A model generated the notes under the pieces. That model saw only the letters and a list, made by a program, of their open reading frames with translations. It did no database searches and had not been told where the DNA came from. A stretch of DNA of 64,000 nucleotides from a virus (Duplodnaviria; Caudoviricetes), in the IMG/VR virus record IMGVR_UViG_3300020036_003099, positions 9,614 through 73,613 of that record. One strand, 5' to 3'. This document shows positions 1 through 64,000 of this stretch, piece by piece; the first letter of the stretch is position 1, and each line of letters opens with the position of its first letter. Position numbers and translations under genes: made by a program.

Positions 1-406
1 ACATTTTATACGTACGACCTACAGCGGAGACCTGAAGGACAGCTGAGGTAGCAGTACGGACAATGTAAGTGTTGTCTTCGTCGTCGTAAACTTTACCGTA
101 AACGCGGGCTTCACCGTTAAGAACGGGAACTCCACCTTTAGAAGATGTACCGGCTACGAAGTCTTTCGTGAACTGAAGTTGACCCGTAACTGGGTCTACG
201 TACTGGCAACCACCGAAAACGCCGTAGCAGTTTTTTGCGTTCGTGGCGATTACAATGTAACCTGCGGATAGTGCAACTGGATCACCTTCACCAATAGCTG
301 TGGCGTATCCATTACGAATCGGGTAGGTGTTAAATCCACACGAGTTGTACTGGCTTCCGAGCTTACGGGCGGGGGTGAATCCTTTTTGAATGTCTATGAA
401 AGGCAT
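1..406 (-). CDS. Capsid decoration/cement-like protein, 3' partial (runs off window start)
   Basis: Own translation from ATG at 406: MPFIDIQKGFTPARKLGSQYNSCGFNTYPIRNGYATAIGEGDPVAL...GVFGGCQYVDPVTG, open to position 1; lies downstream of the scaffold gene in the head module. Confidence 0.55.
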   Translation of the reverse strand, partial: MPFIDIQKGFTPARKLGSQYNSCGFNTYPIRNGYATAIGEGDPVALSAGYIVIATNAKNCYGVFGGCQYVDPVTGQLQFTKDFVAGTSSKGGVPVLNGEARVYGKVYDDEDNTYIVRTATSAVLQVSAVGRTYKM

Positions 407-471
407 AGTTTAAAGTTTCCCTTTTTATTTTATTTAAAGTACAAAAAGGCAAACATTCGCCTCTTTAGTTA

Positions 472-1011
472 CTAATCTCCGAAATCTATTTCTCGGGTCT
501 TAGTTGGTTGATCGCGGGTGGTTTTATAGTCACCTTTGAAATTGTGTTTACGAAGGTCGTCAACCAAAGCACGGCTGCGGTTCCTCGTTTCATTTTCCAG
601 GTAAGCCCTTTTCTTAGCTTTATGCGAAAGGGAGACCTTGGCTAAAACCAGATCCCCTACGGAGATTAGGTCTTTATGCTTATCGACTTCACTGGCGAAA
701 AATCCCGCTAGGGATGTGTTCATCTCAGGAACGTCTTCTTTAACCAGAAACGTATATTTGTCTGCCTCTTTTCGTTTGATGTTGTTAACATCCAACTCGC
801 CGTTATTCACGTAAACGCGAACCCATTGGAGATCATAACCCTGTCTTTTAAACCTATCGATGGCTGTCTGTGGAATATCCAAAGAACCAGGCGGTTTGTA
901 AGTTTCATCCAGATCTTCTGGAACGGGTGACTCTAGGGCCAATTCGGCTTCAATAGCAGGACTAATATCTTTAATCCTCATTTCTTGTTTCGGTTTGTAG
1001 TCTTTGGTCAT
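472..1011 (-). CDS. Conserved head-module hypothetical protein
   Basis: 179-aa ORF co-oriented between the scaffold-like and decoration-like genes. Confidence 0.6.
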   Translation of the reverse strand: MTKDYKPKQEMRIKDISPAIEAELALESPVPEDLDETYKPPGSLDIPQTAIDRFKRQGYDLQWVRVYVNNGELDVNNIKRKEADKYTFLVKEDVPEMNTSLAGFFASEVDKHKDLISVGDLVLAKVSLSHKAKKRAYLENETRNRSRALVDDLRKHNFKGDYKTTRDQPTKTREIDFGD

Positions 1012-1018
1012 TTTGCTT

Positions 1019-2101
1019 TTAATCCTTAAATATCTTTACGTAAGAGGAGCCTTGCTTTTCAGCGATTTCCAATTTTCTTTTTTCTTTTGCGTAGTCCAAA
1101 TACGAAACTCCCATGAGGTCCGCTAAGGATTTTTCTTCAGCACTAAGTGTGATTTTATTGGAAGGTGGGGCTTTACGAGAAGAGGATCGGCTGGTGCCTA
1201 AGACTTTCTGCGAAATCTTTTTCTTTTGAGTGTTTTTAACGTCACCGCTCTTTGACGAAGTTTCTTCTTCTTCGGAGTCTAGATCATCTTCCTTGTCTTT
1301 CGCAAGTCCTAGCTTAATTAATCTTTTGTCTATCAAATCATAAAACTCTTTTGACTCTGGGTCGTAGCCTTTACGGATCAAACTTTCGTTGTAAATTTTA
1401 ACTTCTTGGATACGCTCTATGTCGTCACGACCTTCAGGGTCTAAAAACCAGGAGTTGTTTTTAATCCAGGTTTGCGTAGCTTTTGGGGCATTTTCAAGTT
1501 TAGGTTGCTTTTGAACAACAACCTCTTCCTCTTCTTCCTCTTCAGGTTCCAGAATAGGATCTGGTTTCCAGCTGTCGAGGGCTTTCAAAGCCAACTGAGC
1601 GTCACCCAGTTTGGCAGTAAGTTCAACAATCGCTTCAGAGTTGTCTTCTTCGTGAGCCTTTGTTAGTTGCTTTTTGGTAGCCTCTAGGATTGCCGCATAG
1701 GAGACCTTCTGGGATTCCACGGTGTTCTTAAGGGTTTCCTGTTTGTCTTTTTTAGCTTTAAAGAGTTCTTGTTTCTGATCTTTTAAAGCTTTAACCAAAG
1801 CTGCCCGCGCTTTTTCAGCCTCTTCGGCTCTACGCTCAGCCTCTTTTGCTTTGGCGTTTAACTCCCGTATGCGCTCGTTGGCGCGGGATTTTTTAGGAAC
1901 GGCGGGTTCTTCGTCCTCTTCTTCATCGTTCGTGCTGAAACTGATTTCGTCATCGGTTTTACCGGTGTCTTCTTGGTCAGTATCTTCGTCCTCATCATCT
2001 TCTTCTTCGAGACCTTCAAGTTCAAGATCTTCGTCGTCTTCCAAATCGTCTGTTTTTAAGTTTTTATAGTCGTCTGGGTTAATAGGTGTCCATTTAGTCA
2101 T
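1019..2101 (-). CDS. Capsid scaffolding protein (putative)
   Basis: Highly acidic N-terminus, long coiled coil (RANERIRELNAKAKEAERRAEEAEK), basic C-terminal tail; position after portal and GroES. Confidence 0.7.
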   Translation of the reverse strand: MTKWTPINPDDYKNLKTDDLEDDEDLELEGLEEEDDEDEDTDQEDTGKTDDEISFSTNDEEEDEEPAVPKKSRANERIRELNAKAKEAERRAEEAEKARAALVKALKDQKQELFKAKKDKQETLKNTVESQKVSYAAILEATKKQLTKAHEEDNSEAIVELTAKLGDAQLALKALDSWKPDPILEPEEEEEEEVVVQKQPKLENAPKATQTWIKNNSWFLDPEGRDDIERIQEVKIYNESLIRKGYDPESKEFYDLIDKRLIKLGLAKDKEDDLDSEEEETSSKSGDVKNTQKKKISQKVLGTSRSSSRKAPPSNKITLSAEEKSLADLMGVSYLDYAKEKRKLEIAEKQGSSYVKIFKD

Positions 2102-2138
2102 TTTTCGCTGTTAACGCTGTACAGTGGCGGGGTAGTGT

Positions 2139-2552
2139 TTAGGAGTTCGGAACCACTCCTATGTTGAATTTGGGGTCAATAGTCGCAGGATCGTCAATGA
2201 CTGCCAGGACCCGATCACAGGCAATCAAAAGAACCGGAACACCCCGTAGGAGTATTTTGGTTCCAGAATTTTTAGGGAGTAAAACGTAGTCGCCAGGTTT
2301 ACACCAAGCAACACCCTTAAAGGCTTCTTGTGTGTAAGCCATGGGGCCCACAGCTAAAACCAAAGCTACGTTATTCAAATAAGCCACGTCATCTCTGGCT
2401 TCGTCCGGCAAGATAATGCCACCTTTGGTTTTTTCGTCTACTTTCGTAGGTTGAACCAAAATGTTCCAACCCTGTAGGTTAAACCCCGAGAAATCTACAG
2501 GGCCTTCACTCATTTTCGTTTTAGTTTCGTCTAGAATTGTTAAAGTCTTCAT
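2139..2552 (-). CDS. groES: Co-chaperonin GroES-like protein
   Basis: GWNILVQP...EKTKGGIILPD mobile loop, VLAVGP, KPGDYV, DRVLAVI motifs. Confidence 0.88.
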   Translation of the reverse strand: MKTLTILDETKTKMSEGPVDFSGFNLQGWNILVQPTKVDEKTKGGIILPDEARDDVAYLNNVALVLAVGPMAYTQEAFKGVAWCKPGDYVLLPKNSGTKILLRGVPVLLIACDRVLAVIDDPATIDPKFNIGVVPNS

Positions 2553-2787
2553 CGGCTTCGTCTTCGTTACGATACAACTTGTCGTAGATCTCGTTGAAAA
2601 TCTCCAAAGATTCCTCTAGGGTCACCACGTAGACACAAGCTTTTTTATAAGCCAACTCATCAAAGTGACCTTTGCAAATAAGGTCTTTGTGATCGTTGAT
2701 CCTCGTGGTCAGTTCTTTGATAAAAATCTTTTTTAGTTGTTCATTCATCCAGCTGAATAGTTTATTCGCTTTAATATGTAAAGTCAA
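2521..2787 (-). CDS. Hypothetical protein (head module)
   Basis: 88-aa ORF between portal and GroES, same strand. Confidence 0.55.
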   Translation of the reverse strand: MTLHIKANKLFSWMNEQLKKIFIKELTTRINDHKDLICKGHFDELAYKKACVYVVTLEESLEIFNEIYDKLYRNEDEADEDFNNSRRN

Positions 2788-2792
2788 AACTT

Positions 2793-5222
2793 TTATTCTT
2801 TAGTTTTTGGTTTCTCGGTTTTGGCTTTAGCAGTTCTGTCTTTCTCCTTAGACGCAACATCGATAGCTTTTGAAACAAAGTCAGACATCTGTTTCATTTG
2901 AGCTTGCGTTTGCTGGGTTTCCGCTTGCATAGCCGCAACAACCAATTTGTTTTCTTCGGCTTGCTGCTTGAGAGCCAGCTCCATGGATTTCAAGGTGCGC
3001 TCGAAAAGACTTTCTTGCATTTCAAGTTGTAGCTTTCTACCTTCGTTTTGAGCCCGCATGACTTCAGCATCAGCCAGTTTATTCTTGGCACCGTCCACAC
3101 CTTGGGCTTCCAGCTCGGCCAGTCTTTGGTTTGTTTGAGCGATCTTCTGAGCGGCTTGACCGACAATTTGTTCGTTCATTTGCTGGTTAGGATCGCCGCC
3201 AGCGATGGTGCCGCTAATGCTTTCTTGGAACTTCAAGATAACGTGCTCTTGAATGTTCGCTTGGATTATCGGAATAATAGCTTGCATAAAAGGTGAGCCA
3301 CCGCTTTGGGGATCTTGTAAGAAAGCCGACTTCACTTGGATGTGACTGTCGTGATCCTGTCCAGGGAAAGCCTTTATAGGTTTACCTTGCTGGGCCGCTA
3401 AAAGATCTGAAATAGGATCTTGCTCTTGAGGTTGCTCGGGGTCAGGTAGGAAAAGAGTTATCTTTTGTGTATCTACACCCAAGGACTCGTAGTATTCCTT
3501 TGTCACGGCCCTGATGTCGTGGATCTGCGGGGTTTGCATAGCCGCCGTGTAGATGGCTTGTGCCTGTGTCATACGCTGCGCCTGAGACGAGATGTTGGGG
3601 TCTGACTGTGGAACCACGTCAACTCTACCGTCATAGTCACTCTTTTGGATCTCAAAAGTGTCACCTACAACGTCAAACTCTTCGACTTCACCCAGATACT
3701 CGTAGTTGATACGTGCCAGGATCTTGAACTCTTCCTTTTGGGCTTTGTGAAGACGCTTGTGAACCCCGGAGAAAAACTTGGAAGAAGCCTCTAAAAGAGC
3801 CATCGTGGTTCCTACAGGGCCGTAGTTCGTAGAGTCGGCAATCATTTGCTCGGCTGTATCAGCAAACTTCTGGGCGCGTTCTTCGACAAACTGGTACATC
3901 TGCAAAAGTGTAACCGAGGGTTCTTTGAAAGGCATAAGCTTGAAAGCTTTGTCCAGATCCAGACCACCACACTCAACTTCTTTAAACTGTCCAGGTCCTA
4001 AAGGTCCATCGTCACGAAGTCTGAGGCGTTTGTCTACAAACCCTGCGTTTAGGTTGGCAAACATACCAGAATCAATAAGGGCCCTCATGGTCGAAGTTAG
4101 GGTCATCTGCAGGTTTCCCAAGAGGTGAATGTACCCGAGCCCATAGAAGCCCATACCAGGAACAAATTTATAGTGCGTGAAAACTTGCAACCTTTCTTTT
4201 TTCAGGTCTTCCTCAGCCCAGCCTCGGCGGATGGCCAGAACTGTTTGCGTTTCTCTTTCAAAAGTCAAAATGTAAGGTAAGGCTAAACCGTCAGGATCTG
4301 CAAATCTACCGGGGAGATCCAGATATGTGTGCTGTTCCACAAGTGTGTAAACCCTGTCGGCATCCGAGGGGTTGAAGCCCATGATGTCGTCAACCGCTTG
4401 GGTCAAATCACCTTCATCTCCGTAGCCCACGGGGGCTCCCAGATCGACATCTTTGTAGACACCTTGTACTTTCAACTTTTTAAGCTCGTCACCGTTGACA
4501 GACATCACATGTGAAAATGTGTGTGCGCTTTCCAGGTTTGTCGTCGTATAAGGAACGATCAGACTATCCACCGAAACATATTCCGAAGCTGGGCGCTTAA
4601 GAGCCGAGTCGTAGTAAGTCTTTTTAAAACAAGAACCGATAATAGGCAAAAAGAACAAAAGCGTTTCCTGTTCGTCAAAAAACTCCTTTATTTGCTCCAT
4701 AACCTGGTAGTTCATGTGGGCTCTGACCCTTTGGGCCTGACTTTCTTTTTCAGGCGTGACTTTCCCTAGAACCTGTGTTTTCACGGGTCCTTTAGGGTTA
4801 AAGAGCTCTGTTGAAGCCTTTGCCTGGAACTTAACCGCAGACTCAAGGATGAGCGGGTGATGGGCGCTGCAAGCGCCAGGAAAGGGGTCGTTTGTTTCTT
4901 CGATACGGGTTCCTAAAAGGGATAAACCACCTTTGATGCCATCCAACCACTGCTTCCGAGAGCTCTCCGCATCGACCAGCTGCTCGTAACCATTAGCGGC
5001 GATGGCTTGGAGCTCTTGTTCATCCAGGAACTCCGCGATGTTCTCGTCAAAGTCAAAGTCACCTTCGGTGAAGGGGTCCTCACCTTCCTCGGTGTCCTGG
5101 GGTTCAAAGTCAAACTCCGTAGAGCCATCGTCAAACTCCGTAACTCCCACCGATTCATCAGGGGCATCAAAAGGTGTTTGCTCTGCCAAGGCAGAACCTA
5201 AAGGGTTTTTAGTCGTTATCAA
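2793..5222 (-). CDS. Portal protein
   Basis: 809 aa directly after TerL; PFPGACSAHHPLILESAVKFQA, RVRAHMNYQ, GFYGLGYIHLLG, GPVGTTMALLE; C-terminal coiled coil. Confidence 0.9.
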   Translation of the reverse strand: MITTKNPLGSALAEQTPFDAPDESVGVTEFDDGSTEFDFEPQDTEEGEDPFTEGDFDFDENIAEFLDEQELQAIAANGYEQLVDAESSRKQWLDGIKGGLSLLGTRIEETNDPFPGACSAHHPLILESAVKFQAKASTELFNPKGPVKTQVLGKVTPEKESQAQRVRAHMNYQVMEQIKEFFDEQETLLFFLPIIGSCFKKTYYDSALKRPASEYVSVDSLIVPYTTTNLESAHTFSHVMSVNGDELKKLKVQGVYKDVDLGAPVGYGDEGDLTQAVDDIMGFNPSDADRVYTLVEQHTYLDLPGRFADPDGLALPYILTFERETQTVLAIRRGWAEEDLKKERLQVFTHYKFVPGMGFYGLGYIHLLGNLQMTLTSTMRALIDSGMFANLNAGFVDKRLRLRDDGPLGPGQFKEVECGGLDLDKAFKLMPFKEPSVTLLQMYQFVEERAQKFADTAEQMIADSTNYGPVGTTMALLEASSKFFSGVHKRLHKAQKEEFKILARINYEYLGEVEEFDVVGDTFEIQKSDYDGRVDVVPQSDPNISSQAQRMTQAQAIYTAAMQTPQIHDIRAVTKEYYESLGVDTQKITLFLPDPEQPQEQDPISDLLAAQQGKPIKAFPGQDHDSHIQVKSAFLQDPQSGGSPFMQAIIPIIQANIQEHVILKFQESISGTIAGGDPNQQMNEQIVGQAAQKIAQTNQRLAELEAQGVDGAKNKLADAEVMRAQNEGRKLQLEMQESLFERTLKSMELALKQQAEENKLVVAAMQAETQQTQAQMKQMSDFVSKAIDVASKEKDRTAKAKTEKPKTKE

Positions 5223-5242
5223 AGGAATTTGTGTCCGCGTGT

Positions 5243-7021
5243 TTATAAACGGCCCGCTAAGGCAGACCAGTAAGTGCTTTGAGGTTTGGCGTTATTGTCT
5301 CGATCTTCGTCTTCTGGATCGGTGTAGTCGTATTTTTCGTGTCTGATTATACCGTTATCGCGCATCCAGATAACAGCCATCGATACGGTGTCGGTAAAGT
5401 CGTCATTTGCAGCGCTGGGAAAAGAACAAACTTCTTCCACCACGTCCACGGCCCAGTCCTTGTCCACAGGAACCCAGACCCTACCAGCCCGCATAAGGAT
5501 ACTTGCAGCTTGCAACCGCTCCTCTTTCTTTGCGCGGGGATCGTAAGGAATGCAAGGGAACCCTCGATTATACAACTCAGCCAAAAGCCCGATCCCTGAC
5601 TGCTTCTTCTCTACAACAAAATAATCTGGGTTAAACCTGGCCCGTAAGTTTTCACATTTCTGACACAGCTCGTGAAAGTCCCACTTTCCCTTTTCGGCGT
5701 CCAAAAGAAGCAAACTGGGGACCCAGATGGTTCCTTCCGTCGTTTCCTTCGCAACGTGAAAAACTCCCCAGACTGTAACCGCTGAAAAGTCAGATCTCTC
5801 TGTCTCCTGATACGCGGTGTCCATCGAGACGATTATCTGGGAGACCTTAGGTTTTCCCTTGATCTCTTCGTCCCACCACTGCCAGTCCGTATGTTTGACA
5901 ATGTTCCCATCTTGAGGGATGGGATTTTGCATATACAACGCCCACCACTTGTAAGGCTCGGTGGACATGTAGTTCGACTTTAACTCCTCAAGCTCTTCAA
6001 TAGGCTTCCATTCGGGCCAATAGGATGTTCCCATCTCATACCAGCCTTCAGGATCTCCTGGACGCTTCAGCAGCTTTGACCCTGCCTCGTCCAAAATAGC
6101 TGGGACACAAACGATCTTCCAGGGCCGCTTGCTCTTGGCGTCCACCTTCAGGAGGAATCCTGAGGGGTCGTCCAGAACCCATCGTGTGTTAACCATCAGC
6201 TCGGCAGCTCCTGGTTGGCTCCGTGAGCGGATACCTGGGATGTAGTTGTTGTTGATCTTCGTACGCTCTGTCTTGGAGAAAGCCGTTTGTTCGGAAAGCA
6301 TATCGTCGCAAATTATAAAATCCCCACCTCGACCAGCAATCCCTGTTCCGGCACCGGCGCAGAAGTAACCGCCACCGAGGGTCGTAAAGAACCGCTGGGC
6401 TGCTGAAGCCTTGGGGTCCAGCTGGGTTCTGGGGAAAATCGATTGGTATTCTTCGGTTGCCAAGAAGTTCTTTAAAGGTCTGCCAAACACATCGATGGCT
6501 GTTTGCACCGATCCGCCAATCAGCAGTACGCGGAACCGAGGGTTTCGCCCTAGGACCCACGCAGGGAACAGGATAGAACACAGGACGCTCTTCATCGATC
6601 TTGGGGGCAGGAAGACCTGTAGGCGCTCTGTACGCCTCTTGGGGTCCACGTAGCTCTCGTAAAGGCTCTGAAGATGATCACAGATGATCTCTATGTGTCG
6701 CCCTGTCTTAAACTTGTTGGGGATCACAACCTCAGCTGTGAGCTTTACAAACGTGTAGAAGTCAAACCTGGCCTCGTTGATTACCAGGTTTAAAAGAAAG
6801 TCACGAACCCTTTCCCTGATTATGGGCGGTACAGAGGATGTTTGCTCGGTCAAGAAGGACACGATCTTCGAACGCAAGCTCTTGAGCCTGAGGAGCTCCT
6901 CTGGTAGGGTTATGAGGTAATCAGCTACGTGGATACGCTCACCTTCGGTTAAAGAACTGTATTCGCTCTTTAAAAGGGATTCGACCAGCTGCTTTTGGGA
7001 TGTTATAGTTTCCTGTGACAA
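5243..7021 (-). CDS. terL: Terminase large subunit (TTG start uncertain)
   Basis: Walker A variant LPPRSMKS, Walker B IICDD, coupling motif NTRW, nuclease SMDTAY...SDFSA...DDFTDT. Confidence 0.93.
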   Translation of the reverse strand: MSQETITSQKQLVESLLKSEYSSLTEGERIHVADYLITLPEELLRLKSLRSKIVSFLTEQTSSVPPIIRERVRDFLLNLVINEARFDFYTFVKLTAEVVIPNKFKTGRHIEIICDHLQSLYESYVDPKRRTERLQVFLPPRSMKSVLCSILFPAWVLGRNPRFRVLLIGGSVQTAIDVFGRPLKNFLATEEYQSIFPRTQLDPKASAAQRFFTTLGGGYFCAGAGTGIAGRGGDFIICDDMLSEQTAFSKTERTKINNNYIPGIRSRSQPGAAELMVNTRWVLDDPSGFLLKVDAKSKRPWKIVCVPAILDEAGSKLLKRPGDPEGWYEMGTSYWPEWKPIEELEELKSNYMSTEPYKWWALYMQNPIPQDGNIVKHTDWQWWDEEIKGKPKVSQIIVSMDTAYQETERSDFSAVTVWGVFHVAKETTEGTIWVPSLLLLDAEKGKWDFHELCQKCENLRARFNPDYFVVEKKQSGIGLLAELYNRGFPCIPYDPRAKKEERLQAASILMRAGRVWVPVDKDWAVDVVEEVCSFPSAANDDFTDTVSMAVIWMRDNGIIRHEKYDYTDPEDEDRDNNAKPQSTYWSALAGRL

Positions 7022-7029
7022 AAAAAAGG

Positions 7030-7870
7030 GATCACCCTTAAAACAAGGGCTTCATTTACAATATGTAAAGTCTAAAGGGTTTTTTGTTCAAAAACAAGAC
7101 AAAGTTAAAATCTTGTCAATAGGTAAACGAAAAAATATTTTTAACCCTTTCCTACCTCATGGGTTAATCTTAAGGGTAAACAGGTCCTTAAGTGAAAACA
7201 ATGAGTTATCTACCTTTTAGGGTTTTCTTTAGATTTCTAAAGTGTGTTAAAAAGATCACTTACAAGAGTTTAAAGAAAATATTTTTCTTGACTTAAAGAG
7301 ATCATAGTTTATACTAATATTTAGATCTCTCTCCCTTATGGTTTACCCTTATGAATTCTCAAAGGTAAAAAGGGTCAATAATAAGTTTAAACAATATGAG
7401 TTTTATCTCTCTTATGTTAATCCTTTTATGATTAAATCATTAATGATTAAACAATAACAGTTGTAGCCGCAAAAGATGACCTTTAAAGTTAATAACTGTT
7501 ATAGATTATCCTTTTATCTTTTCCTTAAAAATAAAAGCTATTATTGATTATACCCTTTATCATTAATCAATGTTATCTTACTCTTAAGGGTTAAGATCAG
7601 CGATAGGGTTGGTCCCTGAGGGTTAATCTTAAGGAAGGGTAAATACCAGTTTTAATTTATGTTGATTAGTTAATAAGGAGAGCTAAAGCTCAGGAGTACG
7701 CCTCTACGAGGCTAGTGCCGCGATCTTAGTAACTTGAGAATATATTAAGTTAGATACTTATAAAGTAAAACCCCCTAGGGATTCCTAAGGGGTTCGTTGC
7801 ACTCAACGTACTAGCGTAGCGTTGTTTAGTTATAAGTGGCTGATAATAAAAGAGTAAACTGTCTCTTCTT
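7030..7870. other. AT-rich non-coding spacer between terS and terL
   Basis: No ORF of 60 aa or more; low-complexity AT-rich DNA with palindromes and a plus-strand TTGACT-N16-TATACT at 7288-7315. Confidence 0.6.
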
Positions 7871-7879
7871 CAAAGAAAC

Positions 7880-8374
7880 TTAATTGATTATAGTATCTTC
7901 AGGGACCTCTACAGCTTCCCCTTTAGATTTTCCTAAGACGTTGGCAAATCTATCCAGGTCTTTTTGCAAATCTCCACTCTTATCAGTCAAGCCTTCTCCT
8001 TTCGTTATCTTCGTCACCTCAGACTTCTTCACTTCAAAGCCGCCTATGGCATCCAGCCTTTCCAAAGCTTTAATAGCTCCAGCAGCCTGTCCCTTAGACA
8101 TGCAAAGCTGGTAGATCTCGTGGTATTTCCGTATTTGTTCCTGGACATCCAAACCATACGTCTCAGCACGATCTTCTTTCAGCTCTTCAATCCTACGGAT
8201 AATCCTAGGGTCCTTCTCCAGACCATGCCCTTGTTTCCCTGGGTAGTTCGAATTAGGATACGCCATCCTAGCAGCCATCGTCTTCGTTTTACCCGAAGCT
8301 CTTTGTTCGCAATAGATCTCCATGGCCGGTGAAAGGTCACCCCCAGGGAAATCAAAGTCAGATTCATTACTCAT
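7880..8374 (-). CDS. terS: Terminase small subunit
   Basis: N-terminal HTH-like segment (KTKTMAARMAYP...LEKDPRIIRRIEEL), AAGAIKALERLDAIGG; upstream of terL. Confidence 0.75.
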   Translation of the reverse strand: MSNESDFDFPGGDLSPAMEIYCEQRASGKTKTMAARMAYPNSNYPGKQGHGLEKDPRIIRRIEELKEDRAETYGLDVQEQIRKYHEIYQLCMSKGQAAGAIKALERLDAIGGFEVKKSEVTKITKGEGLTDKSGDLQKDLDRFANVLGKSKGEAVEVPEDTIIN

Positions 8375-8860
8375 TGGTCAATCGTCTCATTCAGTATACT
8401 TCCTCAAAATCCTACGGATTTATGAAGATCACTTTTTCCAAATTTTGAAAAAAAAAAAAGATACCTCTTCTTCTTTTACGTTTCCCCTGAAGAGGCCCGC
8501 CGGTGCTTCTGCACTTGGCACTTTTCTCCTACAGAAAAAAGATACCCCAGGTGGCTCTCAGGAGGTTCCCTGATGCCCTCAGAAAAAGCTCGTGTGGGTG
8601 GGTACCTGAGACATCATAGGGGTTTTCTAGGGGTTCCACAAGGGAACCTACGGGGTTCTAGTCGAGCCAAAAATTTCCAAAAATATTAGACACGCTTAGT
8701 ACACATTTAAGGGGACCCCCTAGATTTTCCTTGGGGGGTTGCCATAATCCGTTTACATATATCAGAGGGTTTCCATACTATATATTATCACATTAGGATT
8801 GTTAGGGATATCAATGGGTTAACCTAGAGGGGACCTTAGGGGTCTGTACTATGTCTATTC

Positions 8861-8889
8861 ATCATACGTTTGTTCTACTGTTATGTCAA
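8861..8889 (-). promoter_or_regulatory. sigma70-type promoter facing terS
   Basis: Minus strand TTGACA-N17-TATGAT. Confidence 0.65.
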
Positions 8890-9157
8890 TCATATTCAGG
8901 AAATTAGTCATATTATATCTTATCGATACCTAACACGTTGCGATGAATACAACCTATGGTTTTAAGGTATTATAATACCGCATGACACTCATGAACCCCT
9001 TAGGGTTTCTTATGGTAAACCCTTAAGGTATCCATCGAGGTTATGTCTATTCATGTTATGTTAAGTATTCAAGCGCTACGCTTGCGTACATTGTCAACCA
9101 ATATTATCTATTGACTTACTCATTAGGGTATGTCTTGAGGGTTTACTTATGCGTTTA

Positions 9158-9185
9158 TTGCATAACAGGGTTGCAAACATATCAT
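9158..9185 (+). promoter_or_regulatory. Putative early sigma70 promoter
   Basis: TTGCAT-N16-TATCAT upstream of the first plus-strand ORF. Confidence 0.4.
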
Positions 9186-9243
9186 AAACACTCAAGTGAA
9201 ATACGTGTTAGTCTGGTCTTAGTTAAATAGATAACGTCAAAGA

Positions 9244-9444
9244 TTGAAAGGGGATAAAGAGATGAATGCAATACAAACTGTTAAGCTACCTAACGTTTAC
9301 TCAAATGCAGGCAAGCGGGATAAAACCTTAAACAAATATTTTAATATGCCCGAATTCGTTATGAGGAACGGGGTTATGATTAACATAAGAGACCATAACA
9401 AAACGTTAGGGATCAACGGTTCGCGTAAAGCTATTAAGGGCTAG
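9244..9444 (+). CDS. Early hypothetical protein
   Basis: First plus-strand ORF; SD-like GAAAGGGA precedes the internal ATG. Confidence 0.5.
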   Translation: MKGDKEMNAIQTVKLPNVYSNAGKRDKTLNKYFNMPEFVMRNGVMINIRDHNKTLGINGSRKAIKG

Positions 9445-9452
9445 GCTTAACA

Positions 9453-9482
9453 GAAACCCTTAAGGGTATCCAAAGGGGTTTC
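9453..9482 (+). terminator. Hairpin (terminator or RNase III-type site)
   Basis: GAAACCCTTAAGG-GTAT-CCAAAGGGGTTTC; related hairpins at 7769-7794, 9733-9762, 10167-10188. Confidence 0.45.
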
Positions 9483-9778
9483 GATTAAGACTATCTAAAG
9501 GTTTTAGGTTCTCAATGACCAGATATTGGGGGAATGAATGACAAGGAACATTCGCGCATACAAATCCTTGTTATCTACACGGGACCGACCTGTTATTGAT
9601 TAGACCATCTTAGGGAGAATAGACGCGATAGGTTCGCGCTTGTCCTAGGAAAGGGAGTTTAAAAGCACTCGCAAGCGGTAAGTGAGAATTTGTCTCACAA
9701 ATTGGAACGTAAAACAAATAATCCTGTCTAATAAAACCCTTTGGGATAATCTAGGGGCTTTATCTGAAAGGATTTTAA

Positions 9779-9955
9779 ATGAATATTGTAGACCATACAA
9801 ACAAAGCTTTAACAGGTAAACAAAAAGAAGTTATGTTAACTCACATTGAACAAGGTTTTGTAGGTAGGTGTATTCACTGTGATATGACTTTTATTGTGAC
9901 TAAACACTGCACTATTGACAAAGAAACAAGCGGCTTTGAATGCGGCTGTCTTTAA
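9779..9955 (+). CDS. Small Cys-rich early protein (58 aa, not in ORF track)
   Basis: SD GAAAGGA; MNIVDHTNK...GRCIHCD...KHC...FECGCL. Confidence 0.55.
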   Translation: MNIVDHTNKALTGKQKEVMLTHIEQGFVGRCIHCDMTFIVTKHCTIDKETSGFECGCL

Positions 9956-10221
9956 CGAAAAGAACCTCAACGTGTTGGGGAAAGTAAGGAATGTAATGAC
10001 AAACCTAGCAATAACGGAACTAAAAAACCCTGATTCTCAATATTAAGTGGACGATATTGTAAAAGCAATTATCTTGTACAATGAAACAAAGAGTGAAAGG
10101 AAAACTAACACATGCTAACGATATGGGAATTCAACACTTTCAAAGTGTACAAAGCTTTAGGGTTTACCCTTTGGAATACCCAAGAGGGAATCTTTCTGTA
10201 CTTTAGGGGGGTAAAGATACT

Positions 10222-10401
10222 ATGAAAGTCAAAGTAGAGCAGTGTTTTAACGGTCATAACCTTTATTACAGGTTAACTTTACCGGATGGATCAAGGGAAT
10301 TTATAACAAGTGATACATGGAAAAGAGAACAATCCATCGCCGCTAAAAACTTAATCGAAACCTTGTACAAAATACCTAGAAACAAAATAAGGTTTATTTA
10401 A
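10222..10401 (+). CDS. Small early protein (59 aa, not in ORF track)
   Basis: MKVKVEQCFNGHNLYYRLTLPDGSREFI...; G-rich SD. Confidence 0.55.
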   Translation: MKVKVEQCFNGHNLYYRLTLPDGSREFITSDTWKREQSIAAKNLIETLYKIPRNKIRFI

Positions 10402-10419
10402 ACGAAAGGAATAATTCCT

Positions 10420-11307
10420 ATGGCTAATGTATATGAGCTAGTAACAAACGCAATCATTGAACAATTAGAAAACGTTAACCCGAACGACTACAAAAAACCT
10501 TGGTTTAACATAGGATCGTCGCCAATGAATGCCTTAACAAAGACAAGTTATCGGGGTATTAATACCATCATGTTATCCAATAAACCCTATCAATCCAATC
10601 TGTATGCCTCTTACAAACAATGGGCGGAGAAGGGATGCCAAGTTAACAAAGGGGAAAAAGGACACTGTGTAGTCTTTTGGAAGTTCTCAAAGTTTGAAGA
10701 CGTTAACACAGGGGATGAAAAGTCATCAGTTCTTTGTAAACACTATTATGTTTTCAATTCGGAGCAAGTGACCGGAGATTATGCACGATTTGTGGAATCT
10801 GAAAAGCCTGCTTTAAACCCTTTGGACATTCATAAGGACGCTCAACGGATAACCGATTACTACCTTTTGAACGAGCGTATCGGTTTAGAGTTTACAGATC
10901 GGGCTTGCTATTCACCCTCTTTGGACAGGATACAAATGCCACAACTAGGGCAATTCAAAACCCCTGAGGAATACTATTCGGTTTTCTTTCATGAAATGGG
11001 ACATAGTACAGGCAAGGATACACGCCTTGAACGTGACTTAACCGGAGGATTCGGATCAACCAAGTACGCAGAGGAAGAGCTAGTTGCAGAGTTTACGGCA
11101 GCTATGCTTTGTGGTTCTATAGGGTTATCTCAAACACCAAGGCTAGACCATGCAATGTACATTAAAAGCTGGCTATCCGCCCTTAAGAACGACAAGAGAT
11201 TCGCTATACAATCAGCATCAAAAGCACAAAAAGCCTGTGACTTTGTACTGGCTAGTGTAGAGAATTATACGGAACACCTTGAAAAGGTGGAACGTATAAG
11301 AGCGTAG
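10420..11307 (+). CDS. ardC: ArdC-family antirestriction/ssDNA-binding protein with zincin-like domain
   Basis: VYELVTNAIIEQLE, KPW, YRGIN, SYKQW...VNKGEKG, YYVFNSEQV, FHEMGHST (HExxH), YAEEELVAE. Confidence 0.9.
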   Translation: MANVYELVTNAIIEQLENVNPNDYKKPWFNIGSSPMNALTKTSYRGINTIMLSNKPYQSNLYASYKQWAEKGCQVNKGEKGHCVVFWKFSKFEDVNTGDEKSSVLCKHYYVFNSEQVTGDYARFVESEKPALNPLDIHKDAQRITDYYLLNERIGLEFTDRACYSPSLDRIQMPQLGQFKTPEEYYSVFFHEMGHSTGKDTRLERDLTGGFGSTKYAEEELVAEFTAAMLCGSIGLSQTPRLDHAMYIKSWLSALKNDKRFAIQSASKAQKACDFVLASVENYTEHLEKVERIRA

Positions 11308-11547
11308 CGGTGATGCCTCAACAATCGCTTGCGATTTTGGGGGAAGTGAACGCAATTTTACCTTTTCCTTAAAAGTAAAAACCATGAAATGGAGTGAACG
11401 AATGATTATTGGACAAATAGCATTTTTACTTATAGCCTTTTTAGGGTTATCGGGCCTATTCGCTATCACGCGAGGAAACCCTTTAGCGATGTGCGTAGGC
11501 TTGTGCTGCGTAGCCTTCTGGTGGGTAGTTATCTTTAAACTAATTTT

Positions 11548-12219
11548 TTGAAAGGAATCTTTAACATGAGAGACGATTCAGTACATACAGAGGATTACAA
11601 AGGCTTTAAAATTAAAGTCTATCAAGACGAACTCGCGGAGAATCCTTACGACGACTGGAATATGCTAGGTAAGTTTTACCACTGGCATAAAAGAGGGTTC
11701 TTTGGTGAAAGCCTAGTCTATCAAAGAACAAACGGTATGACCCCTGAGGACATCATTAAGGAAAAAGGTTGGGAAAGCGCTATCATCGTCCCTGTATACC
11801 TATACGAACACTCAGGGCAAACAATCAGCACTGGCCCCTTTGGTTGCCCTTGGGATTCCGGTTGTGTAGGTTTATGGGTAGTTACTAGAGAGGAGGCTTT
11901 AAAAGAGTTTGGCGGGAAAATCCTAACGAAAGCCTTAAAAGAAAAGGTTAACAAACTAATCGAAAGCCAAGTTAAATCTATAGACAGGTATTTAACAGGG
12001 CAGGTTTACGGCTTTGTTGCAGAAGATAAAGACGGAGAACAAATTGATTCTTGTTGGGGTTTCTATAACGATTATGACGACGAGTACATGATCGGTGAAG
12101 CTAAATCGTCTATAGATTACCACTTGAAAGAAAAGGGAAAAGAGAGGATAAACAAACTTAAAACACTGATTAAAAATAGAGTACCACTGGACAAACGCAG
12201 CCAAATGCTGGCGGCTTAA
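11548..12219 (+). CDS. Conserved phage hypothetical protein
   Basis: 223 aa with PVYLYEHSG and CPWDSGCVG; SD present. Confidence 0.65.
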   Translation: MKGIFNMRDDSVHTEDYKGFKIKVYQDELAENPYDDWNMLGKFYHWHKRGFFGESLVYQRTNGMTPEDIIKEKGWESAIIVPVYLYEHSGQTISTGPFGCPWDSGCVGLWVVTREEALKEFGGKILTKALKEKVNKLIESQVKSIDRYLTGQVYGFVAEDKDGEQIDSCWGFYNDYDDEYMIGEAKSSIDYHLKEKGKERINKLKTLIKNRVPLDKRSQMLAA

Positions 12220-12235
12220 AAGAAAAAGGGGTAAA

Positions 12236-12661
12236 ATGCAAAACATATTTCACAATCCAGATGGGGCTAACTACCAAGCGCAAGCGGTTTTAGCTTGTTT
12301 ACGTAGGTGGGACGGTATCGAAGAATCTTATTCAAAGGATCGGGGTAAATACCTAGCCGAGCCTATGGCTAGTCGCTGGCATAACTGCAGGGAGCAAGGG
12401 TACATAATAACCTTAACGAACCACCGCCACTCTAACCAAATAAACATAGTCTTTTATGAACACAGAAATCACGATGGTATTTGCATCCTTCAATGGGAAT
12501 CTCAGTGTACGATTAACCCGCCAACCCTGAGGGATTTACCCGCAGATACCTATAAAGATAAGTACGACTACGCTAAAGACTTTGACTTTATGCAAATAAA
12601 AGAAGCCTCTGACTATATTTACCAAGAGTTAACTAAGTTTTGGATTGCTAACAACGAATAG
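12236..12661 (+). CDS. Hypothetical protein
   Basis: 141-aa ORF in the tightly packed early operon. Confidence 0.6.
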   Translation: MQNIFHNPDGANYQAQAVLACLRRWDGIEESYSKDRGKYLAEPMASRWHNCREQGYIITLTNHRHSNQINIVFYEHRNHDGICILQWESQCTINPPTLRDLPADTYKDKYDYAKDFDFMQIKEASDYIYQELTKFWIANNE

Positions 12662-12678
12662 AAAGGATTGCTATCATC

Positions 12679-12891
12679 ATGGCTATACGTGAAACTGTTA
12701 AGGAAGCTGGTTACCGATATGTATCTTTCGATAAAGACCTTGGCGGTCACGTTTTAGGTTATAGTGATCCTAGAAACGTAGAAGAAAAGTTTGAATTGTG
12801 GGTAGCTAACAAAAACCACGCTTCATACGGTATCAAGTTTAAGAATACAGACCTAGAGTTCGCTTGTTCACTGCCTTATTACAACGTTTAA
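12679..12891 (+). CDS. Hypothetical protein
   Basis: SD GAAAGGA, 70 aa. Confidence 0.55.
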   Translation: MAIRETVKEAGYRYVSFDKDLGGHVLGYSDPRNVEEKFELWVANKNHASYGIKFKNTDLEFACSLPYYNV

Positions 12892-12921
12892 CGTTCAACA
12901 AACCAAGAGGAGACTAAAACT

Positions 12922-13599
12922 ATGGGACAACGCTTTCAAATCTACATTAGAACACCTAAGAAATTCTACAACGAGGGCAACGCTAACAATCAACCAGCTT
13001 TAACTATCACCTTTCACCACCAATGGCTATACGGAGCAAGCGCCGTTGAAATGATGGATTGGATACTTAGGGTAGTCGATAAAAACAGGGCTGATAAGTA
13101 TTCACCCCTTTGGACCCCTCAGGAATCCGTTAAATTCCTAGAGTCAACCTGTGGACTTTTGAACGGGTGGAAAGCCGAACGCGTACACGTTATGAACGAA
13201 CAAATCAAAGGTAAATACAGCACTGAGTATAAAACCTTTGATAATCCCGATATGGGTGACAACAACGATGGTTTTATGGTCATAGACTTGGAAGACCCTG
13301 AGAACGTGTGTGCATCCTTTGGCTCTTTAGGAAGTACAGAAGGGGAAGTTTCGCTATCACGCGGCCTATACACCCCCCTTCAATATCTACAAAGCTACTA
13401 CCCCTTATCTAAGCTCTTAAAAGAAGATAACAGGGAAGACGCTACATACGAAGATGTCTTGCTTAAAATGGAGCCTAGAGGCGGTTCGGATATGACGGAA
13501 GTAATGGATCGTCTATCTAAAGTGCCTATGGTATCCGTGGAGAGACTTAAGAAGATATTTCCTAAGTTTAACCTTTCGGTGGATAAAGAGGTAGCTTGA
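12922..13599 (+). CDS. Hypothetical protein
   Basis: SD GAGGAG; MGQRFQIY...HHQWLYG...DNNDG. Confidence 0.65.
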   Translation: MGQRFQIYIRTPKKFYNEGNANNQPALTITFHHQWLYGASAVEMMDWILRVVDKNRADKYSPLWTPQESVKFLESTCGLLNGWKAERVHVMNEQIKGKYSTEYKTFDNPDMGDNNDGFMVIDLEDPENVCASFGSLGSTEGEVSLSRGLYTPLQYLQSYYPLSKLLKEDNREDATYEDVLLKMEPRGGSDMTEVMDRLSKVPMVSVERLKKIFPKFNLSVDKEVA

Positions 13600-13664
13600 A
13601 ATGCGAGGTATACCACGACCTAGAATAATCCGACCACCACCGCCACCTACAAGGATAAGATAAA

Positions 13665-13874
13665 ATGACAAAAGATGAAGAAAAAGAGTTTAAAAAAGAA
13701 CTTAAAGCTTTACTACTAAAATACCAAGTACAGATCGGACTTGACTCAGACGCGAGTTCTGACTGGCACGGTATTACAGGTGAAAAAATGGTGGCCAGTC
13801 CTAACAGTGGTTTCAACAAAGACATTGTTTTAAGTTGGGGTAACTGGTTAGGAGCATCTGACATAGAAGAGTAA
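13665..13874 (+). CDS. Hypothetical protein
   Basis: SD AAGGA, 69 aa. Confidence 0.55.
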   Translation: MTKDEEKEFKKELKALLLKYQVQIGLDSDASSDWHGITGEKMVASPNSGFNKDIVLSWGNWLGASDIEE

Positions 13875-14056
13875 AGAGGAGAAAGATGCTAAACAGTTAC
13901 AGACTAGCCCTGCACTATAAAGAGCTTGGCTATTCCAAAGGAGTAGCCTACATTCTCATGTGTTTACTGAGTCCCTTTAAACCCAAAAAGATAAGAAAGT
14001 CTCTTAAATACGTTTATGAGACGAGTGAGTGAACAACGAACGAAAGGCTTTGAAAT

Positions 14057-14437
14057 ATGTGCATAACAGCGACACAGGAGGCTATTAATATGCTAGACAA
14101 AACATTCTACGATTATGGTCACGTAGAAAACGCTATAGCGATAAGCTGTGACTTTCACACAAGCAAGTTCTACGATCAGTTCTATGACCGGTTTAAAGAC
14201 CAACTCGGTGGCTTTACAGGTATCTACGACTTTATCCATAAGATGGCCCTTGAGGTTACCCAGTGGGAAGACAATAGAAACGCTGTACTAGGTGAGAATA
14301 AAGCTTGGGTCGATACAGACATTATATGGATCGAGGCTATTGAACACTTTGTAGAAGTAGTGCAGACTCAGGCACTCCTAAATGGAGAAATACCTGACAT
14401 AAGCAAAGTATGGTTGGAAGTAGTTAGAGATATTTAG
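14057..14437 (+). CDS. Hypothetical protein
   Basis: 126-aa acidic ORF; second ATG has SD AGGAGG. Confidence 0.55.
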   Translation: MCITATQEAINMLDKTFYDYGHVENAIAISCDFHTSKFYDQFYDRFKDQLGGFTGIYDFIHKMALEVTQWEDNRNAVLGENKAWVDTDIIWIEAIEHFVEVVQTQALLNGEIPDISKVWLEVVRDI

Positions 14438-14452
14438 AAAAGGAACGAACGT

Positions 14453-14668
14453 ATGACTAGGCTAATCTTATTAACCACCCTATTGGTTCTCAGTGGGTGT
14501 TCCCCTGAGGCCGCTAGAGCGATCCAAGCTATGAACGCTCAGTACCAGTACAACCAAGCGATGGAAGCGGCTTCAACCCCCGCCTTTGCCCCTGTAGCAC
14601 CTATGCAAGTACCTATGCAAACGAGGTGTTATCAAATAGGTAACCAAGTAAACTGCAGTCAATTTTAA
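14453..14668 (+). CDS. Small lipoprotein
   Basis: Signal peptide with lipobox LSGC; C-terminal CYQIGNQVNC. Confidence 0.65.
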   Translation: MTRLILLTTLLVLSGCSPEAARAIQAMNAQYQYNQAMEAASTPAFAPVAPMQVPMQTRCYQIGNQVNCSQF

Positions 14669-14683
14669 CAAAGGAAAAACACT

Positions 14684-14935
14684 GTGACCACCTACATCAT
14701 TCAAAACAAAACTAACCCTAGACTTTTCTGGAACAAAGAAACCAACGAGTGGGGGAATCGCTATCATTGTTCCAAATATCCCCCTTTAGAACGCCTTAAG
14801 GCCAACATCCCTCTGGACGGTATCTTTATCAACGCCGAGCTTAGGTTAGAGGAAGCCTATACACCTCCTGAGGAATCCCCCAGAGCCAAGCGATACAACA
14901 AAGTAAATAGATCGGAGATATTGAAGCATCGGTGA
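14684..14935 (+). CDS. Hypothetical protein
   Basis: SD AAGGA, 83 aa. Confidence 0.55.
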   Translation: MTTYIIQNKTNPRLFWNKETNEWGNRYHCSKYPPLERLKANIPLDGIFINAELRLEEAYTPPEESPRAKRYNKVNRSEILKHR

Positions 14936-14955
14936 CGAGCGAGTGAAACGAGTGA

Positions 14956-14984
14956 TTGACTTTAAGGGTTTCCTTGTGTATAAA
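14956..14984 (+). promoter_or_regulatory. sigma70 promoter
   Basis: TTGACT-N17-TATAAA with extended TG; overlapped by the inverted repeat TAAGGGTTTCC/GGAAACCCTTA. Confidence 0.7.
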
Positions 14985-15240
14985 CAAAGGGTAACGCCTG
15001 GGAAACCCTTATTACTCCCCTTATACCAAAATGATTACGATAAAACTGACACAGACAACCAAGTCTATTTGGAACAAACCCCCTAAAGAGCTTTGTTTGA
15101 CTTTAAAAGACCACTGGAACGAGAAAGTGGATCAACACAACATAGCCTCTAAGTTGTCCTCAAAGAAAGCCTTAAGATTTAAAGAGGAAGTTAAAGGCAA
15201 CTACAAAATCGAGATTTATTTTTAAATTAGGAGACCCCCG

Positions 15241-16044
15241 ATGACCGAGAATGAGAAGACTGATATGCCGGATTTACTGCCATGCCCGTTTTGTGGGCAT
15301 TCCGCACACAAAGAAGAAGAAACGGGCAATTATGAACATTGCGTCATTATTTGTGGGAATATGAACAAAGAAAATTGTCTTATGAACCCCATAATCAGAA
15401 CTGTTAGCGAAATTGGCAAAACCCCTTCCGCGCGAGAAAAGGCGGTCAATATATGGAACACCCGCGCCGCGCCGGACGGGGGGAAGGATACCGTAGCAGC
15501 TATCAAGCAATCCTTAAAATTGTGTTCCTACATTCACCCTAATAACCATGATGCGATTATGCGGCTCGTGAAATCCGCCCTTACCCGCCCCCATGTCGCG
15601 GGGGTGGATTTGGAGGCTTTGAAGCGGGAGATTATTACCGCGATTGATGATGCGGATCAGAAGTTTGATCAGAATGACGAACGGTTTTTGTTTAACTATA
15701 TGGCCGATCATATCATTGAAGCGTTACGCAAGACAGGCCACCTCGCGCCGAAGCCGAGTGATGCGTCAGCATCCGAGGCCATGCAGGGGGTGAGTGTGCC
15801 GGATGGGTTGGAAGAGGCTTTAAATGCATTTGAATCCTTTAAAAAAGACCCGTTACAATATCACCCGCCTAAAGCACAAGAATATTCCATGATAATTGAA
15901 CAAGCAGCCCGCGAACTTTTGCGGATCAAGAAGGGAGAAATAGGGATGGATAAAGAACGTTTATTCGTAGTAGTAACAATTTTAGCGTTCGTATTTGGTA
16001 TGACTTTTGGAGCATTAAGGGTCTTGATAGAGGTGACATCATGA
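15241..16044 (+). CDS. Lar-family restriction-alleviation-like protein with long C-terminal extension
   Basis: LLPCPFCG...C.....C...AVNIWNTRA zinc-ribbon signature; C-terminal TM segment. Confidence 0.7.
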   Translation: MTENEKTDMPDLLPCPFCGHSAHKEEETGNYEHCVIICGNMNKENCLMNPIIRTVSEIGKTPSAREKAVNIWNTRAAPDGGKDTVAAIKQSLKLCSYIHPNNHDAIMRLVKSALTRPHVAGVDLEALKREIITAIDDADQKFDQNDERFLFNYMADHIIEALRKTGHLAPKPSDASASEAMQGVSVPDGLEEALNAFESFKKDPLQYHPPKAQEYSMIIEQAARELLRIKKGEIGMDKERLFVVVTILAFVFGMTFGALRVLIEVTS

Positions 16045-16196
16045 CCCAGAAGACCAACCGAAAACACGGAAAAACTAACGATGTTGCACGGGAAGTATGG
16101 GATAAAATCATGAAAGCAAAAGACGGTGAAATTTTTGTATTCTGTCGAAACGAAATAACTATTCAATTTACCGCTAAAATCTTGAAGGATAAGTAA

Positions 16197-16490
16197 ATGA
16201 CCAAGAAGACCAACCGAGAACAGGCTTTGGAAGCTTTGGATGATCTATATGACAATCAAGGATATTTCCACCCTGTTGATGGTACTAACGCGAAGATTGC
16301 CAAGTTTGTAGAAGTGTGGGGAATGACCATCCGCGCAGCCCTTATCCAAGAGCCGGTGGATTTGTCGGTGGAGTGGCAAGAGTGGTGTGGGGTAGCTTGG
16401 TTATGCCCGGTGTCTTGGAAACTCGGCTGGAACGCCTGCCTCGATCATTTGGCCCAGCGTTACCCTGATATGTTCAAGGGAGGGGTGTGA
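16197..16490 (+). CDS. Hypothetical protein (mosaic island)
   Basis: 97 aa with GWNACLD motif. Confidence 0.55.
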   Translation: MTKKTNREQALEALDDLYDNQGYFHPVDGTNAKIAKFVEVWGMTIRAALIQEPVDLSVEWQEWCGVAWLCPVSWKLGWNACLDHLAQRYPDMFKGGV

Positions 16491-16721
16491 TGCACGCGTT
16501 TGTACAAGGAGTATTCTGTGCCACATGCTGGATATTTATTTTTTACCTAACAACACATTGGTGACATCATGACCCTAACCGAACAACAAAGGCTGACCGT
16601 TTTAAAGGCGTTGGAGAGCTGTTGTTGTAATGGTGATCCAGAATGGTCATATGAGATGATGTATGACCCTGCCTTGGTAAATGAAGCAATCTCGATCATG
16701 AAACGCGTAGGGGTGGAGTAG

Positions 16722-17096
16722 ATGATTAAACTGGATCAAGCAATGCCTTTTGGGAAACATAAAGGGAAGATCGTCAGAGAACTTGCGCAGACAAACTATA
16801 ATTACATCTTGTGGTGCAAGCGCGAATTGGGAACGGAGTTTTCTGATGGGGTTATCTATATCGCAAAATACGAAAGCCGTGCATCTGCCAGTCGCCAATT
16901 AGCTTGGGCATACGGTCAGTCCTGCAAAAGAAAGTGGCGCGATTGGTCTAAAATAAAAGACAAAAATCCTGTGCAAAAAGCAGAGCCTGATAAAATAGAC
17001 GCTGCTGATTTCTACGAACCAGAAGAGCAAAACTCGCACGAGCCAGATTACGACGAATACGCAGGAATGACGTATTCGGATTTCGGAAACAATTAA
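16722..17096 (+). CDS. DUF3820/ExoX C-terminal-like protein
   Basis: MPFGKHKG...YILW motif. Confidence 0.6.
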   Translation: MIKLDQAMPFGKHKGKIVRELAQTNYNYILWCKRELGTEFSDGVIYIAKYESRASASRQLAWAYGQSCKRKWRDWSKIKDKNPVQKAEPDKIDAADFYEPEEQNSHEPDYDEYAGMTYSDFGNN

Positions 17097-17109
17097 AGAG
17101 GAGAATAAA

Positions 17110-17490
17110 GTGACCGACTCCACAAAGATCAAGGCGGCTCTGGAGGCTATCATTGCCGTAAATCAATATTTTTACGAACACAACAGCGATGAAAATAATC
17201 CGCGCCAACTTTCTCATGCTGATTATTTTGCAAGTATGTTTCCGGTGGTTGAACAGGCCCGTTCCGCGCTTGCCCCGAAGACCGGAGAGGGGGATATTGA
17301 GACGATAGTAAAACATCTGGAAGAATGGTCTTCTGGTAACGCTGACAAAGAATTCCTGCGAGATGTTGTTCATGAAATAGCATCCCAAGGCTACCTTCAA
17401 CCGAAACGAGGCGGGGGAGAGGATAAACCTCTAGGCCTGCAAGGCGGCATGGTCGAGGGCATTCCACCAGATGGCTGCAAGGAGGAATGA
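17110..17490 (+). CDS. Hypothetical protein
   Basis: SD GAGGAG, 126 aa. Confidence 0.5.
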   Translation: MTDSTKIKAALEAIIAVNQYFYEHNSDENNPRQLSHADYFASMFPVVEQARSALAPKTGEGDIETIVKHLEEWSSGNADKEFLRDVVHEIASQGYLQPKRGGGEDKPLGLQGGMVEGIPPDGCKEE

Positions 17491-17609
17491 GATGCTAAAT
17501 GGATTACAACTAATGAAGTATTTCTTTTTTGTTTTGACTTTGTTACTAATTGCAGGTATGTTCGATTAACAGTTAACGTTCTAACCCCTCCTGAAAGGAG
17601 ATAACACAA

Positions 17610-17951
17610 ATGAAAAAATCTAAAAAGAGATTTGATTATTCCTCTAAGCACAGAGCTTTAGGTCTCACTATCACCTCTTTGGTTTACCAGGCGGTTAAAC
17701 GCTGTGGGTCCCCTAAGGGCCTCACGGTGGACGACATAAAGAAAACCGTATGGAAAGCCCACCGCATCAGCCTTAAGCACACACAGATATACGCTGCCGT
17801 ACAGAATTTGAGTTTGCAAGGTATCTTTGAGGCTTTCGATCCCCACAAAAGACACGCGCCCAAGAACCAACAGAAAGTTAGAAGACCTGTAGGCAGACCA
17901 CGCGGTTCATCCTCTAACGTGGTGCCTTTCTTTAAACGAAAAGCAGCTTAA
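17610..17951 (+). CDS. Basic putative DNA-binding protein (winged-helix-like plus AT-hook)
   Basis: Lys/Arg-rich; RRPVGRPRGS AT-hook motif. Confidence 0.55.
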   Translation: MKKSKKRFDYSSKHRALGLTITSLVYQAVKRCGSPKGLTVDDIKKTVWKAHRISLKHTQIYAAVQNLSLQGIFEAFDPHKRHAPKNQQKVRRPVGRPRGSSSNVVPFFKRKAA

Positions 17952-17994
17952 TCCAAAGAATACACACGACCCGTTAAATGCGGACCTAAAGATC

Positions 17995-20196
17995 TTGAAA
18001 ATCAACTCTGACGAACACAAGTTGGAGACTGACGGATTCGATCAGTTCCAACAAAAAGGTTTTTCTATCAAACAATCTGCTAGAGCCTTTGAAGTCCTTT
18101 CCTCTAACCTCTACTCAAACAAAGTTAAAGCCATCGTGCGCGAACTGGGTTGCAATGCCTGGGACGCTCACGTTGAGCGAGAGAAGCTAAGGAAAAGAAA
18201 TCCTAAACACCCTCACTTGGCACCGTCTAACCAAGCGTTTGAGATCACCCTGCCTAATACGTGGTCCCCTATGTTTGTCATTAGGGACTACGGTATAGGT
18301 TTGTCTAACGAAGATGTTTTGGGTTTGTACACAACTTACTTTGGATCAACAAAAGAGCAAAGCAATGACACAATCGGAGCCTTTGGACTCGGTTCTAAAT
18401 CTCCGTTTTGTTATACCGATCAGTTCACTGTTACATCTTTCTTCAACGGTACTAAGTCAACTTACCAAGCTTTTATCGGTGAAGATGGTGCCCCCGCCAT
18501 CGCTTTGCTATCATCAGAGCCAACAAGTGAAAAGAATGGTATACAGATCTCTCTTTCAGCCAAAGCCTCTGATTTCAACTCTTTTAAAGATAACACTCAA
18601 GAGGTTTTCAAGTGGTTCACCACTGACAAGCCTTTGGTAAAGGGTCAAAACCCCTTTTGGTTATCCGAGCCTGAAGCTTTTAACGGTAAGAAATGGTCAC
18701 ATTTCTACAGAACCACCAACACCGTCTCTTTTTTTGTTAGGCAAGGGAACGTGGTTTATCTTGTAGATGTCGATTCGTTTTCTACGACTTCGCTATCACA
18801 AACGCACAAATCACTTTTAAAGTATAGTTTTGTCGTGGATGTTCCTATAGGTTCCGTAAATGTCACGGCTTCCAGGGAGCGTTTGAACTATGACCGCAAT
18901 ACAGAGGCGTATCTCGTGAAGATGCTGGACGGTATGCACAAAGAAATAGTTGATGATTTAAAAACCGAAATTAGTGATACAGACACACAATGGAAAGCTG
19001 TAGATTTTTTCAACAAAAGAATTAGACAAGACTCTTTTTATAGTCCCTTGGTTCAAGGCTTGTCTCTGAAAAACGGTTTAAAACTGGAGCACTGCTTGTT
19101 TTTTGATCTACGCAAAGAAACAAAGAATGTCGTGCCAGACCCAAAAGATCCCACAAAAACCTTAACAGTCACCACCAAAGAACCCGTTTTAACAATCTAT
19201 TTTAAAAGCTACCACAGACAAGACTCAATCACTTATGGTTCTTTTTCCCCTGGAGATTACACTTTAGTCTTCGATGATCTACACGTAAGCAGTTTCTGGC
19301 AAAAGTACGATTTAAACAGGGTTGTAGACGGTAAAAAAGTTTGGTTAATCCGCAGAGTAGACAAAAACATGTCCACCACAGACGCTTTAACCCTAATCTG
19401 TAAACAGTTCGGAGATGTTGACCCTAAAGAAATCCTTAAGTTCTCTTCTCTACCAGACCCCGTAAAAGCACCTAAACGCACGACTCAAACAAGAAAGCTT
19501 TTAAAGTTAAACCCTAGCAAGTCTGCTCAAAGAAGCTTCTGTTTTTGGGAGGACGCCACGCACGATATGTCTAAAGGTGGTTATTTTGTCTACACCTACG
19601 CAGGATCACCCGAAGGTTTCCCTTCAATAGGGACAGCTATAAACGAAGCCTACAGTTTAAATCTTTTAAACTCAGTGGAAGTCTTCGGGGTTCCCAGGGG
19701 CTCCAGAGATATGTTCAATAAAGACGTAGCCGCAAATGCTACAAAGTGGGAACCCTTTAAAACCTATTTAAAGGATCAAGTTTTGGCTTTTTCCAAAAAA
19801 TACGACTTTGAAAAAACCGCTGTTTTAAAAAGGGCTTTGTCACTTTTACCTTTAAAGTGGAGGGCAATTTATGGATTCATAACTTTACACAATTTAACTT
19901 GCTCAAAACAGATAATGTCAGCAGTTCAAGCTTACAATTTGTATCTAAAACTGGTTGAACCTGTCGTTTCCGCCTCGTTAACTATTAACAAGTACATCGC
20001 TTTAGGTCACGCAGTTGGTGTAGATGTTCAAGATGTTTTCTCCAGCGAACCTGAAAAAACTGAAAGTGACTACAAATTAGGGTTGACAAAAGAGACACAA
20101 AGCCTTAAAACAAAGTATCCGCTGGTGGATCTCCTTGATTTACCCGAGAAACCTACCCAGGAAGACCTGACCAACATCCAAGCCTATTTAAGCTGA
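17995..20196 (+). CDS. rIIA: rIIA-like protein (GHKL ATPase N-terminus)
   Basis: EVLSSNLYSNKVKAIVRELGCNAWDAH, IRDYGIGL, TTYFGSTK, GAFGLGSKSPF, VTASRERL. Confidence 0.9.
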   Translation: MKINSDEHKLETDGFDQFQQKGFSIKQSARAFEVLSSNLYSNKVKAIVRELGCNAWDAHVEREKLRKRNPKHPHLAPSNQAFEITLPNTWSPMFVIRDYGIGLSNEDVLGLYTTYFGSTKEQSNDTIGAFGLGSKSPFCYTDQFTVTSFFNGTKSTYQAFIGEDGAPAIALLSSEPTSEKNGIQISLSAKASDFNSFKDNTQEVFKWFTTDKPLVKGQNPFWLSEPEAFNGKKWSHFYRTTNTVSFFVRQGNVVYLVDVDSFSTTSLSQTHKSLLKYSFVVDVPIGSVNVTASRERLNYDRNTEAYLVKMLDGMHKEIVDDLKTEISDTDTQWKAVDFFNKRIRQDSFYSPLVQGLSLKNGLKLEHCLFFDLRKETKNVVPDPKDPTKTLTVTTKEPVLTIYFKSYHRQDSITYGSFSPGDYTLVFDDLHVSSFWQKYDLNRVVDGKKVWLIRRVDKNMSTTDALTLICKQFGDVDPKEILKFSSLPDPVKAPKRTTQTRKLLKLNPSKSAQRSFCFWEDATHDMSKGGYFVYTYAGSPEGFPSIGTAINEAYSLNLLNSVEVFGVPRGSRDMFNKDVAANATKWEPFKTYLKDQVLAFSKKYDFEKTAVLKRALSLLPLKWRAIYGFITLHNLTCSKQIMSAVQAYNLYLKLVEPVVSASLTINKYIALGHAVGVDVQDVFSSEPEKTESDYKLGLTKETQSLKTKYPLVDLLDLPEKPTQEDLTNIQAYLS

Positions 20197-20219
20197 GACC
20201 AGCTTTCCCTGTAAATCAA

Positions 20220-21167
20220 GTGTACCAAATACCCATGATGACCAAAATTCCTTACCTTTTAACCAACAAAGGTTTAACCCTCGTAATCGAAGGTAGGCCA
20301 CACAACGTATCTTCCGACAACAAACGTTTTAACGACATCATAGATGTCTTGAGAGAGCGTGACTACGAAGAAGCCAAAAGACTGGTTGATCTAGCTTCAC
20401 AAGTTGTTGCCAAATCCAAAGGTAGAATCACGATTAAAGACGGTGTTGTCTACGGCTCTAACGGCCAAGCCATCCACAACGCCTTGACTTCCCGTATGCT
20501 TCAAATGCTGGAGCTGGGCCTTGAAGTAGACCCCCTAATGCTCTTCATGGAACGCTTAGAGAAAAACCCTTCGTTTCGTTCAAGGGAACAACTCTTTGAG
20601 TTCCTGGAAGCTTGCGACCTACCTATCCTAGAAGATGGGCGGTTCCTGGCCTATCGCTCTGTTAAATCAGACTACTGGGACAAACACACAGGACGCTCTG
20701 CTTATTCCAAACCTTACAAAGACATGGACTTCTACGAGCGGGCTAAACTACCCCTTACACGCGGTAACGTGACAAGCGCTATCATTAACTTTGAAACTGT
20801 TGTCTCCATGGAGCGTACTGCTGTGGACGACGACCCTAATCGTACTTGCTCACACGGCCTCCATGTGTGCTCCCAAGGCTACGGTATGTACGGTGATCTT
20901 CTTTTGCACGTGGCTGTAGATCCTGCGGACGTTGTGTCTGTTCCTACGGATTATAACAACGCCAAAATGCGCGTCTGTAAATACGCAGTCCTAGAAGAGG
21001 CCCCACAAAACGCTTTTAAAACCTGGGATGTCCCCGTTTATACTTACAACGAGTACGTTGAAGACTTCTTTGGTGACGACGATACCGCTGAAGACTTCTA
21101 CGGAGATGAGGCCCCCGACAATACCGACTTCAAAGCCAAACTTCAGGCTTGGTTAGATTCCCAGTAA
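20220..21167 (+). CDS. rIIB: rIIB-like protein
   Basis: Follows rIIA; NPSFRSREQLFEFL, DGRFLAYRSV, CSHGLHV, DVVSVPTDYNNAKMRVCKY. Confidence 0.88.
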   Translation: MYQIPMMTKIPYLLTNKGLTLVIEGRPHNVSSDNKRFNDIIDVLRERDYEEAKRLVDLASQVVAKSKGRITIKDGVVYGSNGQAIHNALTSRMLQMLELGLEVDPLMLFMERLEKNPSFRSREQLFEFLEACDLPILEDGRFLAYRSVKSDYWDKHTGRSAYSKPYKDMDFYERAKLPLTRGNVTSAIINFETVVSMERTAVDDDPNRTCSHGLHVCSQGYGMYGDLLLHVAVDPADVVSVPTDYNNAKMRVCKYAVLEEAPQNAFKTWDVPVYTYNEYVEDFFGDDDTAEDFYGDEAPDNTDFKAKLQAWLDSQ

Positions 21168-21177
21168 GGTTACTCTT

Positions 21178-21567
21178 TTGCCTATACGATCAGCTGACTT
21201 TGTTTACAAAATATGGGACAAACAGAAAAAGAAGTACTGTGCGTCCACCAACCAAAGCGGGGAACACATGAACAACATGTGGACCTCGGTTGGCGCGGTA
21301 AAAAACCTTACCACCAAATGGTATCGGTGGTACTGTGAGTGGTACGTCAAAGAGTGCGACAGGTACATGCAAGGTTTAACCAAGCAGCACCCAGGAGACT
21401 TTGCAGCTACCAAAGGGGACAAATATGACGTTCACAGGTTTAAGTTAACCCACAAACTGGTTATTCCTTGGGATGCCAACGGTGTTCTCGATCCGCCTCC
21501 CGACGAAAGAAAGATGAGACGGAAAAGGAATGTCACAAAAACAAAGAAAAAAGCCACCAGGTTCTAG
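21178..21567 (+). CDS. Hypothetical protein
   Basis: 129-aa ORF, co-oriented. Confidence 0.5.
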   Translation: MPIRSADFVYKIWDKQKKKYCASTNQSGEHMNNMWTSVGAVKNLTTKWYRWYCEWYVKECDRYMQGLTKQHPGDFAATKGDKYDVHRFKLTHKLVIPWDANGVLDPPPDERKMRRKRNVTKTKKKATRF

Positions 21568-21784
21568 CGAACATTCAAAATATTCCTGGAAAGCCAATAA
21601 AAACTATACAGCTTGTATCTTCTTTGAGAACGAAGAGCTGGATGATTTCACCAAAACCCGACGAATAACCAAACGAAGGGATATTGCTATAGAGAAACTG
21701 GCTGATAGATTTATGGACGAATTAGAGTCTCACTTAGAAGAATTACCTGTGGATATCTATTTTAACTTGAAAGGTTTAAAATGA
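21530..21784 (+). CDS. Hypothetical protein
   Basis: 84 aa, coupled to neighbours. Confidence 0.5.
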   Translation: MSQKQRKKPPGSSEHSKYSWKANKNYTACIFFENEELDDFTKTRRITKRRDIAIEKLADRFMDELESHLEELPVDIYFNLKGLK

Positions 21785-22056
21785 CAGATCTAGAATTACA
21801 AGACAAACTTTATGCGTTGGTTAACAATCACCTTCAAACCAACAGCCCTGAAGCCCCTAGAGAAAGCGTCTTTGCCCTTTTTGCGGTTGTCATCCGACAC
21901 TGTTCTTTACTATCTCTTTTTGGTACCGACGAAACTATCTTAGCGGCTATTTTTGATGAATCTAAAAAAGAGTTCCTGCGTATCACTGCCGAAGCCAAAC
22001 GACAATTCACAGATTTAATAGAAGGAGAAACAGATGAAAATAAAACGACACACTAG
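21781..22056 (+). CDS. Hypothetical protein
   Basis: 91 aa, start/stop overlap with the previous gene. Confidence 0.55.
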   Translation: MTDLELQDKLYALVNNHLQTNSPEAPRESVFALFAVVIRHCSLLSLFGTDETILAAIFDESKKEFLRITAEAKRQFTDLIEGETDENKTTH

Positions 22057-22342
22057 CGGCAACGTTATTCATGCTCCGTTTGCCTTTCTAGATAACGAAA
22101 GTTTGATCCGGTATTATCGTGAGCGTATGGAAGAGCTGGCACTACTCCCCGAAGCGGGACCACCAGACAGCGCCTTAAACTACACGCTGGACTGGTTAGA
22201 GCGGGAAATAGACGACAGGTATAACACGCAACGCCTGACTTCTTTTGACATATATCGCCTGGGACAAACAACAATAAACAAAGCTGAAAAAAGTTCCAAA
22301 AAAATAAATTTAGGTGTTGACGAAGGACCCTCAGCGGCGTAG
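22034..22342 (+). CDS. Hypothetical protein
   Basis: 102 aa; its 3' end contains the promoter of the ncRNA array. Confidence 0.55.
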   Translation: MKIKRHTSGNVIHAPFAFLDNESLIRYYRERMEELALLPEAGPPDSALNYTLDWLEREIDDRYNTQRLTSFDIYRLGQTTINKAEKSSKKINLGVDEGPSAA

Positions 22343-22345
22343 AAA
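22317..22345 (+). promoter_or_regulatory. sigma70 promoter for the ncRNA array and Ro-like gene
   Basis: A-rich UP element, TTGACG-N17-TAGAAA; predicted +1 at about 22352-22354 coincides with the start of unit 1. Confidence 0.65.
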
Positions 22346-22353
22346 TAAACCTA

Positions 22354-22420
22354 ACGATTGACTGCAGCAAACAACCGCCGAAAGGCACTTGCATCAGGAG
22401 CAAACCAAAGTTCAATCCGT
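22354..22420 (+). ncRNA. Y-RNA-like unit 1
   Basis: Closing stem ACGATTGA/TCAATCCGT (bulged C), CTGCAGCAA motif, GCC-GAAA-GGC hairpin, TTGC-ATCAGGA-GCAA hairpin with a 7-nt loop. Confidence 0.6.
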
Positions 22421-22439
22421 ATCTAAAAGATTCAAATTA

Positions 22440-22499
22440 AGGGTTCTCTACAGCAAACTAAATAATTTTCACTTTCAATGAAAACCAAAAGTAGAACCT
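22440..22499 (+). ncRNA. Y-RNA-like unit 2 carrying a Glu(UUC)-like anticodon stem-loop
   Basis: Stem AGGGTTCT/AGAACCT, CTACAGCAA motif, TTTTCA-CTTTCAA-TGAAAA (loop CU-UUC-AA). Confidence 0.6.
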
Positions 22500-22550
22500 G
22501 TCACCTATCTGGTAAAAAGTACACTATACCTAAATATTTGAAACGCTAAA

Positions 22551-22665
22551 GGGCTAGTTCCAGCATATAATTTGCTCTTGTAAAGCAGAGGTTGTTGGTT
22601 CGAGTCCAACCAGAGGGCGAAAGCCTGATGTAGCTCAATTGGTCGAGCGCTAAAAAAACTAGCCC
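22551..22665 (+). ncRNA. Y-RNA-like unit 3 with circularly permuted tRNA-Thr(UGU)-like domain
   Basis: Perfect 9-bp stem GGGCTAGTT/AACTAGCCC, TCCAGCAT motif, then anticodon arm (CU-UGU-AA), variable loop, T arm, acceptor stem capped by GAAA, D arm; no CCA end. Confidence 0.75.
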
Positions 22666-22685
22666 GTTAGGGTTTCAAATATAAA

Positions 22686-22832
22686 ACGTATGTCTACAGC
22701 AACGGCCCTTTTCCTTTTGGAAAAGACGCCAACTAATTTCCTCGCCTGAGGATGTAGCTCAGCTGGTTAGAGCGCCTGGTCAAAAGCTTGGAGGACGTTG
22801 GTTCGAATCCAACCATTAAAACAACATACCGT
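22686..22832 (+). ncRNA. Y-RNA-like unit 4 with degenerate tRNA body
   Basis: Stem ACGTATGT/ACATACCGT (bulged C), CTACAGCAA motif, two hairpins, then intact D arm and T arm with a defective anticodon arm and only a 3-4 bp acceptor stem. Confidence 0.68.
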
Positions 22833-22866
22833 ATATTACCTAACAAATTAAAAAAGGGGACCAATT

Positions 22867-24324
22867 ATGACGAACTCACCTATCTTCAAAAACGCAATCA
22901 GAAACACACCAGTTAAAGCTTTAACAGCCAACGGCGCTATCACAAACGCGTCTTCTTTGGACCCCTTGGTAGACCTCTTCTTTGTTATCGGCTCTGCTAG
23001 AAACATGTCCGATGCACAACTCTTCCCTATGTTTGAAAAGGCTCTCGCAGAGGACAAGGTTAACACCCTTAAGATGCTCTTTTGGGCCCGTGACATACGT
23101 GGCGGCTCAGGTGAAAGAAAAACCTTTGTCAGGCTTTTCAACTATCTATATAAGCATTACGACTACGAAATGGATGCTATTAGCTTAATCGGTCTTATCC
23201 CCACGTTCGGTAGATTTAAAGATCTTATTGAGTCTTTGCCCCCTGAGGTCGCCGCTGCGTTCCTCTTAAAAGGTATCTCTGCGAAGAACGGCTTGGCTGC
23301 TAAATGGTCCCCGCGTAAAGGTCCTGTGTTCAACGACATGAGAAAGATCCTTAATGTTACCCCTAAAGCCCTCCGTAAAGCCCTTGTGGAGCTCACCAAG
23401 GTGGTTGAAACACAAATGTGTGCGAAACAGTGGGATCAGATTATCTTTGACCACGTGCCTTCTGTGGCTGCTGCTAGATACCAAAAGGCTTTCTCGAAGC
23501 ACCAGCCCGAGCGCTACAAAGCCTACAGGGATGCCCTTAACTCCAAAGACCCTGCTGTAAAGGCTACCGCTAAGATCAACGCTAGCGCTATCTTTCCCCA
23601 CGATGTCCTTAAAAGTCTTCATTTGGGTGATGCAGGGGTTGCTACGGCTCAATGGGAAGCTTTACCCGATTACCTAGGGGACAACAAGATCATCCCTGTT
23701 TGTGACGTATCCGGCTCCATGACTTGCCAAGTTGGTGGTAACCCTAATCTGCGGTGTATCGATATTTGCGTCTCTTTAGGTCTCTACATAGCCGATAAGC
23801 AAAAGGGAGCCTTTAAAGACATTTTCTGCACGTTCTCTTCGAAACCTTCTTTGGAGGTTCTTAAGGGCAACATCGCGCAAAAAGTACGTCAACTAAACGC
23901 CGCCCACTGGGAGATGTCCACCAACGTCGAAGGAGCCTTTAGAGCTATCCTTAAAATGGCTGTGGAGAACAAGGTACCTGCCTCGGACATGCCTAAAATG
24001 CTGCTAATCTTCTCAGATATGGAGTTTAACCCCTCAACAGTGTCTGGATTGACCAATCAGCAAGTCGCTGAAGGATACTTCAAGGCTGCTGGATACAAAT
24101 TACCTAAAATTGTTTACTGGAATCTAAACGCTAGACCAGGCAACAACCCCGTAACGATCCGCGAAGATGGTGTTTGTCTGGTCTCAGGGTTTTCCCCTTC
24201 GATCCTTAAAGCTATCCTGGCTGGTTCTGAAGCCATAGAAGACGACTTTTCACCTAGGGCTATCATGATGAAAACCCTTAATGACCCGCGTTACGCGGTG
24301 GTGGAGGAACTCTTGAAAAAATGA
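22867..24324 (+). CDS. TROVE/Ro60-like helical domain plus vWA protein (DUF2828-type)
   Basis: TANGA, LVDLFF, FWARDIRGGSGERKTF, FGRFKDL, LAAKWSPR; vWA MIDAS VCDVSGSM, STN, FSDMEF, VYWNL, VSGFSP. Confidence 0.8.
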   Translation: MTNSPIFKNAIRNTPVKALTANGAITNASSLDPLVDLFFVIGSARNMSDAQLFPMFEKALAEDKVNTLKMLFWARDIRGGSGERKTFVRLFNYLYKHYDYEMDAISLIGLIPTFGRFKDLIESLPPEVAAAFLLKGISAKNGLAAKWSPRKGPVFNDMRKILNVTPKALRKALVELTKVVETQMCAKQWDQIIFDHVPSVAAARYQKAFSKHQPERYKAYRDALNSKDPAVKATAKINASAIFPHDVLKSLHLGDAGVATAQWEALPDYLGDNKIIPVCDVSGSMTCQVGGNPNLRCIDICVSLGLYIADKQKGAFKDIFCTFSSKPSLEVLKGNIAQKVRQLNAAHWEMSTNVEGAFRAILKMAVENKVPASDMPKMLLIFSDMEFNPSTVSGLTNQQVAEGYFKAAGYKLPKIVYWNLNARPGNNPVTIREDGVCLVSGFSPSILKAILAGSEAIEDDFSPRAIMMKTLNDPRYAVVEELLKK

Positions 24325-24404
24325 AATCTACTCAAAACTAAACCACACTACAAACGATAAAAACTAAAAAAATCAAGTCTAAGTAAAAGAGAACTTAGGC
24401 GTAC

Positions 24405-24737
24405 ATGTACGTGCGGAATTTTCGCGTAATGACAAGTATTAAAGTCTACAACCATAAAATCCGTCTAGAAGATAACGGAGCCTTTAAATACGAAAGGGAA
24501 ACAATCGAATCCAACGCCCTCTTTTTGGAAGAGACCTTAGAAAAACTTCTTTTGGCAGAGAAGCGTTGGCAGTATAAAAGATACACCAAAAAAGGTAAAA
24601 CCTCTGAAGCTGATATCTTGGCTTTCAAAGCAGCTGACGAGAAACTAAGGGATATCCAAAGGGGTATCAACGAAGTAAACGAAAAGGCCAACATTATCTG
24701 GAAAGATATTGCAGCTGGTAAAAGATTGGAAACTTAA
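24405..24737 (+). CDS. Hypothetical protein
   Basis: 110-aa coiled-coil-like ORF. Confidence 0.5.
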   Translation: MYVRNFRVMTSIKVYNHKIRLEDNGAFKYERETIESNALFLEETLEKLLLAEKRWQYKRYTKKGKTSEADILAFKAADEKLRDIQRGINEVNEKANIIWKDIAAGKRLET

Positions 24738-24996
24738 AATGGGAGTAAACACCTTGAACACAGAAAACCTACCTAACACTGCGGACGCTATCATAAAAAA
24801 GCTTTTGGTTGATTTGCGTGAAATGGAATCTCTCAACGAGAAGCTGCGCTGGCGGTGTAAAAATCAAAAGCGTGAAATCCGTAACTTGAACAAAACTGTT
24901 TTGGCTCAGAAATACCTAGTGCTAACCGCACAGTCTGACGCTAAAGAAGCTTCTGTTGAAAAACTGAAAGGTTTACGTAGTTTAGTTAAAGGATAG
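24709..24996 (+). CDS. Hypothetical coiled-coil protein
   Basis: 95 aa. Confidence 0.5.
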   Translation: MQLVKDWKLKMGVNTLNTENLPNTADAIIKKLLVDLREMESLNEKLRWRCKNQKREIRNLNKTVLAQKYLVLTAQSDAKEASVEKLKGLRSLVKG

Positions 24997-24998
24997 AA

Positions 24999-25193
24999 GT
25001 GACACCAGAGTTTACTGCCCTATTGACTTTTAAAGCTGCTCTTATAAAGTTGAAATGGGAATGGCGAAAAAAGTTTGAACATCTTTTTACTGAGTATTTA
25101 GAAGACACTGTTAAAGAAGCACAACAAGACGTGGATGATCGAATAGCAACCCTAAAGGAAACCTTAAGCGATGGAAACGAAAACGATACTTAA
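24999..25193 (+). CDS. Hypothetical protein
   Basis: 64 aa, operon-packed. Confidence 0.5.
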   Translation: MTPEFTALLTFKAALIKLKWEWRKKFEHLFTEYLEDTVKEAQQDVDDRIATLKETLSDGNENDT

Positions 25194-25353
25194 AGAAGTC
25201 TACTCTAAAACTATTCACAATTTATTTTGGGTAGGTGTGGGAATTCTCTTGACTATATTCGTGTTACCAAGTAAAACATTTCCACCACTAGACGAAAGAC
25301 TAGAGCTGTCCTGGAATAAAGACGGTTCGCCTAACAAAAACCCAGTTAACTAA
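25171..25353 (+). CDS. Small membrane protein
   Basis: One TM segment (LFWVGVGILLTIFVL). Confidence 0.5.
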   Translation: METKTILKEVYSKTIHNLFWVGVGILLTIFVLPSKTFPPLDERLELSWNKDGSPNKNPVN

Positions 25354-25367
25354 AAAGGAAATAAATA

Positions 25368-25988
25368 ATGAACAACCCACAATACGCACACAAAAACGTT
25401 ATCACTGTTGACCAAGCAAAAGAATACGATCACTACATTTTGATTGATCAATCCGGTTCCATGGGTTCGCCCTCAACTAAAATGCAAGGCAAATCCCGCT
25501 GGCAAGAAGCCCAAGAGTTCACAGAAGGCTACGCTCGTTTTGCCGAACAAGTTGACGATGATGGTTTGACGGTTATCACCTTTAACTCTTCTTGTAAGGT
25601 TTACGATGGTGTCAAAGCTGATAAAGTAACGTCTATCTTCGCAAACTCCCCTATGGGTTCCACCAACTTGGCGGCTGCTTTGGAAGCGGCTTTCAAGAAG
25701 AAGTTTTCTGGGTCTAAAAAAGCAATCATGATGGTTTTGACGGATGGCTCACCTGATGACCGTCAAGCCGTTATCCAGTCCATTGAACGGGCCTCTAACA
25801 AACTTGACCGAGACGAAGAGCTGGCTATTCAGTTTATTCAAATTGGCGATGATTCAGGCGCTAAGCAATTCCTGGCAAAACTTGATGACGACCTAAAAGG
25901 CAAGTTTGACATTGTTAACTCTTTGACGCGTGAAGAAGCCGAGAGCCTGACGATTGAAGAACTTCTCTGGCAAGCTCTCAACGATTAG
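25368..25988 (+). CDS. vWA domain protein (Ter-cluster type)
   Basis: MIDAS IDQSGSM, GSTNLAAAL, VLTDGSPDD, FIQIGDD, KLDDDL. Confidence 0.88.
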   Translation: MNNPQYAHKNVITVDQAKEYDHYILIDQSGSMGSPSTKMQGKSRWQEAQEFTEGYARFAEQVDDDGLTVITFNSSCKVYDGVKADKVTSIFANSPMGSTNLAAALEAAFKKKFSGSKKAIMMVLTDGSPDDRQAVIQSIERASNKLDRDEELAIQFIQIGDDSGAKQFLAKLDDDLKGKFDIVNSLTREEAESLTIEELLWQALND

Positions 25989-26102
25989 TCGTTTCTAAGA
26001 TTCCGCTAACACCGGAAAAGCTAAGGGTACCGGACAAGAGTACCCAGCGGGTCCTGCTAAAGTGCCAACTGTTACTTTCACAACTAAAAAGGAGATTAAA
26101 CT

Positions 26103-26699
26103 ATGAATAACCCCGCTCAAGCAGCTGCCCCTTTGACTTTCGACATTGTACCCAAAGGCGTAACTGTAGAAGTTAAAGACAAAGCCGGTCAAACTTTCTC
26201 TAAACTGTACGTAGGTGCAGGTTGGGATATGGCTGGATCTGCCTCTGTAGACCTTGACCTTGTTGGTGCTTGCCTCGTGAACGGTAAACTGACAGCTCAA
26301 ACACGTTTGGTTTACTTTGGTGATAAAACAGAGCCAGGTGTTACGTTGTCTGCTGATAACACAACAGGAGCCGGTGACGGTGACGATGAATCCATGGTTA
26401 TCGATCTGGATAAAGTTGAAGCTGAAATCACGTCTATTGCCATCGGTATCATTGCCTACGCTGGCGCTGATATTTCAACGGCTAAGAACGTTCACTTTAG
26501 AGTTTGCAACGGCTCTACCACAAGTGATCCACAAGTTTTCGATGTACCTATGAACCAAGCAACTGCAGGTGACACCGTGCTTCACGCGGCTAACCTTGTC
26601 AGAGGCGCTGGTGGCTGGTCTATCGAGAATGTCTCCAGTTTCTATCAAAAAGGTAACGGGACAGCTGCGGTACAAGGTTTTGCGGGACTATTCGCATAA
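26103..26699 (+). CDS. terD: TerD-family stress protein
   Basis: VGAGWD...DLDLVGA, LVYFGD, DNTTGAGDGDDESMVIDL, GGWSIEN. Confidence 0.88.
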   Translation: MNNPAQAAAPLTFDIVPKGVTVEVKDKAGQTFSKLYVGAGWDMAGSASVDLDLVGACLVNGKLTAQTRLVYFGDKTEPGVTLSADNTTGAGDGDDESMVIDLDKVEAEITSIAIGIIAYAGADISTAKNVHFRVCNGSTTSDPQVFDVPMNQATAGDTVLHAANLVRGAGGWSIENVSSFYQKGNGTAAVQGFAGLFA

Positions 26700-26818
26700 C
26701 AAAGTATGGTGTGTGTCTAGACGTTGATCGAGAGCAACCTTTCACGGTTTCTATCTCTCCAGATTGTTTGTGAGAGGTTGCTTATGGGTCAATTAAAACG
26801 TAAAAAGGAAAATATAGA

Positions 26819-27028
26819 ATGAACTGGTTAAAGAAACAACTGACTGAAGTCTCTGCTTGGATCTGCTTTATCATCATCGTAACCGCACTGGTAGCGCGTA
26901 CAGATCTCCCTGTGATCGTTGTTTGTTTGGTGGGTATTTGGTTAGACGAAGGTTGGATTAAACAACAGATTGATAGTTACGCGCCTAGCTTGGGTAGGTG
27001 GTTGGATGATGTGGCTAAGGGTCTGTAG
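26819..27028 (+). CDS. Small membrane protein
   Basis: Two hydrophobic segments. Confidence 0.55.
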   Translation: MNWLKKQLTEVSAWICFIIIVTALVARTDLPVIVVCLVGIWLDEGWIKQQIDSYAPSLGRWLDDVAKGL

Positions 27029-27031
27029 GCT

Positions 27032-27241
27032 ATGAATCACCCTTACGTTTATATCGTCGTTGCGGTGGTTTTACTTGCCTTGGGTGCCTACGGGACTTTC
27101 TCCCTGGGTTCCGGTGGGTTTAAGCGCCTCACGACAATCTCAGGGGTTTACACCGTGGAGAACCCAGGTAACTTCCCCGTGGTTTGTTTCGTGGAGAAAT
27201 CCTCGGGATCTATGCAATGTCTCACACGCAAGAGCATGTGA
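27032..27241 (+). CDS. Small exported/membrane-anchored protein
   Basis: N-terminal hydrophobic helix; VVCFV...MQCL. Confidence 0.55.
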   Translation: MNHPYVYIVVAVVLLALGAYGTFSLGSGGFKRLTTISGVYTVENPGNFPVVCFVEKSSGSMQCLTRKSM

Positions 27242-27270
27242 CGCCTACCCATAAGGGTACGTAAAAAGGG

Positions 27271-27825
27271 TTGAAGAGAATGTCAGATAAACTGAAATTG
27301 TTAAAAAACCAAATAAAAGATCTATACAAAGCTTTAGCGGTTGCTGAAAAAGCTGTCGTTGAAGAAGAGGATAAAATCCTTAAAGAGACTCGAGAGATTA
27401 ACAGTGAGAAAGCCAAAGTTTTCAACGAAAGCAAACGCAGTTTTATCTTTTACAAAAAAGTTTACAAGAACTCTAAAGAAAAAGACACTCTCAGGTACGG
27501 AGAAACCACAGCTATCGTTAAGTTGAAGGTACCAGCAGGTGCTTTGCGCTCCATGAACCCGGATCTTTGGCATAAAAACTGGGGTGTTTTTCCTTTTAAT
27601 GCGGCTAAATTACGCGTAAACGAGGCTGAAGTTTTGGAAATTTGGGAAACTGAAAATCCCGACAAAAAACTAAATAAAGGCTACTCTATGCGAGACAGAT
27701 CCTTTGTTTATCAAGTTGGGAAAACTGTAAAGCCTGTGGACACCTTTGACACAAACCACAAGAACGACTGCTCAAGTGGCATACACGGGTACTTGTCAAA
27801 AAAAGCTGCACAAAACCACTTTTAA
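27271..27825 (+). CDS. DUF5758-like protein
   Basis: IVKLKVPAGALRS...AEVLEI...FVYQVG...CSSGIHGY. Confidence 0.65.
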   Translation: MKRMSDKLKLLKNQIKDLYKALAVAEKAVVEEEDKILKETREINSEKAKVFNESKRSFIFYKKVYKNSKEKDTLRYGETTAIVKLKVPAGALRSMNPDLWHKNWGVFPFNAAKLRVNEAEVLEIWETENPDKKLNKGYSMRDRSFVYQVGKTVKPVDTFDTNHKNDCSSGIHGYLSKKAAQNHF

Positions 27826-27986
27826 ACTGTAAATAAGGATTTATATTCATGCACCATTTAGACCACCAAACAATCGTTTTACTGGGTGTTGTTATCCCAG
27901 CCATCATTTTTTTCGTAGCTGCCTTCTTTTTACTAGACACTAAAAAAGATAAACACTAAGCTCAACCAACAAAAGGATTTTTAACC

Positions 27987-28874
27987 ATGTCGAACTTCAA
28001 GCCGTTAATCAAAATCAACGATGAGGTTATCCAATATAAAACCTGGAGGTTCCCTAGCGGGGAACTGGGGTTGGAGTTGGAACAAGACTACGATTTCAGG
28101 GGTGACATGCACTGGTACGCCGAAATTGTCACCAGTGAAGACCTGTTTATTCTGGAGTTGATCAGGACCATTATACCGACTGACGTAAAATCAGTCCAAT
28201 CTCTGCGCTTACCTTATCTCCCACACGGTAGACAGGATCGTAATACTACACCTAGAGCACCGTTCTCTCTAGACATCATTACTGACAGGCTCCAACGTTT
28301 GTATTTTGATCAGATAATTTTGACAACACCACACAGCAATGTTTCTGAATTGTCAATCACACACCCTGTCTCGGTCATCGTGCTAGATGTAGAAGAATGG
28401 GTCGCAGAACAGCTGTGCGATTTTAGCGGTAATGAAATAACCAACCAAACTTTGTTTGTAGCTCCTGATGCTGGCGCTGAGAAGCGTGTGTACGCTATGG
28501 CTAAACACTGCGGGGTACCAAATGTGATGACCTGTTTTAAGAAGAGAGATCCTGCTACAGGGGAAATTAAAGGTCTTTACGTCCCTGATGACTTTGAATA
28601 CTTTGGTAAGCACGTAGTCGTGATCGATGACATCTGTGATGGCGGAGCTACCTTCATTCATCTGGCAGAAGCCCTGAAGAAAAAGGGAATAGTGAGCGAA
28701 GCGAACGATAAGTCGTTATCTTTATTCGTGACCCACGGGATCTTCTCGAACGGTGCCAGGGATAAGCTTAAAGCTGCGGGTTATGATCGCGTGGAAGCTA
28801 GATACACGTTTATAGAGCAGAGGTTGGCTGCGTTGAGCGTAGCGAATGAAGAAAGGTTGAAGAACAATGGATAA
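27987..28874 (+). CDS. prs: Ribose-phosphate pyrophosphokinase-like protein (candidate NARP1 Adps)
   Basis: FPSGE, LPYLPHGRQDR, PHS, VAPDAGAEKR, KKRD, VIDDICDGGATF, LFVTHGIFS. Confidence 0.88.
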   Translation: MSNFKPLIKINDEVIQYKTWRFPSGELGLELEQDYDFRGDMHWYAEIVTSEDLFILELIRTIIPTDVKSVQSLRLPYLPHGRQDRNTTPRAPFSLDIITDRLQRLYFDQIILTTPHSNVSELSITHPVSVIVLDVEEWVAEQLCDFSGNEITNQTLFVAPDAGAEKRVYAMAKHCGVPNVMTCFKKRDPATGEIKGLYVPDDFEYFGKHVVVIDDICDGGATFIHLAEALKKKGIVSEANDKSLSLFVTHGIFSNGARDKLKAAGYDRVEARYTFIEQRLAALSVANEERLKNNG

Positions 28875-29103
28875 TTGGTGGTTACTAATCTCATACCTTG
28901 CAGTCGGTATTTTTTGGGTGTTATTTAGAGTTACGTCAAAAAGAAGTCAAGAAGGCTTGGTTGAGTTCAGGAAAACCACGGATCGCACAGAACAACAAGT
29001 GAACGAATTACTTGGTTTTGTGGTTATTCTTGGTATTCTGACTTGGCCTTTATCAATTATTACTTTTCTTTATAGAAATTTATTCACAGAAGATAAGGGA
29101 TAA
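28867..29103 (+). CDS. Small membrane protein
   Basis: Two TM segments; TWP motif. Confidence 0.55.
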   Translation: MDNWWLLISYLAVGIFWVLFRVTSKRSQEGLVEFRKTTDRTEQQVNELLGFVVILGILTWPLSIITFLYRNLFTEDKG

Positions 29104-29188
29104 GCTTAAAGATGATGTATATATTTTGAAATCCGAATTTAAATGTGCTACCAACAAAGAATTACCTGAAGGGTACGACGAGTAACTT

Positions 29189-29824
29189 ATGGGCTACATA
29201 TCTTCCATTCACGGATCGGGTCAATGGGTTACCTGTACCAACTGTCGAGGTAAGGGGTATACACAAGAAACAGACTACAATTTCGAAAAATGCGAAGTCT
29301 GTAACGGATACGGACGCGTTAAAAAAGCAGAAACAAAACCAACTTTAAAAGAGGAGACTATAACTATGAGCGGTACAAACTATTCCACAGCAGTCATGCT
29401 TTTCAATGAAGATATTAAAGCTATCAGTATCGTTTACGAACCTGACGTTGACGGTAAACCTAAACAACAAAGGTACACCTTTAAGACTCTCAATAAGGAT
29501 CTAAAGAAAGGTGATCTCGTGGTTATCCCCACAGATACCCGACACGGCTACACCGTGGTCCTCGTGGATGCTGTTGACGTGGAAGTTGACTTTGAGTCAT
29601 CTGTCCAACTCAAATGGATCGTGGATAAAGTCCACGTTGAAGGTTACCAAGAGATCCTGGCAAACGAAGCCAAGCTGGTGGATGTCATGAAGAAATCCGA
29701 AGTGCGTCATAAGAAAGAAGAGATCAAAGGAAAAGTCTTCAGCTTTGTTAAAGAGGAAGAAATTAAAGCTTTTGCTATCACACACGCCCCTGTAGTAACA
29801 GCGCTAGAATCTAAAGAGGAATAA
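29189..29824 (+). CDS. Hypothetical protein with N-terminal DnaJ-type CxxCxGxG zinc finger; strong internal start at 29366
   Basis: CTNCRGKG and CEVCNGYG; SD GAGGAG before the internal ATG. Confidence 0.6.
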   Translation: MGYISSIHGSGQWVTCTNCRGKGYTQETDYNFEKCEVCNGYGRVKKAETKPTLKEETITMSGTNYSTAVMLFNEDIKAISIVYEPDVDGKPKQQRYTFKTLNKDLKKGDLVVIPTDTRHGYTVVLVDAVDVEVDFESSVQLKWIVDKVHVEGYQEILANEAKLVDVMKKSEVRHKKEEIKGKVFSFVKEEEIKAFAITHAPVVTALESKEE

Positions 29825-30150
29825 AGTTTACCGAGGCGATGCTGTGATCTGGTGCCTGAGACCTCACAGAAGCAGCACCCAACAAAGGCTACTCGCATTC
29901 GCTCCTAGCCTTTCTTCGCTTCGCTCAGAAAGAAGATCCAAGGATAAGTTTATCGTGAGGTTTAAAGGGCGTAGAGCCGCTTATCCCGAAATCTTCCTAA
30001 CCGAAAGTAACGCGTAAATGCCTATTTGTTCACGCTGCTGCAATAAACTGGTAAAGCGTAAATCTGATAAGTCTTACTATTGTCGTAGACATGGTTGGAT
30101 AAAAGAAATTAAACCGGAACCACTAACGTATTTAACGGAAGGCCAGACTT

Positions 30151-31608
30151 ATGACACACAACCTCCTCTTGATGACAGACGTATACAAGTTCGACCATGC
30201 AGCGCAATACCCAAAAGGCACCAACAAAATCTACTCTTATTTCTGCGCGAGAAAGGCGAGTGAAGAATATGGCTCTGAAACAGTTTTCTTTGGTCTTCAA
30301 TACTACCTTAAGAAATACCTCTCTAAACCTGTAACAAAGGAAAACGTAGATGAATTCAAAGATGTATGTGATTCTATCCTTGGCCCTGGTGCTGTCGATT
30401 ATAACCGCTTCTATGCTTTGGCTGAACTTGGCTACTTGCCACTTAAAATTAAAGCCGTACGAGAAGGCGAAATCGTTGGTATCAAAAACGCTCTTTTCAC
30501 ATTAACCAACACTCACCCAGATTTCTACTGGCTCGTTAACTACATCGAAACCTTGCTTTTAAAAGTTTGGTACCCGATGACGGTAGCGACTATCTCTCAC
30601 TCTTACAGAAAGCTGTGCTCGGACTATGCTGATAGAACCTGTGATGATAAAACACAACTACCTTTTCAAATACACGACTTCGGCTACAGAGCTGTTTCGT
30701 CTGAAGAATCAGCAGGGCTTGGCGGTGCTGCACACTTGCTCAATTTCATGGGGACAGACACTACCGCAGGAATTACCTTTTTGCGTGACTACTATTCTGG
30801 ACAATATCCAATTGGGTTGTCCGTTCCGGCCAGCGAACACTCCGTGATGTGTGCTCACAGCCCTGACAGTCACGATTACCTGGCTATTGAGAACATGCTC
30901 AAGCAATACCCCAAAGGCATCGTGTCGATTGTCTCTGATACGTTTGATCTTTGGAGAGCTGTGGACTGGTACTGCAACGAATTGAAAGATGACATCCTAG
31001 CCAGGGAAGGTAAAGTCGTTATCCGCCCTGACTCAGGCGACCCCGAGAAGATCTTTCTAGGCAACCCTGAAGCCGGTAACGAAATGGAACGTGACGGTCT
31101 CATAGAAACCCTTTGGAAACATTTTGGAGGTACCACAAATGCAAAAGGCTTTAAAGTCCTCGATCAAAGGATCGGTGCGATTTACGGAGATGCTATTTAC
31201 TTTGCGAGAGCTAGAAGAATCTTTGCAGGTCTTGCAGAAAAAGGCTTTGCTTCTTCAAACGTTGTCTTCGGTATTGGGGGTATCCTTTTACAGTGCTGCA
31301 CGAGGGATACCTATGGGTGTTCTCTTAAAGCGACTTACGCAGAGGTCGAAGGCGTTCCACGAGCGATTATGAAGGCCCCTAAAACGGATGCTGCCAAGAA
31401 TAGCCATAAGGGGCCCCTAAGGCTCAATATGAGCTATACAATGGACCCAGATAAAGACGGAGCTATCCCTGGTTCTGTTGATTACATCACGCAGCAAGAA
31501 CAAACTTGGGGGCAAGAATCTACAGGGTTTTTACAAACCGTTTACGAAGACGGTAAGTTAATTGAAGATATAACTTTAGAGGAACTCCGTAAAAAGCTTA
31601 TGGTTTAA
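30151..31608 (+). CDS. nadV: Nicotinamide phosphoribosyltransferase-like protein (candidate NARP1 Namat)
   Basis: LMTDVYKFDH, FFGLQY, HDFGYR, FMGTDT, SVPASEHSVM, SIVSDTFD, VIRPDSGD, IYGDAI, FGIGG, RDTYG. Confidence 0.92.
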   Translation: MTHNLLLMTDVYKFDHAAQYPKGTNKIYSYFCARKASEEYGSETVFFGLQYYLKKYLSKPVTKENVDEFKDVCDSILGPGAVDYNRFYALAELGYLPLKIKAVREGEIVGIKNALFTLTNTHPDFYWLVNYIETLLLKVWYPMTVATISHSYRKLCSDYADRTCDDKTQLPFQIHDFGYRAVSSEESAGLGGAAHLLNFMGTDTTAGITFLRDYYSGQYPIGLSVPASEHSVMCAHSPDSHDYLAIENMLKQYPKGIVSIVSDTFDLWRAVDWYCNELKDDILAREGKVVIRPDSGDPEKIFLGNPEAGNEMERDGLIETLWKHFGGTTNAKGFKVLDQRIGAIYGDAIYFARARRIFAGLAEKGFASSNVVFGIGGILLQCCTRDTYGCSLKATYAEVEGVPRAIMKAPKTDAAKNSHKGPLRLNMSYTMDPDKDGAIPGSVDYITQQEQTWGQESTGFLQTVYEDGKLIEDITLEELRKKLMV

Positions 31609-31691
31609 ACAAGGTTAATTTTAGAATGGGTAAAATTTGAACAAAACGTAGCAACGCCAGGAAGAAATTACTCAAAATCAGAGATGCAAAA

Positions 31692-32132
31692 GTGTTAGAA
31701 CAAGGCAACCGTTGCTACTGGTGTACGATAGATTTCGACACTGATAACCCACCTACTACAGAGCATCTTTCACCTTTAGGTCAAGGTGGAAGTGTAAAAC
31801 ATCCCGATAACATCGTAGCGGCCTGTCTTTACTGCAACTCTATGCGAAATACTGTCGGCTGCTACAACTGGAAAAGGCACATACACGAATGGCGAAAAAC
31901 ACTTGGTTCATCTCAGACACTCACTTCAGCCACGCCAACATCATTGTCTTTGAGCATGAAGGCAAGCGTATCCGTCCTTTTCAAACGATTGAGGAACACG
32001 ATGAATTACTTGTGGAAAATTGGAACAAACTTATTAAGCCCTCAGACCGCGTATATCATCTCGGAGATGTCGTCATCAACAGAAAAGCCCTACCCATCCT
32101 CAACAGACTTAACGGGAAAAAGAAACTCATAA
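31692..32132 (+). CDS. HNH endonuclease
   Basis: CYWC...TTEHLSPLGQGG...NIVAACLYCN; 3' end overlaps the next gene. Confidence 0.8.
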   Translation: MLEQGNRCYWCTIDFDTDNPPTTEHLSPLGQGGSVKHPDNIVAACLYCNSMRNTVGCYNWKRHIHEWRKTLGSSQTLTSATPTSLSLSMKASVSVLFKRLRNTMNYLWKIGTNLLSPQTAYIISEMSSSTEKPYPSSTDLTGKRNS

Positions 32133-32437
32133 AGGGAAATCATGATATATTCAAGCTGGCAGACTACGCACCTTACTTTGAAGACATACTTGCTTATCGC
32201 ATTTATCCAAGCCATGGTGTCATTTGTAGTCACATACCTATACATCCTTGTCATTTAAAATCCCGTTGGAGGCGAAATGTCCATGGACATCTGCACCAGA
32301 ATCTGGTAAACCTAGATTACATTGGGCCTGAATACGGTGACTTCGACAATTCGCCAGACTTTAGGTACGTTAACATTTGCGTAGAACACACTAACTGGAA
32401 ACCGGTACATTTTGACGAGGTTATAAGTAATGGTTGA
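31889..32437 (+). CDS. Calcineurin-like metallophosphoesterase
   Basis: ISDTH, HLGD, KGNHD, SHIP, HGHLH. Confidence 0.9.
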   Translation: MAKNTWFISDTHFSHANIIVFEHEGKRIRPFQTIEEHDELLVENWNKLIKPSDRVYHLGDVVINRKALPILNRLNGKKKLIKGNHDIFKLADYAPYFEDILAYRIYPSHGVICSHIPIHPCHLKSRWRRNVHGHLHQNLVNLDYIGPEYGDFDNSPDFRYVNICVEHTNWKPVHFDEVISNG

Positions 32438-32557
32438 AAGACAAACTGTAGTTACGAAAGACGGTTACGAACTTTGGCAAGCCGATCCTGGCTGTGAACA
32501 TGTGATTATAGATCAGTTTTATTCAGGTGGCGGGTACGCTTGTAAACTCTGTGGAGG

Positions 32558-32971
32558 ATGGCTTTGTCTATGAAAAAACTGATCTATAACGCCATAAGAA
32601 CCCCTGATGGTACCGTGCTGGAATCCAGGCACGTTCACGATTACAGAACTCATGTGGATGCCAACGGAGAAACCTACATGGTTGACGGTGGTCTAAATTA
32701 CACGCGCAGGATTATTAACAAGGTACCTTACGAGGAGCTGTCGCTTTATGACGATGCTCCGCATGAAGTCCAACGCGAAGTGATGACTTGGGGAACGTAT
32801 GGTATTGACGGTAAACAACCTATTCGTTACGTCAAAATAAAAAATATGTCCACGGCACACATTGAAAATGTTTTAAAGAATTGCACCCCCATTGCTCACG
32901 TTTACCTTTTTGCGTTTCACAAGGAATTAAAGTTAAGAGATTCAGGAGAATACCCACATGTTAATGATTAA
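32558..32971 (+). CDS. Conserved phage hypothetical protein
   Basis: NAIRTPDGTVLESRHVHDY...MVDGGLNY...WGTYG. Confidence 0.7.
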   Translation: MALSMKKLIYNAIRTPDGTVLESRHVHDYRTHVDANGETYMVDGGLNYTRRIINKVPYEELSLYDDAPHEVQREVMTWGTYGIDGKQPIRYVKIKNMSTAHIENVLKNCTPIAHVYLFAFHKELKLRDSGEYPHVND

Positions 32972-33347
32972 ACAGCATCGTATCTACCGTGTAGACTTGA
33001 AGAACAACCCTAATGTTCTGTACCTCTTTGGCGATAACCTGGCTAGGACTGGCTTTGGAGGTCAAGCCGCTGAAATGCGCGGGGAGCCCAATGCCCACGG
33101 GTTTGCCACAAAGGTTTCCCCTGGTCACAACGTTGAAGACCTCGTTTTTGACGGTAACATTTTACATAAAGCTGTTATAGATGCAGAGCTATTTTCGTTA
33201 AAGAAAAGACTTGACGAGTGCGCTTGGGATGCTGTAGTTTGGCCCCTAGACGGTATCGGTACAGGCTTGGCCGCTATGCAAGATAACGCACCTATCCTCC
33301 TTAAATACCTTACAGATCAAATCTTCAACCTCATTGCTGAGGCGTAA
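32958..33347 (+). CDS. Macro-domain-like hypothetical protein
   Basis: LFGDNLARTGFGGQA...PNAHGFATK...WPLDGIGTGLA resembles the two ADP-ribose-binding loops of the macro fold. Confidence 0.5.
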   Translation: MLMIKQHRIYRVDLKNNPNVLYLFGDNLARTGFGGQAAEMRGEPNAHGFATKVSPGHNVEDLVFDGNILHKAVIDAELFSLKKRLDECAWDAVVWPLDGIGTGLAAMQDNAPILLKYLTDQIFNLIAEA

Positions 33348-33364
33348 AAAAGACCCCTTTCAGT

Positions 33365-35155
33365 TTGTCTAATTACGTAGCCCAAAGACTACCCTGTGAT
33401 GCCTGTGGGTCCTCAGATGGTCGTGTTCTCAATCTGGACAACACACAGCATTGTTTCGTCTGCAACAAAACCTTTTTCCCTGATAACAAATCAGGATCTG
33501 TAAAAGAGTCTCATACACAATTGACGAAAGAACAAAAAGCCCTGGAAATAGGCGGCTATCATACATCTTTAAATTTAACCGGACACCCTTTAGCTGACCG
33601 TAAGATATCTAAAAAAACTTGCGAATTCTTTGATGTGAAGGTACGCGATGGTTTGGATGACGAATCCAATAAAGTGCCGGTTACTTCCATCGTACTTCCC
33701 TATTACAACGATAAGAAAGAGCTGGTTGCTCAAAAGATACGCACCGTAGACTCCCCTAAGGGCTACTGGGTGGGTGACGCTCAAGGTTGTACTTTATTCG
33801 GTATGAACAAGTTTCCTAACGGGGATAAGATCACGATCTGTGAAGGGGAACTTGACGCGTTGGCCTACAGGGACCTTATGGGGGATTATCCCGTAGTTTC
33901 CATTAAGAATGGTGCTGGGGCAGCTGCCAGGGACATCCGTAAGAATCTCGATTACTTCGAGAAATTTAATCACATCTATATTTGTTTTGATGCTGATCAA
34001 CCTGGACGCGAAGCTGCTAAACAGGTGGCTGAGATCTTCCCAGCAGGAAAAACAAAGATCGTCAACCTTAGGCACGCTAAGGACGCTAACGAGTACCTTC
34101 AAAAGGGTTTGTACAACGAGTTTAAGAAATCCTGGTGGGATGCAGAACCCTTTAAGCCCGAAGGTATTGTCTTTGGGACGCAGCTCCTAGAGCGTATTAA
34201 ACGTAAGCTGGATGACCGTAAAGCACAGAACGGTGTTGTTTATCCCTTTAAGCTTCTCAACAAGTATACCTACGGGATTCGTACGGGAGAGATGGTTACG
34301 CTCGTCTCCGGCACCGGTATGGGAAAAAGTTCTATCCTAGCCGAAGTTATGTTCCACATTCTAAAAACCGTTGATAACTCAAAGATCGGCGTGATGATGC
34401 TCGAAGAGTCGGTAGAGATGGCAAACCTGCGGCTTATGTCCATACAAGCCAACAAACCTCTTCACCTTCCCGACACAGTGTACTCAGACAGAGAGTTGGA
34501 ACAATATGCGGCTCAAACCATCCACCTTCTCGACGATGACAATGATCCCCGCGTTATCTCTTTTGACCACTTCGGGTCTAACTCCGTTGACACTATTATT
34601 TCCAAAGTCGATTACATGGCAGCGCTTGGATGTAAATACATTTTCCTTGACCACATTTCCATACTTGTTTCTGATCAATCTAACGGGGACGAACGTAAAG
34701 CTCTTGATGAAATCGCTACAAAGTTACGCACAAAGATCCAAGAACGCGACATTTGTCTTTTCCTTGTGTCGCACCTTAGAAGACCTGGGGGCAAACCGCA
34801 CGAGGAAGGTGGAGAAACTTCTTTGGCCGACATTAGGGGTACTGCTGGGATTGGACAACTTTCTGACATTGTGCTCGGATTTGAACGAAACCAACAGCAC
34901 CCTAACGAATATCTTCGGGCCATCACCAAAATTCGCGTGCTCAAGAATCGGTTTTGCGGACTTACCGGCCTCACTTCCTATGTGGCCTACGACAAAGTAA
35001 CAGGTCGTATCGAAGAAGTTGATCCTCTAGAAGTCGAAGCCTTAGAGCAATCTGGCGGCACTGTGAGTGAATTTCAAACAGAAGAGAACGTGTTTGATAC
35101 CCCCATCTTTGACACTACTGCCTTTGCTACCGATAAACTATCGCAGGTGGCCTAA
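33365..35155 (+). CDS. T7 gp4-type primase/helicase
   Basis: Zn finger CDAC...CFVC, TOPRIM ICEGELD and FDAD, Walker A GTGMGKS, FLDHI, SHL, DIRG, LKNRFCG. Confidence 0.95.
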   Translation: MSNYVAQRLPCDACGSSDGRVLNLDNTQHCFVCNKTFFPDNKSGSVKESHTQLTKEQKALEIGGYHTSLNLTGHPLADRKISKKTCEFFDVKVRDGLDDESNKVPVTSIVLPYYNDKKELVAQKIRTVDSPKGYWVGDAQGCTLFGMNKFPNGDKITICEGELDALAYRDLMGDYPVVSIKNGAGAAARDIRKNLDYFEKFNHIYICFDADQPGREAAKQVAEIFPAGKTKIVNLRHAKDANEYLQKGLYNEFKKSWWDAEPFKPEGIVFGTQLLERIKRKLDDRKAQNGVVYPFKLLNKYTYGIRTGEMVTLVSGTGMGKSSILAEVMFHILKTVDNSKIGVMMLEESVEMANLRLMSIQANKPLHLPDTVYSDRELEQYAAQTIHLLDDDNDPRVISFDHFGSNSVDTIISKVDYMAALGCKYIFLDHISILVSDQSNGDERKALDEIATKLRTKIQERDICLFLVSHLRRPGGKPHEEGGETSLADIRGTAGIGQLSDIVLGFERNQQHPNEYLRAITKIRVLKNRFCGLTGLTSYVAYDKVTGRIEEVDPLEVEALEQSGGTVSEFQTEENVFDTPIFDTTAFATDKLSQVA

Positions 35156-37239
35156 TGAGAGATTATGGGCGTATCGTCGTATTAGACACAGAGTACGATA
35201 ATATCAACGCGTATAACGCCACGAAAATGTGGTGTGCGACTGCTATTGATTACCGTATAGGGCAACAATTCAAGTTTCACCCCGAGAAAGAAGGCGGTGA
35301 TCAGTTCCACGATCAGTTCGGGGATAAACTTGTAGAGTTCCTTAAGGGTTACGATACGTATGTAGGTCATAACCTACACGGTGCCGAAGCGGTTGTCCTT
35401 AGGAAACTCCTAGGCTTCGAGCTGGACCCTGATAAATGTATAGATACTTTGGTTTGGTCCCGCTTGCTTCGTCCTGTGAGCCCCTTTGGGGAACTCTACG
35501 ATGATTTCAAACGGAACGGCTGGGATAACCGCCATGGAGGTCACTCGTTACGTGCCTGGGGTAACCGTTTGGGTTTTCCCAAGTTGGAGTTCGACAACTT
35601 CTCTGAGTTCACCTTTGAGCAGTTGGAATACTGTATGAATGACAGCTTTGTAAACGTCAAGATCCTGGATGAATTGTTTAAAGAGAAACGCTGCTTCGGT
35701 TTTAGTGACGAATGTTTTGACACAGAGAACTGGGCGCACCACTGGTTTATGCAGCAAGTGGAAAACGGTTTTACGTTGAACGTAGACCGCGCCACAAAGC
35801 TGGCTAAGGAAACCGATGTTCTTTTAGAGCATTACACACACGAACTCCAAAAGGTTTTCCCTGAGCAAAAGGTTTTTGTCAAGGAATACACCGGAAAGAA
35901 ACTTAAAGGTACTGAAGAATTAAACGCTACATCCAAAAAGTATTTACTTTCTCACTTACACGAAGAACACCCAGAGAAACCGGGGGTGTACAACATCTAT
36001 CGCATGGAGACGTTTAATCCCGATAGTCCCGCGCAGGTAGCCCAAAGGCTTATCCAGGCTGGTTGGAAGCCTCGTAAGTACACCGAGACAGGACAAGCTT
36101 CTACAGCCAAAGATGTCATAGGTGAAGCCATTGAACAGCTTGCTGATGAAATCCCTGAAGTGGCTGTACTGCATAAATACAATATTGTTGTGGATAAAAA
36201 TCAAAAAGCAAAAAAATGGTTGACTCTAATTGACGAAAACAATAAGGTACATGGAGGCATTTCACACATAGGTCCTTGGACCCACAGATGCTCACACTAC
36301 CAAGAAAACATGGCAAATGTAACGAAAGTTCGTTTGGACAATCTAGGAAAACCCATAGAGGGCCTAGAGGGTAACTTTGGTTGGGACAGCAGACACTGTT
36401 GGGTCCCCCGTAAAGGTTGGAAATTAGTTGGTTATGACGCTTCCGGTATTCAACTCCGCGCTTTATCCCATTACATGGCTGATCAAGACTACATTCACCA
36501 GGTTTGTGAAGGTGATGTGCATACCGTTAACCAGCTTGCTGCTGGTATTAAGGATCGTCCCACGGCTAAGACCTTTATCTACGCCTGGTTACTGGGAGCA
36601 GGTGACGAGAAGATTGGTCAAGTCGTTGGTTGTGAAGAGAGTGAATACGAAGATCTCTTTAACAAAGCCAGAGTAACAGCTAGATTTAATCGCTTTAGAC
36701 CCCACCAAAGGGGTCACGGTAACAAGCAGATCATGGATAAGTATGATACCCTTCTATTCTATACTGCTGATAAGCTTCGTAATGAAGGTCGCTCTGCTGA
36801 TCGTGATATTGTTGCGAGAATCCTTAAGGGGCATTACGTTAAAGCCAAGTTCCTTGATGCACTACCAGCTCTTCGTCGTTTTAAAGATGAAGACATTAAG
36901 AAAGCTGCAAGAGATGGTTTCATGATTGGTTTGGATGGTCGCAAGATTTGGGTTCCTTCTGAGCATCTTGCTATGGGCGCGTACTTACAGGGTTTCGAAG
37001 CGGTTGTCATGAAGAAAGCCATGGATATCTCTTCTAAAGAACTAAAAGCTAAAGGCATACCATTTGGTCAATGCGCTCATATTCATGACGAAGCCCAAAT
37101 GGAAACCCCTGAGGAATGCGCTGAGGAACTCGGTAAAACCTGTGTTTGGGGAATTCAAGAAGCCGGTAAGATACTTGGATCACTTTGTCCCCTTACAGGG
37201 GAGTATCGCGTGGGGGATTCATGGGGACTGACGCATTAA
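35155..37239 (+). CDS. polA: T7-type family A DNA polymerase with 3'-5' exonuclease domain
   Basis: ExoI DTE, ExoIII YCMND, motif A DASGIQLR, motif B RPTAKTFIY, motif C HDE. Confidence 0.95.
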   Translation: MRDYGRIVVLDTEYDNINAYNATKMWCATAIDYRIGQQFKFHPEKEGGDQFHDQFGDKLVEFLKGYDTYVGHNLHGAEAVVLRKLLGFELDPDKCIDTLVWSRLLRPVSPFGELYDDFKRNGWDNRHGGHSLRAWGNRLGFPKLEFDNFSEFTFEQLEYCMNDSFVNVKILDELFKEKRCFGFSDECFDTENWAHHWFMQQVENGFTLNVDRATKLAKETDVLLEHYTHELQKVFPEQKVFVKEYTGKKLKGTEELNATSKKYLLSHLHEEHPEKPGVYNIYRMETFNPDSPAQVAQRLIQAGWKPRKYTETGQASTAKDVIGEAIEQLADEIPEVAVLHKYNIVVDKNQKAKKWLTLIDENNKVHGGISHIGPWTHRCSHYQENMANVTKVRLDNLGKPIEGLEGNFGWDSRHCWVPRKGWKLVGYDASGIQLRALSHYMADQDYIHQVCEGDVHTVNQLAAGIKDRPTAKTFIYAWLLGAGDEKIGQVVGCEESEYEDLFNKARVTARFNRFRPHQRGHGNKQIMDKYDTLLFYTADKLRNEGRSADRDIVARILKGHYVKAKFLDALPALRRFKDEDIKKAARDGFMIGLDGRKIWVPSEHLAMGAYLQGFEAVVMKKAMDISSKELKAKGIPFGQCAHIHDEAQMETPEECAEELGKTCVWGIQEAGKILGSLCPLTGEYRVGDSWGLTH

Positions 37240-37481
37240 AAATTAAGTTAGCTAAAAAGCTTTTAGAATTTAACTTTTTTATCAGACGTTTAGCTTATGT
37301 GCTCGACCCAGAACAGACGCAATCAGTGTTTAGTTTTTATTTCGACCCAGAAAAAGACAAAGTTAGATTTGTGCATAAAGCTTTGAACGACTCTGTGTAC
37401 GATAACTTTGGCATTCATTGGGCTGATTGGGTAGAAATTATTGCAGAAATGCAAAGTAGAAGAGATAACAAAATTGTTTAA
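37185..37481 (+). CDS. Hypothetical protein
   Basis: ORF between PolA and the RNA ligase. Confidence 0.45.
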   Translation: MSPYRGVSRGGFMGTDALKIKLAKKLLEFNFFIRRLAYVLDPEQTQSVFSFYFDPEKDKVRFVHKALNDSVYDNFGIHWADWVEIIAEMQSRRDNKIV

Positions 37482-38007
37482 CGACCCTATCTTTGAAACC
37501 TTTAAACCTTTTGATAAAATATCCCGATTATTCGAACAACCCATTTGTGTCACCGAAAAAATCGACGGTACCAACGCAGTGGTTGTCATCTCTGCAGACT
37601 GCACCGAGATCCGCGCTGGCAGCAGAACCAGATGGATTAGTCCTGAGGATGATAACTACGGGTTTGCCAAATGGGTAGAAGCCAACAAGGAAGACTTAAA
37701 GCTACTTGGGCCTGGCTATCATTTCGGTGAATGGTGGGGACAAGGTATCCAACGAGGCTACGGGATGACTAAAAAAGTCTTCTCTCTTTTCAACGTCAAC
37801 AGGTGGGATAACGAATCAAGGCCAGCTTGCTGTGACGTGGTTCCAACAGTTTTCAAGGGGAAAGATTGGCCTGAAGATCCTATCCACAAGAAACTTCCAC
37901 ATTCCCTCGCAGCAGCCAAATACGGCGTAACCTTTGAGGCCACCGAGGGGCTAGTCTATTGGTTCGCTAACGCTAAAATGTATTTCAAAGTTATTTGGGA
38001 TAAATAA
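37441..38007 (+). CDS. RNA ligase, Rnl2-like nucleotidyltransferase domain only
   Basis: Motif I TEKIDGTNA, GSRTR, FGEWWG, FSLFN, EGLV, FKVIWDK. Confidence 0.82.
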   Translation: MQKCKVEEITKLFNDPIFETFKPFDKISRLFEQPICVTEKIDGTNAVVVISADCTEIRAGSRTRWISPEDDNYGFAKWVEANKEDLKLLGPGYHFGEWWGQGIQRGYGMTKKVFSLFNVNRWDNESRPACCDVVPTVFKGKDWPEDPIHKKLPHSLAAAKYGVTFEATEGLVYWFANAKMYFKVIWDK

Positions 38008-38018
38008 AAAACTTACAC

Positions 38019-38046
38019 TTGACTAACCTCGCTACTCCTGTAGAGT
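38019..38046 (+). promoter_or_regulatory. sigma70-type promoter upstream of SSB
   Basis: TTGACT-N16-TAGAGT overlapped by the hairpin GCTACTC-CTGTA-GAGTAGC. Confidence 0.5.
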
Positions 38047-38073
38047 AGCTTTTGTAAACAGAGCACGAAAACA

Positions 38074-38655
38074 TTGTCTGATTTAAACATACAAAAACTA
38101 AAGGGCTTGGCTATGTACCCTAAAATACAAGCCGGAAACTACGACACAAAATACAAAGACACTTGGACTATTGATCTCCTTTTGGACAAAGAAGGTTTGA
38201 AAGTAGCCAAAGCTGAAAAGCTCCGTATCAAGAAGAGTAGCATCAAAGACGGTGAAGCCGTTACAAAATACGCAGGTTTGTTTGATGGTTATGATGGGTC
38301 TTATCTCCGTCTTCAGCGCTCTGTTGTGGACGCGAACGGTGATAACCGTGAACCCCCTAAGCTCATCGATTCAAAGCTCAACCCAATTCCCCCTTCTGTC
38401 AAAATCGGTAACGGTTCTGAAGTAAAAGTGCAGTTCATCGTTAAAGATGACGATGCCGAAACTATTAAAAAGTTCGGTGGTAAAGGTACTTTCCTTTTGG
38501 GCGTTCAAGTTCTTAAACTGGTGGCTTACGAAGGCCGTGCAGGAGATCCTGAGAAAGACTTTGTAGAAGAAGATGGGGAATCACTCGTTTCAAGTTCCGA
38601 TTTCAGTTTCGAACAAGGCGATGCTTTGGACGAAGTATTCGGAGCTCCTGCCTAA
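38074..38655 (+). CDS. ssb: ssDNA-binding protein (T7 gp2.5-like)
   Basis: IGNGSEVKV, LLGVQVLKLVAY, acidic C-terminal tail. Confidence 0.8.
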   Translation: MSDLNIQKLKGLAMYPKIQAGNYDTKYKDTWTIDLLLDKEGLKVAKAEKLRIKKSSIKDGEAVTKYAGLFDGYDGSYLRLQRSVVDANGDNREPPKLIDSKLNPIPPSVKIGNGSEVKVQFIVKDDDAETIKKFGGKGTFLLGVQVLKLVAYEGRAGDPEKDFVEEDGESLVSSSDFSFEQGDALDEVFGAPA

Positions 38656-38670
38656 AGGTTCTACACAGAG

Positions 38671-38712
38671 AAACCCCAGGGGATTTTCTCCTTGGCCCCT
38701 GGGGTTTTCTTT
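38671..38712 (+). terminator. Intrinsic terminator
   Basis: AAACCCCAGGGG/CCCCTGGGGTTT stem followed by TCTTT. Confidence 0.75.
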
Positions 38713-38863
38713 AGATGTCTCGTCCTTGGCCTACTATTGTTTCCTCGCGGCCCACTTACCTAGACGAACATCTGCCTTTAATCCTCACCTGTAGCTCGTG
38801 TGTAGATTGGGCTACAGGCTTTATTTAAAATTAACGCGTCACCCGTAACTTGAGTTCCAAGAT

Positions 38864-39838
38864 TTGTCAAATAAAAAGTGCATAGATACGTTGGTTAAGG
38901 ATATTTATAACCTGTTTTCGCCAGATAACCAAGAACTTTCTCAAGAGTTACTTGATATTTTCGGTGATTCAGTCAAAGACGTGGTAAAAAAGTCGATAGA
39001 AGAGGCTAGAAATGGGTGGGCTAATGAACATGGAGGGCTCAGGCTCTCGTCAATTGGTAAGCCAGACAGACAGCTGTGGTTCGATAACAACCCAGTATCA
39101 CAAACAGGAGATACTTCTGGAGCATCGCAGGCGGTTGCAGAATGCGAACTCACTAAACCTTCAGATCTCCTTAAGTTCCTCTACGGACACATCCTTGAGG
39201 CGTTACTCGTCTACCTTATCAGACAATCAGGGCACACCCTGGACCACGCCCAAGAAGATCTGGAGCTGTGCGGTGTTCCTGGTCACCCTGATGGGGTACT
39301 TGATGGACTTCCAGCAGATATTAAGTCAGCTTCAAACTTTGCTTTCAAAATGAAATTCGCCAATCGGGCGCTCATCAAACCTGGTCCTGAGAATGATTCT
39401 TTCGGTTACGGGTACCAATTAAAGGCTTACAGAGAAGCCCTTCTCGATAAGTACCCACACGAAGATATAGACAAAGAAAACATAGCTTGGGTTGTGTTCA
39501 ACAAAGAAACTGGTGAGATCTGCCTCCTTAAAGCAGATGTCCTAGAGCTACCCCACGGCTCAGCGTCATCTCGTGTAGAGACCGTTAAAAGACTTGTGCA
39601 GCAACCTCAACCTCCTAAAGAGAAATGCTACCCTGATGTTCCTGACGGTAAATCCGGTAACAGAGTTTTAAACAAACTTTGTGGCTGGTGTAAACATAAA
39701 GATCGCTGCTGGGCTGACGCTAACGGCGGTCAAGGGTTAAGAACTTTTGAGTATTCCAGTGGGCCTAAATGGTTCACACAAGTGGTGAAGCAACCACGTG
39801 TAAATGAGTCGAGAGATTATGAGTTTGTCGAAGAGTAA
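38864..39838 (+). CDS. Cas4-like/PD-(D/E)xK exonuclease
   Basis: LRLSSIGKPDRQLW, GHILE, GHPDG, DIKSAS, YQLKAY, CGWC. Confidence 0.85.
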   Translation: MSNKKCIDTLVKDIYNLFSPDNQELSQELLDIFGDSVKDVVKKSIEEARNGWANEHGGLRLSSIGKPDRQLWFDNNPVSQTGDTSGASQAVAECELTKPSDLLKFLYGHILEALLVYLIRQSGHTLDHAQEDLELCGVPGHPDGVLDGLPADIKSASNFAFKMKFANRALIKPGPENDSFGYGYQLKAYREALLDKYPHEDIDKENIAWVVFNKETGEICLLKADVLELPHGSASSRVETVKRLVQQPQPPKEKCYPDVPDGKSGNRVLNKLCGWCKHKDRCWADANGGQGLRTFEYSSGPKWFTQVVKQPRVNESRDYEFVEE

Positions 39839-40343
39839 AAAGAAGCCAGGGCGTAACAGTTTCGAACAAAAAGTTATTCAACAATTAACTGATTACAGGG
39901 TTTCTTTTGCGTACGAACCCATAAAGATCCCTTATGTTACCGAGGCCATGTACCTACCGGATTTTATAGTTAATGGGACGATTATCGTTGAAACAAAAGG
40001 TCACTTTGATAAAGATGATCGTCGGAAAATGCGGGATGTCAAAAGATGCAATCCGAAATTGGATATCCGTTTGGTTTTCCAAAAAGACAATAAAATAAGT
40101 AAAGCAAAAAGAAGTAAAACGTATTCCCAGTGGGCCGCACATCACGGATTCTTATGGGCTATAGGAGAAATACCGGATGAATGGATTGTGGAGTTCAATA
40201 ACGCACCTGCTAAAGCTGCGAAGCTACGTCGTAATGGTTCACGAGATGGCGTTTTCCAACCAGGTAAGGTTCGTAGAGTTGCAGGACCAGGTAAAAAGCT
40301 TGGAAGACCGTTTAAAAATAAAGACCAGGGACCTGGAGTTTGA
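39804..40343 (+). CDS. T7 endonuclease I-like resolvase with basic C-terminal extension
   Basis: RNSFE, YEPIKIPY, YLPDF, ETKGHF, DRRKM, DIRLVFQ, YSQWA. Confidence 0.88.
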   Translation: MSREIMSLSKSKKKPGRNSFEQKVIQQLTDYRVSFAYEPIKIPYVTEAMYLPDFIVNGTIIVETKGHFDKDDRRKMRDVKRCNPKLDIRLVFQKDNKISKAKRSKTYSQWAAHHGFLWAIGEIPDEWIVEFNNAPAKAAKLRRNGSRDGVFQPGKVRRVAGPGKKLGRPFKNKDQGPGV

Positions 40344-40381
40344 CTGTAGCCAGTTGAAGTTAAAGTTGGAAAAACTAGAGA

Positions 40382-41512
40382 ATGAAAGAAAATAAAAGAA
40401 CTATTCTAATCACAGGCGGTGCGGGATTTGTGGGCCATCACGTTGTGGAGCACTTTATGAAGAACACGCTCGATGACATTTTAATTGTTGATTCTTTGAA
40501 CTATTCCGGTACCTTGGATCGCCTAAGGGATATCCGTATGCCCGATGGTCTACCTATTTACCCGTATAATGACCGTATCAAAGTTTTCACTTACGACTTT
40601 ACAAATCCTTGTGAGCCTAACCTGATAAAAGAGTTTAAAGATGTCACTCATATCCTTCACCTTGGGGCTGAAAGTCACGTGGATGGAAGTATCGAAGACC
40701 CAATGCGATTCGTTCGTTCAAATGTTGTCGGTACCGTTAACATGCTTCAGTTGGCCCGCAAACTCGACAATCTTGAGCTTTTCGTCTACTTCTCGACTGA
40801 CGAGGTATTTGGACCCGCCCCTTTAGATTACTACGAAGATAACTTTGACATTTCACGCGGCACAGAGCGCGTAAAGATTTCTTTTAAAGGTTACAAAGAA
40901 GACGATGTACACAACCCTAAGAACCCCTACGCGGCTACCAAGTCAGCTGGCGAACAGATGGTCATCGCGTTCGCTAACACTTACGGTATCCCGTGTATTA
41001 TCACAAGGACCATGAATGTATTTGGCGAACGACAACACCCCGAGAAGTTTATCCCTAAGGTCATCAAAGCGGTCCTTGAGGGTTCTACCGTTCCCATCCA
41101 TGGAACGCCAGATAAGAAACAAGCTGGACTTCGCCATTATATACACGGACGTAATGTAGGTAGTGCACTCCTATTCCTCCTTAATAAACGACCTTATCTT
41201 GCGAAATCGTTTAGAGAAGTATGTGCGTATCACATCGTGGGGGAGATAGAGTTAAATAACATGGAACTGTCCTGTGACATTAACGAAATAATCGAAACTT
41301 TTGATATTCGTAACGATACAAATTATATGAACAACGAGTATAAATCCGAAATGGTTGACTTTCACAGCTCTCGCCCTGGTCACGATTTAAGATACGCCTT
41401 GGACGGATCTAAAATGAAGGGCCTTGGTTGGGAGCCGCCTAAGACTTTTTATCAATCCCTTACGAAAACTGTAGAATGGTATTTGGAGAACCCTAGATGG
41501 CTGACACAATAA
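40382..41512 (+). CDS. NDP-sugar 4,6-dehydratase (RfbB/RmlB-like extended SDR)
   Basis: TGGAGFVG, HLGAESHVD, STDEVFG, YAATK, NVFGERQHPEKFIP, RPGHDLRY. Confidence 0.9.
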   Translation: MKENKRTILITGGAGFVGHHVVEHFMKNTLDDILIVDSLNYSGTLDRLRDIRMPDGLPIYPYNDRIKVFTYDFTNPCEPNLIKEFKDVTHILHLGAESHVDGSIEDPMRFVRSNVVGTVNMLQLARKLDNLELFVYFSTDEVFGPAPLDYYEDNFDISRGTERVKISFKGYKEDDVHNPKNPYAATKSAGEQMVIAFANTYGIPCIITRTMNVFGERQHPEKFIPKVIKAVLEGSTVPIHGTPDKKQAGLRHYIHGRNVGSALLFLLNKRPYLAKSFREVCAYHIVGEIELNNMELSCDINEIIETFDIRNDTNYMNNEYKSEMVDFHSSRPGHDLRYALDGSKMKGLGWEPPKTFYQSLTKTVEWYLENPRWLTQ

Positions 41513-41626
41513 AAGATCTAATCATTGAAAAAGGTATCGAACATATTTTAGCGGCACATTACGAAAACGGCTTGTACGAAGCGCAACTAAAAGAAGTGCT
41601 ATTGAAGGAAATTCAAAAAGGATCTG

Positions 41627-41890
41627 ATGCACATAACAATTGACATAAGTCAAAATCCTTGGGACAATAGACAGGTCTTTCTCACAGTGAGTGAAGACAC
41701 ACGTCTAGCCCTTAAGGATCTCTACGGGATAACCCTGGAAGACCTCATTCACAGTTCCATAACCAAAGAGCTGGGCTATCTGTACGAAGTCTATTTACGT
41801 GGCCAAGAAGAGGCGCTTAGGGACCCCCCTGAGCCGACACATAGCCAGGAACGGTTTATTCACCCGAATACCGATACCCCTGGAACTTAA
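41627..41890 (+). CDS. Hypothetical protein
   Basis: 87 aa. Confidence 0.5.
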   Translation: MHITIDISQNPWDNRQVFLTVSEDTRLALKDLYGITLEDLIHSSITKELGYLYEVYLRGQEEALRDPPEPTHSQERFIHPNTDTPGT

Positions 41891-42134
41891 AAGCTTAGAG
41901 CCTGAGATAATGCTCGGGAGACATGTTATAGACAGAGCTGTACTGGATACCCCTAGGGACCCTGAGGCGCTATCATGGTTTAGCTTAGAAGACGAAGATT
42001 TTTTAACCTTATGCGAAATATCTTACCTGAATCCAGAGGAAGTCATTGAAAAACAAAAAGAAGTTACCCTTAAGCTTATCCGGGGAGCTACCCTAGGAAC
42101 TCTTGTAGAGACCCTTGAACCTCCTTTAAACTAA
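41799..42134 (+). CDS. Hypothetical protein
   Basis: 111 aa. Confidence 0.5.
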   Translation: MAKKRRLGTPLSRHIARNGLFTRIPIPLELKSLEPEIMLGRHVIDRAVLDTPRDPEALSWFSLEDEDFLTLCEISYLNPEEVIEKQKEVTLKLIRGATLGTLVETLEPPLN

Positions 42135-42190
42135 GTCTCTCACACATCGCTCACTAGCTTTGTGAAACCCCATCTCCCCTCCTAAAGGCA

Positions 42191-42229
42191 AACCCCAACA
42201 GACATTCGCTCTTGTTGGGGTCCCTTTTT
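42191..42229 (+). terminator. Intrinsic terminator-like hairpin
   Basis: ACCCCAACAG/CTTGTTGGGGT followed by CCCTTTTT. Confidence 0.55.
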
Positions 42230-42254
42230 CTCGACCTGTACGCAGCTAATACCA

Positions 42255-44075
42255 ATGAAACAACTTTCTCTCTTTCCCGACCTTCTTTACCAACCCTTTC
42301 AAGCCGACTATACCGGTTTCTCTCAATTCAACGGTGAGCCCCGTAGAATCCTCATAAACTTCGAAAGAGATAAGCTTTTAAGCGAAGCCGGTATCGCAAC
42401 TATGAAGGACCGTTATTTGGTCCCTGGAGAGGAATACCCTCAGGAAGCCTTTGCAAGAGCCGCTTGCGCCTTTTCCAGCAGCAACGCTCATGCACAGCGC
42501 CTGTATGACTACGTATCCAAATGCTGGTTTATGTTCGCGACTCCCTTGCTTTCCAACGGGGGAACCGACAGGGGCTTACCTATCAGCTGCTTTTTGAACC
42601 AAACAGATGACTCTATCGTAGGGCTGGGTAACCATTACGCCGAGAACCTGCTTCTAAGCACCTCTGGAGGCGGTATAGGCACTGACTGGAGCCTTGTACG
42701 CTCGGTTAACACAGCGACCTCAAAGGGCAATAAAACGACTGGTATCGTTCCTTTTATCAAAACAGCGGACAGTTTGATCCAAGCCTCCTGGCAAGGGTCT
42801 ACCCGCAGGGGTGCCTTGGCGGTAAACCTTCGTATTGACCACCCAGAGATCGAGGAGTTCATTGAAATCAGGAAGCCTACAGGGGATGCCAACAGACGCT
42901 CCCTCAACGTAAACAACGCTGTGGCCGTTACAGATGTCTTTATGGAGGCTGTGGAGAAGGGTGAGAGATGGGACCTTATAGACCCCCACACGAAGCTTAA
43001 AGTCAAGGACGTGGACGCCAGAGACCTGTGGATGAAGATCCTGGCTACGCGGGTGGCCACAGGGGAGCCTTACATCTTCTTTATCGACGCTGCAAACAGA
43101 GCTTTAAACCCTTCTTTAAAAGTCAAGGGTCACCTAATCAACACAACCAATCTTTGCACCGAGATTATGTTACCTACAAATCCAGACCGTACAGCTGTTT
43201 GTTGTTTATCTTCTGTGAACCTTGAGTATTACGATGACTGGAAAGACCACCCTTACTTCATTCACGACCTGATGGAGATGCTGGATAACGCTTTGGAGGT
43301 TTTCATTAAGAAAGCCCCTGAGGGTATGTGGAGAGCCGTGGAGAGCGCCCGTAACGAGAGATCTGTGGGTTTAGGAGCCATGGGCTTCCATTTGTACCTG
43401 CAGAAAAAAGGCATACCTTTCGAGAGTGGTTTAGCGTCTTCCCGTAACAGGGTTATCTTCTTTGATTTGCAAAGTAAATGTATCTCCGCAAATATAACCC
43501 TAGGAGACCTTAGGGGTAACGCTCCAGATATCGAAGGAACAGGCATGCGCTTTAGCCACATGAACGCTCTAGCACCTAACGCCTCTTCGTCGGTTATCTG
43601 CGCCAACACATCTCCTTCGATTGAACCCTACGCAGCCAACGCGTATACCCTAAAGACATCCTCAGGGGTTTTTCTAATCAAGAACAAAGCTTTTGATAAG
43701 CTGCTAAAAGAAAAATACAAAAAGTCGGAAAAAGAAGTTGACGAAATTTGGAACTCTGTTATTGTCAACGAAGGCTCAGTCCAGCACTTGGATTTTCTTG
43801 AACCTGCAGACAAAGACGTATTTAAAACAGCTAGAGAGATAGACCAACACTGGATTATTGATCACGCTGCATCCAGGCAACCGTATATCGACCAGGGACA
43901 GTCAGTAAACTTATTCTTGTCCCCAACCATCTCCAAATCTGATCTGAGAGCTTTACACAAAGCTGCTTGGACTAAAGGTTTAAAGTCCCTTTACTACGTA
44001 CGTTCGTCCTCGTCCCTAAAAACGGAAACGATCAGTCGCGTTAAAGAAGGTGGTTGCTTATCCTGCGAGGGTTAA
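42255..44075 (+). CDS. nrdA: Ribonucleotide reductase class Ia alpha subunit (no ATP cone)
   Basis: FATPLLSNGG, PISCF, GGIG, TNLCTEI, VCCLSS, APNASSS, IEP, DQGQS, LYYVR, terminal CLSCEG. Confidence 0.95.
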   Translation: MKQLSLFPDLLYQPFQADYTGFSQFNGEPRRILINFERDKLLSEAGIATMKDRYLVPGEEYPQEAFARAACAFSSSNAHAQRLYDYVSKCWFMFATPLLSNGGTDRGLPISCFLNQTDDSIVGLGNHYAENLLLSTSGGGIGTDWSLVRSVNTATSKGNKTTGIVPFIKTADSLIQASWQGSTRRGALAVNLRIDHPEIEEFIEIRKPTGDANRRSLNVNNAVAVTDVFMEAVEKGERWDLIDPHTKLKVKDVDARDLWMKILATRVATGEPYIFFIDAANRALNPSLKVKGHLINTTNLCTEIMLPTNPDRTAVCCLSSVNLEYYDDWKDHPYFIHDLMEMLDNALEVFIKKAPEGMWRAVESARNERSVGLGAMGFHLYLQKKGIPFESGLASSRNRVIFFDLQSKCISANITLGDLRGNAPDIEGTGMRFSHMNALAPNASSSVICANTSPSIEPYAANAYTLKTSSGVFLIKNKAFDKLLKEKYKKSEKEVDEIWNSVIVNEGSVQHLDFLEPADKDVFKTAREIDQHWIIDHAASRQPYIDQGQSVNLFLSPTISKSDLRALHKAAWTKGLKSLYYVRSSSSLKTETISRVKEGGCLSCEG

Positions 44076-44195
44076 TGTCTCCAATCGTAATCACGCTTCT
44101 AATCTTGCTGGCGCTAGCCATCTTAATCGCTTTAACTATTGTAACCAAGGGGGCCATCTGGTCTTGCCTTGCTGATATCCTAGGGTGTTTCTTCA

Positions 44196-44576
44196 GTGAC
44201 TAAACCTTTCAACCTACAGCATGAAGCTTGCGGTAACTTTGTTTACGTAGAGAGAACTTACTGCTCTGTCCTGCACGGGATGCGTGAAATCATCGCCACT
44301 TCTTTTTCAGACAAAGCTTTGGCGCAAGATAGACTAGGTCACTATGAAGTTCCTGTTAATGTTCCTCTTATCCTCTCTTCTTTAATCGAAGAGTTGCAGG
44401 TTTATGGGTCCCGTATGGAAGCCCATTTAAGCGACCAAAGATCTTTTGAGCAAATGAAGAAAGAAGCTAAAGAACTGAAAGAAGAAATTGAGAAGCTGAA
44501 GAAAGAGAAATCAGAAATAACAGGAGAGCCTGAAAGCAAAAGAAGAGGGGGAATATCCGAAGCATGTCTTTATTAG
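44196..44576 (+). CDS. Hypothetical protein
   Basis: 126 aa between nrdA and nrdB. Confidence 0.55.
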   Translation: MTKPFNLQHEACGNFVYVERTYCSVLHGMREIIATSFSDKALAQDRLGHYEVPVNVPLILSSLIEELQVYGSRMEAHLSDQRSFEQMKKEAKELKEEIEKLKKEKSEITGEPESKRRGGISEACLY

Positions 44577-45541
44577 AACAAAGATCTTACTACAAACCCT
44601 TTAGTTATCCTTGGGCCTACGACCTGTACAAAAAACACGAAGCCGCTCACTGGTTAGCTGCTGAAGTAGAAATGAGGGAAGATATTAATGACTGGAACCA
44701 CAAGCTGAGTCCAGGTGAAAGACATCTCCTTACCCAACTCTTTCGTTTCTTCACTCAAGCTGACGTAGACGTTGCTGGTGGCTACAGGAAACTCTTTGGG
44801 CCTACCTTAGGGGGACACCCCGAAGTTGCCATGATGATGTCCTCATTCGGTAACAGAGAGACCGTCCATATAGACGCTTACTCTTTGCTTATTGAAACGG
44901 TAGGGATGCCTGAGGATACGTACCAGGCTTTTACGCTCTTTAAAGAGATGCGAGACAAGCATGAATACGCACACACATTTAACTGCAACACCGTTTACAA
45001 CACCTTAAAGAGCTTGGCTGTTTACGCTGCTTTTACAGAAGGTATGCAGTTGTTCGCTTCCTTCGCTATCCTGATGAACTTTGAAAGGTTCAACAAGATG
45101 AAAGGGATGTGTAACATCGTTCGTTGGTCCATCAAAGATGAATCGATGCACGTAGAAGGCATGACAAAGCTTTTCCAGGAACTCTTAAGGGAACACCCTG
45201 AGATCTCCACGTATGACCTGAAGGAAGACATAAGGGAAATAGCTTTTAAAATGATTGAGATGGAAGATGTCTTTATCGACCTTTGTTTCAAATACGGCGA
45301 GCCTGTTGGTTTAACAGCAGATCAAGTTAAAAAGTACATTCGCTTTATTGCCCAAAAACGCTGGAATCAATTGGGTTTCACTGACATGTTAGGATATTAC
45401 AAGTATAAATCTGAAGGTAACCCCCTTCCTTGGCTTGACTGGGTAGTGAACGGAACCGAACACACAAGTTTCTTTGAGGCTAGACCTACTGATTATTCTA
45501 AGGGGTCCCTAACGGATGACGGAGAAGATTCAGGATGGTAG
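44564..45541 (+). CDS. nrdB: Ribonucleotide reductase class Ia beta subunit
   Basis: YYKPFSYPWAY, FFTQAD, ETVHIDAY, EGMQLF, WSIKDESMH, TSFFE. Confidence 0.95.
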   Translation: MSLLEQRSYYKPFSYPWAYDLYKKHEAAHWLAAEVEMREDINDWNHKLSPGERHLLTQLFRFFTQADVDVAGGYRKLFGPTLGGHPEVAMMMSSFGNRETVHIDAYSLLIETVGMPEDTYQAFTLFKEMRDKHEYAHTFNCNTVYNTLKSLAVYAAFTEGMQLFASFAILMNFERFNKMKGMCNIVRWSIKDESMHVEGMTKLFQELLREHPEISTYDLKEDIREIAFKMIEMEDVFIDLCFKYGEPVGLTADQVKKYIRFIAQKRWNQLGFTDMLGYYKYKSEGNPLPWLDWVVNGTEHTSFFEARPTDYSKGSLTDDGEDSGW

Positions 45542-45713
45542 ACGAATTTGAAAAACTCGTTTCTATGTCTAAGAAATGGTGTGAAGATCACCTGTACAGT
45601 TATAGAGGAATAGTTAATCACGCGCTTACAGGAACGTCTTGTTGGTACGTGAATGAGCACGGAGAAGAGCGGTACACAAACATTGCGTTTGGTGTTCGTG
45701 TGGGTAAGAAATA

Positions 45714-46085
45714 ATGGTAGGACCTCACTGTGATAAGTGCCAGAAACGATACTGGGACTGTAAATGCGAAAAGAAAAATATGATGGACGACGAATACCCT
45801 GTAGACAGACATTTCTACCAGCAAGCTTTAGAGCTTGAAGCGGCTATGAAGGCAGAGACCCCTGACTATATAAATAAACCCCCGCACTACACGAACGAAG
45901 ATGGCTTTCCGCAGGTCATAGACATTCTTGAAAGGTGGTTTCCCAAAGAGCCTCTTCTTTGGCAAGTGGGGAAGTATATAGCCAGATGGGATCGTAAAGA
46001 TACAGCTCTTGAAAATTTGAAAAAAGCCAGGTACTATTTAAACCGTAAAATTAAACAACTGGACCCTAAGGACACTGGACAATGA
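45714..46085 (+). CDS. DUF3310 (SaV-like) protein
   Basis: INKPPHYT...KYIARWDRK...ENLKKARYYL. Confidence 0.8.
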   Translation: MVGPHCDKCQKRYWDCKCEKKNMMDDEYPVDRHFYQQALELEAAMKAETPDYINKPPHYTNEDGFPQVIDILERWFPKEPLLWQVGKYIARWDRKDTALENLKKARYYLNRKIKQLDPKDTGQ

Positions 46086-46480
46086 CTTTAAACGTACGCA
46101 ACAGAATGGCTGTGACCACAAACCCTTTTCAAGGTGACTACAAGAAAGTCCTGTGTGTTTGCTCTGCAGGTCTTCTCAGGTCGCCTACAGCAGCCTTTGT
46201 TCTTTCCAATCCCCCTTTTAATTTCAACACAAGATCTGTAGGAATAACCACAGAGTTTGCTCTCATACCCCTAGATGAAGCCTTGCTTTTCTGGAGTCAA
46301 GAGATTGTTTGTATGGAGAATTGGCAAAAAGAAAGAATTGAGACCCTGTTAAGAGAAGCAAATTTAAAGCGTCCCGTTATCAACTTAAGTATCGATGATC
46401 GTCACAGTTACAGAGATCCTGAGCTGATGCGCTTGGTTCGAGAACAATACGTACTATTAAAAGGCTTACCCAATGAATAA
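46082..46480 (+). CDS. Low-molecular-weight PTP-like phosphatase
   Basis: P-loop CVCSAGLLRSPT; terminal acid loop IDD...YRDPEL. Confidence 0.82.
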   Translation: MTLNVRNRMAVTTNPFQGDYKKVLCVCSAGLLRSPTAAFVLSNPPFNFNTRSVGITTEFALIPLDEALLFWSQEIVCMENWQKERIETLLREANLKRPVINLSIDDRHSYRDPELMRLVREQYVLLKGLPNE

Positions 46481-46712
46481 AAACAATTTAAACGCAGAAG
46501 AAAAAGAACTCCTAACGACACCCATTAGGGTTCTCCTGTCACAAGAAACAGATAACGGAGAAAGAGATCTATCTTTCTTTCACAGAGCCCTACGTATTTG
46601 GGACCGTCTAGCACAAGCCAATTGGGATACCCCTAGGGCTCCCCGTGAAGATTGGCTTTATGAAAGAAATGGGGATGAAACAGGTTCGACCACAGCACCA
46701 TCTAAGCTGTGA
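46473..46712 (+). CDS. Hypothetical protein (3' end overlaps the mini-tmRNA)
   Basis: 79 aa, coupled to the upstream gene. Confidence 0.4.
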   Translation: MNKNNLNAEEKELLTTPIRVLLSQETDNGERDLSFFHRALRIWDRLAQANWDTPRAPREDWLYERNGDETGSTTAPSKL

Positions 46713-46743
46713 CACCACGGGGCAGTGCCGTGCATCTCCACCA
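46671..46743 (+). ncRNA. ssrA: Mini-tmRNA: tRNA-like domain only
   Basis: GGGGATG/CATCTCC-ACCA acceptor stem with G3-U70, D-loop analogue ending UUCGAC, T arm CACGG-GGCAGTG-CCGTG; body replaced by a 6-bp hairpin. Confidence 0.75.
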
Positions 46744-46780
46744 AACTTTATAGTTAATAAAAGGTTAACAAAAAATACTG

Positions 46781-46810
46781 TTGACAAACCCTCTGAGAAT
46801 CCTGTAGGGT
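46781..46810 (+). promoter_or_regulatory. Promoter for the tRNA cluster
   Basis: TTGACA-N18-TAGGGT with extended TG. Confidence 0.5.
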
Positions 46811-46899
46811 ACTCTTAGAAGCAAACGATAACTCTTTTACTGAAGTTCGCCTTGCGGCCTAATTCAGTTACCTAATCTTCCTCACACGAAGTATCTACC

Positions 46900-46936
46900 G
46901 AGAAAGCCCTCTTAATCCCCACTAGAGGGCTTTCTC
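46900..46936 (+). other. Perfect 13-bp hairpin in the tRNA-cluster leader
   Basis: GAGAAAGCCCTCT/AGAGGGCTTTCTC, ending 15 nt before tRNA-Met. Confidence 0.6.
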
Positions 46937-46951
46937 ACCCCTTTCATACAT

Positions 46952-47031
46952 AGCAGGGTAGCTTAGTCCGGTCTAAAGCACAGCGTTCATACCGCTGATA
47001 ACGTGGGTTCAAATCCCACCCGCTGCAACCA
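46952..47031 (+). tRNA. tRNA-Met(CAT) (atypical acceptor stem)
   Basis: Anticodon arm CAGCG-TTCATAC-CGCTG, T arm GTGGG-TTCAAAT-CCCAC, encoded CCA. Confidence 0.85.
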
Positions 47032-47046
47032 ATCAATACATGTATA

Positions 47047-47122
47047 GACCAGGTGGCAGAATGACGATGCGCTAGATTGCAGATCTGGTTTAACGCGGGT
47101 TTGATTCCCGTCCTGGTCTCCA
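47047..47122 (+). tRNA. tRNA-Cys(GCA)
   Basis: GACCAGG/CCTGGTC acceptor stem, U73, CCA, loop TTGCAGA. Confidence 0.88.
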
Positions 47123-47152
47123 TGTATACAAAGTAAAAACAAATAAACATAG

Positions 47153-47503
47153 GTGCAACATCTTACCCCGCGCCAAAGAAGGCGCTATCTAAAGAAACAA
47201 AACTACCGCTCATTCCTTGACTCATTAGTTTGTCAGATCTGCGGTCACGATAAACCCCATCACATAGAGCTTCATCACTTAGATCCAACTTCTAAGGAAG
47301 CCAACGTATCCAGACGAATTAACCAGTGCCAATCAGATGTCGCTATCATAACTGAGATTGAAAAGTGCGCTGCTTTGTGTTCTTATTGCCACAAGGATGT
47401 TCATAAGGGATTGCACAGCGATAAAATATTAGAACCGTTAAACTATATCGGTGTAGCACAGGGACAGTGCGCGGGTCTCCAAAACCTTGAGACGTTGGTT
47501 TGA
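47153..47503 (+). CDS. HNH homing-type endonuclease inside the tRNA cluster
   Basis: CQICG...ELHHLDP...EIEKCAALCSYCHKDVH. Confidence 0.85.
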   Translation: MQHLTPRQRRRYLKKQNYRSFLDSLVCQICGHDKPHHIELHHLDPTSKEANVSRRINQCQSDVAIITEIEKCAALCSYCHKDVHKGLHSDKILEPLNYIGVAQGQCAGLQNLETLV

Positions 47504-47521
47504 ATCCAGCCGCCGGTGCCA
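47447..47521 (+). tRNA. tRNA-Trp(CCA)
   Basis: ATCGGTG/CGCCGGT acceptor stem, loop CTCCAAA, G73, CCA. Confidence 0.85.
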
Positions 47522-47526
47522 ATTAT

Positions 47527-47603
47527 TCTCACTAGCCGAACAAGGCGGACGGAGCTGACTGTTAATCAGCGTATGCAAGGTTCGATTCCTTGAGTGAGAA
47601 CCA
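47527..47603 (+). tRNA. tRNA-Asn(GTT)
   Basis: TCTCACT/AGTGAGA acceptor stem, GCTGA-CTGTTAA-TCAGC, T arm CAAGG-TTCGATT-CCTTG, CCA. Confidence 0.88.
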
Positions 47604-47608
47604 ACTAC

Positions 47609-47682
47609 GACTACATCGTTCAGTGACAGGACCTGGGATTGTCTATCCTAAGACCGGAGTTTGATTCTCCGTGTAGTCGCCA
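47609..47682 (+). tRNA. tRNA-Asp(GTC)
   Basis: GACTACA/TGTAGTC acceptor stem, loop TTGTCTA, G73, CCA. Confidence 0.88.
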
Positions 47683-47864
47683 ATTAATTAGGGAACCCCT
47701 TAGGACCTTCTTAAGTTAGTCCTAACGAGTCCTCTAAACTCACACACACCCTTCGACTCGAAACTTAAACCCCCGTAGGTTCCTCAACGCCCACAATGCC
47801 TAAGCATTCTGAGCAAAAGGTTGCCTACGGGGATTTTTTTAGGTAAGCTTAAGGGGTACGCAGA

Positions 47865-48635
47865 GTGCTTCATCTCTTGGCAAAACAAAAGAACAAACCT
47901 TCCCGCAAAGCCGTTACCGGCAAAACTCTCAACCAAGCCCAACTCATTGCTTGTATTAACAAATACCCTACTACTGTCGTAACTGGACCAGCTGGCTCAG
48001 GTAAAACCTTTATCACCGCTTCAAGGGCTGCAGAAATGCTCCTGGAAGGTAAGGTGACTAAGATTGTAGTGACACGACCCACAGTCCCCACAGGGCGCTC
48101 CTTAGGGTACTTCCCTGGGTCACTTGAGGAAAAGATGGCCCCTTGGACAATCCCCATCATGGAGGTCTTACAAAGCGTCCTAGGCGGTGCTTTTGAATGT
48201 CAGTTAAAACTAGGAAACATCGAGGTGGTCCCCTTTGAGACCATCAGGGGTCGATCCTTTAAGGATACCTTCGTTATTCTAGATGAAGGTCAAAACGCTA
48301 CGTACGACGAGCTGAAGGCCCTTCTTACACGGTCTGGCGAGAACTGCACCACGGTGATCAACGGGGACATCTCACAGAGTGACCTAAGGGGGACCAATGG
48401 ACTCTACGAAGTCAGTCGTATAATCGCCAAGCAGCCGTGTTTAGCCGAGATGTGCGCGACTGTACAATTCACCAAAGATGACATTGTGAGATCGAAGATC
48501 TGTCGTTTGTTTGTGGAAGCGTTTGAGGACTACGAGAAAGAGTTGGATGAGTTACAGAATATATTCGATAACCAAGAATCCTTACCGGCGTTCCTCGTAG
48601 ATGCGCAGTTAAACACCGGCGTTAAAATTAAGTAG
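47865..48635 (+). CDS. phoH: PhoH-family ATPase
   Basis: GPAGSGKT, VTRP, GYFPGSLEEKMAPW, IRGRSF, ILDEGQN, GDISQSD. Confidence 0.93.
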   Translation: MLHLLAKQKNKPSRKAVTGKTLNQAQLIACINKYPTTVVTGPAGSGKTFITASRAAEMLLEGKVTKIVVTRPTVPTGRSLGYFPGSLEEKMAPWTIPIMEVLQSVLGGAFECQLKLGNIEVVPFETIRGRSFKDTFVILDEGQNATYDELKALLTRSGENCTTVINGDISQSDLRGTNGLYEVSRIIAKQPCLAEMCATVQFTKDDIVRSKICRLFVEAFEDYEKELDELQNIFDNQESLPAFLVDAQLNTGVKIK

Positions 48636-48809
48636 GTAAAACAATGAAGTCTATCGTAAAAACCCCAGCCACCATAAGGGAAGTCCGCTATGTGCTTAAA
48701 CCAGCTTTTGACCGGTTCGCGTTTCAAAAGGGGAAAGCGGGAGCAAACAGTCTTTGTAAGGCTTGGTCTACCGCCGTTTCCAAAAACAAAAGAGCTCAGC
48801 AAGAGACAC

Positions 48810-49049
48810 CTACCTTACGAAATCATTACTGTCCTTAACTTGACGTAAAGTCTTATCGGTTAATATATCACACCCCTCGAAATTCTCAAGGGGCTTCTTG
48901 GCGTTTCCGTTAGCTTTTGCTACAGCCCAGGTGAATGTACAAGGGGAAACAAGGATACGCTTAGGGCTCCTTGCGGGCATCGTCACGGAGCAACTCGCTA
49001 AGAATATCATCAGTAGACTTGGCAAGATTATCTTTTTCAATTTGTTCAA
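48810..49049 (-). CDS. Outer spanin-like lipoprotein (Rz1-like)
   Basis: Lipobox FLASC; overlaps the 3' end of the upstream membrane-protein gene. Confidence 0.6.
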   Translation of the reverse strand: MNKLKKIILPSLLMIFLASCSVTMPARSPKRILVSPCTFTWAVAKANGNAKKPLENFEGCDILTDKTLRQVKDSNDFVR

Positions 49050-49182
49050 AATCTTTAGCGTCCTTTAACGCCTTATCTTTTAGGTCGTTAACAACTTTGT
49101 TTTTACCAGCAAAATAAGCCATCAGGGGTACTGACAGCTTATCGAGTAGAATCTTTAACACTTCTAAAAGGAAGCTTAGCAA
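48961..49182 (-). CDS. Inner spanin-like protein (Rz-like)
   Basis: N-terminal hydrophobic segment plus coiled coil, downstream of the endolysin. Confidence 0.55.
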   Translation of the reverse strand: MLSFLLEVLKILLDKLSVPLMAYFAGKNKVVNDLKDKALKDAKDFEQIEKDNLAKSTDDILSELLRDDARKEP

Positions 49183-49187
49183 AGGAG

Positions 49188-49364
49188 CTATGCTTTCGGT
49201 TTAGTGTCGGCTATCGCCTGGAGAATGGCCTCAAGAACTTTATCGTCTATTTTATTTTCTGTTTTAGCTACCAGATCTTTGATTTTACCCAAAGCCAGTG
49301 TTACGACAGAGCCCAAAGCTGCAGCGATGGCCGCAACGATTTCTACGGAGAGATTATCCAGCAT
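49188..49364 (-). CDS. Small membrane protein, holin candidate (58 aa, not in ORF track)
   Basis: MLDNLSVEIVAAIAAALGSVVTLALGKIKDLVAKTENKIDDKVLEAILQAIADTKPKA; start overlaps the endolysin stop. Confidence 0.55.
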   Translation of the reverse strand: MLDNLSVEIVAAIAAALGSVVTLALGKIKDLVAKTENKIDDKVLEAILQAIADTKPKA

Positions 49365-50121
49365 TTATATTGTTTTCCTTTTCTATCGAGGTTAGACGAT
49401 TCATCCAACCTTTGAGGGAACCCCCGTGGGTCTTAGGGTCTTTCTTAGCGAGATCCTTAAGGAATTCCTTTCTTTCGTTTAAGTAGGCTTTCTTCAACTC
49501 TGAAGAACCAAACTTTTTAATGTACAAATTAACTTTACCTAAAGTCTCGGGTCCGAGGGAACCATCTACGGGGGCTCCAACGATTTTCTGCAAACCCTTT
49601 ACGGCTTTCACAGGGCCTGAGTTCACACTGTAGTCAAAAGCCAAATGTTGGATATCTTCTGGGAGAGCGTTCAAACCAGGCTTTTCGTAGTATTTGACTT
49701 TATACAGCTTCTTAGCGTCTTCAGGCGTGAGATCCTTAAGGGTTTCCTCAGTATAACCCAGTTGGCGCAACTCTTTTTTGTTGTCTCGCCAAGTCACACC
49801 ACGCATAGTGGGGCCACCTTGATCTACAGTAAAGCCACCTTCCAAACCTAAAGTTTTGTCTGCAAAATCATCGAAAGTCAAAGACGTAGGGTTTCCCAGA
49901 TACTTGTTTAAAATAGAACGGTAATCAATAGAGCCTGTGTCGGAATCCTGAAGGGTTTGAGAGGGGGCCTTAGGGGTTTCTGTTTGAGCTTTGTCGAAAT
50001 AAGCTTTAAAAATATCCTGAAGCACAGGGTCGTCTATTTTATTCGTCATTATCTGTTTCTTCCAAGTCGAAAGTAAGCTCCAGAATTTCTTCAACACCGG
50101 CATTATCATTGGCTTGTTCAA
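49354..50121 (-). CDS. Endolysin, glycoside hydrolase family 108 with PG-binding domain
   Basis: LEGGF...GGPTMRGVT, YKVKYY, FDYSVNSGP, LQKIVG..DGSLGPET, GWMNR. Confidence 0.88.
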   Translation of the reverse strand: MNKPMIMPVLKKFWSLLSTWKKQIMTNKIDDPVLQDIFKAYFDKAQTETPKAPSQTLQDSDTGSIDYRSILNKYLGNPTSLTFDDFADKTLGLEGGFTVDQGGPTMRGVTWRDNKKELRQLGYTEETLKDLTPEDAKKLYKVKYYEKPGLNALPEDIQHLAFDYSVNSGPVKAVKGLQKIVGAPVDGSLGPETLGKVNLYIKKFGSSELKKAYLNERKEFLKDLAKKDPKTHGGSLKGWMNRLTSIEKENNINAG

Positions 50122-50242
50122 CTACTAAACGGATCTCAAAACTGTCGTCTTGAATGAAAGCAGAGACCAGGTGTTGGATGTAAAGGTCGAAGTCAACAAC
50201 GTTTGTATCTAGATAATAAGAGGGGTACTTTTTAATGAACAC
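50039..50242 (-). CDS. Hypothetical protein
   Basis: 67 aa, acidic. Confidence 0.45.
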   Translation of the reverse strand: MFIKKYPSYYLDTNVVDFDLYIQHLVSAFIQDDSFEIRLVVEQANDNAGVEEILELTFDLEETDNDE

Positions 50243-50272
50243 TTTAGAGCCTCCTAGGATACGTTGTAGAGG

Positions 50273-50431
50273 TTACTTACAGACTTTACCGCCCTTCCTG
50301 TAACCACCGTTAGTGGGTACCTTAGCGCCTTTAGGGACTTTCTTTTTAGAGGCTTCCCCATCTTTAATCATCTTGTCTGAAGGGATGTTAACGGGTTTTT
50401 CTTTAGGCTTCTCAGGGGTTTTCTTAGCCAT
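50273..50431 (-). CDS. Small Lys-rich protein (52 aa, not in ORF track)
   Basis: MAKKTPEKPKEKP...GGYRKGGKVCK. Confidence 0.55.
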   Translation of the reverse strand: MAKKTPEKPKEKPVNIPSDKMIKDGEASKKKVPKGAKVPTNGGYRKGGKVCK

Positions 50432-50435
50432 GTAT

Positions 50436-50639
50436 CTATTTCTTCTTTTTATTAAAGGCTGCTACGCCTTTCTTATCTGCGGCCATATCTTTCTTAGAGC
50501 CTTCTTTCCCGTGGGCACCCTTGGCGTCTGCCTTAGCGTCCTTAGGGGAGTTTTCCCATTTGTTTAAAGTCATTTTTTTCTTTTTAGCCATTGAGGGTGT
50601 ACCTACTTGTTTACCTATGGAAGACCTAGAGATTGTCAT
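50436..50639 (-). CDS. Small Lys-rich protein
   Basis: MTISRSSIGKQV...KKKK. Confidence 0.6.
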   Translation of the reverse strand: MTISRSSIGKQVGTPSMAKKKKMTLNKWENSPKDAKADAKGAHGKEGSKKDMAADKKGVAAFNKKKK

Positions 50640-50893
50640 TAGATGGTCTTGCCTGATTTGTTTCGTTTGCCTCTGTTGGCTTTTTTAGTTTCCATTTTGA
50701 GGTTTGATTTTGAGTTATTTCTAGGATTAGAATCCTGGTGTCCGACATCTTTACCGTCACCCTTGTGGGCTTTACCGGCTTTGACCATTTCGGCACGAGC
50801 CTTGTTCCTAGCCGCTCGGTTTTTAATTTGCTCAGGCTTACCTTGGTACTCTTTATAGTGCTTTTTCAGCTGTTCTTTAGTTCTATTAGGCAT
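50639..50893 (-). CDS. Small HNH-like protein
   Basis: KGDGKDVGH...NNSKSNL...NR. Confidence 0.65.
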   Translation of the reverse strand: MPNRTKEQLKKHYKEYQGKPEQIKNRAARNKARAEMVKAGKAHKGDGKDVGHQDSNPRNNSKSNLKMETKKANRGKRNKSGKTI

Positions 50894-50901
50894 CTTGACG
50901 A

Positions 50902-51945
50902 CTATTCTACAGGGTCAGGATCTACTGAAGGAAGGGTTACAGATCTCTTTTGGACCTCCCCTAGGGTTTCCTTTTTGGGCACTTTGGTTTTGAAAAAGCT
51001 GGTAAAACTAAAGTCCCTTTGGGGTCTTGTCATGTTGGAAAACAAATGTCCTACTAATCCATCATCGTACACCTGGTACTTGATATCAAAATGTGGGGAA
51101 GAGAAAAGATTTTCAAAATCCTGGGCTTGAGCCATAAGCTCCCCTGTGGTGTAGAACTTTTTAAAAGCGGCAATTTTGATAACAGTGTTTTCAGGCATAG
51201 CCTCAGAAGTTTCTTGGACTTTGTCTTCCAGGAAAGCCTTGTCAGCCTCCGATAACTGCGTTAAAGGAAGCTCTACGGGAATGTACTTCTTTCTGTCTTT
51301 TTTGTCTCTCTCCAGCAACTGTGCTGGTGTAGGGTTATGGATACAGGAGTCAAAACCCACCAAGGTGATGTCGCGTATGCCCAAGGCGTGAGCTATGGCT
51401 ACACAGCGAGTCCCACTGGAAGTTCCCCCTGAGATAATAGGTTCTTTAATCATGTGTGCGAATTCTTTTATGGCTTCCACTTCAGTGTGCCAGCCCATAA
51501 CCCTAGCACCGTTATCCATCAAGTATTTCGCGTAGCCTGGGTTAGCCATTGAGGCAACCAGGAAGATGGTTTTAGGGGGAATGGTTTCAAACAAAGAAGC
51601 GCGGTTAACCCCGTGGGTGCTTTCACCGTTAAAGTCACGACCATCCAGAATGACACAGAAATCTGGCTCGATACCCATAGCTACCAACCTAGGCAGTGAG
51701 TGCTTGACGCAAAAAAGAATGAAAGGACGACTGGGGTTGGCCATTCGCTCCTTTAGATTCAACTCTGTTGCGTACTTCTCTAAAGAAGGACCTGCAGAAC
51801 AGATGATGGCTTCGTAGCCGTTAGGGTAAAACATACGATCAAACCAGGTGGGAATAGTTTGCAGGTTCTCTTTAATGTTGTTCACGGTGTCTTCTTTGGA
51901 GACAGCTAAAACAGCGTTGACTTTAACAGGTAGAAAATTAGTCAT
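50902..51945 (-). CDS. DUF115/Maf (MptE-like) protein, putative sugar transferase
   Basis: IICSAGPSL, EPDFCVILD, SGGTSSG, ITLVGFDSC. Confidence 0.75.
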   Translation of the reverse strand: MTNFLPVKVNAVLAVSKEDTVNNIKENLQTIPTWFDRMFYPNGYEAIICSAGPSLEKYATELNLKERMANPSRPFILFCVKHSLPRLVAMGIEPDFCVILDGRDFNGESTHGVNRASLFETIPPKTIFLVASMANPGYAKYLMDNGARVMGWHTEVEAIKEFAHMIKEPIISGGTSSGTRCVAIAHALGIRDITLVGFDSCIHNPTPAQLLERDKKDRKKYIPVELPLTQLSEADKAFLEDKVQETSEAMPENTVIKIAAFKKFYTTGELMAQAQDFENLFSSPHFDIKYQVYDDGLVGHLFSNMTRPQRDFSFTSFFKTKVPKKETLGEVQKRSVTLPSVDPDPVE

Positions 51946-52561
51946 GTGGGTTAATTACCGATGTGTCGTATCTGGTATCGGGTTTAATGGCCTCGATACG
52001 GAAGTCCCTAGAGGGACCCATGTGGGTTACCGGTGCAGCTTCTCGTATACGTGTAAAGCCACAACGTTCTAGAACAGGTGCCAAGGTTTGGAAAGTCCAA
52101 CCCCAGCGGTGAATCATGTAAGGTCTATTTTCAAATTGCTCACCGTAGAGACCCATGAGACCCAAACGGTCAATCATCTTTAAGTCCCTGGAAGTGTGAA
52201 GTTGTAGAATGTTAATAGCGCATTTAACAACATCTGGCATTTCAAAGGCCACCGAACCTCCTGGCTTTAAGATCCTAAGCCACTCTTTAAGGGTTTTGTC
52301 TAAATCATAAACCGGTATGTGCTCTATGACATGCGAGGAAAATATGTGATCAGCGTAGTCGTCAGGTAAGTCAATAGCTCTTAAATCCGACTCTAGAAAA
52401 TAAGGGTATTTGTGGGCTTGTTTATTAGGGATATCTTCAACGGTGCGTGGGTCAACAAGTTTAAGGTTAACCTCAGGGGCTACAATGTCTACGTTGATCC
52501 ATTGCTGCATGATGTCGGAACCTTTAATTTTGTTTCCACAGCCGAGGTTTAGGTTAAGCAT
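51938..52561 (-). CDS. Class I SAM-dependent methyltransferase
   Basis: LNLGCG, INVD, SSHVIEHI, RILKPGG. Confidence 0.88.
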   Translation of the reverse strand: MLNLNLGCGNKIKGSDIMQQWINVDIVAPEVNLKLVDPRTVEDIPNKQAHKYPYFLESDLRAIDLPDDYADHIFSSHVIEHIPVYDLDKTLKEWLRILKPGGSVAFEMPDVVKCAINILQLHTSRDLKMIDRLGLMGLYGEQFENRPYMIHRWGWTFQTLAPVLERCGFTRIREAAPVTHMGPSRDFRIEAIKPDTRYDTSVINPHD

Positions 52562-53468
52562 AATCTTTAATTTTTCCTAGTTGTTTAAATACGTCGAGCC
52601 ATTTGTCGAGAATAATTTGGTCAGAGTGATGTCTGTCTATGTATGAGTAAGATAAGTTTGTGCAAGACACGTCAGCCAACGAGGTCACTGTATAGTCAAG
52701 GCAATCTTTAAAGTCTTTTCCTATGACGCCTACAGTGTTTACGAACAAGTGTAAGTGTCCATAGATATCAGTGTTGTCTACAATAACCTTGCAACCAGCA
52801 TTCAACGCGTCCAAGGCTCTGTTGGGTGATTTACACTTGGATTTTTCGTCTAGCTTGGTGGGAATAAGCACGATGTTAAAGTCAGCTATCATGGATTCAA
52901 CTACACCTACACCCCACTTTACATAGTCGATGTTCGGATGGTTTAGTTGTGCATCACAAACAGCCGTAATACGGTAAGGGCACTCATTGGCCCATTTCAA
53001 TAAAGGTAAAGCGTTCGATTGGTGCCCGAACCAAAGGATTTTAGGCTCACTGTAATCTTTGTTCTCAGGTTTAATCCTGGGGAAAGTCACAGGGTCAGGG
53101 ATGATGACTGCTAGTTTTCCCGTTTGTTCGTAAATCCTTGTTTGCATGTTTTCAGTGTTACAAACAATAACATCAACCCTTTCACACATATCCCGGTAAT
53201 AATCCCCTTCCGGTCTATCGAAGTAATCGTCACAAATATCAAAAACAGTGGAATAGCCAAAATCTTCGGCAGAAGCAACAGAAAGAAAATTACCACTGCG
53301 GTCAAAGTGCTTAGAAAAGATGTTAACGTCACTGTCTGGATTTGCCTTTCTATCGGTTGTTGCCGCGATGTTATCAGTGTATTTGTTTAAAAGCTCTACT
53401 GGTTTCAAGCAGCGGTATCTATGAGACGCTAAATGGGAGCCCGCTTGGGAGACAAAAGTGACTTTCAT
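52554..53468 (-). CDS. Glycosyltransferase (GT-B-like, putative)
   Basis: ASHRYRC, FDICDD, IPDP, ILWFGH, KSPNRALDAL. Confidence 0.65.
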   Translation of the reverse strand: MKVTFVSQAGSHLASHRYRCLKPVELLNKYTDNIAATTDRKANPDSDVNIFSKHFDRSGNFLSVASAEDFGYSTVFDICDDYFDRPEGDYYRDMCERVDVIVCNTENMQTRIYEQTGKLAVIIPDPVTFPRIKPENKDYSEPKILWFGHQSNALPLLKWANECPYRITAVCDAQLNHPNIDYVKWGVGVVESMIADFNIVLIPTKLDEKSKCKSPNRALDALNAGCKVIVDNTDIYGHLHLFVNTVGVIGKDFKDCLDYTVTSLADVSCTNLSYSYIDRHHSDQIILDKWLDVFKQLGKIKDYA

Positions 53469-54277
53469 TAAAACTCGCTGTCTATCAGTTTACAGGCGTC
53501 AAAGCGAATGTTGTAAACAACGGAGCGTAGGAAATCTTCGTATTCGCTTAACCACATTTCTGCGTGTAGGCAATCCCGCATGTGGGGGAACCAGGGACCT
53601 CCGTTTGTGTAGTGCAAAGCTTTAATCCTTTCTTTAGCCAGGTGATTCTCAGAGTGACCCGCCACAAAGTGCCAATCCTCAGGCAACCCTTCAACTTCTG
53701 TGGGTTTTAACCAAGAAAACTGATGGAGGTTTCGCCCAGTTTCAAAACGGACCAAATCAACAAAATCTACACTCTTATTCGAATCAGAAGTCATTTCTAA
53801 AACAAACATAGCTGACCAAAGCTTCTTGTTGTATTGCTCCTGTTTCATACCATCCATTTTAATGGTGTTCTCGGGTTTGTAATCGTGTTTTACGCACCAA
53901 AGAGCGGAGGTGGAAGTTCTGTGCTGTTCAATATACTCGAACATCTTCCCTATGTCGGTAGTCCAAATAAAGTCACAGTCAACAAACATTACCAAGTCGC
54001 TCTTTGTAGGATCTTCTAGACGTTTCCAAAGCTCGCCGATTAAGAACCTGGTGTGGGAGAATTGCGTAGAGAAAGGTCTACCGTCTACCAGATCAACGTA
54101 CTGACCGTTGGCTTCTATTTTCCACTCTCGCGTAAACAAGCCTTGTGAACGAAGATCCCTGTGACAAAGCTTGTGGACTTTAATAGGAACTTTAGCGTAT
54201 TTCTGAAGGGTAAATTTGGCGACTTGGTAAGCGGTAGGTTCGCGCTCATCAAATCCTACGTATATGTGATAAGTCAT
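53468..54277 (-). CDS. Glycosyltransferase (GT8-like, GT-A fold)
   Basis: IYVGFDERE, STQFSHTRF, DxD motif FVDCDF, KHDY, KLWSA, LHYTNGGPW. Confidence 0.8.
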   Translation of the reverse strand: MTYHIYVGFDEREPTAYQVAKFTLQKYAKVPIKVHKLCHRDLRSQGLFTREWKIEANGQYVDLVDGRPFSTQFSHTRFLIGELWKRLEDPTKSDLVMFVDCDFIWTTDIGKMFEYIEQHRTSTSALWCVKHDYKPENTIKMDGMKQEQYNKKLWSAMFVLEMTSDSNKSVDFVDLVRFETGRNLHQFSWLKPTEVEGLPEDWHFVAGHSENHLAKERIKALHYTNGGPWFPHMRDCLHAEMWLSEYEDFLRSVVYNIRFDACKLIDSEF

Positions 54278-54345
54278 TTTAGATTGAGGTTTACAGACAG
54301 CGGGGAGCTATCGAGAGTCGTAAACCAAAGTATGCGGGGTAGGCG

Positions 54346-54534
54346 CTAAGAAGTCAAGGAATTCTTGGTTAAAATCTTCTGTTTAAAGTAGGAAGGTGGG
54401 GTGGCTTCTATTTTCTTTAAAGCTTCAGCACAAGTGTCCAGGCTTTCTTTTAAAACCCTTTCAAACTCCTTTTCCATCCCTTTAAAATCCTCTTGTTCGT
54501 AAAGATTATTCTTCGTCAGCATCGAGTTTCTCAA
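54346..54534 (-). CDS. Hypothetical protein
   Basis: 62 aa. Confidence 0.45.
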   Translation of the reverse strand: MRNSMLTKNNLYEQEDFKGMEKEFERVLKESLDTCAEALKKIEATPPSYFKQKILTKNSLTS

Positions 54535-54730
54535 TCAAACGGGTCATCACACGTGTGTTGTTCTCGACTGTTAAAAGAAACTTGTTACTTAAAGCTTCCA
54601 GTTTGTCTAAAAGGACTTCCTGTTTGGCCCAGAGGGTTTGGACAGTTTTAACTAAAACAACGATGACCAGAATAAGGAACCCTACAAAAGCCCCGTATTC
54701 ACTAATTATTTTATCTATATATTGATCCAA
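54506..54730 (-). CDS. Membrane protein (holin/hemolysin XhlA-like candidate)
   Basis: One TM segment (YGAFVGFLILVIVVLV) plus coiled coil. Confidence 0.55.
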   Translation of the reverse strand: MDQYIDKIISEYGAFVGFLILVIVVLVKTVQTLWAKQEVLLDKLEALSNKFLLTVENNTRVMTRLIEKLDADEE

Positions 54731-54735
54731 GTCGC

Positions 54736-57700
54736 TTAGTTTCCTGTCGTTTTTTTCAGGGCTTCATAGCGACCTGTGGCTTTTGCAGCCTTGTTTAATT
54801 CTCCGTATTGTACCCCTCCAGCCAAGCGCTGAGCAACAGCCTCGTTGACAGAAGAGAAAAAAGATCCTATATCGTAAGGTACGTTTTTCTTAGTCAGGAA
54901 CTCCTGCAAATCAGAAACAACATCCGAATATTTTTGAGCCCATTTCTTGGCTTCCTCGGGGTTACCCTCTTGGTACGCCCTGAGCTCCCTCGTGCGGTAA
55001 TTCTTTGCTCTGGCTCTGAATTTATCCATTGCTGGCTTGTAACGACCATTCTCAAGGGTAGCCCAGTAGCGCTCGTCTCTGGCGTTTGCAACCGTACCGG
55101 AACCAATACCCATAGCTCTAAGAGCTATCTGATCCGGTTCCGCACGGAGATCCTCAGGAGTAACCAGCTGCTTACCTTTACCGGTAACAGCGCCTTCGTC
55201 GTAGTACGTATAAGCTTTTAAAAGGTTGGAAATAGCCATAGGAGTAATCATCGTACCTATCTTAGCCGTGCTTTCGTCTGTGTTGTAGGCTTTCCAGGCT
55301 TGTATACCTTGCGTCAGCATAGAACCTTGAACACCTGCCAACTCCGTCATATCCCCTTGAACACCCATCGCAGCCAATATCACGTCTTGACCAATTAAAG
55401 GTAATCCGATACGTTTGGATACGTCGATGTTGGTTAAAGATCTAAAGATACCGTTGGTTACAAAGCGGCCAGCGACAGGGCCCCCAGTGGCTTCCGCCAG
55501 AGTTTCCTGCATCAATTGATTGAGATCAACATCTTCACCTTCTATTCCTGCGTAGGCTTCTTCAGCCAACTCCTTGAACAGGTCAGCTCCTGGAAGACCC
55601 ATAAGGCCAGCAAAAAGGAACAAAGAGGCGACAGTCGTAGCAAGAGCTTTCTTGCCTTCAGGACCTCTACCATACATCCTGGCGAGAAACTCAAGAGCTT
55701 GCTGAGGGTAGGTCTGAAAAGGAAACACAAAGGCACCTAGGCCACCTCTAAGAACATCAGAGCGACCGGTTTTACCAAAGACTGCGTGAGCTTCGTCTAG
55801 ACCAAAAAGAACTACGTCATCTATAAGGGGAAGACCAGAGATCTTTCTTTGTGCTTGAAATCGGTAATCCTGAGCAAGAACATTAGCAGCCTTTTGAAGA
55901 GCCTGTGGATTCTCCTGAAACATCTGGTAGTGAGCGTTGGCCGTAGCAAATCTTGTTGCTTGCTCCATAGCTGAAATAGGTATACCCAAATAGTTGGTTA
56001 CCTCGTTTAATTTTGTCTTAGCTTTACCGCCAATAGTTTTGTCTTTGAAAGAAGCTTTCTCTGTGGTGTCGTAGCGATATGTGCCTGTTTGCTCTTCCAA
56101 GAAAGCGGCACCTGTACGACCAGCCTTAAACATACGCTTGTTAAACTCTATTTGCTTGGACGTGTACTTGTGTTTATCTCTCAAATCGTCCAAAAACTTT
56201 TGTTCATCAACTCTAAAAACCAAAGAACCGTTCTCTAGTTGATACGCGTTTTTATTCGTCATAGCTGACATGGCGACTTTAAAATTATTCGAAATATAGC
56301 GCATGTTCTTTATCGGATTAGGGTTGTACTGCGTCATCGAGCCTAACGTTGTTGTCGGAAGGGTCATAATCTGCAGAGCTGCTGAAGACAGGTTACCGCC
56401 CATAGTCCAGACAAAGTTAAGCGCCCTGATCTCCTGGAAGGAGTCAAAGGGGGAGGATGTATAATCTACATACTTTTGTATCTTTTCTTTAATGTTTTTG
56501 TGGTTGTCACCCAGCTCGTTTTGAATACGGTTGTTGTATTCTTGCATCATAGGTGCGTATTTCTGCTTGGCGAAGTAATGAGCGCTGGACGTGGCGTAGG
56601 AGCTTAGAACCCTGTCCCAGTCTTGCGAGTACCCTGGAATGTTCTCAGAAGGCGCGAACCTACGGGCAAACCCCTTAAACTTCACATCTCTTTCAAGTTG
56701 CTCTTTGATTTGTTGATACGCTTTCTCATCTTTGGCAGAACCCAATAGACCGCTTAAAAGTTCAAACGTAAGCTGGCTTTCACCAATCTTGTCGTAGACA
56801 TTGGCGTAAGTCATCTCGAAACCATCATAAACAACATAATCGTTGTTATCACGGTAGTCCTTAAGGGCTTTCTGTACGGCTTCGTATTGTTGTCTGTTAT
56901 ACCGGCCAAAATGCTTACCCTCTTCAACCTGTGCATGGTACACGGGTTTGGCATCCGGCTTCACTTTGCCAGACTTGGTTATGTTGTCTTTCAGGTGTAC
57001 GGTGAAGCCGTACGTTCCAAAACGCATGTGAGGGACAAAAGCTTTAGATCGCATACGCTCGATGTCTTCCAGGTTTTGCACTTGGTCCTGGATGAAGTCA
57101 CGGTCCTTTGCCGACATTTGGTCATTATCGAGCATTTTAAAAGCTTCTTTCTGAATAGCTTGAGGAGACATTTTTATAGCGCCTGGGATCAGTTTTTCCA
57201 AAGCGGCGCGGGACATCATCTCGGCATCGTTAAGGGGTTCCTTAAGGTACCTGTCAAGATCTTGAATAACACCCAACATACGCTTGTCTTTAATCGCCAC
57301 GATTTGACCATCTCTTTCAAAAACCAGGGAACCATCTTGATCGTAACTAAAGTTTTGACCGGTCATTCTTAAGTGGTCAATCACAGAACCAGCTTTAACG
57401 CGTACTTGCGCTTCGCGCTCAGAGAAGTATCTTTCGCCCATCTCGCGGTATTTGGTCATCAAGTTTGACTGCATATCTTCCTGCGTCCTTTTGATCGCAA
57501 AGACAACACCGGCAACAGGGTTAACCGAGGCTAGGTGTGCAAAAGAAGAAAGAAATCTTTGGTACAAACCTAAATCTTTATTAGATGCCTTTTCTTCATC
57601 AAACCTATCTTTGGCAAATTGTTCAAACGCATCGTCTTGATCCTTCCAGTGACCTTCTTGGAGTTGATCGGAAAACTTTTGTAACCTGGCTTCCCTGATG

Positions 57701-60105
57701 GCTTTTACACCGTCCGCAGCAGCTTGTTTAGCCGACTGATCCGCAGTGTCGAACAGATCTTCCAAGGACTGAAGACCTTGCAGCTTCATCTTTCTTTGAA
57801 CATCTTTAAGTGTTTTTAACGCCTTGTTAAACTCTCTTTTCAGTTTCTTAGGAACGTAAGGTAGTTTTACACCTTTACGTTTTGCTTCGGCGTATTCAGC
57901 GAACTTGTTAGCGATAATCTCACGGCGACCCTCAGGAGTTTTCGCCCAGGCTTTTAGGGTATTCTTAAGGTCTCCTGAGGCTTTCACCACAAGGGGTATT
58001 GATTGATCAACAGCTTCTGCGTCAAAGGAACCTTTATCCGCCAAATAATTCCAAGCCTCTAGGAGAGGTGTTTCCAAGTTGATAAAATTTGAGGGGTCGT
58101 TGAAGTTTAAAGCTGCAGACATCAAATTAGCTTCTTGCACGGTTTCCACAGGGGCTACGGGGTTACCGTTCTGGTCTAAAGTCTCGGGTACGTTAAAAGA
58201 CACATTATCAGCTTTAATGCGGTTTAAAGAACGTATTGTTTCTTGAACCTGCATTTGAACCGCTTGCTGACTTTTTCTTTTGTCGGCTTTAACCTTTAAC
58301 TTCGAGGCGTTGTTGTTTATTTCAACTTCAGGAGCCACGGGTGTCTTTGGTTGTACGGGTGTATCCGCTTTAACCAAGGGTACTGGCTCTGTATACGATT
58401 TACGCATAATGGCTCCAGCAATATCTTCTTTGGTTCTTGTGACGTTGGACTTGGTGTCAGAAATCTCGCTTTCGGGAACACCTTTGGATCTCGCTATTTC
58501 AATAAGCTGAGGTTTGGTGTAAGTCAAAAGGTCTTTAAACTTTTTGTTTTGAACCTTCATGTCTTCAGCTATAAAACCTGGAAGCTCAGAAATAGAGGGC
58601 TCATTCGGCGCTTGAGCTGGTGTATATTTATTTTGTCTTTGTTTCACTTGCGCTTGTGCAGTGACCGCAAGGGCTTCCCCTGTGGACTCTAAAGGCAAAC
58701 TTTGGATTTCAACCTTAAAAGGCTTTACGGGTTTTGCGATAAAAGGGGATTGCGGGGCAATGATCTCAGCCAGGCTCTTTGTCGCTGCGTCTGTTTGAAC
58801 CTTATTTAGGTCAACATCACCTATTGGTGTTTTGTTTTGGATTTTGACTCTTAAGGGAGCCGTAGGGGTTAACCCCGAGGAATTCTTAAGGTTCATCTGC
58901 ATGTGGGCCTGAAGGTTTTCCTTGGCTACCCCTGAGAACAACGACTGGTAACCGAGCCGATTGTTCTCCACACGATCCAGCATGACGTTGGCTGCTTTGA
59001 TCTTCTCTTCAGCTTTAAAGGCATCAGGAGAAAAGCCGTTATTACGAAGAACCGCATCAGCAGCCTCCGGTGTGTCGATAATGGATGATTTTGGAGCTTG
59101 CTCTTTTAAAACGTCTTCTCGGATAACCTCTTCCAAACCCTTTTTGGCTTTCTCGGGAAGACCTTTAGGAATCCCCGAAAGACCGGAATAAAGACCGGAT
59201 GCTGATCCGAAACCGCCACCTTGTACAGCGGCTGCAATGGCAGAATCGAGGTATTCGTTAGCGGCTTCTTCGGAAGTAAAAGGATTGACCTCCAGATTGG
59301 CTGCAGAACGCTCCAGGGCTTGCTGTAGGACCTCTCCAGGTACCCCTACAGCTATCGCTTCAGAGACCTTACCCATGACGTTCTTGGCGACACCAGGGGC
59401 CACATTCTCAAAGACCTTCTCTCCTACGGCTGTTAAGCCAGTCTTCGCCAGGACCCCACCTAGGACCGCTTCTACGGCTGCTTGCGGGACTGCGAGGACT
59501 GCGGCTTTTGGGAGGTTTGGTTCTTGTCCTTCGTCGAGTTGTCTGGAAACATTAAAACCGGTAAAAATAGGCAAAGCAGCCAGAGTAGCACCGACACCAA
59601 AGCCTCCAACCTTGGCGACCAGTTCGGCAACAGGGTGGGGAAGATTAGGAGCAATAGTAGCGCCAGCGACACCACCTGCCATAATAGCCGCCATTTGCGG
59701 AGAATTGAGACCAATCTGTTCTTTGGCGTAATCAAGAAATTTACCCGCTCCTTCAGGGATAGAATCAGCTTTTAAAATATCACGCCAGTCTGTAGCGTTT
59801 ACCAACAGCTGTCCAGCTTTTTCTTTTTGCTTTTGAAACTCCTGCGTGGCTAGGGCTTGCTCTTCGCTATCACCAGTCAACTCATTCCAACCGGCGTTTA
59901 AAGCAGCGCCAGCACCGGAAAGACCAGCAGCGCCAGCCCTGACAGATTCCCAAAAGGTTGGAGAGGCAGCACTAGGCTGCGGTGTGGGGGCTAGTTGCGC
60001 GAAGTGCTGCGTGGCAAACGCCTCAACTTGCTCAGGGGTAGCTCCTTCGGGGCCCTCGAACTTGTAAATCTTTGAATCGGGACCTTGTACTTTGTAGATC
60101 GGCAT
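54736..60105 (-). CDS. Large internal virion/DNA ejection protein
   Basis: 1789 aa; MPIYKVQGPD..FEGPEGATPEQV N-terminus, Gly/Ala-rich hydrophobic segments, helical body; follows the other ejection genes. Confidence 0.75.
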   Translation of the reverse strand: MPIYKVQGPDSKIYKFEGPEGATPEQVEAFATQHFAQLAPTPQPSAASPTFWESVRAGAAGLSGAGAALNAGWNELTGDSEEQALATQEFQKQKEKAGQLLVNATDWRDILKADSIPEGAGKFLDYAKEQIGLNSPQMAAIMAGGVAGATIAPNLPHPVAELVAKVGGFGVGATLAALPIFTGFNVSRQLDEGQEPNLPKAAVLAVPQAAVEAVLGGVLAKTGLTAVGEKVFENVAPGVAKNVMGKVSEAIAVGVPGEVLQQALERSAANLEVNPFTSEEAANEYLDSAIAAAVQGGGFGSASGLYSGLSGIPKGLPEKAKKGLEEVIREDVLKEQAPKSSIIDTPEAADAVLRNNGFSPDAFKAEEKIKAANVMLDRVENNRLGYQSLFSGVAKENLQAHMQMNLKNSSGLTPTAPLRVKIQNKTPIGDVDLNKVQTDAATKSLAEIIAPQSPFIAKPVKPFKVEIQSLPLESTGEALAVTAQAQVKQRQNKYTPAQAPNEPSISELPGFIAEDMKVQNKKFKDLLTYTKPQLIEIARSKGVPESEISDTKSNVTRTKEDIAGAIMRKSYTEPVPLVKADTPVQPKTPVAPEVEINNNASKLKVKADKRKSQQAVQMQVQETIRSLNRIKADNVSFNVPETLDQNGNPVAPVETVQEANLMSAALNFNDPSNFINLETPLLEAWNYLADKGSFDAEAVDQSIPLVVKASGDLKNTLKAWAKTPEGRREIIANKFAEYAEAKRKGVKLPYVPKKLKREFNKALKTLKDVQRKMKLQGLQSLEDLFDTADQSAKQAAADGVKAIREARLQKFSDQLQEGHWKDQDDAFEQFAKDRFDEEKASNKDLGLYQRFLSSFAHLASVNPVAGVVFAIKRTQEDMQSNLMTKYREMGERYFSEREAQVRVKAGSVIDHLRMTGQNFSYDQDGSLVFERDGQIVAIKDKRMLGVIQDLDRYLKEPLNDAEMMSRAALEKLIPGAIKMSPQAIQKEAFKMLDNDQMSAKDRDFIQDQVQNLEDIERMRSKAFVPHMRFGTYGFTVHLKDNITKSGKVKPDAKPVYHAQVEEGKHFGRYNRQQYEAVQKALKDYRDNNDYVVYDGFEMTYANVYDKIGESQLTFELLSGLLGSAKDEKAYQQIKEQLERDVKFKGFARRFAPSENIPGYSQDWDRVLSSYATSSAHYFAKQKYAPMMQEYNNRIQNELGDNHKNIKEKIQKYVDYTSSPFDSFQEIRALNFVWTMGGNLSSAALQIMTLPTTTLGSMTQYNPNPIKNMRYISNNFKVAMSAMTNKNAYQLENGSLVFRVDEQKFLDDLRDKHKYTSKQIEFNKRMFKAGRTGAAFLEEQTGTYRYDTTEKASFKDKTIGGKAKTKLNEVTNYLGIPISAMEQATRFATANAHYQMFQENPQALQKAANVLAQDYRFQAQRKISGLPLIDDVVLFGLDEAHAVFGKTGRSDVLRGGLGAFVFPFQTYPQQALEFLARMYGRGPEGKKALATTVASLFLFAGLMGLPGADLFKELAEEAYAGIEGEDVDLNQLMQETLAEATGGPVAGRFVTNGIFRSLTNIDVSKRIGLPLIGQDVILAAMGVQGDMTELAGVQGSMLTQGIQAWKAYNTDESTAKIGTMITPMAISNLLKAYTYYDEGAVTGKGKQLVTPEDLRAEPDQIALRAMGIGSGTVANARDERYWATLENGRYKPAMDKFRARAKNYRTRELRAYQEGNPEEAKKWAQKYSDVVSDLQEFLTKKNVPYDIGSFFSSVNEAVAQRLAGGVQYGELNKAAKATGRYEALKKTTGN

Positions 60106-60109
60106 TTGA

Positions 60110-62329
60110 TTATTCTTCCGTGCCTATGAACTTGAACCCGCCGGGAGTAGAAGGTGTCACGTTGGCTAAGCCAGCATCTTGTGACTTTGTTCCTACTATT
60201 GCTTGAGCTTCAACCAGTGATTCTTTTTGCATTCTATCCAAATCTTCTTTCGAAATAGTCATACCGGCACGTTGTTCAATTTTCTTTTGCAAGATCTTGG
60301 CTGCAGCAGACGACAAAGGATCTCCTTTTTCGGAAGCTTGTGCCTGTTTATAAGCTACTTCGGCTTGTATCTCTTGTTTTTTAAGTGGGAAAAGCTCTTG
60401 GTTCATCTTTTGGTTATCCCTAGAGATCTCCGTTTGAAGTTTGTAGGATTCAGCTCTGTCTTGAGCCAACTGATTTTCCAAGGCTTGCTGCTGAGCTTCA
60501 GACTTAATTTTGTCGATTTGCATTTTAGTGGTCATACCTTGCATCACGGAGTTACCCAAAGCTTCGCCAAAGCCTTCACCTGGGGAAGCCAGCATACGGG
60601 CACCAAAGGCAAGAAGCGGTAAGTTCCAACCCGGACTTTCTTCTTTAGTCGTGTTTGGTTGAGCCATTTGCTGTGTAAAGCGGGCCATCTGTTCATCGTT
60701 CATTTGAGAACCGTCAGGGTTCAAATAGGAGCCCTCAGGAGATTCTGAAGGTGTTTCTTCGGGGCTCTCTTTAATACGGTGCTTGTCCATCATCTCGGCT
60801 ATAGCTAAAACATTCTTATTCATTTCTGGGTCAAGGTCGTCGGGACTCATGTTGTCGGCAAAGAACTTAGCGAATTCAGGTGAGGATTTACGACCAACTT
60901 TACCTTCAGAAGCATCATAAGCCGCAGCTTGCTGTAGTTGGTACATAGCTTCGTTTTTATTTTTGTCACCCAAATTAACCGTATCTTCTTCCTTGGGTTT
61001 TGAAGGGGAGGTTAGCCAGTCACCCAGCAATTGAAGATCTGTGGTAGGCGCACGAAGAGCCTCTAAAGGAAGTGTTCCTACAGCAGCACCTAATGAGCCT
61101 AAGCCTAGAAAACCGTTTTTACCGTAACCTGCAGCCTTGGTTAAAGGTGAATCGTCTTCAGAAGGTGAGTAGGCAGCTCTACGGTTAGACTTAATAATTC
61201 CCGTTAAAGCTTCGTAAAGAGGGTTCAAAATATCCCTGTCATGGCTAACAGAGCCGCCAGAAGCGTAACCCTTCACTTGGCCGCCTTCCTTAAAAATAGA
61301 TCCGCGTAAGGGTCCGTTGACAAGGTTGTAAACACTGGAGCCAGTACCAAAACCTGTACCACCCATCATGCTGCTTAAACCCGCCATTCCAGAGCCTAAC
61401 ATTCCTCCCAAAGAGCCCAGGCCACCTAAGCCTAAAGAAGCTCCGCCCGTGAAAGGTGCAGCCAGCATCGAGCCTAGCCCGAGCATGGAGCTTAAGGGGC
61501 TGCTGCCTGGTTGCGTTTGGGTATTTGTCGTCGTACCTTGAGTGTGCTGGCTAGTCGTAAGTTGAGCCATAGGATAAAGGATGCTGCTAAGAAAGTTAAC
61601 TTGGTCATACGGATACTGCTGTTGTTTAGCGAATTGACCGTAATCCCAGTTCAAACCTTGTTGAGCCTGATTTTGCTGTGTAGCCCCAGTTTGCTCCAAA
61701 GCAGCCAGACCCGTAAGATCCTGTGCCTGGTTTGCACCTGCAAGTTGGCTCATAAGGGTTCCTGAGTTCAACTGGTTTTGTTGCTGGCTCAAAGCTAAGT
61801 TCTGAGCGTCTCCGTAAGCTGTTTGAAGACCTTGTGTCTGTATGTCGCTCAAACGCGTGTTTAAATCGTTGTAAGCGTTAGCCTCGACAACGCCGTGACG
61901 GTCTCCACCGAAAGCTCCTGCGTTGGCTGCAGCGTCACCTATAGAGTTCATTTGAATATCGAAGTCGCGCAAAGCACCGCGTTTGGTTTGATCCACAACG
62001 TTTTGCATATAAGGCGACATATACTGAGAGATATCGGATGAAGTCAGATTTTGAGAGCCGGAATTCAAAAGACTTTGTGCCTGGACTTGCAAAGGGTTCT
62101 GCTGTCCTTGCATGTCCTTGACACCTTGAAAAGCTTGAAGTTGCTCAGGCGTAAGACCTGCGACACCTTGGCCTGTGTAAGGTGTGTAAGGGCTAAGAGA
62201 CAAAGAGTTAGCTCTGTTGGCTAAATCAGGAAATAAATCCTTCAAGTAGTCAGGTAAAACAGGTGTCTGTGTTTGGTCGATTGAGGAAGTGGAAGTGGAT
62301 TTTTTAGAACCACCTAAAAGGCCGCCCAT
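60110..62329 (-). CDS. DNA transfer/ejection protein
   Basis: YMSPYMQNVVDQT, AFGGDR, Gln-rich segment, Gly-rich hydrophobic stretch, GG motifs. Confidence 0.72.
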   Translation of the reverse strand: MGGLLGGSKKSTSTSSIDQTQTPVLPDYLKDLFPDLANRANSLSLSPYTPYTGQGVAGLTPEQLQAFQGVKDMQGQQNPLQVQAQSLLNSGSQNLTSSDISQYMSPYMQNVVDQTKRGALRDFDIQMNSIGDAAANAGAFGGDRHGVVEANAYNDLNTRLSDIQTQGLQTAYGDAQNLALSQQQNQLNSGTLMSQLAGANQAQDLTGLAALEQTGATQQNQAQQGLNWDYGQFAKQQQYPYDQVNFLSSILYPMAQLTTSQHTQGTTTNTQTQPGSSPLSSMLGLGSMLAAPFTGGASLGLGGLGSLGGMLGSGMAGLSSMMGGTGFGTGSSVYNLVNGPLRGSIFKEGGQVKGYASGGSVSHDRDILNPLYEALTGIIKSNRRAAYSPSEDDSPLTKAAGYGKNGFLGLGSLGAAVGTLPLEALRAPTTDLQLLGDWLTSPSKPKEEDTVNLGDKNKNEAMYQLQQAAAYDASEGKVGRKSSPEFAKFFADNMSPDDLDPEMNKNVLAIAEMMDKHRIKESPEETPSESPEGSYLNPDGSQMNDEQMARFTQQMAQPNTTKEESPGWNLPLLAFGARMLASPGEGFGEALGNSVMQGMTTKMQIDKIKSEAQQQALENQLAQDRAESYKLQTEISRDNQKMNQELFPLKKQEIQAEVAYKQAQASEKGDPLSSAAAKILQKKIEQRAGMTISKEDLDRMQKESLVEAQAIVGTKSQDAGLANVTPSTPGGFKFIGTEE

Positions 62330-62335
62330 AGTGTT

Positions 62336-62779
62336 TTAAATTCCGAAAGTTAACAAGAACCCACTCTTTTTGAAACCTTGTTTCTCGAAAAGTCTTTCTT
62401 TGGCCGGTGTTCTGTCGTTACTCATGAAAGTCATGATTACCGGTAATTTATTTAATTTTGAAAAATCTTTCATGGCTCCTGCCAGAGCTTTAAAGACTTT
62501 CCCACCTTTACGGTGTTCTGGGTCTACAAAAAAAATGTAGTCAGAAATAACAGGAGTCGAACTCCACCAAGTAGTAACTATCTGAGTTCCTACAAAGCCT
62601 TTTATTTTACCTTCTTCTTTGAAGATAAACAAAGGACTCTCAGACCATTTATCGTAAAAAAACTCTGTTGTTTTAGCTAGGTCTACTTTAGGCAGGTTTT
62701 CAAAACCATGTTCTTTAGGGATCGTAAGGGCCATCTTAATGACAACCGGCAGATCTTCTTTAGCTGCGGTAAAAATCAA
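62336..62779 (-). CDS. GNAT-like protein in the virion module (T7 gp13-like position)
   Basis: FFVDPEHRKGG...ERLFEKQGF. Confidence 0.65.
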   Translation of the reverse strand: MIFTAAKEDLPVVIKMALTIPKEHGFENLPKVDLAKTTEFFYDKWSESPLFIFKEEGKIKGFVGTQIVTTWWSSTPVISDYIFFVDPEHRKGGKVFKALAGAMKDFSKLNKLPVIMTFMSNDRTPAKERLFEKQGFKKSGFLLTFGI

Positions 62780-62785
62780 AGGTTG

Positions 62786-63115
62786 TTACTTTGTCTGTTT
62801 ACTTGTCGCTTGGCTCACCATCTCGGATAAGGGAGGGGATTGCTCTTTACCCCCTTGTTTCATCATAGCACGCACTTGCGTGATAATCTGGTTTAAAACC
62901 CTGGAGCCAGCGTCTGAAGAACCATTACCCACAAAAGAGACTACATCAGCGGGAAAAACAAATTCCCCTTCTGACAGGGCTGCGGGTTGTTCTCCGTCTA
63001 TTTGTGCGGGAACAAAGTCAGCAAGACCTCCACCGGAACCTTGGACAGGTCCTGCCTGTTCCGAAGGATCATTCATAATGTCACCTAAAAGGGAAGATAT
63101 GGGGTTCATAGGCAT
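62786..63115 (-). CDS. Virion-module hypothetical protein
   Basis: ALSEGEFVFPADVVS..GNGSSDAGSRVL. Confidence 0.65.
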   Translation of the reverse strand: MPMNPISSLLGDIMNDPSEQAGPVQGSGGGLADFVPAQIDGEQPAALSEGEFVFPADVVSFVGNGSSDAGSRVLNQIITQVRAMMKQGGKEQSPPLSEMVSQATSKQTK

Positions 63116-63177
63116 GTAGGTTGGTTTGCTCGACTTTTACAGGGTATATTCTATCATTCCAGACAGGGTAGATCAAT

Positions 63178-63534
63178 TTATTTAACTAATGTGTATTTAA
63201 AGATACGATTGGTTGAAACATCGTTCGCGTGGTAAACAGTGAAAAATTGGGTATTTGGGACACAATAGAGGGTTCCACCGGAGATCTCTAAGGCTGCATC
63301 ACTTGTGTAGGCGGTCAAATGCACAACACTCTTAGCTGTACAGGCCAAATCGTTAACAACAGTGCTTGTAGCACCAGCTGTTAAGGTGACAGACCCTTTA
63401 TTGGCCGTAGCCCTACCTAGCTCCCTGTCAGTATCTGTCAAATAAATAGTTAAGCCCCTGACCAACTCACTAAGAAAACCTTTTGTTTTAGGGTCTGCAA
63501 AATCTGTGGGTTCCGGTAGTCTAATTGTCGTCAT
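63178..63534 (-). CDS. Tail-associated hypothetical protein
   Basis: 118 aa directly after the tail protein. Confidence 0.55.
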   Translation of the reverse strand: MTTIRLPEPTDFADPKTKGFLSELVRGLTIYLTDTDRELGRATANKGSVTLTAGATSTVVNDLACTAKSVVHLTAYTSDAALEISGGTLYCVPNTQFFTVYHANDVSTNRIFKYTLVK

Positions 63535-64000
63535 TAGCGGCCACCATCAGGCTTGATCGCCAAGCGCGTAACGCCCAGTCTAAAGTCACCACCTTGGGTG
63601 CTTGTGGAATATTCTAAAGAAGCCTGTCTACCACGTGCCCTCAAACTAATCTTTTGAGTAGCACTGGTAACCTCAAAGGGTCCCTTTTCTTGAGTTTCTG
63701 TTGAGTTGGGGTATTTTTTAGCCCTAAAAATAAAGTTGGTTGTTTTGATAAAAGTTCCGTCAGGAATGATTCTGTCTACAAAGACAAAGTCCTGTCCATC
63801 ACCTATATCAAAATCAGCTGTTCTTAAATAAGCTTTTAAGTTAGAGCCATCATCGTCTTTACCTACCTCATGGGAATAGAGTTTTCCATCAGCCCCTGTA
63901 GCGTATGGCCTATCAAAAATATCAATGTCATTCCACGCAGTTCTTACAATCGTACCGTCATACCAAACGCGATCCAGGTAGTTATAAACCACATAACGGC
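63534..64000 (-). CDS. Tail stabilisation/nozzle protein (P22 gp10/T7 gp12-like), 5' partial
   Basis: Frame stays open to the window edge (RYVVYNYLD..WY.G...RTAW); DFDIGDG, RARGRQ, FRLG...PDGGR. Confidence 0.75.
   Translation of the reverse strand, partial: RYVVYNYLDRVWYDGTIVRTAWNDIDIFDRPYATGADGKLYSHEVGKDDDGSNLKAYLRTADFDIGDGQDFVFVDRIIPDGTFIKTTNFIFRAKKYPNSTETQEKGPFEVTSATQKISLRARGRQASLEYSTSTQGGDFRLGVTRLAIKPDGGR

Follow-up and report, generated by a model that had tools for sequence, protein, structure and literature searches.

The window analysed here is a 64-kb stretch of a complete 73.6-kb virus record that has direct terminal repeats. In one short part of it, a small open reading frame (ORF) runs into a gene for a compact tRNA-like domain (TLD) of tmRNA; this gene is followed by a spacer that holds a message-like, tag-coding piece, and the spacer in turn by a cluster of tRNA genes (Table 1). 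The window also carries genes for a T7-like primase-helicase, a family A DNA polymerase, ribonucleotide reductase, PhoH, an endolysin and an RNA ligase, and the phage encodes a replication module of the lytic type. The nearest DNA polymerases are those of Pelagibacter, Rhizobium and Roseobacter phages, at ~31% identity, and searches with neighbouring proteins led to distant phages only (at most 58% identity). There was no match to the phage in the phage collection and no exact-pattern match in viral contigs, and the sole other contig that matches it is 100% identical, so that conservation of its TLD copy is not readable from relatives. The complete genome has no PF00589 (tyrosine) integrase and no gene for SmpB, and its 73.6 kb hold no tmRNA piece beyond these.

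Table 1. Features of the tmRNA locus and its flanks, in window coordinates.
Feature	Position	Strand	Basis and remarks
79-codon ORF, probably protein-coding	46473..46712	+	codon score; stop TGA at 46710-46712
Compact tmRNA TLD gene, 73 nt	46671..46743	+	sequence, fold, covariation, family model
Spacer holding the tag-coding (message-like) piece	46744..46950	+	between the TLD CCA and tRNA-Met; without a 5' acceptor strand
Promoter-like site (TTGACA, 18 nt, TAGGGT)	46781..46810	+	fully non-coding; predicted from a consensus match
tmRNA tag frame	46821..46862	+	resume codon GCA, 13 codons ANDNSFTEVRLAA, stop TAA
Hairpin over the tag-frame end and stop codon	46839..46868	+	stem ACTGAA/TTCAGT; tmRNA helix 5 position; fold of 46744-46950
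13-bp perfect hairpin, loop CTTAATCCCCA	46900..46936	+	fold
tRNA cluster: Met, Cys, Trp, Asn, Asp	46951..47682	+	five genes; stable-RNA operon directly downstream of the tag piece
HNH endonuclease ORF	47153-47503		inside the tRNA cluster, between tRNA-Cys and tRNA-Trp; PHROG 2255, E 6e-17

ARAGORN and Rfam at its curated thresholds report the five downstream tRNAs, one tRNA-like stretch at 22752 and nothing else. That stretch (22752-22816) is a partial match to RF00005 (39.9 bits, model positions 5-66) that ARAGORN does not call, and a gene with DUF2828 and DUF7788 domains (22867-24324) lies just 3' of it. A 188-aa protein encoded at 37441-38007 matches the Pfam RNA_ligase family (PF09414, 43 bits), and the RNA ligase gene and tRNA cluster together suggest a capacity for RNA repair. 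The first-pass annotation had connected the TLD with a possible protection of phage proteins when tRNAs are cleaved; beyond the neighbouring tRNA genes and the ligase gene elsewhere in the genome we found no support for that connection. Also present are a possible metallophosphoesterase (31889-32437), sub-threshold in Pfam at 18.6 bits vs a cut-off of 27, and a NAMPT/NAPRTase-family protein (30151-31608; PF04095 148 bits, PF18127 67 bits), which points to a nicotinamide salvage gene in the phage.

The TLD folds into three helices. Its acceptor stem (GGGGATG/CATCTCC) has 7 bp, formed by 46671-46677 with 46733-46739 and opening with G1-C72, G2-C71 and G3-U70; A73 is at 46740 and the CCA is encoded (46741-46743). 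The D-loop analogue, which follows the 5' acceptor strand directly and has no stem, comprises 13 unpaired nucleotides (46678-46690) ending in GGTTCGAC. After it come a capped helix equivalent to P2 (6 bp, 46691-46696 with 46706-46711, closed by a 9-nt loop), the linker ACAC, where most family members have GGAC, and a T arm of 5 bp (46716-46720 with 46728-46732) with the 7-nt loop GGCAGTG. All 18 pairs are intact, as are the alanine identity elements (G3-U70, A73 and 3' CCA). An anticodon arm is absent, and neither ARAGORN nor RF00005 calls a tRNA here. The parse given in the first-pass annotation matches the sequence exactly, and the minimum-free-energy fold consists of the same three helices, with an energy that is unremarkable taken alone (z -1.1).

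The first 42 nt of the TLD are shared with the last 14 codons of the 79-codon ORF. Codon usage in this ORF is normal for the phage: the codon score is 0.156 in frame vs -0.16 and -0.45 in the other frames, a value that no out-of-frame window of a known gene attains, and its product has no homologue but itself among 5.8 billion proteins. The ORF ends at its TGA, and the TAA in the TLD hairpin loop is not its stop. If RNase P cut the TLD from a shared transcript at 46671, the 79-codon mRNA would be left without a stop codon; the one earlier description of an mRNA made nonstop by processing concerns smpB-ssrA of Carsonella, and the situation is a rare one in general (PMC4131195). A consensus scan found no promoter of the TLD's own.

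By sequence comparison the TLD is confirmed as genuine, and the evidence that takes it beyond chance is comparative rather than a matter of fold energy. Viral and metagenomic contigs were scanned for compact TLDs with patterns based on the two ends of the window's TLD, and the elements so retrieved share one plan: a 5' acceptor strand, GGTTCGAC, a short capped helix, a T arm and the 3' strand. In an alignment of 15 compact elements, the window's included, 94.4% of pair cells hold standard pairs, vs 45-57% when the 3' partners are slid; two-sided changes occur at all five T-arm pairs and all six hairpin pairs, and the observed covariation values were reached by 0 of 500 shuffles. The G3-U70 pair is kept in 15 of 15 elements and GGTTCGAC is invariant. 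A covariance model built without the window's sequence matches 46671-46743 end to end (59.3 bits, E 2.5e-12), the only significant match in the 64 kb (the next best scores 12.8 bits). Since the family members were fetched by the window's own end patterns, this model is partly circular, and only the internal helices (the hairpin and T-arm pairs) count as independent. The earlier identification of a one-piece tmRNA TLD with alanine identity elements is upheld by these data.

General tmRNA models behave differently: the model of compact phage TLDs finds the element, as above, but RF00023 (gathering threshold 47 bits) has no match on it at E up to 10 in a permissive Rfam scan. ARAGORN makes no call on the TLD, nor on in-silico constructs in standard and permuted order assembled from the parts of the window and of L236, a contig of a second lineage described below; we read this as intolerance of these T loops. 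The failure of the general models is due to the T loop GGCAGTG, which departs from the general TTCGANT consensus. Five other compact phage TLDs do pass the 47-bit gathering score of RF00023, in alignments that delete the 308-position body of the model (L231, 67.2 bits; L184, 64.8; L245, 56.2; L190, 56.0; L163, 48.9), and these five are recognisable as TLD-only tmRNAs because the standard Rfam model itself calls them. Viral and metagenomic contigs fairly commonly carry compact TLD-only genes (62-85 nt), in many cases immediately next to tRNA genes (L163, L165/L178/L198/L211, L184, L190, L231, L245, L258, L261, L262, L263, L268); several have no encoded CCA, and the T loop of L263, GGCAGCA, is close to the window's. 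No tag frame was found over the full length of the other compact-TLD loci, several of which have short flanks. The first-pass annotation had suggested looking for related phages with such an element next to their tRNA clusters; many compact phage TLDs do adjoin tRNA genes, and no close relatives of this phage were found.

Permuted phage tmRNAs of the conventional kind that share this acceptor stem have the T loops GGCAGTA (L192), GGCAGAG (L196), TGCAAAT or TGCGATT (L162), and the window-type T arm and acceptor end occur in 78 species genomes, mostly of Alphaproteobacteria (most are Rickettsiales, Holosporaceae, Acetobacteraceae, Rhodospirillales or Rhizobiales, plus some Patescibacteria). None of the cellular genes in these genomes is compact; the layouts that a script could read are permuted or standard, and the 5' halves (e.g., GGGGATGAAACAGGATCGAC) and ANDN tags of these genes closely resemble the window's. 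The first-pass annotation had ascribed this type of T loop to alphaproteobacterial tmRNAs, and its occurrence in the 78 genomes and in permuted phage tmRNAs agrees with that. Judged by these comparisons, the GGCAG-type T loop is a lineage trait and not a sign of decay, and the T-loop type and the cellular matches point to an alphaproteobacterial host. The Patescibacteria concerned (Gracilibacteria, Saccharibacteria and others: L279, L280, L289, L301, L304, L309, L334, L336, L339, L342 and L351) have standard-order tmRNA genes with the GGCAG-type T arm and acceptor end.

A tRNA-like element in a phage might also be an attachment-site copy of the 3' end of host ssrA, or else a tRNA-like fold that arose by chance where the 79-codon ORF ends. 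Integration into tmRNA genes is frequent, prophages do carry ssrA fragments (PMC9004378), and the TLD does overlap an ORF. Such fragments, however, hold the 3' part only; this element has the D-loop analogue as well, and a 5' strand that pairs perfectly with the 3' strand. Further, the phage has direct terminal repeats, a lytic-type replication module and no tyrosine integrase. The chance fold is excluded by the family model together with the adjacent tag frame. With both TLD halves present in a phage that lacks an integrase, the element is not the attachment-site remnant that the first-pass annotation had named as one outcome that would overturn its reading, and we regard the two possibilities, taken together, as very improbable indeed.

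Downstream of the TLD, the tag frame begins 78 nt 3' of the CCA, in the upstream context TTAGAA with UAG at -5 to -3. It is uninterrupted, with an ANDN start and an LAA end, and among the frames of 8-25 codons on both strands of the window (128 kb), ANDNSFTEVRLAA alone fits the pattern AND...[LVA]A[AV]. A permissive Rfam scan matches the tag region (46810-46862) to RF04321 (23.5 bits, E 0.0065) and RF01849 (13.2 bits), scores that fall below the gathering thresholds (47 and 50 bits; the conventional permuted relative L162 scores 107 bits); within the whole genome the match has an E-value of 2.5e-4. In an nhmmer search with a sequence-only profile of coding pieces, the tag region was the second-ranked match (E 0.076). 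The first-pass annotation had described the whole mRNA-like domain as removed. It is indeed absent from the 73-nt RNA, and yet it is present at the locus; with a tag piece 78 nt downstream, removal of the domain describes the RNA and not the system.

The stop codon of the frame is covered by a hairpin, and the longer, perfect hairpin that follows is probably the 3' stabiliser of a putative tag RNA. Its loop resembles, by eye and with no control, the 3' hairpin loop and tail motifs of permuted phage coding pieces (CCTTGTAAYCCAA in L213, L176, L217, L196 and L162; ACTTAATCCCCAAGG in L227). What sets this piece apart is its 5' side. The conventional 5' half (acceptor strand, D-loop analogue and P2 strand) is kept in all of the ~117 sampled phage coding pieces, whereas between the CCA and the tag frame (46744-46820) there is no GGGG...TTCGAC. 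In the window, the 5' half lies before the T arm and closes the TLD on itself. A resemblance of 46643-46670 to the 5' tails of acceptor pieces was rejected as a weak similarity that lies in coding sequence.

The promoter-like site in the spacer ends 10 nt before the resume codon, which would place the predicted start ~4 nt before that codon; a stricter promoter consensus scan does not call it. It has an extended motif (TTGACnAACC ... CCTGTAGrGT) in common with an intergenic site at 38019-38046, 28 nt before a gene, and the two may represent a promoter type of this phage. Among the 19 TTGAC-N15-19-TAnnnT sites, eight lie wholly or largely in non-coding DNA. A candidate PK1-like pseudoknot (46789-46818; CCCU/AGGG and CUGAGA/UCUUAG) shares its position in part with the promoter-like site, and L236 has nothing equivalent.

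The same layout recurs in a second lineage, represented by two metagenomic phage contigs, L236 (IMGVR_UViG_3300027920_000431) and its relative L259 (ERZ724522.3129), from a different metagenome. Here a closed TLD of 69 nt is followed by a tRNA or tRNA-like gene, a promoter-like site and the tag frame ANDNVSQFQARVAA, again without a 5' half and again with the stop codon covered by a hairpin. Between L236 and the window there is no tblastx similarity outside these RNAs, and all helix sequences differ. The two lineages are alike in having the same acceptor stem, a closed TLD, a tag frame without its own 5' half and a promoter-like site (a consensus match in each) that ends 10-13 nt before the resume codon; an A at -4 of the resume codon is also kept in both. 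They are unlike in that L236 and L259 have the tRNA or tRNA-like gene between the units and are followed by a protein gene instead of a tRNA cluster, and in that their P2 stub has a GAAG tetraloop, their T loop is TGCGAT and the loop of their 3' hairpin belongs to the CTTGGTAACAGAA type. In L236 a promoter-like motif with just two occurrences in 5.4 kb stands before the TLD and before the tag frame.

Comparison of the two contigs gives a measure of constraint. Their coding flanks differ at 108/1575 sites (6.9%), the segment that begins at the resume codon and reaches to the next gene at 3/150 (binomial P 0.007 vs the coding flanks) and the TLD with its promoter at 2/108, which for both RNA parts together gives P 0.0003; the promoter-like site of the tag frame itself differs at 5/40. 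The gene between the TLD and the tag frame has been exchanged outright (L236:961-1050 vs L259:4972-5060) in phages that are otherwise ~93% identical. In L259 it is, by eye, an ordinary tRNA; in L236 it is a tRNA-like gene with an acceptor stem, T arm and CCA that neither ARAGORN nor Rfam calls.

These figures bear on whether the locus is simply a decaying leftover, that is, a rearranged permuted phage tmRNA gene whose parts are no longer functional RNAs. It could have arisen by, e.g., recombination with a TLD-only gene or duplication and deletion, and the tag piece would then be only the leader of the tRNA operon. The layout is rare compared with conventional permuted genes, the Rfam scores are sub-threshold and the T loop is off the general consensus; the spacer may even hold a degraded second 5' half at 46770-46787, a weak similarity (12/20 matches to GGGGATGAATAGGTTCGACA by eye) on which we do not rely. 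Yet 18 of 18 TLD pairs, A73 and CCA are intact, the T loop is a lineage trait, and a 13-bp perfect hairpin and an uninterrupted 13-codon frame with a degron end persist. Further, both RNA parts of L236 and L259 evolve more slowly than the neighbouring genes. We therefore consider decay improbable.

Between TLD and tag piece there is no excess complementarity at any of the three loci: in the window the pairing energy is -33.7 kcal/mol vs -34.0 +/- 4.3 for shuffles, and in L236 and L259 the duplex is weaker than that of their own shuffles. A 5-6 nt match between the TLD hairpin loop (UCUAA) and UUAGA before the resume codon was rejected, being neither above chance nor conserved (L236 has a tetraloop there).

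Our best explanation, to which we give about an even chance, is that this is a tmRNA locus of alphaproteobacterial type that has been rearranged into two unlinked units and whose TLD functions alone, in tag-less rescue or in competition. Unit 1 (46671-46743) has both acceptor strands, the D-loop analogue, a capped P2 stub and the T arm; after an RNase P cut at G1 and 3' trimming to CCA, it would fold without a partner RNA. Unit 2 (from ~46817 or 46744 to ~46940) would correspond to the coding piece of a permuted tmRNA minus its first ~26 nt, retaining the resume context, the tag frame, the stop-codon hairpin and the 3' hairpin, and placed after a promoter-like site of its own and before five tRNAs. 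Host AlaRS would charge the TLD via G3-U70 and A73, and host SmpB (needed for delivery, since the phage has none) would together with EF-Tu bring the charged TLD to stalled ribosomes. With no message tethered to it, the TLD would either add alanine only, a tag-less rescue, or act mainly by competing with host tmRNA for SmpB; either way, there would be less degradation tagging during infection.

The structural part of this TLD-alone explanation is far more secure than the functional part. Directly supported are the anatomy, family membership as seen in covariation, an intact tag frame, the occurrence of the layout in a second lineage and the finding that the two units show no complementarity beyond chance; transcription, processing, charging, SmpB binding and an effect on the host are what we infer. 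That a TLD without a message can be a viable phage gene follows from the other compact TLDs with no tag frame nearby and from the published case of phage DS6A. Counting against the TLD-alone explanation are the absence of a call by ARAGORN and RF00023, the ACAC linker, the overlap with an ORF and the failure to find a TLD promoter. Moreover, an intact and conserved tag piece as a neighbour is not expected if the TLD acts strictly alone.

The tag piece would have a use if the two RNAs cooperated without base pairing, as an unlinked two-RNA tmRNA in which the message is read in trans. Ala-TLD with SmpB would take over the nascent chain and move to the P site, and a free tag RNA, positioned by SmpB, would enter the empty mRNA channel and be translated from the GCA codon onwards, which would append ANDNSFTEVRLAA; such an RNA would start only a few bases ahead of the resume codon. 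SmpB reads the bases just upstream of the resume codon, and an A stands at -4 in both lineages (UAG at -5 to -3 in the window). The frame itself is intact from its ANDN start to its LAA end, with its stop codon inside a hairpin, and L236 and L259, with wholly different helix sequences, preserve both the layout and an intact ANDNVSQFQARVAA frame in RNA parts that diverge less than the coding flanks. A promoter-like site 10-13 nt before the resume codon in both lineages, and the motif in L236 that precedes both TLD and tag frame, would fit separate synthesis of a tag RNA. Against reading in trans, our literature search found no precedent for the reading of a message that lacks both a covalent link to the TLD and base pairing with it, the units have no excess complementarity, the layout is rare (each of the ~117 phage coding pieces sampled has a 5' half of its own) and other compact TLDs have no tag frame nearby. 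The promoter-like sites, moreover, are consensus matches only: they could merely serve the downstream tRNAs (in the window) or the protein gene (in L236 and L259), and the 'promoter' of the latter pair differs at 5/40 sites. On this evidence we regard reading in trans as a serious rival to the TLD-alone explanation, though a less likely one.

tmRNA combines the functions of a tRNA and an mRNA, joined in one molecule or in one base-paired complex, and structural work explains the loading of the message through this tether. The gene forms in the 2025 tmRNA database are standard, intron-containing and permuted, with or without a tag frame (PMC11915505); these forms do not include a closed TLD with an unlinked tag piece, nor was one found in a literature search that was not exhaustive. 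One group with which we compared the window is that of the permuted two-piece tmRNAs (RF01849, RF04321; Melnitz, L162, L192, L196, L227), which occur in Alphaproteobacteria and in marine or aquatic phages and are common in aquatic phages such as methylophage Melnitz (PMC9004378). The window and the permuted tmRNAs have in common the acceptor stem GGGGATG/CATCTCC, the D-loop analogue, the T-loop type, an ANDN...AA tag, the stop-codon hairpin and the 3' hairpin loop motif, and the window's tag frame has the GCA resume codon, A-rich upstream context and hydrophobic ...AA end of the permuted forms. Their gene order, in which an acceptor piece and an intervening segment precede a coding piece headed by the 5' acceptor strand, is not that of the window. 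They mature into two RNA molecules that are joined through intermolecular pairing in the acceptor stem and helix P2, whereas in the window both strands of both helices lie in one 73-nt RNA and the coding piece is left without a pairing strand.

TLD-only forms, for their part, are already known. The tmRNA of Mycobacterium phage DS6A (tmRNA Website ID 11587) carries the label 'TLD only' in PMC4131195, with reference to Mao et al. 2009, SmpB titration is its proposed action (PMC4131195; PMC11915505), and the 2025 database has a class 'Standard, no CDS' (PMC11915505). The TLD-only RNA as an SmpB sponge, which the first-pass annotation had put forward as one of two possible roles, therefore has published antecedents. 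DS6A is described without a tag frame, unlike the window with its tag piece 78 nt downstream; the window's TLD further differs in its alphaproteobacterial, permuted-gene ancestry, in its GGCAG-type T loop and in being missed by Rfam and ARAGORN. The mitochondrial tmRNAs of jakobids and oomycetes (RF02544) and the ~65-nt plastid forms are, like the TLD, reduced RNAs with no tag frame (PMC11915505; see also PMC3590771), and they are set apart by being organellar, usually permuted and without a separate tag piece nearby. Thus, the TLD-only phage tmRNA and the idea of SmpB titration are already published, and what is new is the adjacent, unlinked tag piece.

Since ARAGORN and Rfam at curated thresholds both miss this TLD, the number of phage tmRNA parts that have T loops of the alphaproteobacterial type and an unusual layout is probably underestimated. 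At this locus both functions of tmRNA appear to be under selection although they sit on unlinked RNAs, which makes it possible to ask by direct experiment whether a tether is required. Should the tag RNA prove inactive, the locus would be an example of a phage turning a rescue RNA into a tag-less competitor. Should the message be read in trans, which we hold to be less likely, the locus would represent a fourth form of tmRNA gene, and tethering of message to TLD would not be obligatory for trans-translation.
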